NCBI GenBank assembly: GCA_036385775.1
Contig: DASVJT010000144.1
Coordinates: 1-25,523, forward strand
Source of the DNA: an archaeon
GTDB taxonomy: Archaea; Halobacteriota; Bog-38; Methanoflorentales; Methanoflorentaceae
Reading direction: 5' to 3'
Length of the DNA: 25,523 bases
Each line of letters begins with the position of its first letter. Position 1 is the first letter of the stretch. Positions 1-25,523 of the stretch are shown here, piece by piece. Both the position numbers and the translations under genes were made by a program. Below the pieces are notes generated by a model, which was not told where the DNA came from, ran no database searches, and worked only from the letters and a program-made list of their open reading frames with translations.

Positions 1-1
1 C

Positions 2-238
2 GCGGATCTTCACTCAGTTTTGAATCTAAATGCCATTGCCATCGGCCTTGGGCTTGAGAACATTGAGTACGAGCCTGAGCAGTTTCCCGGTCTGGTCTAC
101 CGGTTATCAGAACCTAAAGTGGTCGTTCTTTTATTCGGTTCAGGCAAACTGGTTGTCACGGGCGGTCGAGTGCCCGAAGACGCGGCTAATGCGGTCGATC
201 GAATCGTGAAGGAGCTTAAAAGTCTGAGCCTAATGTGA
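2..238 (+). CDS. tbp: TATA-box-binding protein, C-terminal repeat (5'-truncated by window edge)
   Basis: Frame is open from base 2: [67 protein letters not shown] and [10 protein letters not shown] are the archaeal TBP signature. Confidence 0.96.
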
Positions 239-288
239 TATGACCAGGTTAACTGCTCAATGATCATACCCGAATCAGAACGTTCAAC

Positions 289-744
289 CGCGCCGCTCGC
301 CTAGAAGATTCGTGCTTCAAAATGTGGGCAGTCCACGGCATCGCGCCCGAAATGTTCGACTACAAAACTATGAAGGTCGTCTTAGGTTCCTACCAGCTCC
401 GGCCCTAGATTATCGAGTCGGCCTACTACCTTTACCACTATACCGGTGACGAGAAGTATCGGCGGATGGGTGTGACCTTTTTCAACTCCATAGTCGACCG
501 GTGCAAGACCGAAGTCGGCTTCGCAGCACTAGATGACGTCCGCACGGGCGTCAAGACTGATACGATGGAGAGTTACTTTCTGGCAGAGGCCATGAAATAC
601 GCCTATCTGCTATTCGCCCCGCCCCAGGACTTCGACTTCGAGAGGGTCATTTTCAACACCGAGGCCCACCCGATTTTGAAGAGTGGCGAGTGGCGAGTGG
701 AAAGAGAGAAATGGGAATCCGACAGCGACCTCCACGGTAACTAG
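289..744 (+). pseudogene. Glycoside hydrolase family 47 (alpha-1,2-mannosidase) C-terminal fragment with in-frame amber stop
   Basis: One frame reads RAARLEDSCFKMW...PEMFDY...YQLRP*IIESAYYLY..TGD...MESYFLAEAMKYAYLLF...FNTEAHP. The LRPE, ESYFLAE and NTEAHP motifs are GH47. TAG at 406-408 replaces the E of LRPE, and the N-terminal part is absent. Confidence 0.85.
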
Positions 745-898
745 ATCAAACTCTCGGACTGTGGCGCTTGGCGCGATTACGAAGCAGTCCATAAATAGCA
801 TCGTCAGACTTGTCCTCGGGCCCCGCTAAAAAATCGCGTTGCTTTGGAGCTGATCAGCTATCACAGCTTCGGGCAGAAACAACGTGTTAGCTCTTAAA

Positions 899-1315
899 TC
901 AGCCTTCTTTTTTTCCAAACAGTCTCGCCCAGAAGCTAACCCTGGGAGGGGGGAGCCGCAAGGTCACTAGCTCAAGCTGCTTCTGTAAATTTTCCTTATC
1001 TGCTTGTAATTCGTTTTTTAAACCCATGTAGATAGCAAGCTTTTCTTCGAGGGTTTTTACCTGCGTTCTCACGGTTTCGAGTTCGTTTTGTAGTCCGGCT
1101 ATAACAATATCCTGAGAGTGAAGTTCACTTAATGCAGTCTCTTTCTCTGCCAACTTCTTCTTCCAGTCCTCGGTTTCAGTGGTAGTAGCTCGACTTCCTT
1201 TGAGATATTCTTCTAGAATATTCGCGACTAAGCTCGACCCCTTCATGAACTCTGCAACGTCTTTAGCTCTTAAATAATATACTTCCTTCAAAATAGCGAG
1301 CGCCCACACCAGCAA
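899..1315 (-). CDS. Coiled-coil protein with C-terminal amphipathic helix (FWARLFGKK); start uncertain (TTG 1315 or ATG 1246)
   Basis: Heptad-rich E/K/L/Q region followed by PPPRVSFWARLFGKKEG. Confidence 0.65.
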   Translation of the reverse strand: MLVWALAILKEVYYLRAKDVAEFMKGSSLVANILEEYLKGSRATTTETEDWKKKLAEKETALSELHSQDIVIAGLQNELETVRTQVKTLEEKLAIYMGLKNELQADKENLQKQLELVTLRLPPPRVSFWARLFGKKEG

Positions 1316-1523
1316 TCCCTACTTGCGGACAACTGCAATGGTCCAGATCTAGACTGCTAAACTCTACAAGATGTGCACACTCTCTAGCGAGTTATGATTA
1401 CTAAATGCTAGGGCAGCAAGCCTCAGAACGAAAGTCAACCGATCTCAAAACCAATATATATCGAGATCACAATTCAGGCTACAAAGGCTGTTAAGGCCAT
1501 TGTGAATAAATTGGGGATGGATT

Positions 1524-1991
1524 ATGGGGATTAGAGAGGACTTTACGGACGAGGAGTGGCAGAAACTTCTTAGCATTCCATATGCAGTATCATTGACAAT
1601 AGTCACGGCGGCTCCATCATTCTTGGGCGCCTTTAGCGAATCTAAAGCATTACTTACAGAACCAACCAAGCTGGCAGCTTCAAGTGGAAGCGATTTGGTT
1701 GGCATATTATCAGGCGAGATGCAATCAAAGGCCAAAGAATTGATTAAGCAGCAGCAGGATCAGATCAAACACGATCAATCCGGGTTCAGATCCAAGACTA
1801 TCGAGGCCTGCACATCTGCTTCGGAAATTTTATCCAAGACCATGCCGGATGAGGTTATCGCTTACAAAACGTGGGTATTGGCTATCGGACAAAAGGTAGC
1901 TGAAGCGGCCAAAGAACACGGCGTCGCTGTTAGTGAGTCGGAAAAGGCAGTTCTCAGTGAAGTCTCCGCTGCTTTTGGTATAAGCACATAG
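1524..1991 (+). CDS. Conserved hypothetical protein (DFTDEEW..L...P family)
   Basis: 155-aa ORF. The N-terminus REDFTDEEWQKLLSIPYAV and C-terminus VSESEKAVLSEVSAAFG resemble an uncharacterised helical family. AT-rich TATA-like stretch at ~1453-1460. Confidence 0.75.
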   Translation: MGIREDFTDEEWQKLLSIPYAVSLTIVTAAPSFLGAFSESKALLTEPTKLAASSGSDLVGILSGEMQSKAKELIKQQQDQIKHDQSGFRSKTIEACTSASEILSKTMPDEVIAYKTWVLAIGQKVAEAAKEHGVAVSESEKAVLSEVSAAFGIST

Positions 1992-2360
1992 ACGTTCAAT
2001 TAGGTTATCCAATTACGACTATAGGCTACAGCCCTGTTTTTTGGGAGCCAATAAGCAATTTGTGCCTTAAGACAGTAAAATTGGCTTTTTTGACCTGCTT
2101 CATACACTTAACTTTGAGTTCTGGGTGAGGAGACTAACAAAATCAACCCTTTTGATTCGCAATAGTTAGTATAGAGAACACAAGTAACTGTTTTATGCAT
2201 TTTTTGTGTAATCCAAAAATATGCGATCACAGTGCAGCACCGCTGCACGAAACCCTACGATTCTATTGCCGAGAGAGTTCAAAACCCTTGTCGAAGGGAC
2301 GGCGATTATCCACTTAAGTCAAGGCGAAAAGAGACGGGAACGCGAAAGGGATCGAAGATA

Positions 2361-2756
2361 ATGACCGATGACCCGTTATACTACACTGAGCAAGAACTTG
2401 ACGACTTTTTTAAAGAACGTGCCGCGTTCGCTGAGCGTATAAAAGCGATCGGAAAAAAAGTAAAAGGACTAATAGCGAGCAGACACAAATTGATCGCAAA
2501 GATGGGTGCGGTCGCCGATCAACAAGCGCAGGTCGCTAAACAAGCGCACGAGGTGGAGAATGTAGACTTAAAAAGTGTTTTTGAACTGAATAAGGAGATG
2601 GACGCTTTATTTGATGAGTGGTACACGACCGAAATCAAGCTCGATGCGCTCAAAAGCGAGTTGACTCATTGCAACAACATGATGGACGATATCCTCAAAG
2701 ATACGTTACGCGACCCTAGAATGCATAAGCTTTACGACGAGATGAAGAATGAGTAA
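2361..2756 (+). CDS. Hypothetical coiled-coil protein (131 aa)
   Basis: ATG at 2361 (MTDDPLYY...) is more plausible than the GTG at 2232; the product is charged and helical. Confidence 0.6.
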   Translation: MTDDPLYYTEQELDDFFKERAAFAERIKAIGKKVKGLIASRHKLIAKMGAVADQQAQVAKQAHEVENVDLKSVFELNKEMDALFDEWYTTEIKLDALKSELTHCNNMMDDILKDTLRDPRMHKLYDEMKNE

Positions 2757-3136
2757 GCGAACTTAAAAACGAGGGCTAGTCAAACGGATCGTCGAGGCAC
2801 AAGATGGCGCGATCACGAATGAAAGCGAGAAAGAAAAGCACAACGTTTATAAGCTCCCTCAAATCGCAAATTGATCTTTATGTATCTAACTTGAACGTCA
2901 CCGCTCCCTAATGCAACATATAAACATCATACTAGTCCTCAGGCAGTGGATGCTGCAAAACCGCCAATCCGCCTTAGAGACGTCGCGCATAAGGATATAA
3001 GCTGCTCAAGCTGATATTATCGCATAGTATAGCGTTATTGTATCAATGCGACTTAGATGCTAGGGGCTAAGAACACTGGTGGTGTGTCTACCGACTGAAC
3101 AAAAGACTAAAAGTAAAATCTCGCGCACGCGTTAAA

Positions 3137-3604
3137 TTATACGATTCGGTGCTTCAGGTTCGATGCGAACTCTTCCGCATTTTTAAGGTCTTCAGCGTTA
3201 GGCCTCCCTTTGTTCATTCCTCCAAACAGTTTAAGGAAGCTATTTGTGTTAAAACCTTTACAACCAAATTCATCAACGATTAGGTAACCTTTCGATTGCA
3301 GTTTTTTCCTGAGCAGCGAATGATCTTTAGCGACTTTGGCTTCTCCCGTAATTCCACTGGTTGAAAAAATGAATGCTTTCTTGTTGGCGACCTGTGGTAG
3401 TTTATCGGCAAGGTCAAGCAGATATTTATGGTGTTTTGCACCATATATCCCTGAGCCAAAGCCAATTAGGCTATACTCTTGAAGCTCTTCAAGGGTCACT
3501 TGCTGTGGTGTTTTTATTTGTGCATCAAGCACTTTTGCGAAGACTTGAGCAATTTTTTCAGTATTATTGTGGTGATACGACCACAAAACCAACAGAGATT
3601 TCAT
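3137..3604 (-). CDS. Flavodoxin family protein
   Basis: SYHHNNTEKIA (phosphate loop), LIGFGSGIYGAKHH, AFIFSTSG and GRPNAEDL are typical of archaeal flavodoxin-like proteins. Confidence 0.88.
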   Translation of the reverse strand: MKSLLVLWSYHHNNTEKIAQVFAKVLDAQIKTPQQVTLEELQEYSLIGFGSGIYGAKHHKYLLDLADKLPQVANKKAFIFSTSGITGEAKVAKDHSLLRKKLQSKGYLIVDEFGCKGFNTNSFLKLFGGMNKGRPNAEDLKNAEEFASNLKHRIV

Positions 3605-3790
3605 CGCATTAGTCCTTCACTTCGTCTCATCATTTATCTTTAAGGTAAAATAGTAGGCTAGCTGCCCACCCCATGCTCAACAAAGTGGATATCGATTTTG
3701 GGGTTCCTTTTCAGATATAAATTAATGCGTCACAGTTATGGCATGAGAATTGGAATGGTTAAATCATTTTTTAGCCACTTTCATACGCGT

Positions 3791-4059
3791 ATACAATCTC
3801 CGCAAGAGCCAATTTGTCAAAGTTGTGGCATGCCACTTAAAAAGAATGAAGATTTCGTAACCAATGCTGACGAAAGTAAAAGTGAAGAGTTTTGTTTTCA
3901 CTGCTTTCAGAAGGGCTACTTTTTTGATGAAGGAATAAATTGCAGGAGAAAATTGAAAAGAACATAAAATTCGGCATTCAGATGGGAATGCCGGAAGGTG
4001 TGGCAAGACATATGTGCGAAAACATATTGCCACAGCTTAAGAGGTGGCGGAAAGAGTAA
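3791..4059 (+). pseudogene. Putative zinc-ribbon (CQSCGMP...C.HC) protein, start codon lost and frameshifted
   Basis: ATA at 3791 stands in the start position, followed by ICQSCGMPL...FCFHCFQKG. A 1-nt shift near 3938 continues LQEKIEKNIKFGIQMGMPE...LPQLKRWRKE* (TAA 4057-4059). Confidence 0.8.
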
Positions 4060-4160
4060 GTTGTTCAGCCTTCCTTTTAAGTCCGCTTCCATTCATCGCG
4101 CTAAAGTTGATTGCTATGATGGAGGGGTTACTCTATCTGAAAAAGGGTAAGCGACCTAAC

Positions 4161-4627
4161 ACGCAATTGAAACCAACAGTCGTGATAGCAGTCCTTTCGC
4201 TTGTTGTTGCCTCTTTTTAGTAGCAGGTTGCACGGATACCCAAGAAACAACGCCATCGAATGCAGGCGGCGTTGCCTTCGCCGTCAATTCAGTAACGACA
4301 AGCAGTAGGATAGGAAACGACCCGATACTTGCAAGCAAGCCACATCCCGGGAACCATTTCATTACGTTCAACGTGACCGTTACTAATGTGAATAAAGACG
4401 ATCTCACGATCGGTAGTTACACCAATTTTACGCTGACGACGAAAGACGAGACGGTTAATTCTCCTTTTTGGAGAAGTCTAAGCGATGACACACTCAGTTC
4501 AAAAGCCCACACGTATCCCTGAGAGAAGGTGACGGGAACGATTACGTTTGAGATCCCACAGAACGGGGAGGCTACTGCGTTGGGTTATGCCGACGGCGTT
4601 AATGGTGTGATAACAATCAATTTATAA
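4161..4627 (+). pseudogene. DUF4352-like lipoprotein pseudogene, paralog of 11964-12470
   Basis: ACG replaces ATG (QLKPTVVIAVLSLVVAS...). A 1-nt loss in the T run 4214-4218 precedes LVAGC, and TGA at 4520-4522 interrupts YP(G)EKVTGTITFEIPQ. Ends ...GVITINL*. Confidence 0.8.
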
Positions 4628-4670
4628 TCGAACATACTGATTCGTTTGACGTCTCCTTATCCCCTCTCCA

Positions 4671-4683
4671 TTTTTTTCGATTT
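4671..4683 (+). terminator. Pyrimidine tract + TTTTTTTCGATTT 3' motif
   Basis: About 45 bp after the stop at 4627; the same motif follows stops at 5072 and 12470 and recurs at 21278. Confidence 0.5.
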
Positions 4684-4916
4684 AGCACTTATTTGAGGCT
4701 AAAATTTCAGATAATCGCGCCACATCACGATCTTTCTTCCGCACGAGAGATCATATTTTGTTGTGGAGCATAATTCAGAATACGTGAGCTTAGGGTTTAG
4801 TGACGATCGAAAAAAGCACTCGTAAAATCAACATTTTCCACTTAATAAAGAAACAAATTAGTATAAGGAACAGATTAGTACTTAGCTCAACTAAAATTCA
4901 ATAGGAGGTGAAAAGA

Positions 4917-5072
4917 ATGGAGAATCAACAAATGAGCGCAGGTGCAATGATAGGACTTGCTATTATACTCGGAGCCCTTATAGCGATATTTCCAGGTTTA
5001 GTAATTTGGTTTGCTTGGCTAGCAGTTATCTTTTTGTTTATCGGTGGAATCCTTGCCTTATTCACCAGGTAA
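4917..5072 (+). CDS. 51-aa two-helix membrane micro-protein
   Basis: AGGAGGTGA RBS at ~4902-4910; MENQQMSAGAMIGLAIILGALIAIFPGLVIWFAWLAVIFLFIGGILALFTR; T-rich motif downstream (~5108-5122). Confidence 0.75.
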   Translation: MENQQMSAGAMIGLAIILGALIAIFPGLVIWFAWLAVIFLFIGGILALFTR

Positions 5073-5354
5073 TTCAGTTATAACCTTGAACACATAAAAT
5101 CTATTTATTTTTTTTTCGATTTCCTTTGATAAATGGTTTCCGTGTGAGAGTGGTCACTAAACTTCATCCATGCTCATTTTGATTCCACTTATGTAGTGCA
5201 TGAGAACCGATAAGCTATTATCGAAAAAAGAGTCAAAACAACATCGTTTGCTTATACGCCCTTCCCTTACTTAAGCCTGCAATAACGTGGGCTAAAGCAA
5301 TGGAAGAATGAGGGCTTATGAAAAACGCCGGTACAAAAAAGAATGCTAGCCAGT

Positions 5355-5558
5355 TCAGTCTTTGTCTTCACTTTTATAATTTTCAATCAGATCTAACACT
5401 TCCATGTAGGCAACGTATCGCCCGTTTGCAAAAGAAGCAGCTGTATCAACTGAGTCACGATTATCCTTGGCACTTTGGTTTGCTCCTTCCTTGCACAATT
5501 CTATAATCTGTTTAACCAGAGTTTTGTAATCCTCCAATGTATGGATAGCTTTAACCAT
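5355..5558 (-). CDS. Hypothetical protein (67 aa)
   Basis: GAGGG 6 nt before the ATG; helical, natural-looking composition. Confidence 0.55.
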   Translation of the reverse strand: MVKAIHTLEDYKTLVKQIIELCKEGANQSAKDNRDSVDTAASFANGRYVAYMEVLDLIENYKSEDKD

Positions 5559-5684
5559 TTTTATCCCTCATTGCGTCTTAGCTTAGGTCTTCCAGCGTGG
5601 ACGGCTGAGCAATCAGGTGCGCTTATTAAGATATGGCAAAGCGAAAACACTTAGCCTTGGGTGTGATGGTTCAGTCTATGATCA

Positions 5685-5786
5685 CTAACCAAACCAAAAA
5701 TTCCACCGCAGAATTGCACCGCCGATTACGACAACTAATAGCAGCACGATTATGATTATCGTCCCTATCCACCACTTCGTGTCCAT
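5685..5786 (-). CDS. 33-aa single-pass membrane micro-protein
   Basis: AGGAGGTA RBS before the ATG; MDTKWWIGTIIIIVLLLVVVIGGAILRWNFWFG. Confidence 0.7.
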   Translation of the reverse strand: MDTKWWIGTIIIIVLLLVVVIGGAILRWNFWFG

Positions 5787-6205
5787 GTTTACCTCCTCTT
5801 GAATGTCCAATTGAGTGCGTCTCTATAATTCTTATCCCAATTCCAGAAACTAAACGGAGAAATAGTGTTTTAGAGTGCTATTCACGAAAATCATAAATTT
5901 TGACCTTGCTCGTGATTTTCCCACAGCTCGGTGCTTTTCTATACATGAGTGATTTCGGCTTCAGTTTCGCAACACATTAGGAATGATCTAATCGTTAGCT
6001 TAAGTCTCGCAGCGTGAAACAGTAGCGAACCGCAAATACCTAAGAACTTAGAGTTTAGTCCGTTTGAGCTGCTCGAAATAGAAATTGTTAAGCCACAAAT
6101 AACCACTTGACTAAGCGTATGCAACGAAGCCAATAACCGCGAAGTAAAGTTAAGAGATCAAAGAGCTTCGATTAACGTCTAAAAGTGATTTGCTTGGATG
6201 ATAGG

Positions 6206-6487
6206 ATGAAGCGTGACGATAGAGGAACGCTTTACGTTGACCAAAGGCTGCAAGGGCAATCCGAACAGGTTGAAGAAATTGACGAAGTAGAAGAAGTAGA
6301 AGAAATTGAAGAATCACACGGGTTGTTATACTACCTACGTATGGTAGTATTCGGCATAATAATGGCATTCGGAATATTATTTGCACTATTTTTCGGGTTC
6401 ATATTTCTTGCCATAATCGGAATATTAATATTTTTGATGGCGCTATTTTTCGGATTCCTACTTCTATGGGGGCTCCTTAGAAGGTGA
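6206..6487 (+). CDS. Membrane protein with acidic EEIDEVEEVEEIEE repeat and two TM helices
   Basis: ATG at 6206; 9-bp GAAGAA(A/G)T(T/A)-type tandem repeats at ~6271-6312, then a hydrophobic C-terminal half. Confidence 0.7.
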   Translation: MKRDDRGTLYVDQRLQGQSEQVEEIDEVEEVEEIEESHGLLYYLRMVVFGIIMAFGILFALFFGFIFLAIIGILIFLMALFFGFLLLWGLLRR

Positions 6488-6973
6488 TTGATACATTCAC
6501 CAAGCACCTTTTCCTTCAATTGTAGGCGTATAGGTGGGTGAGGAGAATTATTTTGTGTGGCATTTTGTGTGGCGTTTAACAAAAAGAAGAGATCGCCCCC
6601 CCAAACCACAATATGCCTTTTAGAACGGCGAAAATGACTGCGAAAAGGATATGGAGCGTCCAATAATTGGCGTGCCAAATTAGTCTTCTGTACCACCCAG
6701 TCAGGCCCATTCCAAATGAACCTTCCATTTGCACGATGTCGAGTGGACATATCGCTGAAAAACCGAATAACGTCTTTTCGAGTTGCGCTAAAATGTTTAG
6801 CTGTGCGGCGCTTACTTTACTCTCGGCCCAAAGTTTACAAGCCCAAACCATTGAAATGCCAATCGCTGTAATTAGCGAAGTTGGTCTACCAAATCTCGCC
6901 ATCGTTCAATGCGGCCTTCGAGATCTGTCTCAACAAAAAGAAGCAGTCATCTATAGCCTAAGCTATTTATGAC

Positions 6974-7055
6974 GCAAGGCGTGAGTGGAATTGATTGAAA
7001 GCATTACAAACATCCGCTGCCTGAGCACGTGAATGACGTTTATCTGCAATATTGG
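6974..7055 (+). repeat. Degraded copy of the segment at 13780-13860 (LKAL.HPLPEHV.DVY...W)
   Basis: GATTGAAAGCA..CATCCG.TGCCTGAGCACGT..ATGA.GTTTAT is shared by both copies; this copy has a TGA stop and a 1-nt insertion. Confidence 0.8.
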
Positions 7056-7375
7056 AAGGACACTCGATTCACAGCATAAGGGGCCTGAGGATAAGTAAGA
7101 ATTGCCGGACGAAAAACTTGAATACTCTTTTTGACGGAAACGTTAAATTGTTATTAATCGAGCTCGATTTAGCTACTACAAAGGAGCGTATAGAGGAAAA
7201 AATAACAAAAAAGGAAGGTGGAGTGGGCTTTGCATATGCAGATGCATAGCCCTAAAGATTGTGTTTTGTGTCTAAAAAATCTATCTTTCGTTCCGTTCCA
7301 CACTTGACCATAGCTATCTACAAGATAGGTAACTACTACATTCTCAAATATGAGTTTGCTTCACAACTGTGTTTG

Positions 7376-7702
7376 GTGGTTGTCCTGGAACTTACAGCGG
7401 AGGATTGGTATAACAAAGGCTTGGTTGATAAGGTAGAGCGCCGCTTAGAAGAGGCGGTACAGTGCTTTGATAAGGCACTGGAGCTCGACCCGAAGTATGT
7501 TCAAGCGTGGTACGGCAAGGGAGACGCACTTTACATAATGGGCAGGTGTGGTAAAGAGGCAGCCGGCCTGGAAAAATCGCTTGTGTTACCCTATCTGGAC
7601 GCAGCACTCCGGTGCTTCGATAAAGTAATTAAGCTTGATCCGCAAAATAAGGTTGCTTCGGGTCGTAAACAGCAGACACTTAATGCAATCCGTAAATTAT
7701 AA
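7376..7702 (+). CDS. Tetratricopeptide repeat protein
   Basis: AEDWYNKG...AVQCFDKALELDPKYVQAWYGKGDAL and a second CFDKVIKLDPQN repeat; start estimated (GTG 7376). Confidence 0.85.
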   Translation: MVVLELTAEDWYNKGLVDKVERRLEEAVQCFDKALELDPKYVQAWYGKGDALYIMGRCGKEAAGLEKSLVLPYLDAALRCFDKVIKLDPQNKVASGRKQQTLNAIRKL

Positions 7703-7768
7703 TAGAGGCTCAAGCAAGGTATAGCGGAACTGGTTTAGCGACGAAAATAACGATCAAAAAAGAGGATT

Positions 7769-8028
7769 ATGACAGATAAGAAGCTTTGCAGATTTTGCCA
7801 CGCAACTGTGGAACATCACGGAATGTTTTGCATAAACTGCGGGGCTCCTATCGAGAGCCATCGCATGGAGCGCATAGCCCCTCAGCGCTACAAACGGAGA
7901 ACGTACTCGATGAAATCGCAAAACTAGAGGCGCTGCGCGATCGGGGCGTCATTACAGAAATAGCGTTTCGAGAGCAAAGAAAGAATTTAATCGCAACCCT
8001 AACTGTAAAACAAAGTAAGAAGAGTTGA
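7769..8028 (+). pseudogene. Zinc-ribbon + SHOCT domain protein, frameshifted
   Basis: MTDKKLCRFC...FCINCGAP in one frame (stop 7925-7927); LDEIAKLEALRDRGVITEIAFREQRKNL (SHOCT-like) in another. AGAGGA RBS upstream. Confidence 0.75.
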
Positions 8029-8078
8029 CCACGTCGTTTGTAACTGCCCCAAGGGTGGCTGCTCGTAAGGAGGCAAAG

Positions 8079-8342
8079 ATGGAACCTATCGAACCAGGGC
8101 ATGAAACGATAATTAATGAGCTTGAAGATGTGCAGCTTCAGATAGCGAAGCTTTGGGATGTAGTGACTGAACTTCGCCGGGATCTCGACGATTTAAAACT
8201 CGACTATTCGAATTATAAGCGGGTCAATGCCGAGATATTTACCGAACTTCAAAAAGACGTAGACGGATTAAAGGCGATCTGGAGCTTCGGCCAACGAATG
8301 AGCAATACTTCGGGCAAGGATAATCAAAAAAGGCGAGACTGA
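8079..8342 (+). CDS. Hypothetical coiled-coil protein
   Basis: AAGGAGG RBS before ATG 8079. The frame stays open past the TGA (RRFNEEIERELDANR...), so the stop may be premature. Confidence 0.6.
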   Translation: MEPIEPGHETIINELEDVQLQIAKLWDVVTELRRDLDDLKLDYSNYKRVNAEIFTELQKDVDGLKAIWSFGQRMSNTSGKDNQKRRD

Positions 8343-8434
8343 AGAAGATTTAACGAAGAAATAGAACGAGAGCTAGACGCGAACCGAATCAGTTTAGACG
8401 TCTTAAATATTATACCATGATCATGAGGTAACGC

Positions 8435-8920
8435 TTGACTCCGAAAGACATAGACGAACGCGAAGGGCGGTTCGAAGATTTAGACGTGCATGAGGATTTT
8501 AAAGCTAAAGGCATACGCACCGAAAGACTCCATACGCCTCCGACTGAAGCAGACTATAACGAACTTTATCAAGCGTATTGTGACAGCGACGGCGAGTATG
8601 AAGAAGGGAGCGGCAAGCGTTCTTTGTTTTATTACTCAGACGCGCTTTTTACCGGCGAAGAATTGCTTAAGGGGTTTGCGAAGGCGTTAGCTTACGGCAA
8701 TAAAGGCGAGTGGAATTACAACGCGTTCGATGAAGACACCCTTAACGAAGTTATTAAAGCGTTTGGAGACGGGGCGATTTACCAACCCGCGCGAGCGTAT
8801 AGCGTAGAAATTTTAGTACATCGGGATTTGACCGGGATTGACTTAACGGCATTAGATGCAATGATGGCCGTCGAGATCGATATTGTAGCGCCTAACGTGC
8901 TGCGTTTGTTGTTTGATTGA
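8435..8920 (+). CDS. Acidic hypothetical protein (161 aa)
   Basis: GAGGTA RBS before the TTG; long ORF with protein-like composition; no family recognised. Confidence 0.65.
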   Translation: MTPKDIDEREGRFEDLDVHEDFKAKGIRTERLHTPPTEADYNELYQAYCDSDGEYEEGSGKRSLFYYSDALFTGEELLKGFAKALAYGNKGEWNYNAFDEDTLNEVIKAFGDGAIYQPARAYSVEILVHRDLTGIDLTALDAMMAVEIDIVAPNVLRLLFD

Positions 8921-9042
8921 TTGACTAGAGGTAAAAAATGAAGCTTAATCCTGTCGATTTTGCTATATAGTCGCGTACGGCGAAAATCTAAGCTTTCTAT
9001 TTGGCAAAAAAAGGGGCTAGAACCATCTGACCTGGGAGTTGT

Positions 9043-9171
9043 CCGCCGCTGTGTTAGCCAGTGGACAGCAAGCAGGCAACTTGTCACCAAATTGTCGTGC
9101 TGTCCTGTCTTCAGCGCGCCTAGTTCTGGAGTCCCAGCACCTCTCATCTTAAGGCTGTATTGAAGCAATTC
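9043..9171 (-). pseudogene. Possible terminase large-subunit C-terminal nuclease remnant
   Basis: ELLQYSLKMRGAGTPELGALKTGQHDNLVTSCLLAVHWL resembles the terminal EL..F.....G...A..G.HDDLV.A..LA.W motif; the upstream part is missing. Confidence 0.45.
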
Positions 9172-9295
9172 AATTATATGTTAAGTGGGAATCGCGAAAA
9201 GAAGCAGAGAAAATCCCGCTAGAGGTCGTTAACATGGCAGAAATCAGTTAGATTATGTGTCCTCTCCCTTGCTTCGTAGTTTCACTTTCTTTCTG

Positions 9296-9457
9296 CTATT
9301 GTAGTAAGGGGATAACTAATCCAATGACTATGCATGTTATGCCAATGATTACAAAAGGCATTCCCCAGCCCCAGTGAATTGATGTTACTGAGTATGATGC
9401 TAACGTTGTAATAATCACACCAGCGATTAGGAAAGCCACTCCGGCTAGCGAAACCAA
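9296..9457 (-). CDS. 53-aa two-helix membrane micro-protein (TTG start)
   Basis: AGGAGGTA RBS; MVSLAGVAFLIAGVIITTLASYSVTSIHWGWGMPFVIIGITCIVIGLVIPLLQ. Confidence 0.65.
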   Translation of the reverse strand: MVSLAGVAFLIAGVIITTLASYSVTSIHWGWGMPFVIIGITCIVIGLVIPLLQ

Positions 9458-9486
9458 CCCTTTTTACCTCCTTTTGCTCGACGCAG

Positions 9487-9528
9487 AAAAAAAGGAAAAA
9501 ATGCAGGTCATCGGGCGTGGGCCTGCAT
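9487..9528 (-). terminator. Hairpin + long U-tract terminator
   Basis: ATGCAGGTC/GGCCTGCAT stem (9501-9509/9520-9528) followed on the minus strand by TTTTTTCCTTTTTTT, directly after the stop at 9528-9530. Confidence 0.65.
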
Positions 9529-9838
9529 TACTTGGGCACGGAATACATAGCTTCTTCGACCTTCATTGCCGGTTTGAATTCAATGGTTTCCAATTCATCA
9601 TGTTCATGTTTTCCGGTTCCATTGAAAGCGCTAGCATCGCTTCTAAATTTGGGGCTTCGGGCACCTAAACGATAAAATGCTCCGAATGTACTACCCAGGC
9701 GCCAACCTCTTTCACTCCGTGTTTCGCTAAGAGTTCCGCTTTCTTGTTTATATATTCAATGTTTACCTCGTTTGCTTCCTCGTTGTGGGCAGGACAATCT
9801 GCAGGGGCGTGTTTTGTAATCACTGAACCTATCACCAT
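9528..9838 (-). pseudogene. Small archaeal-type hypothetical protein (KH.P..CPAHNE...) with nonsense and frameshift lesions
   Basis: AGGAGG RBS; MVIGSVITKHAPADCPAHNEE...GAWVVHSEHFIV*VPEAPN (TAG 9665-9667), then a 1-nt shift to TIEFKPAMKVEEAMYSVPK*. Confidence 0.7.
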
Positions 9839-9949
9839 TTAAGTCCCCTCCTTTTATGGTGGTGGTAGTGACCACCATTTTTCTAAAACACGTAATAAGG
9901 CCCCCTAAGGAAATATATGTTGTTGTTACGTCCGCTTGTTACAGCGTTG

Positions 9950-10013
9950 CCAAAATAAGAGGCTCTCGAAGGGTAAACTCGGCATGAAAAACTTAGGGGG
10001 TAAAACGTTTTTA
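9950..10013. repeat. Dispersed repeat, copy 1
   Basis: CCAAAATAAGAGGCTCTCGAAGGGTAAACTCGGCATGAAAAACTTAGGGGGTAAAACGTTTTTAG. Confidence 0.88.
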
Positions 10014-10056
10014 GTGATTAAGAAAAATAGGAGTATGGACATTTAAAAAACTAGTT

Positions 10057-10269
10057 TTAATCCCTGCTTATAGCTACGAAGCGGGATCCCAGCTTTATCG
10101 GTAGAACCTCGATCCCATCATCGAGCACCCGAATCCCATCACCTTCGCTAGGCTGCCCGTGCTGAGAGTTTTCAACCATCTGTTTTTCAAGGATAAAGTC
10201 CCACTTATAAGATTCGTTCGGCAGGATGAACCATTTGAGGGGTCTCTCTTGTCTCTCTTTCGCTTGCAT
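10057..10269 (-). CDS. Hypothetical protein (70 aa)
   Basis: GGAGGTGA RBS and TATA-like TATATAATTTATAT (~10326-10339) upstream on the minus strand. Confidence 0.55.
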   Translation of the reverse strand: MQAKERQERPLKWFILPNESYKWDFILEKQMVENSQHGQPSEGDGIRVLDDGIEVLPIKLGSRFVAISRD

Positions 10270-10394
10270 CTTTTTCTCTCACCTCCAAGTATCTTAACGG
10301 AAGCAAATCTGCATCAATGCTTGCCATATAAATTATATAGGGACCTGGAGTCTCCTTTCGAAATGATAAAACACTTAGGTTTAGGGGAATTTTA

Positions 10395-10473
10395 CCAAAA
10401 CTAGAGGCTATCGAAGAGTAAACTCGGCATGAAAAAACATAGGGGATAAAGCGTTTTTAACTACCTCAAAAAG
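10395..10473. repeat. Dispersed repeat, copy 2
   Basis: CCAAAACTAGAGGCTATCGAAGAGTAAACTCGGCATGAAAAAACATAGGGGATAAAGCGTTTTTAACTACCTCAAAAAG. Confidence 0.88.
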
Positions 10474-10572
10474 ATGCTTACTTTCACGATACGCATCGGT
10501 TAGGTAATTAGCGCTTCGTTTGCTTTTATTAACTATGACCTATGGCGTAAGCTGTGAACGCTATGCCAATAT

Positions 10573-10618
10573 GTGATACAGAATGTGCGTCACATTGCGC
10601 ACACAAACTCTGTATCAC
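10573..10618. other. Inverted repeat / RNA hairpin
   Basis: Perfect 10-bp GTGATACAGA/TCTGTATCAC outer stem plus a TGTGCG/CGCACA inner stem. Confidence 0.65.
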
Positions 10619-10705
10619 GCCGGGGTACACAGTGACATGTCGTCGGTCCTATTGGGGGTGAGGAAGTCCTTACTGCCAAAACACCAAAAAGGGGAGTCAA
10701 ACAAA

Positions 10706-10852
10706 ATGAACGAACTATTAACTGAAACCGTGCAGGGTACCGTCTGTAAATTCGATCTCCATTCTGAATGCGCCAGTGGAGAGGCTGACGCCGCTGTATG
10801 TGCACGATGCGTCGCGGAATCTGCAGCTGAGATCGTTAGAATACAAGTATAG
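10706..10852 (+). CDS. 48-aa Cys/His micro-protein (C-x4-H-x2-C-x9-C-x2-C)
   Basis: GGGGAG RBS; MNELLTETVQGTVCKFDLHSECASGEADAAVCARCVAESAAEIVRIQV; tandem paralog follows. Confidence 0.8.
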   Translation: MNELLTETVQGTVCKFDLHSECASGEADAAVCARCVAESAAEIVRIQV

Positions 10853-10883
10853 AGGAGCTAGGAAGGAGGGCAAAAAGATCGCC

Positions 10884-11024
10884 ATGCAACTAAACGAAAT
10901 TGTGCTGAACAACTACTGCCGCTACGATCTCCATTCCGGCTGTGTAAGGGGAGAAGAGGACACCCTCACATGCACCAAGTGCGTCGCTGAGTCGGCTGCC
11001 GAGATCGTCAGAACACAGTTATAG
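10884..11024 (+). CDS. 46-aa Cys/His micro-protein, paralog of 10706-10852
   Basis: AGGAGG RBS; MQLNEIVLNNYCRYDLHSGCVRGEEDTLTCTKCVAESAAEIVRTQL; identical ligand spacing. Confidence 0.8.
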   Translation: MQLNEIVLNNYCRYDLHSGCVRGEEDTLTCTKCVAESAAEIVRTQL

Positions 11025-11150
11025 ATTGTGGGTAGGGGCCGCAAGGCTCCTGCTTTGTTCTTTTTTTCTAAGGATGTCATAACTTTAAGACCACTCCGCA
11101 CCGCTATTCGTCAATCATTATTCAGAGGGCACCCTTTATTTCAATCCAAC

Positions 11151-11396
11151 ATGAACGAGGATTGCGTAAAGGTCGATAAGCTCCTAAGACAGCTTGCAGA
11201 TTACAAAAACGAATACGCGGACATGGCCGCCGAAAAACTTTCACGGAAGTGCTCTAGCAGTTGGGGCGCTTACCGCTACCTGCTAGACCGCATTCACGAT
11301 GTATGGCTCCCTGATAGCGCCAGACAGCCGGTGCGACATCATCAAAAAGATACAGGTACAGTTGAACCAACAGCGAGAGTACGGCTGGGAGTATGA
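11151..11396 (+). CDS. Hypothetical protein (81 aa)
   Basis: ATG 11151 within the ORF 11028-11396; co-oriented with the neighbouring small genes. Confidence 0.45.
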   Translation: MNEDCVKVDKLLRQLADYKNEYADMAAEKLSRKCSSSWGAYRYLLDRIHDVWLPDSARQPVRHHQKDTGTVEPTARVRLGV

Positions 11397-11503
11397 GGTA
11401 TCGTGAAATGGGTGCCAGGGCGTGACTGATACCGTCAACAGAAAAAACCGATCATGCTAAAAGTCGACCATGATCATGTAAAAAGTACGACGGGGAGGCA
11501 AAA

Positions 11504-11764
11504 ATGATTGAGAAGGGATTAATCATAACTAGCAGCGATGCGGAGCTATTGAGCAATGCACTTTCAGAAGTGAAAACAAAAGCCTATGAAGAATCCGAGG
11601 CTCAATTAGATGATGCTCAAGCGCTTGATGCACTCGTGTCGTGCTTCAGGAGCGCCGAGAGTGATGGACACGAAAAAGTAAGCCATCATTCGTATTTTAG
11701 CCCCTTACGCAAGCGCCTGATGCTAGGCACGATTGTCGATATGAAAGGCGAGGAGGCCAAATGA
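11504..11764 (+). CDS. Hypothetical protein (86 aa)
   Basis: GGGGAGG RBS; stop overlaps the next ATG (ATGA). Confidence 0.6.
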   Translation: MIEKGLIITSSDAELLSNALSEVKTKAYEESEAQLDDAQALDALVSCFRSAESDGHEKVSHHSYFSPLRKRLMLGTIVDMKGEEAK

Positions 11765-11862
11765 ATTCACTTCAGACAAAGGTCATAGCTGTTATAATAG
11801 TCCTCATGCTAGTATTCGGACTTCTGGCTTTCTACCTTTCAATTCGAGGGGGGCTAATTTGA
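11761..11862 (+). CDS. 33-aa single-pass membrane micro-protein
   Basis: GAGGAGG RBS and ATGA coupling; MNSLQTKVIAVIIVLMLVFGLLAFYLSIRGGLI. Confidence 0.7.
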   Translation: MNSLQTKVIAVIIVLMLVFGLLAFYLSIRGGLI

Positions 11863-11963
11863 TAGAAATGCTGCATCAGGAACGATACTGACTTCGGGCC
11901 CAAACTGTTTGAAGAAAAAAGAATAGGAATAGTTAAGACACCAATCACCACTTGCATAAGCGT

Positions 11964-12470
11964 ATGCAATTGAAACCGATAATTGCGATAATTGTTCTTT
12001 CGCTTGTAGCTGCCTCTTTGCTAGTATCGGGGTGTACTACAACGAATAACACAGCGACAAACCAACCTACAACTAGCGATATGTCAGTCACCGTGAAATC
12101 GGTTGCTTTATCACAGCAAGACCAATTAGGTGTGAATAAACAAGGCTACAAATTTGTTGCCTATAATTGCACCGTGAATAATACTGGCACAAAAAGCAGG
12201 CCGGTCGGTTACAATTCATGGGAGTTGCGAGATATGCAAGGGGGCGTTTATGCGCCTCTGTTGGCCACTAACGTATCTGGGACAGAATGGTCTAGAATAA
12301 CAAACGGGAATTGGTGGATTCCCACTATATCAAAGCCTGGATATGTATTACACGGTGTTGTCGTTTTTGAAGTGCCTCAAAACGCTACGCTTACCTCTTT
12401 AACTTACAACGACGGGGTTACGAAAACAGTCACGACGCTAATATTTCAGCCGTATAGCGTGTTCCTTTAA
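11964..12470 (+). CDS. DUF4352-like lipoprotein
   Basis: Signal peptide with LLVSGC lipobox; YKFVAYNCTVNNTG...WELRD..G..Y and GVVVFEVPQNA..LTYNDG match the DUF4352 Ig-like pattern. Confidence 0.8.
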   Translation: MQLKPIIAIIVLSLVAASLLVSGCTTTNNTATNQPTTSDMSVTVKSVALSQQDQLGVNKQGYKFVAYNCTVNNTGTKSRPVGYNSWELRDMQGGVYAPLLATNVSGTEWSRITNGNWWIPTISKPGYVLHGVVVFEVPQNATLTSLTYNDGVTKTVTTLIFQPYSVFL

Positions 12471-12622
12471 ACCTCTCCACATCTCCTTCCCCTTTATTTC
12501 TTTTTCGATTTAATGCACGTGCGATATTAAACAACTAAATCCTTCTAGTAATGAGAAGAGAGCGATGTAAAAGAGTGGACATGAGGTGATTGTCCGCCCT
12601 TTCATGCGGCAATACCACTTAG

Positions 12623-13306
12623 CTACATCATCCCAGAACCAAAGCCATTGCCCATGTGCTCCTGCATCTCCTGCTGCATATCAGAGCGCATGTCCGCGTT
12701 CATTCCTTGCCCCATGTACGGACCCATGCCATAGCCATTTCCGGCATACCCGTGCATATCATCCCACATGTGCTGCCACATGTTTTGCTGATACGGCGCT
12801 TGTCCTGTGGCACCGCCGGTAATAACCATACAGTAGTAAGGCATAAGCGATGAGGTGCCATGTTCCACGGCCGCCCCTCTCTGGGTATTCGCGTTAAAAC
12901 CTGACCACGCCGTCGCATTCTGCTGCACCGAAGCGTACCCCTGCCCCATGAACATGTTTTGAATGGCGAGGAAGTGTGCCTGCGCCGTTGATGCGTTATT
13001 GCACGCTTGGACGCTCACGACGTAGGTGCCGTTACTATCCCTCACGGTGCCGTTGTAAACCGCAATCCCTACTTGCGGACTTGGTTGCAGTGAAAACGGT
13101 GTCGCCATGGTAAAGTTCAGCTGTTGCATCGTGGTTCCGAGGTACTGGATGACGGATTGGTTGCCGGCAGCCGTTGTTGTGGTTGTTGCTGTGCTGGCGC
13201 TGAGAGTAGGCGTTGGCGAAGACGTTGAAGAACTCGTGCACCCTGCAGCGAGAACGGCTACGAGCATCACTACCGCTAATGTCCCTGCTAAAAACGATTT
13301 TTTCAT
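12623..13306 (-). CDS. Lipoprotein with S/T linker and Met/His/Gly-rich C-terminal tail
   Basis: MKKSFLAG...VLAAGC lipobox, TSSSTSS linker; tail NMWQHMWDDMHGYAGNGYGMGPYMGQGMNADMRSDMQQEMQEHMGNGFGSGMM. Confidence 0.88.
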   Translation of the reverse strand: MKKSFLAGTLAVVMLVAVLAAGCTSSSTSSPTPTLSASTATTTTTAAGNQSVIQYLGTTMQQLNFTMATPFSLQPSPQVGIAVYNGTVRDSNGTYVVSVQACNNASTAQAHFLAIQNMFMGQGYASVQQNATAWSGFNANTQRGAAVEHGTSSLMPYYCMVITGGATGQAPYQQNMWQHMWDDMHGYAGNGYGMGPYMGQGMNADMRSDMQQEMQEHMGNGFGSGMM

Positions 13307-13779
13307 GTTGAAACCTCTAAACTATTCAAACTAAGTCAGTCCCGCACAGCTTGAGCTATAAATCTTTGGCGTGTTATGCGCAGCGCTGACTTGAAGCTTA
13401 GTTTAAACCAAATCCTTAAGCGCATCCAATAGTGCTTTTCGTTCAACTGAGTCAGTCGGATATATATAAAAATCGACGCCTCGGCCCCTACCACGTCGTT
13501 GTCGTTCTACCTCAACATGACCATAAAGCTCCAATTCAGCGATGAGCGCTGAAAAAGTTTTATGCGAAACCTACTCACGACCACTGAGCGCATGATGTTG
13601 TTGAATTCCCGATAAACTTCGGTTGATGATTGCTTTCCTTCCTTACTGTAAACAATTTCCAGCGATATCTTACTTACAAGAATGGCAACTCATAATGTTC
13701 TTTGCGATCTGAGAAAGTCCACCGAACAATACAGCGATATTATTCAGTGGGATCGGTCAAATTGAGCATACATACTTAC

Positions 13780-13890
13780 GCACGGGGTGAGCGGAATCGA
13801 TTGAAAGCACTAAAGCATCCGTTGCCTGAGCACGTATATGATGTTTATATGAAAAACTGGGGAGCGTATCTATTACGGCTTGATCCCTAA
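13780..13890 (+). pseudogene. Gene 3' fragment ARGERNRLKALKHPLPEHVYDVYMKNWGAYLLRLDP, homologous to 6974-7055
   Basis: Nucleotide and amino-acid similarity to the 6974-7055 copy; no convincing start. Confidence 0.55.
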
Positions 13891-13955
13891 TTGTCCGATT
13901 CTGTATCCCAAGGTTCCAGTGCTTGTTCTGCTAACTGGTAACTAGGAATCTTATG

Positions 13956-14432
13956 CTAGTCCAGTTTCAAAAACTCTTTTATCCGCTCTTCTGCTGGAAT
14001 TGCCTCTGACCACGCGTTCTCAAATGATGTGCGGAGATACTCAGCATAGACAGGACTCTCGCTCCAGAAGGCAGTGGTAGGCGTATCAAGCGTGTATTCT
14101 TGGAAGCCGATGTTTATCGAGCTTATGCTCTGCTGCTTATCGCCTATGAGCATGAAGGTGTCGTGGAACTGGTCACTATGGCGCAGGTCTTCGCCGATAT
14201 CCAGTCGCATCCGCGCACCTTCAACGTTGGCGCGCGATATAGAAGTAATACCTCTGACTACCCCGCCGTTTTCAATGAACCGCTTGGCGGTTTGCATGGT
14301 ATCATGCGCGCCGGCGACAGATAAAAATGAAGGAGAAGAGAGATAGACAACCTCGTGCTTGGCTGCTTCAAATATCCCTAAAACAACCGCTATGGTGTCT
14401 TTAACATCGTTGACAATTATGCCGATAGGCAT
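13956..14432 (-). CDS. Stand-alone TrmB-type C-terminal (effector/PLD-like) domain protein
   Basis: AKHEVVYLS...GGVVRGIT...EDLRH...FMLIGDKQQSISSIN...AFWSESPVYAEYL..SFENAWSEAIPAEERI; parallels the C-terminus of the adjacent TrmB; no HTH. Confidence 0.8.
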   Translation of the reverse strand: MPIGIIVNDVKDTIAVVLGIFEAAKHEVVYLSSPSFLSVAGAHDTMQTAKRFIENGGVVRGITSISRANVEGARMRLDIGEDLRHSDQFHDTFMLIGDKQQSISSINIGFQEYTLDTPTTAFWSESPVYAEYLRTSFENAWSEAIPAEERIKEFLKLD

Positions 14433-14539
14433 AACGAGAGAGTCTGAATCAAACGTATAAATATTTACGTAACAACACGGGGTTACTCGGCCTTTTGAAA
14501 AAAGGGGGAAATTATGCAGTCACCGACCTGTAGCAATAA

Positions 14540-15381
14540 TTAGCCGTCAGTCTGCGGTGGACCTTTCTCAAGCAGCTCTAGTATTCGCTCTTCTGCAGAA
14601 ACTGACTGTCCCCACATTATTTCGAAGGTCAACATAAGGTATTGAGCAGAGATGAGCTTATCGGTCCACAACGCTGCCATTTCTTGATCAAGCGAGACGC
14701 GCGTCATGTTCACATTAATCGCGCTCATACAAGCGGTTCGGTCGAATATTGTAAACTTTATCCCACGCTTATCTAAGTAACGCACCTCTTCTCCGTTAGC
14801 TATCATTTCTTGCGCTATCTCGATGATGGGGTAAGAGAGATTATATAGAAGGCGCGAACCCTGCCTCCGCGTGCCATAAAATCATAGGCGGCTTGGTTGA
14901 TGCCAAACTGTGAGGCAATGAGGACCGCGGACTCGGGAACAACCATCACCCACTCTTCCTTCATCGAGGTTACAACAGGTAATAGTGTAGCGACGAGTTC
15001 CTTTACATTCTTGATGATCTTGAACGTCGTCAACTTATCTGTCGGGTGAAATCGCTGTTGCCGTGCCAATTCCGGCAGCTCCTGCTTTCGCACCTCCATC
15101 TCGCGAAGTTCGCTCTCTTGTATTTTAAACGCGGCTTCGAGAGCGACCTCAAGGTCCACAGCGGCGAATGCTGTAAGTGAATTGTGCGATGGACGTACCA
15201 TGCCTTTTTCAATGAGGCTCGTGAGCGTCCGGTGCATGTCGTCAAGATAGGTGTGAATCGATTTGGCGAGCGGTAACGGTGTCTTGGGGCCGTACTTAAG
15301 CAAGTGAAGATATGTCTGTGCCTCCTTTTCACTGAGCCCAAACCCAATTAAACGGTGTGTGAACTCGTCATCCATGGTCAT
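14540..15381 (-). pseudogene. TrmB-family transcriptional regulator split by a 1-nt frameshift near 14855
   Basis: N-terminal wHTH (LIGFGLSEKEAQTYLHLLKYGP...LTSLIEKGMV); the other frame continues NLSYPIIEIAQEMIANGEEVRY...YLMLTFEIMWGQSVSAEERI. GAGGTGA RBS. Confidence 0.88.
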
Positions 15382-15387
15382 TAGTTA

Positions 15388-15575
15388 TCACCTCGTAAGT
15401 GAGCTGAATGATTGATATGCGTTACTTGAAGAGGGGTGAAGCACGCCGTTCACAGCGTTGGCGAGGCGCTCTGCACACGTAGTACAGTCTGGATCGTTTG
15501 TGTACAAGCAGCCGAAGTGGAGGCCATACCAGCAGCCCCTTTTTTGTGGTCGTTACGTTCGTCTATAACGTTCAT
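15388..15575 (-). pseudogene. Third Cys/His micro-protein (C-x4-H-x2-C-x7-C-x2-C), frameshifted in an A6 run
   Basis: ATG 15575 (MNVIDERNDHKK); a -1 shift at the A6 run (T 15540-15545 on +) gives RGCWYGLHFGCLYTNDPDCTTCAERLANAV... with the stop inside the TrmB RBS. Confidence 0.65.
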
Positions 15576-15638
15576 CTCCGATCCACACTACACAGAGTGG
15601 TTTCATAAGGCCGCATGAGTCAGCTTTTACGCTAAAAA

Positions 15639-15713
15639 CCAAAATAAGAGGCTCTCGATGGGTAAAGTCGGCATCAAAAACTGAGGGTAAAGCGTTTGAG
15701 CTACCTAAAAAAA
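15639..15713. repeat. Dispersed repeat, copy 3
   Basis: CCAAAATAAGAGGCTCTCGATGGGTAAAGTCGGCATCAAAAACTGAGGGTAAAGCGTTTGAGCTACCTAAAAAAAG. Confidence 0.88.
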
Positions 15714-15735
15714 GGAAGGAAGCGCTCCCGCTTCC
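15707..15735 (-). terminator. Hairpin + T7 tract
   Basis: GGAAGCG-CTCC-CGCTTCC (15718-15735) followed on the minus strand by TTCCTTTTTTT. Confidence 0.45.
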
Positions 15736-15962
15736 GTGAGGGCAGCGTCCGCATTTTCTATTTCTTACGCGCTGTTGCGACAAGAAAAAACCACCAGCCA
15801 CATCGAAGAGCACAGTGGTTGCCGTGTCAGCTTTTAGCTTGATTTTTTGCGCGCTCAGTTGCATTATTGTTATAAGAACTATTGTTATAAAAATCGCCGA
15901 ATAAAAGTGTGACACGCGTTCTCTGTCACGATAGCTTAAGAGCTGTGTGCCGCAACATAAAA

Positions 15963-16133
15963 ATGATGACTGGTAATCGTGTTGTCAATGATTTGGATGA
16001 GTTCTTAATCGTCTTCTCCAGCACCATAGACGACGCGCAGACTGCGATTGTTTGGATTGCCCCGCCATCTGGTCGGAGACATGAAGACGAACCGTTCTTA
16101 AATCGAACACGAGGTGACGAAAATATCCACTGA
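15963..16133 (+). CDS. Hypothetical micro-protein
   Basis: MMTGNRVVNDLDEFLIVFSSTIDD...; overlaps the next gene's RBS (GAGGTGA); weak support. Confidence 0.35.
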   Translation: MMTGNRVVNDLDEFLIVFSSTIDDAQTAIVWIAPPSGRRHEDEPFLNRTRGDENIH

Positions 16134-16359
16134 CACAAGCGCAAGGGAAATGACGACGCCATCCGCGTGGCTCGCGGCGCTGTACGCTGAATATGACGGC
16201 TTGCTCGACACGCTGGAATCATTGCAGGTGCAGCTGAAATCGCAAGGACGCCTTAACCAGATGAAACGCCGCGAGTTACGAAGAAAGGTGCACTCCGTCT
16301 GTGAAAAACTGGCCGATGTGCACGAACAGATGGCCGATTTCGATTTTGTCATAATGTGA
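16114..16359 (+). CDS. Hypothetical coiled-coil protein (start GTG 16114 or ATG 16150)
   Basis: Heptad pattern LYAEYDGLLDTLESLQ...VCEKLADVHEQM. Confidence 0.55.
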   Translation: MTKISTDTSAREMTTPSAWLAALYAEYDGLLDTLESLQVQLKSQGRLNQMKRRELRRKVHSVCEKLADVHEQMADFDFVIM

Positions 16360-16429
16360 CGCGGCACGCTTTCAACTATCTTGCTTGCCGTGCTGTTCAA
16401 GCGCTTGGGAACTCAAGGTGAGTACTCTC

Positions 16430-16498
16430 GTAGGTGCGACGGTGCATCCACACACCTTTCGACATTCGTTTGCGATACACAGCGTGCCGTACGGGTGG
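16430..16498 (+). mobile_element. Tyrosine recombinase/integrase remnant (H-x-x-R box)
   Basis: VGATVHPHTFRHSFAIHSV..GW; the downstream LGH and catalytic Tyr region is missing. Confidence 0.8.
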
Positions 16499-16510
16499 GC
16501 ACCCACTGCA

Positions 16511-16527
16511 CCGCCGTGTGAAGACGG
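16511..16527 (-). mobile_element. tRNA-Val(CAC) anticodon-arm remnant, putative att site
   Basis: Minus strand CCGTC-TT CAC AC-GGCGG forms a 5-bp stem with a 7-nt loop, and matches the arm at 25003-25017. No D- or T-arm. Confidence 0.65.
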
Positions 16528-16720
16528 AGGATTCGGGGCTTTCGAAGGCATTTTCTGCACACGATATGATCACGAGAAAAGCCAACGCTCTCTCTTGAAC
16601 GGTTTGATAGATTCGAGTGGACAAACCTACAAGTCGCGAGAAAGTGTTTGGTAGCCGTATTATTGGGTAGTCATAGCCAGTTTTCGCGTGGTGCAGAGAG
16701 ATTTTGCAGCGGTGAATCTC
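16511..16720 (-). pseudogene. att-adjacent small protein (PIIRLP family), start lost; paralog of 25011-25259
   Basis: EIHRCKISLHHAKTGYDYPIIRLPNTFSRLVGLSTRIYQTVQERALAFLVIISCAENAFESPESSVFTRR; AGGAG RBS upstream, but an in-frame TAG sits where the start should be. Confidence 0.8.
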
Positions 16721-16981
16721 CTATAACTCCTATTTGGGCAATACAGCATCAGTGAAAAGTTCTGAGTAATGTTGTTCGGCTAGCATAATAGTGAGTGGGA
16801 TCAGTGCAAGCCATTTAATCGTTGTGATTAGCCGCGTGTGACTAGCAAAAGTCAATTTGAACCTCGAAACATACCATACGAAAACCGGGGCATCGTTGTA
16901 GCCATCCTGTCGGTCACGTGTGTCTTACGAAAACACTTGCGCTGTAGGCTACTATTCCAATCCCCCAGAATACAAGCACAA

Positions 16982-17632
16982 TTATGATTTTAATAACCTG
17001 ACGTACTCAACAGGGGCGCTAGAGGGGCTAGTAGGGTCTTTTATCACGTCCAGACTCACCAATGTGAAGCTTGTTTCATCCAGAAGTTCGCTGACCGATC
17101 GAAAGCTAACGGGGGGAAGCTTCCCACGCCACGCGAAGATGTTGCGGCATAAAAACTGGAACATGCGAAATCCTCCAAGAAGCGGTAAATTTGGGTTTGC
17201 AATTATAACGCGCCCCGAGGGCTTTAAAATCCGCTGACTTTCTTTCAGCACTTGCACTTTATCATCCACGCATGGTATGACGAACCCTGAAAAAATAGTG
17301 TCAAACGATTCATCGGCGAAACTCGTGTTTTGCCAGTTTTCATTCTTGAACTCGACGTTATCGAAACCCGCTAACTCGGTTTGTGCGACGTGCAGCATAT
17401 CATCTGAAAAGTCGGTTGCAACCACATGTTCCGCTTGACCGGCGAGTGTTTTCGTGAAGTAGCCGGTGCCACACCCGAATTCTACGACCGTCCCCAAGTG
17501 ACCTTCATGCCTTAACTTTTCATTGATTAACGGGCGGATATTACGACCTAGTGCGCTATCGACTGATTTATCGTAGCTTTGTGACGATTCAGACCAATAA
17601 TCCACTTTGTTCTTCGCCATTTTGTCCCCCAA
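16982..17632 (-). CDS. Class I SAM-dependent methyltransferase
   Basis: Motif I VVEFGCGTGYFT, VATDFSDDML, FADESFDTI, LKPSGRVII. Confidence 0.92.
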   Translation of the reverse strand: MGDKMAKNKVDYWSESSQSYDKSVDSALGRNIRPLINEKLRHEGHLGTVVEFGCGTGYFTKTLAGQAEHVVATDFSDDMLHVAQTELAGFDNVEFKNENWQNTSFADESFDTIFSGFVIPCVDDKVQVLKESQRILKPSGRVIIANPNLPLLGGFRMFQFLCRNIFAWRGKLPPVSFRSVSELLDETSFTLVSLDVIKDPTSPSSAPVEYVRLLKS

Positions 17633-17694
17633 CGGTTATTGATTCGTTACTCATCGTTCGCCCGCTAATAAACACTTCCTATAGCGAACTTTAG

Positions 17695-17829
17695 TGCCAG
17701 TGGGGGATACATCATCACGACGAGCCCGATCGCAATGGGGAGCGAGGTCGTGCCGACCTGCAAGCTGCTAAGCACGGCAGGGATGCCGGGGATGCGGTAA
17801 CCGAGAAGCACCCCTGTGACCAGCGCTAG
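17695..17829 (-). pseudogene. ACR3 arsenite efflux permease N-terminal fragment
   Basis: LALVTGVLLGYRIPGIPAVLSSLQVGTTSLPIAIGLVVMMYPPLA; PIAIGL..MMYPPLA is the ACR3 signature. The rest of the gene is absent. Confidence 0.8.
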
Positions 17830-17951
17830 GTATTTTTAGCAAAGGAACATTTTAGAGACGGCTATCGTCCTCGCAATTCGTCTCACCACTACCCTATATA
17901 AAAAAAGGTTATTAGCAAGTATGACCGATAACAAGCCAAGCTGTTTGTCAC

Positions 17952-18296
17952 ATGTTCGAGAACATCGTCAATTGGGTCGCCGTTGTCAACTGGATTGTCA
18001 CCTTCTTCGAGCTCGTAGGCGCTCTTCTCATTTTCTACGGAAGCGCCCGCGTCGCGTTGGAACTCGTGACGAACGCTTTTCGTCGAAAAGCCCCAAATTA
18101 TACGGCTATTCGATTGGACTACACGCCCAAAATCCTTCTCGCTTTGGATATTTTTGTTGCGAATGACCTTGTGAGGACCGTACTCACCCCCACGTTGGAT
18201 CAGGCTATTATTCTCGCATTCGTCGTAGGCATCCGAACAGTAGTAGGAATTTCCCTCAATATGGAGCTGAGGAGCTCAACAAATAAGGAAAATTGA
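17952..18296 (+). CDS. DUF1622 domain membrane protein
   Basis: YTAIRLD...ILLALDIFVANDLVRTVLTPTLDQAIILAFVVGIRTVVGISLNMEL. Confidence 0.85.
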   Translation: MFENIVNWVAVVNWIVTFFELVGALLIFYGSARVALELVTNAFRRKAPNYTAIRLDYTPKILLALDIFVANDLVRTVLTPTLDQAIILAFVVGIRTVVGISLNMELRSSTNKEN

Positions 18297-18422
18297 AAGT
18301 TGGAAAAAGGCCTAGATAGCCTGGTGTTGTTAATAGGGGGGGCTGCATAACGAGCCTGATCGATTACGCGTTGTTGTTGGTCAGATGCAACCAAATGCAA
18401 CTTGCGGTTTCGCTTATGCATC

Positions 18423-19064
18423 CTACTTCTCGCTCTCCGCAGGAGCGGAAGTGGCGGGAACATCAGTTGCCGACTGTGACTGGGCAAAACCATCTCCCAA
18501 ATGACCGATAGAAGTGACTTCTGCCTCCAGTTGTTGCAGCGAGATGCCGTTTTTCTCCAGGAGGTGGATCAGCATACGAGTATGGCGCAGCAGTTCTGTA
18601 TCTTGGACTGAGAGATGTTGCATAATATGTTCAACATCTTTATAGCTGCTCATCGTCGTATTGAACTGCTCCTCTGCCTGAAGTTCCGACTTTCTTCCGA
18701 GCACATTCTGTCCTACCATGATAATCGGTAGTAAGGTCAGCTGTAGGAATGTTTGTGAAATCCATACAACTAGTAATGCGACGATGGGACTGAGCAAGCC
18801 AAGAATGGCCATCAATCCAACGACGGCAAGCGCCATAAACGTATACGCCGTCCACATTGTACCAGCGCTTTTAGTAAGCGTAACAGCAATCTTTGTATTA
18901 ATGCCAGCCGCCTTTTGCTCTGCTTCGTGAAGCAGATTGACATTGCGTGGCTGGTACGGATGATGTTCGTGATCAAACAACGCGCTGGTATGGTGATGTG
19001 GGTGCGCCTGTGTCTGTGGCACAATCTCTGTTTTGATAGAGTCCGAGGTGGTCTCTCCTTGCAT
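18423..19064 (-). CDS. DUF1003-like membrane protein with His-rich N-terminus
   Basis: INTKIAVTLTKSAGTMWTAYTF...WISQTFLQLTLLPIIMVGQN...AEEQF; N-terminal HPHHHTSALFDHEHH. Confidence 0.75.
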   Translation of the reverse strand: MQGETTSDSIKTEIVPQTQAHPHHHTSALFDHEHHPYQPRNVNLLHEAEQKAAGINTKIAVTLTKSAGTMWTAYTFMALAVVGLMAILGLLSPIVALLVVWISQTFLQLTLLPIIMVGQNVLGRKSELQAEEQFNTTMSSYKDVEHIMQHLSVQDTELLRHTRMLIHLLEKNGISLQQLEAEVTSIGHLGDGFAQSQSATDVPATSAPAESEK

Positions 19065-19120
19065 ACTAATTACCCTCCGATTGCTAAAATTTACCTATGT
19101 GTTCGATTATATCTCCTACT

Positions 19121-19531
19121 TTAATACGAAGCGCCGTTAAACGGTGGGGGGTCACAGCGCACGCACGGCTTCAAACCAGCGGCGCACGCTTCTATATGGG
19201 TATTGAACGTAACGAGGTTTTCCGCGTCAATATTTGCAACTTCAAAACATCCCGGGTAGTGATATCTCTTTGCCAATGATTTTGAACTCGCATAGTATGG
19301 GCCGCCGTAGGATTGACGCCTGGACAACTGATTCGCAGTCAGAGCTGAGTGCTTAAGCGTTTTAATCGGCGGATTACTCGCTACGTGCGTCGTGGATGTT
19401 GTCGATTGCACGACGTTGTTCGACAAGCTCCGCGCTGATACGTTGGGACTCGACGCGTTGATCGACAGACTCCCGGCGGTAATAATAGCTGCACACACTA
19501 GGACGATACAGATTGCGGCCAATTTTTTCAT
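19121..19531 (-). CDS. Secreted protein with C-terminal Ada-type metal-binding domain
   Basis: MKKLAAICIVLVCAAIITAG signal; YYASSKS..RYHYPGC.....I...N.V.F.T..EA.AAGLKPCVRCDP. Confidence 0.82.
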   Translation of the reverse strand: MKKLAAICIVLVCAAIITAGSLSINASSPNVSARSLSNNVVQSTTSTTHVASNPPIKTLKHSALTANQLSRRQSYGGPYYASSKSLAKRYHYPGCFEVANIDAENLVTFNTHIEACAAGLKPCVRCDPPPFNGASY

Positions 19532-20244
19532 CGGTTTGACCTCGCAACGTTGGGATCTTGCACAAACAATGATTTCAAAGAAGATGACACTCTTCAAACA
19601 GGCTTATAGTCAACGGAATGAACTGATCAGAGTTAACAAAATATGCGCTCTTACGCTCCATCGAAGCAGCCTTCAATTCTCTGATTTAAAAAAAACGCGA
19701 AAGCTGTAGGACACTTTATGTCACTTCGCAAGACCAGTTAATCATAACGGATTTCTCTCCACTCGCTATCTCCTCTCCAATCCGTTGATTTACAGCGAGG
19801 ACACCGCACAAATGCATTTACTTTGAACTTACCGCCGCACTTACAAACTCCTGCAAGTTGTTCGGCCTATTCTTTATCATCAGGAGATAGACCGTGATCG
19901 ATCAACGAAATCCAGTGCTCCTTACTACATCGGTCGCAATGAAAAACCAAGTATTATCTTCGAGGGACCACTTCTTACGAGAAATTTCGTTTCACAGGAA
20001 TTGGATATCGCGCCATATTCAGAACCCATCTGACATCTCCTGTCACTTTGAATATTATTTTACGCCTCTTAGAAATTGACATCGCCTTTTCATATTGTCT
20101 GCATTTGTAGGGGGGTTCATCGAAATAGCGAATAGATAATGAGTAGGAGTCTCACTAAGGTTACGCATCCTCGTGACGGCAGCGCCCGCGTAACCTACCC
20201 CCTCAGTTCATATTTCTTCGGTGTCGATCTAGTGCGAACTCCCC

Positions 20245-20643
20245 TTATTTGCTCGCCGGCACGGGACAATAACGCAGTTCACTGATGATCTTCGATTGCT
20301 GGCTCATAAGATCTGCCAGGTCGAATATTCCGGTAACATCGACAACGCCGATGGCAGCTATTGCCGAACCTGTGCTATCCTGGATAGGGGCAACTATCAC
20401 TGGTACGCTTTTGTATTCTCCCGCTAGCGGTTGCGTCCTTATCACGATGTTCTCGGCAAGAACTTGTTCGAGTATGGGGCCCGTATAGTTCCTACTTTTC
20501 ACCTTGCCGTCTTCAATTTGAACGCCACGATGATTCTGGCTTCGTATCGTGACGGGCAGGCCGCCTAATATGGCGTGAACTGCCATCGCGAGCGGGATTA
20601 AATCGCTGCTCGCGGAGTCTGATGAAAGTTCATATCGTTCCAT
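20245..20643 (-). CDS. DUF2111 domain protein
   Basis: LPVTIRS...GVQIEDGKV...YTGPILEQVL...GEYKSVPVIVAPI...AIAAIGVVD; GAGGGG RBS. Confidence 0.85.
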   Translation of the reverse strand: MERYELSSDSASSDLIPLAMAVHAILGGLPVTIRSQNHRGVQIEDGKVKSRNYTGPILEQVLAENIVIRTQPLAGEYKSVPVIVAPIQDSTGSAIAAIGVVDVTGIFDLADLMSQQSKIISELRYCPVPASK

Positions 20644-20684
20644 TTCTTGTACATCCCCCTCTCAGTCTTCGCCTACGCAAACGG

Positions 20685-21154
20685 CTATTTTTCACCTTTG
20701 ACTTCCTTGCCCTTGTAATACTCGGCTTTCTTCCGCTCTGCTGCGCCCGGCGGGATCCCCCCGAGCTGTTGCACGACGTCGAGGCTATCAAAGACGCGCC
20801 AGCGCTCAACGATTTTACCGTCGACAAGCACGTTGAAGCTCATCATATCTTCTTTTACCTGTTTGCCGGTCGCTGGGATACCCATAAACTCACCACCGTG
20901 TGTTCCGCGCAGCTTCCAGCGTTCTGCGACGATATCCTTCTCGGCGATCATCGACTCGATGGTGAAGCTGGCGTCGGGCAAGCCGGTGCGGAGTGCCCGA
21001 AGCGCTGCTTGAATCTTTCGACGCCGGGTGCTTGTCCTTCGATCGGCATATGATCGACCGCGCTGGCGGCTAACACGCCGTCAAACGCGTTCAGGTCTCC
21101 CGTGTTGAACGCATCAAAAAGCCGGCGAATGACCTTCTTATTATCTAGTGACAT
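20685..21154 (-). pseudogene. SnoaL-like ester cyclase, frameshifted at the G run (C 20996-20998 on +)
   Basis: MSLDNKKVIRRLFDAFNTGDL... then (A)LRTGLPDASFTIESMIAEKDIVAERWKLRGTHGGEFMGIPATGK...GKIVERW; one extra G restores the frame. Confidence 0.88.
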
Positions 21155-21365
21155 AGCGTATTTATTGTTCTACGTCACGTTTAAAGCAGTTGCCCATCGC
21201 TTCGCGACAACGAAGGGAAAAAAGGAGCAGATAGCGTTTTCCGTTTAGCCTATCTTCATCTTCCCCCCAATTATTTCTTTTTTCGATTTTAAGGCATTGA
21301 AGGGCTCAGCTTCAGACTTGCACCGAACATACCTTTATCGTGTCTACAACTGACCGTGTGTGTGT

Positions 21366-21944
21366 ATGATTGACTTCAATTCGGTCTACCAAGGTGACGC
21401 GCCTTGGGACGTCAACCATCCACGGAAAGAGTTCGTACGGCTAGAGGAGGCGGGAGAAATCGTCGGATCCGTCCTCGACGTTGGATGCGGAACCGGAGAG
21501 AATGCGCTGTTTCTTGCGGCACGAGGACACGAGGTGTGGGGCATTGACTTCACCTCCAATGCGATCAAAAAAGCACGAGACAAAGCGATAGAACGTAATC
21601 TCAACGTTACATTTCTCATGCAGAACGCGCTCGATCTGCACACCCTTGATAGGGTATTTGATACCGTCATCGACTCAGGATTATTTCACGTGTTTAGCGA
21701 CGAAGAACGTCCCCTCTTTGTGACGAGTCTTGCGAGCGTTCTACGCCGCCATGGAACCTACTTTATGCTTTGTTTCAGCGAACTGGAGCCTGGCTCATAC
21801 GGTCCGCGGCGGGTTACGCAGGACGAGATCAGGAATGCTTTCAGTAGCTCATGGCACATCAATTACATTCGACAGGCACGCATGGAAAGTCGACGATTGA
21901 CCGAAGGTATCCAAGCGTGGCTCTCGTCCATCTCGAAAGAGTAA
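21366..21944 (+). CDS. Class I SAM-dependent methyltransferase
   Basis: APWDV..P, VLDVGCGTGENALFLA, GIDF, FDTVIDSGLFHVF. Confidence 0.92.
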   Translation: MIDFNSVYQGDAPWDVNHPRKEFVRLEEAGEIVGSVLDVGCGTGENALFLAARGHEVWGIDFTSNAIKKARDKAIERNLNVTFLMQNALDLHTLDRVFDTVIDSGLFHVFSDEERPLFVTSLASVLRRHGTYFMLCFSELEPGSYGPRRVTQDEIRNAFSSSWHINYIRQARMESRRLTEGIQAWLSSISKE

Positions 21945-22131
21945 ATTGCTAACAATTGCAGACCAGTCTGAAAGAGTGGAGCGGTCATCAACCGGACACA
22001 AGAGAAAGACTTAGTGCGTTCCTATAAGCTATCCTTTATCTCCTAGCTCGTTTATTCTTTTTTCTATTAAAAGGGCGTGACGTGCTGGGATTTATGACCG
22101 GCGCAAAAGAAAAAAGGAAAAAAAGTAGGTC

Positions 22132-22657
22132 TCAGCCTAATCCGGTTGACGTGGTTACCAGTGTGACACAAAGTAGTTTGTCGTATCCCGAGTGTTATAT
22201 GCCACTTAACCGTTGTTCGAGTTCGACCCAATCCACGATGTGCTGTTTGTGTGCACAGGGATGCAGCCTCGCTGCTGAGCATCAGTTGTGGCCGCCATAA
22301 ACGCGCTTGTGGTTCCTGCTGACGATTTGGCGAGTTCGACGCGGCGCCATACACGTATTTGCCGTTGGTTAACGTTCCTGTATACTAGTCGTTCCCTGTT
22401 GTGTTGCTCGCGCTCTTATTGAAGGGAATAATTACACTGTAGCCCTGACCTTGCATGTAACTCGTGAAGAACGAGCTCAGATCCGTTGAATTCAGGAGCG
22501 CCGTGGGCGCGATGGGTTTTACAGAAGCTGCCGTCATATTAGCAGTCACGGTCGCATTGACCCAAACTTGATGAGAGATCAATGATTTGCCCGACGAAGA
22601 TTTGGGTGGGATAATGATCAGTACAAGCGCGAGGAGCGTTTGGAGCGTCGCCCCCAT
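22132..22657 (-). pseudogene. Decayed paralog of the 12623-13306 surface lipoprotein core
   Basis: FFTSYMQGQGYSVIIPFNKS...ND*YTGTLTNGKY, a shift, then AFMAATTDAQQRGCIPVHTNSTSWIG..NNG*. Aligns by eye with YLGTTMQQLNF..PF...YNGT...GQGY..VQQNATAWSG. Long T tract after the end. Confidence 0.6.
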
Positions 22658-22667
22658 AAAGGGGCGG

Positions 22668-23378
22668 TCAGCCGCCGATTAGCAATCCTATCAGGACACC
22701 CGCGATAGCTGCAGCAGTTGCGATGGCTATGGTCTCCAGTACCGTCCTTCCCATCGGGCGTTTGCCAATCTTTGCCCTGTAGATACCGAGCAGGATCAGG
22801 AGAGTAGCGGTACCGATGATACAGGCTATCCGGGCATCGGCAAACGGCAGAAATACGAAAGGTATCACTGGGGTTAATCCGGCCGCAAAATCCGTGATCC
22901 CCATCCAGCCGGCCTGCACGAGCATGGAGCTTTTCTGGGAGGCGGGGGCCTCCTCACAGGCGACCGCGTCCTCGAATGTGCGGATCGCCAGGGGGTTAGC
23001 CTGTATATCAGTCCGGATCGTATCGAGGCTTTTACTGCTCAGGCCTGTTCCCTGCAGCACGCCCATCAGCTCGTTCACTGCATGGTCAGGATCACGACGG
23101 ATCTCGGTTTCCCGCTGCTCTGCCTCCACCCGGGCTTCGTCTCTCTCGGACTCGAGATCGAGGTAAAGCCCCGCCATCATCGAGACCGACGCCGCAATGG
23201 CGCCCGTAGCGCCTGCAAGAAACACGGCACTTCCGGACTGGGCACCTACTGCGACGCCGAGCACGAGCCCGAAAATCGAGACAGCACCATCCTCCATGCC
23301 GTATACGACGTCCCCCGCAGAGCCGCGGAGTGATTCCTTAATCCGGTTGAGGAATGACGGGCTGGTTGCTTCGCTCAT
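22668..23378 (-). CDS. VIT1/CCC1 family metal transporter (start ATG 23378 or 23399)
   Basis: DVVYGMEDGAVSIFGLVLGV...GAIAASVSMMAGLYL..ESE and AAGLTPVIPF. Confidence 0.9.
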   Translation of the reverse strand: MSEATSPSFLNRIKESLRGSAGDVVYGMEDGAVSIFGLVLGVAVGAQSGSAVFLAGATGAIAASVSMMAGLYLDLESERDEARVEAEQRETEIRRDPDHAVNELMGVLQGTGLSSKSLDTIRTDIQANPLAIRTFEDAVACEEAPASQKSSMLVQAGWMGITDFAAGLTPVIPFVFLPFADARIACIIGTATLLILLGIYRAKIGKRPMGRTVLETIAIATAAAIAGVLIGLLIGG

Positions 23379-23948
23379 GCCCGGATCAACCTCACACATA
23401 TCAAAATCATAGAGTATACAAAGGGATCCAAGGAATATAAAAGAATTGGAAATGAATTGGGGGTTGCTTCTTCAATTCCAGTTTCTCAACATGGTGGATC
23501 AGCCGGTGTTTGTTTACATATCCCCTGTTCACGGTCCGCCCATCACCGGGTGTGACATTTCTGCACACAAACGAGGCATTCCACCAGTTCTGCCTTCAAA
23601 ATTGACCTGTTTCGTCAGGTGCTCTTCTTTGTCATAATTCTGTGTTCCGGGCGGGCAGACCGATACCGGTATGAATTTGGATATAACAGGCCGGACAGGT
23701 GGTTTATGAAACGACGGGTGGCAACATCCCCAATTGCCGCACCAGCTTCGGACATGGCCCCAAAGCAACCTGTGGGATGCCGCCTTCAGTGGATTGAATT
23801 CAGGATGGCATCCACTGCTCAGGATCCTTGCGCCCTTGGCGTTGTCCTGAGACGGGGGAATGACGTCGAAATCCCCGCATGTCTGACCTGTTTCGGGAGA
23901 AAAACAAAAGATTAATCCTTCAGGAATTAACAGCTGAGATAGCTTTTC

Positions 23949-24638
23949 ATGAAAAAGGAATATCCGGAAGGTGAGGCGATACACCTTGCCAAAAGTCGGT
24001 ATCCGGAAGGTGAGGAGATGCACCTTACCAAGAGCCGGCTGGAAGCCCTGACGGATGGGATCTTTGCCTTCTCGATGACATTGCTTGTTGTAGGCATCAA
24101 CATACCGGAGAAGGCGGCCCTGGTCCAGTCGACAGGCTTCGTCACGAACCTTCTCTTCTCGCTGTGGTCTGATTTTTTCCATTATATGCTGGCCTTCCTG
24201 ATCCTTGGGGCATTCTGGCTTAGCCACCATGTCGAACTCCATCCTGTGAGTCGTCTGAACCGGACGTATGTCTGGCTCAATATGGGGACCCTCATGTTCG
24301 TTGCCCTCCTTCCTTTCTCCACCTCCTTTTCGGGTGATTTTCCTAGTGTCCCCCTCGGTCAGATCGTATTCGAGCTGAACCTTTTTGCACTCGGGATGGG
24401 GATGTTCCTGCAATGGAAGTACGCCACTGGGAAAGACCGCCTGGTTGAACCGGGTATGGCCCCTGGTTTTGTCCGGCAGGTGGGCGCCCGTTCCCTGGTC
24501 GTCCCCTTAGTCTCCCTCCTCGCGGTCCTTATCGCCCTGACGGGGAAGACGTGGAGCACGGCGGTTTACCTGCTCCTTCCACCGATCGAGTATATAGTCG
24601 TCCGCTGGGTGAGAAGGCAGGCAGAACCTTCCGAATGA
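23949..24638 (+). CDS. TMEM175 (DUF1211) family channel protein
   Basis: SRLEALTDGIFAFSMTLL signature; W..HH; VALLPFST. Confidence 0.9.
   Translation: MKKEYPEGEAIHLAKSRYPEGEEMHLTKSRLEALTDGIFAFSMTLLVVGINIPEKAALVQSTGFVTNLLFSLWSDFFHYMLAFLILGAFWLSHHVELHPVSRLNRTYVWLNMGTLMFVALLPFSTSFSGDFPSVPLGQIVFELNLFALGMGMFLQWKYATGKDRLVEPGMAPGFVRQVGARSLVVPLVSLLAVLIALTGKTWSTAVYLLLPPIEYIVVRWVRRQAEPSE
23961..24038 (+). repeat. 39-bp tandem duplication (2 copies) in the TMEM175 N-terminus
   Basis: TATCCGGAAGGTGAGGCGATACACCTTGCCAAAAGTCGG / TATCCGGAAGGTGAGGAGATGCACCTTACCAAGAGCCGG. Confidence 0.9.
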
Positions 24639-24977
24639 ATTATCGTTTATCCCTATCATTCCCGCCTGTGCATCTACCCGTCTAAACACGGCTACGGGAT
24701 CGTGTCGCGTCGTGCATTCCCAGAGGTTTCTTCTCACTTCGAGTACAGGCGTACCGTCAGCGTCGGATTCCATTGCACAATCAAAAAGAACTGCGCGGCC
24801 CCTGCCTGAATTATGCACGACAAATAAGAGCATCTCATCCACGGCTACAGCAGGGAGCTACATAAGGTGGAGTCCTCGCGACCGGCGAAATCATAGGAGT
24901 GGAGTAGACAACTGAGTAGACGACTGAGAAATCGAAAAAGTGCGCTGCGTGACTTGATCAGAAAAAGAACGATTGCA

Positions 24978-25017
24978 TCGGCCGGATTCGGACCGGCGAC
25001 CTCCGCCATGTCAAGGC
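24978..25017 (-). mobile_element. 3' half of tRNA-Val(GAC), putative attR
   Basis: Minus strand GCC-TT GAC AT-GGCGG AGGTC GCCGG-TCCGAAT-CCGGC CGA gives the anticodon loop, variable loop and full T-arm (one T>C change). No 5' half. Confidence 0.85.
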
Positions 25018-25259
25018 CCCATATACGCGTCAGTGTCTAAATTTCTTTTATAACCATTTAAGCCCTTAGGCACAACTAACTGACTATTTAACTCATTAGG
25101 CACGACTAAAAACGCGAGTGCGCCATTATACGTCGTTTTGTAGATCGTAGCGGCTGAACCCGCTAGTCGGCGAAACTCGCGCGGCAATCTTATAATAGGA
25201 TGCGCGTGCGATGGCTTCGAACTTTGAACGCATATTTTGTGCGTGCAAATCGGTTGCAT
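25011..25259 (-). CDS. att-adjacent small basic protein (PIIRLP family; possible swapped-hairpin DNA binder)
   Basis: MQPICTHKICVQSSKPSHAHPIIRLPREFRRLAGSAATIYKTTYNGALAFLVV...; its TGA lies in the tRNA fragment's anticodon loop. Confidence 0.8.
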   Translation of the reverse strand: MQPICTHKICVQSSKPSHAHPIIRLPREFRRLAGSAATIYKTTYNGALAFLVVPNELNSQLVVPKGLNGYKRNLDTDAYMGP

Positions 25260-25408
25260 AAACTATAGCATGTTGTTATGTTCATAAAAACGAGCGACGA
25301 TAGTGAAATAGCAAAAATGAAATAGTAAAAAAACTACGCTAGATGAGTCGTATGTAGAAACCGTTGCGTTTCACACCTATATAACAACGATATAATCGTG
25401 AGGAAAAA

Positions 25409-25519
25409 ATGACAGATACAATATGCGATACCTGTGAGCTGTATTTATACCACTGTCGTGGATGGATGAAGAGAGAACGGGGCTGTGACCTTTATGAAAT
25501 GAAAAAAGGAGGCGAATAG
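25409..25519 (+). CDS. 36-aa Cys-rich micro-protein
   Basis: TATATAA at ~25378-25384 and GAGGA RBS; MTDTICDTCELYLYHCRGWMKRERGCDLYEMKKGGE; its 3' end carries AAGGAGG for a next gene outside the window. Confidence 0.6.
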   Translation: MTDTICDTCELYLYHCRGWMKRERGCDLYEMKKGGE

Positions 25520-25523
25520 ATCC

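Follow-up and report, generated by a model that had tools for sequence, protein, structure and literature searches.

An approximately 80-base non-coding element, which we call R, has real copies in the genome of the methanogen from which this DNA comes and in a few close relatives. It is strictly intergenic, always on a seam between small-gene modules whose combinations change from one genome to the next, and it contains an asymmetric, almost invariant core of 27 nt (T..AAGGG.AAA..CG.CATGAA.A.C). We tentatively interpret R as a lineage-specific, dispersed archaeal promoter cassette that would fire rightward, with the core as a putative protein-binding site, and we put the probability of this interpretation at about 40%. 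A shared promoter or operator cassette was already proposed in the preliminary description of this DNA. It is still the best-supported reading, but with opposite polarity and different targets, as the promoter-like part of R faces the plus strand in the window.

The window, i.e., the whole stretch of 25,523 nt that was analysed, contains three copies of R in direct orientation. A repeat search placed R-1, R-2 and R-3 at 9947-10012, 10392-10457 and 15636-15701, with spacings of 445 and 5244 nt, and a sequence model extended them to 9947-10024, 10391-10470 and 15635-15710. BLAST identities of the other two copies to R-1 were 87% and 89%. A 28-nt core pattern with 5 free positions matched exactly three sites in the window, those of R-1, R-2 and R-3, where 0.00 were expected from 100 shuffles. 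The three same-orientation copies noticed earlier at these sites are thereby borne out. The copies and their surroundings are as follows.

9858-9946, minus strand: P module, promoter and leader of a 57-aa DUF3303-like gene (9665-9838).
9947-10024, plus strand: R-1, full length; core 9964-9992, AT box GTTTTTAG at 10007-10014, A-run 10023-10027.
10040-10385, minus strand: cassette of a 70-aa gene between R-1 and R-2; gene 10057-10269, own TATA at about 10330-10345.
10391-10470, plus strand: R-2, full length; core 10409-10438, AT box GTTTTTAA at 10453-10460, A-run 10468-10472.
10478-10578, plus strand: L module, conserved 5' leader of 48-aa Cys-rich genes.
10706-11024, plus strand: two tandem small Cys-rich genes, 10706-10852 (48 aa) and 10884-11024 (46 aa).
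11151-11407, plus strand: member of the 'LADYKN' small-gene family, frameshifted.
14540-15381, minus strand: TrmB-like regulator gene, split into frames of 188 and 88 aa.
15635-15710, plus strand: R-3; core 15653-15681, degenerate AT box GTTTGAGC at 15693-15700, A-run 15707-15713.
16424-16498, plus strand: what remains of a gene for a small tyrosine recombinase (about 198 aa), some 715 nt to the right of R-3.

The P module adjoins the left edge of R-1 and is present in multiple copies in many congeners that lack R, and R-1 faces the stop end of the convergent 70-aa gene. In two R-less congeners homology is limited to the stretch of the 70-aa cassette (10040-10385). The left edge of the L module (TTACTTTCAC) is sharp in 10 copies from 4 genomes, and the tandem Cys-rich genes, which share their strand with R, come after R-2 and the L leader. 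LADYKN family members occur within 1.2 kb and on the same strand at 12 of the 42 R copies. The core of R-3 carries two substitutions (GAT for GAA and ATC for ATG), and to its right lie a GC hairpin and then a T-rich stretch. The start of the TrmB-like gene, whose full-length relatives are about 280 aa, is 255 nt to the left of R-3; this family was matched in 16 congeners, 3-14 times in each. A phyletic tie of R to the TrmB-like or small recombinase family was rejected, since both families occur in nearly all congeners, with or without R.

The earlier label of a three-copy repeat holds for the window, but the family is larger. The search of the genome and its relatives proposed in the preliminary description gave 11 copies with nhmmer and 12 with a covariance model, on 6-7 contigs of the source genome, a 65%-complete methanogen MAG. 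The covariance model found 25 more in four congeners (15, 7, 2 and 1), R was not found in the 13 other congeners searched, and copies are present on 14 public metagenome contigs and on further public MAG contigs. In a single-locus DNA comparison the R-bearing species formed no clear clade. A search of IMG/VR gave no exact match to the core, leaving a virus-borne element unsupported, and mcrA was not found in the host MAG or in congener G006.

Conservation is concentrated in the centre of R. The core is a compact block of near-invariant positions in 37-42 copies from five genomes and several metagenomes, whereas the sequence on both sides varies or is replaced; no dyad symmetry was found in the core. 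The left part (CCAAAATAAGAG..) is dispensable: three copies carry an unrelated left part (X-type), in which T3-T4 runs stand about as far away, and left parts of the C115 type have neither a TATA nor a T-run. The B-type left edge is confined to G006 and some metagenome contigs, even at sites whose left flank is that of an A-type copy in another species. Past the core, on its right, come a G-string and TAAAG, an AT box 15-20 nt on, and then ACCT with an A-run. An AT-rich 8-mer is found 15-20 nt past GGCATGAA in most copies, and diverged right-hand subfamilies keep the place of the box while its sequence changes from GTTTTTAG to ATTAAAAC or CTTTAAAAAA; 10-12 nt beyond it comes another A-rich peak. 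Left-hand and right-hand parts occur in at least six combinations around the same core.

Two further features noticed earlier are kept across the family, namely a T-rich box at the right end and the internal direct repeat of GGGTAAA-like sequence. The AGAGnCTCT palindrome is not a family feature, as other copies have AGAGCTCATGC (one relative and several metagenome contigs) or unrelated sequence at the same place. The TATA box of R is nearly symmetric. At the core, R holds a plus-strand ATG AAA AAC followed by a stop. R also bears a loose resemblance to the replication origin ORB, with a TGAAAAAC-type word and then a G-string.

R was compared with a series of known sequence classes. No reading frame is conserved in R, and the micro-ORF on the minus strand differs in length between copies and does not keep its start codon, so that coding was rejected; remnants of a coding gene found no support. 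RNAalifold predicted 0 pairs over 42 copies on either strand, mean fold z-scores were -0.35 and -0.12, and Rfam 15 gave no gathering-score match in the window and none at E up to 5 over 9850-10720. The covariance analysis suggested earlier thus revealed no conserved secondary structure, and the candidate of a structured small RNA was dropped. The copies are not CRISPR, as noted before: their spacing in the window is irregular and a k-mer scan of the whole MAG found no arrays. Likewise, neither the copies nor their surroundings showed inverted arms, which agrees with the earlier remark on terminal inverted repeats. A MITE or transposon-derived repeat was rejected on this ground and because the centre of R is invariant and its ends replaceable; the word TAAAAA stands on both sides of only 4-5 copies, with no consistent target duplication. 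The preliminary description had allowed that the copies might be ends of an IS element or MITE, or remnants of one coding gene; the absence of inverted arms and of a conserved frame speaks against both.

REP/REPIN or IS200/IS605-derived repeats were rejected in the absence of a hairpin and of PF01797 (Y1, RAYT/TnpA) in the 5 genomes searched, where controls were positive. An integron attC or cassette array does not fit, given that R has no palindromic structure and most window junctions lack R; the recombinases near R are only of the small 198-aa type, which is not specific to R-bearing genomes. For a tRNA-derived att site, the best local alignment to the 27 tRNAs found in the MAG scored 20, compared with a shuffled mean of 17 and maximum of 28, and no tRNA was found in the window. 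A replication origin of the ORB or iteron kind was rejected, as the copies are single, scattered over many contigs and mostly in direct orientation; the iteron and element-end candidates found no support. Other genetic codes as a cause of the many small ORFs were also discarded, the standard code fitting the genome.

The flanks of R are mosaic. The flank families on its two sides are not coupled to each other: among 861 pairs of copies, 18 share the left flank, 12 the right and 1 both. Genes beside R have random orientation: by crude gene calls on 42 copies, the left neighbour points away from R in 15 cases and towards it in 11, on the right, 12 neighbours are co-oriented with R and 15 are convergent, and both neighbours point at R in 5 of the 19 fully called copies. 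The earlier statement that each copy sits upstream of a minus-strand small gene is therefore true for the ORFs of the window but not for the family. At four loci compared, no clean pair of filled and empty orthologous sites was found and both flanks differed wherever R was absent; because of this mosaic structure exact insertion boundaries cannot be defined. Breakpoints between the window and a strain contig of 97.5% identity fall inside R. In loci L041, L018 and L019 a 215-nt element lies between two copies of the 25-29-nt core. Relative to the window, L041 is 97.5% identical on the left and only 89% in the right part of this apparent insertion, which indicates an exchange and not a clean insertion.

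The argument for a promoter draws on the compact invariant core between variable sides, on the fixed place of the AT box, on the lack of an ORF, of a conserved RNA fold and of an Rfam match, and on the modules to the right of R. A de novo BRE/TATA weight matrix from upstream regions failed to converge and tRNA promoters were used instead; those of the host genome (Asn, Glu and the C102 tRNA) show TAAAG(C) before an AT box, as R does. The L module starts sharply 18 nt past the AT box in three R-linked copies, including that of R-2, and 6 of 7 L modules without R have another TATA-like box at -17 to -30 from their left edge. Several module families begin 18-30 nt past the AT box of R, and where these modules lack R they have a different TATA-like box equally far away. 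Modules of a 53-aa gene, a LADYKN gene (C174) and an 86-aa gene begin 5-25 nt past the right edge of R. In contig C58 of G003, a 126-aa membrane gene has its Shine-Dalgarno sequence and ATG 27 nt past R with no other AT box, whereas in its paralogue in G000:C17 a separate TATA stands about 30 nt ahead of the ATG. R is upstream of and co-oriented with at least five unrelated modules (L leader with 48-aa genes, LADYKN, 53-aa membrane, 86-aa and 126-aa membrane genes), although other arrangements occur too.

We propose that the 27-nt core is the docking site of a sequence-specific protein, either an activator or a repressor. The BRE/TATA-like AT box would direct rightward transcription with a start about 23 nt on, just past the right edge of R, so that the module to the right would be transcribed under control of the core-binding protein. 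Recombination would have spread and exchanged the copies among the small-gene islands of this genus, so that R would come to lie at module seams whatever its neighbours. Roughly half of the copies look onto a gene or leader start; in the window R-2 does so, with the L leader, the Cys-rich gene pair and the LADYKN operon ahead of it. The others, in the window R-1 and R-3, face a convergent terminator and may produce short or antisense RNAs, or be idle.

Several observations weaken the promoter-cassette interpretation. A selected regulon promoter should avoid random or convergent neighbour orientation, and the AT box is equally well kept in copies facing a convergent gene and in the others. Two alternative geometries would fit too, a leftward start inside the core and a rightward leaderless start at the core ATG driven by the left AAAATAAG box. 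Some downstream modules have AT-rich boxes of their own (the 53-aa gene, DUF4352 lipoprotein genes and the interior of the L module). No candidate regulator for R was found; the TrmB-like family is expanded in all congeners, whether they carry R or not.

R could instead be a selfish or near-neutral, non-autonomous dispersed repeat, with the core as recognition site of a copying or moving enzyme and promoter signals that are incidental or serve the element. This is the strongest of the alternatives, although we consider it unlikely. It would account for the patchy occurrence within the genus (0 in 13 species; 1, 2, 7, 12 and 15 in five), the strictly intergenic position with indifference to neighbour orientation, the lineage-specific B-type left edge and the strain breakpoints inside R. 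On the other hand, the centre and not the ends is kept, the reverse of what transposon-derived repeats show. Terminal inverted repeats, a consistent target duplication, a Y1 (IS200/RAYT) transposase in the five genomes searched and a clean filled-versus-empty site are all missing.

Somewhat less probable is that the core is an att-like site at which island-encoded small tyrosine recombinases insert, excise and swap small-gene modules, similar to an integron but with another type of site. The uncoupled flanks, the part combinations around one core, the 215-nt element bounded by two cores and the co-orientation of adjacent copies on one contig (7 of 8 pairs) are in line with this. A gene for a 198-aa tyrosine recombinase lies 0.07-1.2 kb upstream on the same strand at five loci, and the window has the remnant beyond R-3. 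Module edges, however, also occur at both outer edges of R, and the L, P and LADYKN modules are equally sharp without R, which indicates that shuffling is not tied to R. R-less congeners also have recombinases, of 81-85% identity, and in G006 there is no R within 2.4 kb of a 92%-identical copy. The lack of dyad symmetry in the core, the R-less majority of window junctions and the exchange in L041 also argue against such a site, and a fixed AT box past the core in diverged subfamilies would be unexpected. A recombination role, raised in the preliminary description, stays a live rival. There is a slim chance that the core is the exchange point of a cassette-shuffling system that builds the islands of orphan small genes in this genus. 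Its outcome would be like that of an integron, with modules inserted, excised and swapped among strains and partly expressed from the site's promoter, but the asymmetric 27-nt site and ~198-aa tyrosine recombinases would replace attC and IntI.

It is similarly improbable that R is a self-contained tiny transcription unit. On the minus strand this would give an RNA of ~35 nt from the core CATG, with the AT box as TATA and a U-run from CTCTTATTTTGG as terminator; on the plus strand, a leaderless mini-transcript with ATG AAA AAC and a stop would be driven by the left AAAATAAG box and ended by a T5 run. AT boxes stand 24-29 nt from the central CATG, so that both geometries fit, and T-runs occur at the expected ends, including the T3-T4 runs of the three X-type copies. 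An orientation-neutral place between two terminators would also suit a stand-alone gene. However, the RNAs predicted in this way are very short and have no structure, the invariant block extends to both sides of the predicted starts instead of lying inside the transcript, and neither the frame nor the length of the minus-strand micro-ORF is conserved. The plus-strand T-run is missing from the right-hand subfamilies, and both TATA and T-run from the C115-type left part.

The version in the preliminary description, a shared operator or upstream element of minus-strand small genes 65-125 bp to the left, is very improbable: all three window copies have the start of a minus-strand ORF on their left and, of the 26 left neighbours called, 15 point away, but the 57-aa and 70-aa genes have their own promoter modules (9858-9946 and the TATA at about 10330-10345), conserved in R-less genomes, at four copies a co-oriented gene ends with its stop codon 9-27 nt before R, too close for a leftward target to fit in, and one membrane-gene family is found to the left of R in G000:C17 and to its right in G007 and G003.

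Among known systems, putative mobile promoters (PMPs) are similar non-coding sequences before non-homologous genes, within or between related genomes (Nijveen, Matus-Garcia and van Passel, 2012; PMC3575422). R qualifies, as a homologous non-coding sequence found before non-homologous genes. Like PMPs, it has no known mobile element attached and carries regulatory motifs along. PMPs are defined by their place before genes, whereas R as often faces a convergent gene, and unlike PMPs it has a sharp invariant core and an archaeal BRE/TATA-like box. Like Correia/NEMIS elements of Neisseria, ERIC, REPIN and archaeal MITEs, R is short, intergenic, multi-copy and patchy among close species. Those elements can give neighbours promoters or terminators and serve as recombination substrates, but they have terminal inverted repeats or strong palindromes and many have target duplications or a cognate transposase, none of which R has.

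In archaeal promoters controlled by Ptr2, GvpE or TrmB/TrmBL1, an upstream activating sequence or operator stands directly upstream of BRE/TATA at a fixed distance. R likewise has a conserved putative protein site upstream of a BRE/TATA-like box, and it is found in islands rich in TrmB-like regulator genes. The Ptr2, GvpE and TrmB sites are dyads or short direct repeats that define functionally related regulons, whereas the core of R is an asymmetric block of 27 nt spread among orphan small genes. Integrons have reportedly been described in archaea, in 2022. As in attC arrays, R lies between small orphan genes in variable islands, is mostly co-oriented, and has species-typical sequence variants and re-assorted flanks. 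Unlike integrons, R has neither the imperfect-palindrome architecture of attC nor an IntI-type integrase; it is found at a minority of module junctions, and the edges map to no single crossover point.

If the promoter-cassette interpretation is right, one regulator would control short RNAs and a set of orphan small genes that are otherwise unrelated, all in an uncultured methanogen lineage of peat and fen, and the movement of its control element between genes would be a concrete archaeal case of promoter re-use. The core is a short, sharply defined DNA site that can be used for pull-downs, reporter assays and metatranscriptome mining. These genomes are mosaics in which each promoter, leader or small gene acts as a module that can be exchanged separately, and this bears on the diversification of these methanogens and on the poor assembly of their genomes.

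R, a dispersed repeat of about 80 nt, is genuine. It is non-coding, restricted to one lineage and sharply conserved in its core. The three co-oriented copies noticed in the preliminary description were recovered, with BLAST identities of 87% and 89% to copy 1, and a 28-nt degenerate core pattern matched precisely these three places (chance expectation 0.00). The family is larger than three, however, since nhmmer located 11 in this genome, spread over contigs C144 (the window), C137, C235, C174, C17 and C115. The window features relevant here are:

9858-9946, minus strand: P module, a promoter and leader
9947-10024, plus strand: first copy of R (R-1)
10391-10470, plus strand: second copy of R (R-2)
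10478-10578: L module, a leader
11151-11407: gene of the small LADYKN family, frameshifted in the window
11504-11764: 86-aa orphan gene (MIEKGL...), following the LADYKN gene
14540-15381: TrmB-like regulator gene, split into two frames
15635-15710, plus strand: third copy of R (R-3)
16424-16498: tyrosine recombinase remnant, confirmed by tblastn

A sequence-only covariance model trained on 37 copies counted 12 copies in this genome (G000) and 15, 7, 2 and 1 in the congeners G006, G003, G007 and G004, respectively. It found none in 13 other congeners and only borderline scores in the sister genus, and the BLAST distribution agrees with these counts. A 20-base word from the core was matched exactly in two further public MAGs and on 14 metagenome contigs, and an exact-match search of IMG/VR did not find it. 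Public records bearing R are titled 'uncultured Methanomicrobia archaeon' and 'Methanobacteriota archaeon fen_29'. Adjacent copies on the same contig are co-oriented in seven of eight pairs, the exception being on contig C17 of G003.

The window is the longest contig of an archaeal MAG of 1.43 Mb (273 contigs, 65% complete), to which the standard genetic code fits. The genus is methanogenic, as mcrA was found in 13 of 17 congeners. Besides the split TrmB-like gene, the window contains many small orphan genes, DUF4352 lipoproteins and methyltransferases. Expansion of the TrmB-like family (about 280 aa) is common to all congeners and strong, with 3-14 matches, many in tandem, in each of the 16 congeners with a match; the C-terminal frame of the window gene gave a faint, sub-threshold PLD-like Pfam match. 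A second dispersed repeat, of 52 nt, occurs four times (4632-4683, 12454-12505, 21231-21282 and 22011-22062) and spans the stop region and T-rich terminator of DUF4352-type genes. Other paralogous segment pairs lie at 4163/11966, 6077/11922 and 6972/13778.

The anatomy of R was read from an alignment of 37-42 copies. The left part, CCAAAATAAGAG followed by 5-6 variable bases, is swapped for unrelated sequence in six copies. The 27-nt core, T..AAGGG.AAA..CG.CATGAA.A.C, has near-invariant positions and lacks dyad symmetry. Its left edge is GCTCATGC or GCTCGTGC in G006 and some metagenome contigs and GGCTCTCG elsewhere, and the G006-type edge persists even with a left flank common to a copy of the other type. 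The right part comprises a G-string, TAAAG, an AT box, ACCT and an A-run, with a second A-rich peak 10-12 nt beyond the AT box. This box is GTTTTTAG in most copies; diverged right-hand subfamilies have ATTAAAAC or CTTTAAAAAA, placed as elsewhere 15-20 nt after GGCATGAA.

Several familiar identities were rejected. A coding function is incompatible with the lack of any preserved reading frame, and a structured RNA with the RNAalifold result of 0 pairs on either strand (mean z-scores -0.35 and -0.12); Rfam gave no match for R. There is no likeness to a tRNA, and ARAGORN found none in the window. As originally described, R is not CRISPR and has no terminal inverted repeats; lacking these and hairpins, and being conserved at its centre and not at its ends, it is not a MITE or REP element. 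Y1 transposase was absent from the five genomes searched.

The position of R is invariably at a seam between small-gene modules. Nearly all pieces of window 9300-11100 are themselves multi-copy modules in the genus (P, a 70-aa gene, L, the 48-aa Cys-rich genes and the LADYKN gene), and in two R-less congeners homology is confined to 10040-10385, the stretch between R-1 and R-2. On contig C115 a 53-aa gene module starts about 10 nt after R, and its upstream sequence is unrelated in R-less genomes. In G007 and G003 the RDD-gene module stops at its T-run, about 35 nt before R; elsewhere it runs into other sequence. Among 861 pairs of R copies, 18 share the left flank, 12 the right and 1 both. A metagenome contig 97.5% identical to window 8477-9992 diverges inside R-1 directly after the core, and then carries a 215-nt element (X), a second core and a right part. 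G003 and G007 share this core-X-core layout.

X is conserved over about 215 nt between two R cores in three lineages, at the following R loci:

L041, 1520-1725: copy of X
L018, 1540-1725: copy of X
L019, 1290-1500: copy of X

A long-range stem in X, GAAGGCTAGGGG ... CCCCTAACCTTC, changes on both sides between genomes, and a hairpin lies near the right end. X has no match in Rfam and is a candidate for a new structured small RNA or miniature insertion element. The P module consists of a promoter, AACAACATATATTT, and a leader with a GGTGGT...ACCACC hairpin, before a 57-aa DUF3303-like gene, and is multi-copy in many congeners, including R-less ones. On contig C235 no gene lies behind it and it runs into a hairpin and T-run, so that there it may specify a small RNA about 75 nt long. 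The left edge of the leader of the 48-aa Cys-rich genes (window 10478-10705) is very sharp in 10 copies, and a long palindrome in this region, GTGATACAGA ... TCTGTATCAC (10583-10628), recalls TrmB-type operators.

The best explanation of R appears to be a dispersed promoter/operator cassette placed where shuffled small-gene modules meet. That it is a portable promoter with a built-in putative protein site, of the 'putative mobile promoter' type (PMC3575422), is given a probability of about 0.4. Its right part looks like a rightward-facing archaeal promoter: TAAAG(C) followed by an AT box is the pattern of this genome's tRNA promoters, and the position of the box is retained across the diverged subfamilies. 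The three R-linked copies of the L module have a sharp start 18 nt past the AT box, and in six of seven R-less copies a different TATA-like box precedes that edge by 17-30 nt. Since such boxes precede it with or without R, the left edge of L behaves like a transcription start. The LADYKN, 53-aa and 86-aa modules begin 5-25 nt after R. On contig C58 of G003, a membrane gene has its ribosome-binding site and ATG 27 nt past R, a spacing that agrees with the TATA-to-ATG distance of the paralogue on contig C17 of G000.

With this geometry, the core would lie at about -48 to -75 relative to the start, a region bound by archaeal activators and by some repressors (Ptr2, GvpE, TrmBL1). R-2 would act as promoter for the L leader, two 48-aa genes and the LADYKN operon. 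R-1 faces the stop end of the 70-aa gene, which is convergent with it, and R-3, with its degenerate AT box, faces a hairpin and T-rich stretch.

Against a promoter, neighbour orientation is random and the near-symmetric TATA box permits other start geometries. According to rough gene calls (hexamer model plus Shine-Dalgarno test), right neighbours are co-oriented in 12 cases and convergent in 15, and left neighbours divergent in 15 and incoming in 11. The 19 copies with both neighbours called (10 tandem, 4 divergent, 5 convergent) match the expectation for random placement. Two associations with neighbours are conspicuous, one with LADYKN genes and one with a tyrosine recombinase gene. At 12 of 42 copies a LADYKN gene is found no more than 1.2 kb away on R's own strand, and at 2 copies on the other strand, with only 6 LADYKN loci in the 1.43 Mb. 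All congeners have multiple copies of the LADYKN family (about 85 aa), which has no Pfam or PHROG match and forms a recurrent pair with the 86-aa gene.

Indifference to neighbour orientation, as well as the patchy copy numbers, would fit a selfish repeat with the core as an enzyme recognition site, but R carries none of the usual hallmarks of such elements, making this unlikely. An att-like recombination site would fit the lack of coupling between flanks, the re-assortment of left and right parts, the layout of two cores around X and the presence of recombinase genes nearby: a 198-aa tyrosine recombinase gene is co-oriented with R and 0.07-1.2 kb upstream at five loci. We consider it less probable still, as R-less modules are shuffled just as sharply and module edges do not converge on one point. 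Nor is the recombinase tied to R, given that 81-85% identical homologues exist in R-less genomes and G006 has a 92%-identical copy without R nearby. These minimal recombinases, of about 198 aa and essentially the catalytic domain alone (R locus L020, 3-596), occur genus-wide; the many intact and many broken copies per genome suggest that small elements have repeatedly integrated and decayed.

That R is a very small independent transcription unit, on one strand or the other, agrees with the geometry and not with the conservation pattern, and ranks lower again. The operator for minus-strand genes originally proposed is highly improbable, as those genes possess independent promoters and some R copies begin 9-27 nt after a stop codon.

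At two confirmed loci (L012, 1029-1430, and L008, 1105-1422), convergent genes of the GYD/DUF3303 family stop 50-140 nt short of R's right edge, and convergent neighbours of similar size at L014, L015 and L030 probably belong to the same family. If R fires rightward, it would produce RNA antisense to the 3' ends of these genes.

Follow-up and report, generated by a model that had tools for sequence, protein, structure and literature searches.

Predicted cysteine-rich micro-proteins of one uncultured, mcrA-bearing family of Halobacteriota and their link to TrmB-like regulators

Genome annotation generally overlooks small Cys-rich proteins or sets their ends wrongly, and a partner is known for few of them. 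The closest described archaeal class comprises the C(P)XCG zinc-finger micro-proteins of Haloferax volcanii (HVO_0758, HVO_2753, and relatives; PMC6562870, PMC10716476, PMC11241148). A second point of reference is Brz of Halobacterium salinarum, reported as a small regulator of the zinc-finger kind whose gene lies immediately 5' of bop (PMC2253796). Here we compare with these systems three genes (copies A, B, and C) located in an archaeal window, by which we mean the whole analyzed stretch of 25,523 nucleotides.

Copy A (10706-10852, forward strand) and copy B (10884-11024, forward strand) are intact tandem genes of one of two main types, type 1. Copy A encodes an acidic protein of 48 residues with the spacing C-x7-C-x9-C-x2-C, and copy B encodes 46 residues; the two products share 57% identity across 44 residues (E = 3e-18). 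The sequence-only reading of this DNA had described tandem 48- and 46-aa genes with a shared Cys motif, mis-delimited in the ORF list. Both copies read exactly so, and the list over-extends them to 89 and 82 aa. Each is preceded by a Shine-Dalgarno-like purine run (for copy A, GGGGAG at 10691-10696). Homologs of copy A from its own and a sister genome reach up to 94-98% identity, and the tandem pair is also present in a related fen metagenome-assembled genome (L025). A single promoter region and a single terminator-like element, a GC hairpin followed by a T-run (11030-11065, forward strand), are common to both copies and delimit the unit, and an equivalent hairpin and T-run lie 3' of the single type-1 genes in paralogous units. 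The 5'-leader contains a conserved hairpin (10652-10679, forward strand; RNAalifold, 8 units), in which pair 52/59 covaries (GC in four units, UA in four) and pair 49/62 is CG, UG, or UA. Type-1 units, A+B among them, are free-standing, and their neighbors vary.

The family is considerably larger than the three members first proposed: the source genome, although only 65% complete, carries 9 copies. In public data we located ∼151 family clusters at 90% identity, all small, all hypothetical, and none named. A profile search of 1.84 billion representatives matched 58 clusters at 50% identity, with true matches of 31-125 aa. We rejected a 789-aa match (P0060), in which the pattern 'C..N.SDP.C..C' arises by chance within a repeat protein, and we also rejected fusion to larger domains, as the long frames near some matches reflect read-through from upstream or a helical extension of ∼50 residues. 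Members occur in 21 of 23 genomes of one Halobacteriota family that carries mcrA (1-15 matches per genome, mostly 4-15) and in none of 177 other Halobacteriota genomes from 25 other families. The mini-proteins thus form a multi-copy family confined to one uncultured, mcrA-bearing lineage. They are 45-90 residues long with a conserved core of ∼45 residues. Type 1 and type 2 profiles align with an hhalign probability of 91.7% (E = 8e-07), matching the four Cys and a His, and intermediate sequences bridge the two types; tandem pairs of divergent paralogs are common. Median dN/dS values of 0.23-0.38 (below 1 in 189 of 193 pairs) indicate that the mini-genes are truly protein-coding and evolve under purifying selection. 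Family indels occur in threes; codon-position counts give a modest third-position excess, the dN/dS signal being clearer.

A multi-copy family with frequent pseudogenes, whose copies lie in variable islands and adjoin a provirus-like region that includes terminase and primase-polymerase genes, might be expected of mobile-element cargo (addiction or anti-defense genes) or of precursors of ribosomally made, Cys-modified peptides. We consider both origins highly improbable: there is no modifying enzyme or transporter among the conserved neighbors, PHROGs and PADLOC returned no match, conservation spans the whole peptide rather than a leader alone, and a syntenic chromosomal core cluster persists across the genus.

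Comparison of family members revealed a core motif C-x7-C-x(7-10)-C-x2-C followed by a helix, with the consensus C-x-Y-[GD]-L-H-x-x-C ... C-x2-C-[AV]. The four Cys show little or no variation, even among members that are only ∼20% identical. The motif His is found in ∼90% of members but is replaced by Arg, Tyr, or Asn in some intact ones and hence is not an obligatory ligand; of the five conserved Cys/His ligands initially suggested, the four Cys remain as candidate obligatory ligands and the His does not. The sequence-only reading had also taken the family for an unrecognized one and had named as counter-evidence a match to a known Pfam family or homologs lacking the Cys/His pattern. The homologs keep the Cys pattern, and neither the window copies nor 106 members scanned singly match a Pfam family. 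We found no significant profile match for the mini-proteins in Pfam, NCBIfam, PHROGs, or PADLOC; the best single matches (E = 0.003 or worse) involve 1-2 of the 106 members and unrelated families. At the level of sequence, this is a real, conserved, and unannotated family of Cys-rich micro-proteins.

An AlphaFold2 model of the family (106 sequences) is of moderate confidence (pLDDT 70.5) and contains three short strands and a helix (residues 28-45) with the CxxC at its start, whereas the model of copy A (34 sequences, pLDDT 54.7) is too poor for use. The predicted secondary structure would fit a treble-clef arrangement, with strands carrying Cys-13 and Cys-21 and the helix, from residue 28, carrying Cys-30 and Cys-33. 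A Foldseek search with the mini-protein model returned no matches in the PDB and a best E of 3.7 in BFVD. We infer that the four Cys, two on a β-hairpin and two in the first turn of the helix, may together coordinate a single metal ion, for which zinc is the most likely candidate; 'zinc finger' is in this sense a putative label. Cys4 sites can bind iron as well as zinc. It is conceivable, though in our view unlikely, that the mini-proteins are the metal- or redox-handling output of a regulon, either with a metallochaperone-like thiolate site or as an Fe or Fe-S Cys4 oxidant sensor or buffer in a strict anaerobe. The sole PDB sequence profile match, to the metal-binding CxxC-helix segment in the heavy-metal-associated (HMA) domain of ZntA, points in this direction, as do rubrerythrin, cupredoxin, ArsB, Zip, and arsenate-reductase-like genes near some copies. 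However, the ZntA match is non-significant (E = 0.94) and unaccompanied by an HMA match in Pfam, 48 residues are too few for the HMA fold, and the neighbors differ from locus to locus.

Nearly every transcription unit of the family is preceded by the palindrome GTGAC-N11-GTCAC. All 7 N11 palindromes in the source genome lie upstream of family genes. Among 53 members examined, the palindrome is exact in 37 and present with at most one mismatch in 42, and those without it are mostly second genes in tandem pairs. Four closed genomes contain 8-13 sites each, compared with 0-2 for a control pattern, and the palindrome is also found in front of TrmB-like genes lacking a mini-gene. Upstream of copy A, an operator-like inverted repeat (10573-10618, forward strand) can be aligned with the palindromes found in paralogous units. 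Relative to the family palindrome it is rearranged and carries one mismatch (GTGAT-N11-GTCAC), this match lying 172 nt before the first Cys codon. Together, these comparisons define a dedicated upstream palindrome common to the mini-protein family. The shared palindrome and the TrmB-like link described below, which are the main clues to function, did not figure in the sequence-only reading.

The palindrome most consistently accompanies the mini-genes themselves. This raises the question of whether the mini-proteins are sequence-specific DNA-binding zinc-finger autoregulators that recognize it as dimers, or with tandem paralogs paired as heterodimers; the TrmB-like genes would then be just further members of the regulon. 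The frequency of divergent tandem pairs and the slightly basic core of type 2 would be in line with this, and a small archaeal zinc-finger transcription regulator has been reported in Brz (PMC2253796). Type 1, including copies A and B, is however strongly acidic (median pI 4.6, net charge -4), the helix bears few basic residues, and neither Foldseek nor the PDB profile search detected similarity to DNA-binding folds. In addition, the sites in front of TrmB-like genes without a mini-gene are consistent with TrmB autoregulation. We therefore regard DNA-binding autoregulators as improbable, to about the same degree as a metal- or redox-handling output. The palindrome could also be bound by a different regulator, or by the basic type-2 proteins.

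Copy C (15388-15575, reverse strand) appears from its alignment to be a pseudogene with several lesions, a decayed type-2 gene within a decayed cassette. It shows no BLASTP similarity to copy A, the homology of the two types emerging only when profiles are compared; an intact 66-aa paralog is found at G000:C153 (L047 391-591). When copy C is aligned with seven intact homologs, three lesions become visible: two nucleotides are missing at the A6/G4 junction (15540/15539), a separate deletion at 15563/15562 has removed another 2 nt, and a G-to-A change turns the usual family start codon ATG into ATA at 15566-15564. The peptide CWYGLHFGC-x7-CTTC-AERLA reported previously is read in frame at 15388-15543 (reverse strand), but the single A6 slip invoked to restore the gene accounts for just part of the damage. 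Because of the three lesions, the N terminus repaired in that way (MNVIDERNDHKK...) is out of frame relative to that of the family (MNVMATNVTTTKNG). We considered programmed -1 frameshifting and transcriptional slippage at the A6 run and rejected them: the zero-frame context contains no slippery heptamer. Decay is the simpler reading, since the homolog alignment reveals two deletions and a lost start. A GTGAC-N11-GTCAC palindrome is located at 15909-15929, its outer edge 395 nt before the first Cys codon of copy C, where the usual distance is ∼131 nt. The extra DNA between the palindrome and the core promoter of copy C contains a copy of a 66-nt dispersed repeat (15636-15701), and homology to intact promoters ends just downstream of this repeat copy.

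Directly 3' of copy C lies a TrmB-like regulator gene (14540-15381, reverse strand) that is frameshifted near position 14851, with its tblastn match falling into two frames; intact paralogs encode 280 aa. It contains a TrmB winged helix-turn-helix (wHTH; Pfam PF01978, 37.8 bits with a cut-off of 25.6, E = 1.7e-09), its C-terminal domain yields weak PLDc_2 matches (E ∼0.07), and NCBIfam TrmB equivalogs score far under their cut-offs. The third cassette gene (13956-14432, reverse strand) is intact and encodes a 158-aa protein consisting of the TrmB C-terminal domain only, with 71% identity to the third gene of the intact L047 cassette. This arrangement represents the first of two operon types, in which a mini-gene is followed, with stop/start overlap or near-abutment, by a 280-aa TrmB-like gene and a 158-aa C-domain-only gene. 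In the second, found in at least 7 genomes of the genus, a mini-gene precedes a TrmB gene of ∼450 aa with a double HTH. A TrmB-like gene lies 3' of only ∼10 of 38 type-2 copies sampled, which speaks against the link being general. The TrmB-like subfamily is present in all 13 genomes of the host family searched (5-20 matches each) and in 1 of 107 other genomes, so that, as judged from gene order and distribution, the mini-protein family is physically and phyletically tied to a TrmB-like expansion in the same lineage. Because genomes within the host family are kin, this co-restriction counts as one evolutionary event.

The overlapping or nearly abutting stop and start codons would also suit type-2 ORFs that serve as leader (upstream) ORFs, where translation rather than the product controls the TrmB-like gene and the 5' regions are RNA elements. 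Strong nucleotide conservation of the 5' regions and the covarying type-1 leader hairpin fit such a scheme, which nevertheless seems very unlikely to us: the amino acid sequence is under purifying selection, the Cys columns are invariant in very divergent members, many units are free-standing and have a terminator of their own, and an Rfam scan of the whole window gave no match. A tRNA scan of the window was also negative.

TrmB regulators bind palindromic sites as dimers, and we know of no small Cys-rich partner described for them. We propose that the mini-proteins probably bind a metal, likely zinc, and serve as partners or modulators within a TrmB-like network particular to this lineage. 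The palindrome would be the operator of the TrmB-like paralogs, and the mini-proteins, as regulon members, would contact these regulators protein-to-protein; for the acidic type-1 copies A and B, protein binding seems more plausible than DNA binding. The explanation as a whole, in which A and B are working genes of a taxonomically restricted family and C belongs to it as a copy that has recently decayed, and in which the coding, lineage, palindrome, and TrmB findings are joined to putative metal-binding, operator, and partner roles, has in our estimate a probability of roughly 45%. More speculatively, and with appreciably more doubt, one may picture that this peat and fen methanogen family invented a system of its own, comprising a burst of TrmB-like proteins (280-aa, ∼450-aa double-HTH, and C-domain-only forms), a dedicated operator (GTGAC-N11-GTCAC), and a Cys4 mini-protein with a new fold, which would be a subunit or anti-factor of these TrmB-like regulators that responds to metal or redox state, with A and B as acidic, trans-acting members. 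The host methanogens have been seen only in metagenomes from wetlands and soils. The family offers testable handles in a fixed operator sequence, two conserved TrmB-like operon types, and strict lineage restriction. If the mini-proteins do modulate TrmB-type regulators, they would represent a new control mode for a widespread archaeal regulator family and a lead into gene regulation of uncultured methane producers; if not, the family still stands as a clear-cut case of genes that are confined to one taxon and turn over fast.

Like the Haloferax C(P)XCG class, the mini-proteins are archaeal, shorter than 70 residues, built around one small Cys4 domain, and multi-copy, with molecular functions mostly unassigned and regulatory roles suspected. 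Members of the Haloferax class have two C(P)XCG knuckles, whereas the present family combines a single CxxC, never followed by Gly and with no CPxCG or other Pro/Gly signature, with a C-x7-C pair; it shows no sequence similarity to that class, belongs to another lineage (one methanogen family), and has its own operator palindrome, and we do not count it as a C(P)XCG member. Nor do we assign it to the zinc ribbon or rubredoxin-like proteins, given a single CxxC predicted at a helix N terminus, the C-x7-C spacing of the other pair, and 0 of 106 members matching a Pfam zinc ribbon. The family locally resembles the HMA metal site (ZntA N-terminal domain, PDB ID 1mwy) over C-x2-C-A-x2-[LV]-x-N-A-V, where a helix begins; the rest of the β-α-β-β-α-β fold is missing, and the mini-proteins have two extra conserved Cys. 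We rejected membership in this family (PF00403, ∼65-aa ferredoxin-like, MxCxxC), as there is no Pfam match, the PDB match covers the CxxC-helix only, and A and B have 46-48 aa. Brz, which acts in the control of transcription, is likewise small and Cys-rich, and its gene lies immediately 5' of the gene system to which it is tied, both reading in the same direction (PMC2253796); we detect no homology to it, and Brz is not known to belong to an expanded family or to have a TrmB-type partner. The mini-proteins themselves are not TrmB proteins. TrmB combines the PF01978 wHTH with a C-terminal effector domain; the gene 3' of copy C and its paralogs share this wHTH, and their C-terminal domain is only weakly PLD-like, as expected of a diverged TrmB effector domain.

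Copies A (10706-10852, 48 residues) and B (10884-11024, 46 residues) are related tandem genes on the plus strand, as the sequence-only reading had proposed (57% identity, E = 3e-18). Each is preceded by a purine-rich ribosome-binding stretch, and downstream of B lies a GC-rich hairpin with a T-run behind it (11030-11065), so that the pair has the appearance of a single two-gene unit. The mechanical ORF list, rightly faulted in that reading, stretches A upstream to 89 residues and B to 82. A near-identical pair is present in a fen MAG, and A/B-like (type 1) units, this one included, are free-standing with variable neighbours. The family is larger than the three members first counted: the source genome, a 1.43-Mb MAG that is 65% complete, holds nine copies, five of type 1 with the signature C-x2-DLHS-x-C and four of type 2 with C-[WYL]-YG-x-[HR]-x-GC, as in the minus-strand copy C. 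Pairwise comparison of A with C found no similarity; the type-1 and type-2 profiles do align, matching all four cysteines and the histidine (hhalign probability 91.7%, E = 8e-07), and intermediate sequences exist.

Word-indexed searches of 5.8 billion proteins returned 20, 24 and then 151 clusters, all labelled 'hypothetical', the few source names being 'Halobacteriota archaeon'. No cluster carries a Pfam domain, in keeping with the earlier impression that the family matches nothing known. When 1.84 billion representatives were searched exhaustively with a profile, 58 clusters emerged, of 31-125 residues save one spurious repeat protein. Profile matches occur in 21 of 23 genomes of one family comprising two genera (1-15 each, mostly 4-15) and in 0 of 177 genomes representing 25 further families of the same phylum. 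Closed genomes of the host family contain mcrA, which makes its members methanogens or close kin. Median dN/dS values in three sets are 0.35, 0.23 and 0.38 (Nei-Gojobori), with 189 of 193 pairs below 1, and members differ in length by whole codons. Homologs keep the cysteine pattern, as anticipated: two columns are invariant in 106 sequences, a third reaches at least 90% conservation, and a 34-sequence alignment shows the fourth to be nearly conserved. The histidine of the proposed five-ligand Cys/His set is kept in ∼90% but is replaced by R, Y or N in intact members (CLYGLRFGC, CYYGLYPCC, CYFDLNSEC), so the ligand set is likely Cys4 and only the cysteine part of that proposal holds. We conclude that these genes form a new family, restricted to one lineage and under purifying selection, which encodes Cys4 mini-proteins. 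Type-2 C-terminal tails vary in length and sequence, and truncated or frameshifted relatives are common. In one subfamily (L084, G008:C53; L083 1785-2176), the N-terminus is extended by a helical stretch of ∼50 residues, which some genomes encode as a fusion and others as a separate, overlapping ORF.

The suggested C-terminal helix is recovered by AlphaFold2 in a 51-residue type-2 member (106 sequences, pLDDT 70.5), but the model of copy A is poor (34 sequences, pLDDT 54.7). The type-2 model contains short strands (residues 8-10, 13-15 and 19-21) and a helix (28-45), with C13 and C21 on strands and C30/C33 at the first turn of the helix. This predicted layout resembles a treble-clef-like metal site, in which the four cysteines would hold one metal ion, probably zinc. 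A Foldseek search of the model against PDB and BFVD found no fold match; the sole hit in a PDB profile search covers the CxxC-helix in the metal-binding domain of ZntA (E = 0.94), a resemblance and not a relationship.

Copy C had been read as intact apart from a slip in an A6 run. Its Cys-domain frame, KRGCWYGLHFGCLYTNDPDCTTCAERLANAVN... (15388-15543, minus strand), lacks any start codon downstream of the stop that precedes it. Alignment with seven intact homologs from its own and related genomes reveals three lesions: a 2-nt deletion at the A6/G4 run junction (15540/15539; AAAAAACGGGGG in the homologs), a further 2-nt deletion (15563/15562) and an ATG to ATA change (15566-15564) that removes the start used by gene callers for most homologs (MATNV...). 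The gene is now split over three different frames; inserting one A does restore the Cys domain, but leaves the N-terminus out of frame with the family. Judged from this alignment, copy C is, as assembled, a pseudogene rather than the product of a one-base slip. A frameshift near 14851 splits the TrmB-like gene that lies immediately downstream, and of the cassette's three genes just the last is intact, a 158-residue TrmB C-domain-only gene (13956-14432, minus strand). The source genome also carries an intact paralogous cassette (66, 280 and 158 residues), on contig C153. Upstream, homology to intact promoters ends ∼45 nt 5' of the first ATG, and the outer edge of the family's palindrome (15909-15929) lies 395 nt ahead of the first Cys codon, compared with the usual ∼131. 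Between promoter and palindrome, this extra DNA contains a copy (15636-15701) of a 66-nt non-coding dispersed repeat, also found at 9947-10012 and 10392-10457 (71-77% identity to the reference copy). Frameshifted type-2 copies have entered public databases as chimeric proteins (e.g. P0067, P0098), and an alternative frame over type-2 genes (MK[PL]LCVVWIGDERY...) is open for at least 60 codons (L047 360-551; window 15553-15915, minus strand).

All seven GTGAC-N11-GTCAC sites in the source genome lie upstream of family genes. Among 53 distinct members at loci picked regardless of the motif, 37 have the exact site upstream and 42 have it with at most one mismatch, at a fixed spacing of ∼131-157 nt ahead of the first Cys codon; most members lacking it are second genes of tandem pairs. 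Four closed genomes contain 8-13 sites each, versus 0-2 for a reversed control, and sites away from mini-genes are located upstream of TrmB-like genes, of another HTH gene, and of genes for secreted or membrane proteins. The half-sites are invariant and the spacer is variable, a pattern more in keeping with a site for protein binding than with an RNA stem. We conclude that the mini-gene family has a private operator. Copy A has a rearranged one-mismatch version (10573-10618), and the type-1 5' leader contains a conserved hairpin with compensatory base changes (window 10652-10679). At another locus (L080, G010:C1:761300-763400), an unrelated 145-residue ORF is fused to the palindrome, leader and opening codons (MNVMATNV) of a type-2 gene, which points to shuffling of this promoter-leader module onto other genes.

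A 280-residue TrmB-like gene follows ∼10 of 38 sampled type-2 copies, often with a C-domain-only gene next. The junction is a stop-start overlap in intact cassettes L047 and L058, a 6-nt gap in the window and up to ∼40 nt elsewhere. A second arrangement, in which the mini-gene precedes a gene for a protein of ∼450 residues carrying a pair of TrmB-type HTH regions, recurs in seven or more genomes of the genus; in the second genus, a type-2 gene usually forms a unit with a divergent type-1-like gene behind it. The TrmB-like subfamily is present in 13/13 genomes of the host family (5-20 matches each) and in 1/107 outside it (E ≤ 1e-15), and the source genome, though incomplete, has at least ten paralogs. 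The mini-genes are thus repeatedly linked in operons to, and co-restricted with, an expanded TrmB-like family. A main rival reading takes the mini-genes for leader ORFs; another takes them for mobile-element cargo or peptide precursors. The lineage-specific expansion comprises 280-residue, ∼450-residue double-HTH and 158-residue C-domain-only forms (window 13956-15381, minus strand; source-genome contigs C104, C129, C137, C153, C220, C240, C17 and C87), many broken and several in tandem arrays. Two family copies flank a provirus-like stretch (L058, G010:C1:1189686-1209895) with terminase large subunit and primase-polymerase genes, beside an Mrr-type nuclease gene. In the core cluster L083 (G010:C1:1918500-1936500), mini-genes and TrmB-like paralogs are interleaved with genes that by eye encode two geranylgeranyl-reductase-like proteins, a UbiA-like prenyltransferase and a methyltransferase, a hint that an isoprenoid or lipid pathway may be under the network's control. 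An open-ended ORF at 2-238 (plus strand) resembles, by eye, the C-terminal half of a TATA-box-binding protein.

In our proposal, the TrmB-like proteins would bind the palindrome and the mini-proteins would be partners or modulators acting via protein contacts. The mini-proteins might instead bind DNA directly, another main rival; type 1 has an acidic median pI of 4.6 and a net charge of -4, and the acidity of A and B counts against this for type 1, the type-2 core being roughly neutral to slightly basic. A metal or redox role as an output of the regulon is the other main rival to a modulator function. As far as the available portions of their descriptions go, haloarchaeal zinc-finger micro-proteins of the C(P)XCG class come nearest among described systems, as does Brz. 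Our family lacks the motif by which the C(P)XCG class is defined, and no similarity in sequence or fold was found, so that we regard it as a new family among small archaeal Cys4 proteins, one whose regulatory context is unusually clear.

What the first reader, a model, noticed from the sequence alone, without database searches (positions are those of the whole stretch)
16511..25259. Small conserved gene that reads into the tRNA-Val att site, twice: candidate archaeal directionality factor or integration-linked switch
Two homologous ~70-80 aa proteins share KI....K....PIIRLP..F.RL.G....IY.T....ALAFLV. Both are on the minus strand and run into a tRNA-Val fragment. In the GAC copy the stop is formed by U33-G34-A35 of the anticodon loop; in the CAC copy a different frame reads through the arm (VFTRR). 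The repeated tight coupling suggests an att-end module of a family of integrative elements. The RLP..F..L.G...IY pattern resembles AbrB/MraZ-like swapped-hairpin DNA binders (inference). To my knowledge, recombination directionality factors for archaeal tyrosine integrases are not characterised, so this is a candidate. For read-through versions, the C-terminus could differ between excised and integrated states, as with att-spanning repressors of some mycobacteriophages. That cannot apply to the GAC copy, whose stop is inside the core.
Basis: partly seen in the sequence, partly recalled or inferred. Interest (0 to 1): 0.8.

Follow-up and report, generated by a model that had tools for sequence, protein, structure and literature searches.

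The report
Front halves of self-splitting integrase genes
The two small genes are most likely the front ends of integrase genes that were cut in two when mobile elements inserted into a valine tRNA gene, a self-splitting design described mainly from heat-loving archaea and seen here, in a different integrase family, in peat-bog archaea.

Summary
Two homologous minus-strand ORFs run into tRNA-Val pieces, and the TGA of the GAC copy is U33-G34-A35.

Two corrections:
- Copy 1 is decayed. It has two in-frame TAGs, and only a 20-nt anticodon arm of the tRNA is left.
- The stop in copy 2 comes from a private 2-nt deletion.

The conserved 55-residue core is a real protein domain:
- It is under purifying selection (dN/dS about 0.12).
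- It has a beta-beta-alpha-beta-beta AbrB/SpoVT-like fold.
- It is predicted to form an intertwined dimer.
- It matches no Pfam, PHROG or NCBIfam model.
- It was found in only one family of peat-bog archaea, at 1-28 matches per genome.

It is probably not a separate directionality factor. Related genomes hold uninterrupted genes in which the domain, a linker carrying the tRNA-derived att core, and a complete tyrosine recombinase form one ORF. The best case is a 450-residue gene. Split versions of the same subfamily lie beside tRNA-Val. So the window's ORFs are Int(N) moieties of "suicidal"-type integrases, left at attR ends of stacked genomic islands.

The integrase matches PF00589 weakly and PF16795 not at all, and tandem or hybrid junctions are common. 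Both features differ from the known SSV/pTN3/pT26-2 group.

Confidence is about 0.75. The main rival is a separate att-proximal accessory gene.

Other first-reader notes on this same window had already flagged both junctions.

The parts
25011..25259 (-). Int(N) moiety, copy 2 (c2 clade). It is an 82-aa ORF with an ATG start. The conserved AbrB-like core is 25095-25259. The tail is variable and holds a 30-nt internal duplication. The stop TGA is at 25013-25011, inside the anticodon loop.
24961..25019 (-). attR remnant. It comprises tRNA-Val(GAC) positions ~29-69 (with T54>C), a mutated acceptor 3' strand, and the tRNA trailer ATCGTTCTTTTT.
   Evidence: Loose ends of contigs show cross-mapping from intact tRNA-Val genes.
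16397..16786 (-). Decayed Int(N) moiety, copy 1 (c1 clade). The ancestral ATG is at 16786-16784. There are in-frame TAGs at 16732-16730 and 16723-16721. The core is 16562-16720, and the frame then runs through the att arm to a TGA at 16397-16399.
   Evidence: It is 56% identical to residues 26-105 of the unsplit integrase P0371, including the linker and the att-coded VFTR.
16511..16530 (-). att core remnant, the anticodon arm of tRNA-Val(CAC) (CCTCCGTC TTCACAC GGCGG). The P arm just upstream (AGCCCCGAATCC) resembles the P arm of the unsplit gene P0371. The rest of the tRNA is deleted.
16427..16498 (+). A 24-residue stub (…VHPHTFRHSFAIH…) of an unrelated mini tyrosine recombinase (about 175-190 aa, catalytic domain only). 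It converges on the att arm and is debris of another element layer.
13628..13860 (+). C-terminal remnant (residues ~365-474) of the large integrase family to which the Int(N) domains belong. It lies in the opposite orientation, so it belongs to a different element layer.
6960..7061 (+). A second C-terminal remnant of the large integrase (residues ~443-476).

Best explanation
The two ORFs are Int(N) moieties, the N-terminal pieces of integrase genes that carry their own attachment site inside the reading frame (the 'suicidal' or SSV-like architecture).

The unsplit gene encodes four parts in order:
1. A 55-residue basic AbrB/SpoVT-like domain, predicted to form an intertwined dimer.
2. A disordered linker whose DNA holds the att core. 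The core is either the tRNA-Val anticodon arm alone or the whole 3' half of the tRNA. It is read sense or antisense, in a subfamily-specific frame.
3. A helical core-binding domain.
4. A tyrosine-recombinase catalytic domain.

Recombination with tRNA-Val cuts the gene. In the sense type, the catalytic part (Int(C)) ends up just behind the tRNA at attL. The small domain with an arbitrary tail ends up at the far end, reading into the tRNA-derived repeat at attR.

The window shows two such attR ends from stacked, decayed islands. Copy 2 has an intact domain, with its tail cut short by a 2-nt deletion. Copy 1 is a pseudogene.

What is shown:
- the anatomy
- the homology
- the existence of unsplit and split versions
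- the fold
- purifying selection on the domain

What is inferred:
- that the fused protein is the active integrase
- that the N domain acts in dimerisation and/or DNA binding
- that loss of the N domain on integration changes or abolishes activity
For: 1. Unsplit genes exist.
- P0371 is 450 aa, from a closed 2.74-Mb relative, in a cluster of 7. It is one uninterrupted ORF: c1-type small domain, linker, then integrase (residues 134-449 are 43% identical to the family's 481-aa integrase, E 4e-93).
- Inside that ORF lies GTCGCCTTCACACGG, which equals tRNA-Val(CAC) positions 26-40. There is no tRNA within 9 kb.
- P0370 (412 aa) runs from the domain through the GAC 3' half (ALTWRRSPVRIRPSP), the spacer and the integrase N-terminus into the core-binding domain.
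- Further continuous examples: P0134, P0172, P0153, P0130, P0366, P0369, L037-L040.

2. The antisense type behaves the same way.
- P0270/L205, L192 and L200 read from the domain end through a coiled coil, an antisense tRNA half (GLDRIRTGDLRRV) and a linker into the integrase in one frame.
- These integrases have no conserved start between att and the core-binding domain.

3. Split versions of the P0371 subfamily exist.
- L080 and L081 show the tRNA-Val 5' part, the core, the same P' arm (CTTCCTTTTTCAAA) and Int(C).
- Window copy 1 shows the same P arm and the core, followed by tRNA 3' nucleotides.

4. Every integrase lying directly behind an intact or 5'-truncated tRNA-Val is open back into the tRNA-derived sequence. 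The frame is 1, 2 or 3 by subfamily, paralleling the three frames of the small-ORF tails.

5. The domain is a real protein domain.
- dN/dS medians are 0.13 and 0.11, with synonymous sites near saturation.
- The AF2 topology is beta-beta-alpha-beta-beta, followed by a disordered linker (residues 78-134) that holds the att-coded residues, then confident core-binding and catalytic domains.
- The best AFDB fold hit is an AbrB/MazE/SpoVT protein (E 1.2e-3, probability 1.00).
- For the homodimer, the model supports binding: score 0.54 against a best control of 0.00. That mark was reached by 20 of 30 solved homodimers and 1 of 23 solved monomers.

6. The large integrase is a tyrosine recombinase.
- PF00589 matches at 30.3 bits against a cut-off of 27.1, and it matches the PHROG integrase family.
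- Foldseek hits XerA, lambda Int, IntI and Cre at probability 1.00.

7. Hybrid Int(N)/Int(C) junctions with att read in different frames are a described consequence of suicidal integration (Badel et al. 2020, PMC7253208).
Against: 1. Sense-type integrases keep a start codon at a fixed place about 60 nt after the tRNA end. It is ATG, GTG or TTG in 14 of 15 loci examined, with Val and Leu encoded specifically by GTG and TTG. It is preceded by a GAGG-like motif and a T-rich, TATA-like stretch. So the catalytic part can probably be made on its own, which also fits a classical integrase with a separate upstream gene.

2. The 60-nt spacer shows no third-position bias.

3. No single element was found with cognate Int(C) at attL, cognate Int(N) at attR and perfect direct repeats.
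- The cleanest insert (L063, 5.85 kb, 64-nt repeats) has Int(N) but no integrase.
- L139 pairs mismatched halves.

4. Several fused-looking loci carry one frameshift between the domain and the rest (L192, L200, L205). These genomes are suspected, not confirmed, to be long-read assemblies, so the shifts may be errors or may be real decay.

5. Unsplit genes in chromosomes could be tandem-junction hybrids rather than native genes.

6. PF16795, the hallmark of known suicidal integrases, does not match.

7. None of the 120 best integrase homologues, as called by gene finders, carries the domain.

8. No excision joint was seen in public runs.
Confidence: 0.75

Rival explanations
1. The small ORF is a separate gene for an att-proximal accessory protein, and the integrase is classical. 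The accessory protein would be an AbrB-like DNA binder acting as a recombination directionality factor, an architectural factor or an int regulator. In the circle the order is small gene, attP, int. The continuous ORFs would be accidents of tandem junctions.
For: - A conserved start codon plus GAGG and a TATA-like stretch precede the sense-type integrase, about 60 nt after att.
- The spacer is not visibly under coding constraint.
- The small-ORF tails are variable and disordered, and are read in three frames.
- Many copies occur without an integrase in the same insert.
- RDF genes usually sit next to int or att (general knowledge).
- No archaeal RDF is known, so the niche is open (PMC8371274).
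Against: - P0371 is a complete 450-aa fusion with the att core in the linker.
- Antisense-type integrases lack any conserved start after att and read on from the domain's own linker.
- Integrase frames stay open back through att in every locus checked, in three independent frame classes.
- The clades of the small domain do not co-vary with the anticodon type of the att piece.
Confidence: 0.17
2. An integration-dependent switch of a stand-alone regulator, as in some mycobacteriophage repressors. The protein's C-terminal tail would differ between attP and attR states and control its stability or activity.
For: For read-through copies, the residues after the tRNA-derived repeat necessarily differ between states.
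Against: - The tails are unconserved, predicted disordered, and read in three frames.
- They are cut short in copy 2 by a private 2-nt deletion.
- In unsplit genes the tail is simply the linker to the integrase.
Confidence: 0.04
3. The ORFs are not genes. The similarity would be DNA-level conservation of the P arm of attP.
For: The ORFs overlap the P arm and the core half-site.
Against: - dN/dS is about 0.12, with synonymous sites near saturation.
- The fold is confident and a dimer is predicted.
- An HMM search found 565 cluster representatives.
Confidence: 0.01

Closest known systems
Suicidal (SSV-type) integrases of SSV1/SSV2, pTN3 and pT26-2 (She et al. 2001; Cossu et al. 2017; Badel et al. 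2020 PMC7253208; review PMC8371274)
   Same: - attP lies inside the integrase ORF.
- Integration into a tRNA gene leaves Int(N) at one end and Int(C), carrying the catalytic domain, at the other.
- The att piece can be read antisense through the tRNA 3' half.
- Hybrid Int(N)/Int(C) pairs occur with att in different frames.
- The N-terminal part serves multimerisation in SSV integrases (from the review, PMC8371274).
   Different: - There is no PF16795 match. Only a weak PF00589 match is seen, and the nearest folds are XerA, lambda and Cre type.
- Int(N) is an AbrB/SpoVT-like domain.
- The hosts are peat-bog MAGs, not hyperthermophiles. Only 5 mesophilic Methanosarcinales members were known.
- Tandem and hybrid junctions that rebuild int genes are common here, but were 'never observed' there.
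- Sense-type Int(C) keeps its own start codon.
- Both att orientations occur within one family.
AbrB/MazE/SpoVT swapped-hairpin DNA-binding domains (PF04014), including C56 of the Sulfolobus integrative plasmid pSSVi (PDB 7xi6)
   Same: - The topology is beta-beta-alpha-beta-beta.
- An intertwined homodimer is predicted.
- The domain is basic.
- The I-R-L-P / helix motif aligns in register with the xIPK / helix motif.
- The best AFDB hit is an AbrB-family protein.
- C56, MazE and an archaeal AbrB protein appear among the PDB matches.
   Different: - There is no significant sequence match to PF04014. hmmscan gives nothing, and hhalign gives probability 5.5% over 15 columns.
- Here the domain is the N-terminus of a recombinase, not a free regulator or antitoxin.
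Lambda-type integrases with an N-terminal arm-binding domain, plus Xis-type RDFs
   Same: A small N-terminal DNA-binding or oligomerisation module sits ahead of the core-binding and catalytic domains. The target is a tRNA anticodon arm, as for many bacterial integrases.
   Different: - The N domain has a different fold.
- The gene is cut by its own reaction.
- No separate Xis-like gene was identified.
Integration-dependent immunity of mycobacteriophages (attP inside the repressor gene)
   Same: attP lies inside an ORF, so integration changes the protein made.
   Different: Here the interrupted gene is the integrase itself, not a repressor, and the tail shows no conserved degradation tag.

Membership tests
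Suicidal (self-splitting) integrases | The attachment site lies inside the integrase open reading frame. | tested here: met
   - P0371: a 15-nt tRNA-Val(CAC) core lies at L206:9301-9315, within an uninterrupted 450-aa ORF.
- P0370: the whole GAC 3' half lies inside a 412-aa ORF.
- P0270/L205, L192, L200: an antisense tRNA half lies inside the ORF.

Suicidal (self-splitting) integrases | Integration leaves Int(N) and Int(C) at opposite ends of the integrated element. | tested here: inconclusive
   Both kinds of halves are found at the expected junctions:
- Int(C) directly behind an intact tRNA-Val (L074, L076, L139), behind a complete tRNA-Val sequence that ARAGORN does not call (L072), or behind the tRNA's 5' part (L080, L081).
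- Int(N) reading into 3'-half repeats.
- Antisense Int(N) against intact tRNAs.
However, no single element with a cognate pair and perfect repeats was recovered.
Suicidal (self-splitting) integrases | Membership of the PF16795 (Phage_integr_3) superfamily, said to be monophyletic. | tested here: not met
   - PF16795 finds nothing in G000, G010 or G017, although G010 and G017 hold 12 copies each of this integrase.
- It gives only two sub-threshold hits, on the unrelated mini recombinases.
- hmmscan of the 481-aa integrase lists only PF00589.

Suicidal (self-splitting) integrases | The full-length protein catalyses integration and excision; the separated halves are inactive. | not testable with these tools
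   This needs biochemistry. The conserved internal start of sense-type Int(C) suggests the halves may not be inert.
AbrB/MazE/SpoVT swapped-hairpin domain | Beta-beta-alpha-beta-beta topology. | tested here: met
   - Full-length model: E31-38, E41-47, H50-55, E61-67, E70-77.
- The copy 2 model is compatible.
- The AFDB top hit is an AbrB/MazE/SpoVT protein: E 1.2e-3, probability 1.00, TM 0.56.
AbrB/MazE/SpoVT swapped-hairpin domain | Obligate intertwined homodimer. | tested here: met
   This is a prediction only. The score is 0.54 against a best control of 0.00. The mark was reached by 20 of 30 solved homodimers and 1 of 23 monomers. About 170 contacts cover nearly all residues.
AbrB/MazE/SpoVT swapped-hairpin domain | Sequence match to PF04014 or an AbrB profile. 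| tested here: not met
   - hmmscan finds no family for 32 members.
- PF04014 hits 1-5 loci per genome, not the 10-28 copies of this domain.
- hhalign against an AbrB alignment gives probability 5.5% over 15 columns, in register.
Recombination directionality factors (Xis/Cox-like) | A small, separately encoded protein. | tested here: not met
   In unsplit genes the domain is fused to the integrase. Stand-alone ORFs arise through splitting.
Recombination directionality factors (Xis/Cox-like) | Stimulates excision and inhibits integration. | not testable with these tools
DUF2080 (PF09853) | Profile similarity. | tested here: not met
   One member gave E 0.087. hhalign against a DUF2080 alignment gives probability 2.5%.

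The most novel reading that the evidence does not exclude
This is a second, independently evolved lineage of self-splitting integrases, of Xer/lambda-like ancestry and outside the PF16795 group. In it, integration does not kill the enzyme but switches its isoform. The excised element makes a full-length integrase with an AbrB-like dimerising and DNA-binding head. The integrated element makes a headless Int(C) from an internal start, plus an orphan head. The dozens of orphan heads per genome could then act as directionality or immunity factors, either by poisoning or by complementing incoming integrases. That would be an RDF-like control without a dedicated RDF gene.
Probability: 0.25. Interest if true: 0.8.

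Novelty: new variant of a known kind. Interest (0 to 1): 0.62.

Why it matters
According to the 2021 review, self-splitting integrases form one monophyletic group. They are found almost entirely in hyperthermophilic archaea, and tandem insertions have never been seen.

If the reading here holds, three things follow:
- The same architecture exists in a different tyrosine-recombinase family, in cold peat-bog archaea.
- It uses a new N-terminal domain.
- It occurs in large stacked arrays at tRNA-Val that repeatedly rebuild hybrid integrase genes.

That gives natural material for two open questions. One is how such elements ever leave the chromosome. The other is how att specificity and reading frame co-evolve.

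It also explains hundreds of 'hypothetical' 70-140-residue ORFs in peatland metagenomes. It warns annotators that these ORFs, and the 'headless' integrases beside tRNA-Val, are halves of one gene.

Tried and rejected
1. I first rejected the Int(N) reading. My reasons were that the tRNA piece is read in all three frames, that the top 150 of 565 HMM hits are 229 aa or shorter, and that a recombinase converging on copy 1 cannot be its other half. This was wrong.
- The converging gene is an unrelated mini recombinase.
- The short hits reflect split genes and short contigs.
- The three frames match three integrase frame classes.

2. The mini tyrosine recombinases (about 175-190 aa) are not Int(C). 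They have their own start, no tRNA upstream and the opposite orientation, and their copy numbers do not track the small domain.

3. DUF2080 and PF04014 kinship by sequence was not supported.

4. PHROGs, NCBIfam, the ESM Atlas and the PDB sequence search gave nothing useful for the small domain. The 'Cake' hits are repeat artefacts.

5. Foldseek and VIA searches of the monomer model against the PDB gave only weak matches.

6. Laying contigs of four public runs on 15500-25523 gave no excision or circular joints. It showed only tRNA cross-mapping and contig breaks at the att arm. There was no transcript evidence for the small ORFs.

7. The region 15000-25523 is not syntenic as a block in relatives. 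Only single gene modules recur.

8. A cognate Int(C)...Int(N) pair in L139 failed, because the frames and anticodon types differ.

9. No literature on C56 of pSSVi was found in the library.

Full report
**Observation**

The window is a whole 25.5-kb contig (C144) of a 65%-complete MAG.

Copy 2:
- The ORF is 25011-25259 (-), 82 aa, with an ATG start.
- Its TGA is T33-G34-A35 of a tRNA-Val(GAC)-like piece.
- That piece matches positions 30-69 of the genome's intact tRNA-Val(GAC) (contig C229) at 97.5%.
- It continues with a mutated acceptor strand and the tRNA trailer.

Copy 1:
- The core is 16562-16720 (-).
- It reads ...SSVFTRR... through a 20-nt CAC anticodon arm at 16530-16511.
- It is decayed. 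Intact relatives begin about 22 codons further upstream, and copy 1 has two in-frame TAGs there.

ARAGORN and Rfam call no tRNA in the window.

**A large, lineage-restricted family tied to tRNA-Val**

- The genome holds 7 copies.
- In the same family, 22 of 23 genomes hold 1-28 matches each, many with internal stops. None of 17 genomes from other families of the phylum has one.
- Named relatives are peat bog and fen MAGs labelled Halobacteriota, Methanomicrobia or 'bog_38'.
- A profile search of 1.84 billion representatives finds 565 clusters.
- Of 39 copies with enough flank, 27 have a tRNA-Val-like piece within 300 nt downstream: 19 sense and 8 antisense.
- In the own genome, 5 of the 6 partial tRNA-Val pieces follow a copy. 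The intact tRNA-Val(GAC) is abutted by an antisense copy that reads about 50 nt into it.
- Orientation relative to the tRNA has switched several times on the family tree. The c1 clade (100/100 support) is all sense.

**The domain is a real, folded protein module**

- dN/dS medians are 0.13 (45 pairs) and 0.11 (36 pairs), with synonymous sites near saturation.
- AlphaFold gives strand, loop with the I-R-L-P motif, helix, two strands, then a disordered tail.
- In a full-length context the topology is beta-beta-alpha-beta-beta.
- The best AFDB cluster hit is an AbrB/MazE/SpoVT protein (E 1.2e-3, probability 1.00, 26% identity).
- Weak PDB matches include C56 of pSSVi, MazE and an archaeal AbrB protein. 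An AbrB profile built here recognises all three by sequence.
- For the homodimer, the model supports binding: score 0.54 against a best control of 0.00. That mark was reached by 20 of 30 solved homodimers and 1 of 23 monomers.
- Sequence profiles do not reach significance in Pfam, PHROGs or NCBIfam, or by hhalign against AbrB or DUF2080 alignments.

**Finding the integrase**

A clean insert in a relative (L063) shows:
- an intact tRNA-Val(TAC)
- a 64-nt direct repeat (tRNA position ~29 to the 3' end plus trailer) 5.85 kb apart
- the small ORF reading into the distal repeat
- only cargo genes inside

Directly after that repeat lies a decayed large tyrosine recombinase. Intact versions are about 430-480 aa, hit PF00589 at 30.3 bits, and match the PHROG integrase family. 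They sit immediately behind tRNA-Val on the same strand (intact and ARAGORN-called in L074, L076 and L139), at 4-19 copies per genome where present (found in 20 of 24 genomes searched).

The own MAG holds only fragments of it, two of them in the window.

**From 'separate gene' to 'front half of the integrase'**

I first read the small ORF as a separate att-proximal gene. Three sets of data changed this.

(a) Unsplit genes exist.
- P0371 is 450 aa, from a closed 2.74-Mb relative. It is one ORF with the c1-type domain, a linker and a complete integrase (43% identical to the 481-aa reference, E 4e-93).
- A 15-nt tRNA-Val(CAC) core lies in the linker, and there is no tRNA within 9 kb.
- P0370 (412 aa) runs through the whole GAC 3' half into the core-binding domain.
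- A dozen shorter continuous examples exist.

(b) Antisense-type genes read from the domain's own coiled-coil linker, through an antisense tRNA half, into the integrase. There is no conserved start after att.

(c) A three-way comparison within one subfamily shows the split directly.
- The unsplit P0371 has the P arm, the core and the P' arm.
- L080 and L081 have the tRNA 5' part, the core, the same P' arm and Int(C).
- Window copy 1 has the same P arm, the core and tRNA 3' nucleotides. It is 56% identical to P0371 residues 26-105, including the att-coded VFTR.

In addition, every integrase lying directly behind tRNA-Val is open back into the tRNA-derived sequence, in frame 1, 2 or 3 by subfamily. 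These are the same three frames seen in the small-ORF tails.

The full-length model places the att-coded residues in a disordered linker (78-134), between the head and two confident recombinase domains. The nearest folds of those domains are XerA, lambda Int, IntI and Cre.

**What this means for the window**

On the minus strand, copy 2 plus its att piece is the attR end of an element that lies beyond the contig end. Copy 1 plus its arm is an older attR.

The 8.4 kb between them carries cargo-like genes:
- methyltransferases
- DUF1622
- DUF2111
- SnoaL
- VIT1
- TMEM175

These recur singly, not as a block, in relatives.

The stop of copy 2 in the anticodon loop is a private accident. A 2-nt deletion just 5' of the core shifts it out of the frame used by its closest relatives.

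A 24-residue stub of an unrelated mini recombinase abuts the arm of copy 1.

**Caveats**

- Sense-type integrases keep a start codon (ATG, GTG or TTG in 14 of 15 loci examined) with a GAGG-like motif about 60 nt after the tRNA end. The spacer shows no coding bias. So Int(C) may be made on its own, and a classical integrase with a separate upstream gene is not excluded (about 0.17).
- No single element with cognate halves was recovered.
- Some fusions carry one frameshift, in genomes suspected (not confirmed) to be long-read assemblies.
- PF16795 does not match.
- No excision joints were seen in public runs.

**Comparison with the literature**

- Suicidal integrases are described as archaeal, PF16795-bearing and monophyletic. 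They are almost all from hyperthermophiles (5 are from mesophilic Methanosarcinales).
- They have 40-50-bp att sites, no tandem insertions ever observed, and hybrid genes in which att is read in another frame (PMC8371274, PMC7253208).
- The system here shares the architecture and the hybrid-frame signature.
- It differs in integrase family, in the head domain, in host ecology, in the abundance of tandem and hybrid junctions, and in the retained internal start.
- I therefore file it as a new variant of a known kind. I do not file it as a member of the PF16795 family.

Noticed in passing
window 16427-16498 (+); L044-L052 in relatives: There is a family of mini tyrosine recombinases (about 175-190 aa, catalytic domain only, own start, MK.ITDYLEKEQVD... 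HPHTLRHSFAIHLVR...). It is hugely expanded in some relatives, with 44 and 73 PF00589 matches in two closed genomes, often in tandem arrays. The window holds a 24-residue stub.
   Followed up: partly
window 6960-7061 (+) and 13628-13860 (+); also G000 contigs C106, C173, C192, C240, C243, C251, C50, C87: Many isolated remnants of the last 30-120 residues of the large integrase are scattered through the genome. I have not explained why the C-terminal ends in particular survive.
   Followed up: partly
G000 contig C229:4224-4700 (L003); L053, L036, L028, L033: Antisense-type Int(N) ORFs (domain plus coiled coil) sit against intact tRNA-Val(GAC, TAC, CAC) and tRNA-His. They read about 50 nt antisense into the tRNA and stop in its D-arm region. 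Convergent 'sense Int(N) -> 3' half <- antisense Int(N)' junctions recur (L016, L021, L034, L035, L065-L067).
   Followed up: partly
window 16511-16530; C192, C95, L139: In c1-type copies the P-arm side extends the anticodon stem to about 8 bp (CCTCCGTC / GGCGGAGG) around the 7-nt loop. This looks like an inverted-repeat core with the anticodon loop as the overlap region.
   Followed up: no
G000 contig C16:4740-4870 (-): A 5'-truncated tRNA-Val(GAC) copy (from about position 17 to the 3' end, perfect 3' half) has no small ORF upstream. ARAGORN does not call it.
   Followed up: no
L063:12900-16330; window 11952-12470 and 12623-13306: The integrase-less insert at tRNA-Val(TAC) carries six copies of a 45-nt repeat ahead of genes for secreted or lipoproteins that share a signal peptide (M..RMQLKPI.AI...). 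The same signal peptide occurs in a window ORF (11952-12470). This fits the promoter-like repeat noted earlier for this window.
   Followed up: no
L080 (G018:1664423-1667980), L081 (G023:C2:134645-138199): In the short-core subfamily the attL junction keeps only the 5' part of tRNA-Val(CAC) plus the anticodon loop. Integration therefore appears to disrupt the tRNA gene rather than rebuild it.
   Followed up: no
window 20685-21154 (-): The SnoaL-like cyclase gene is broken into two overlapping frames (a frameshift).
   Followed up: no
AFDB hit Q0W1B9: A 242-aa uncharacterised protein has an N-terminal stretch (7-54) resembling the head domain (25% identity, probability 0.84). It may be a relative outside the peat lineage; I did not check its source organism.
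   Followed up: no
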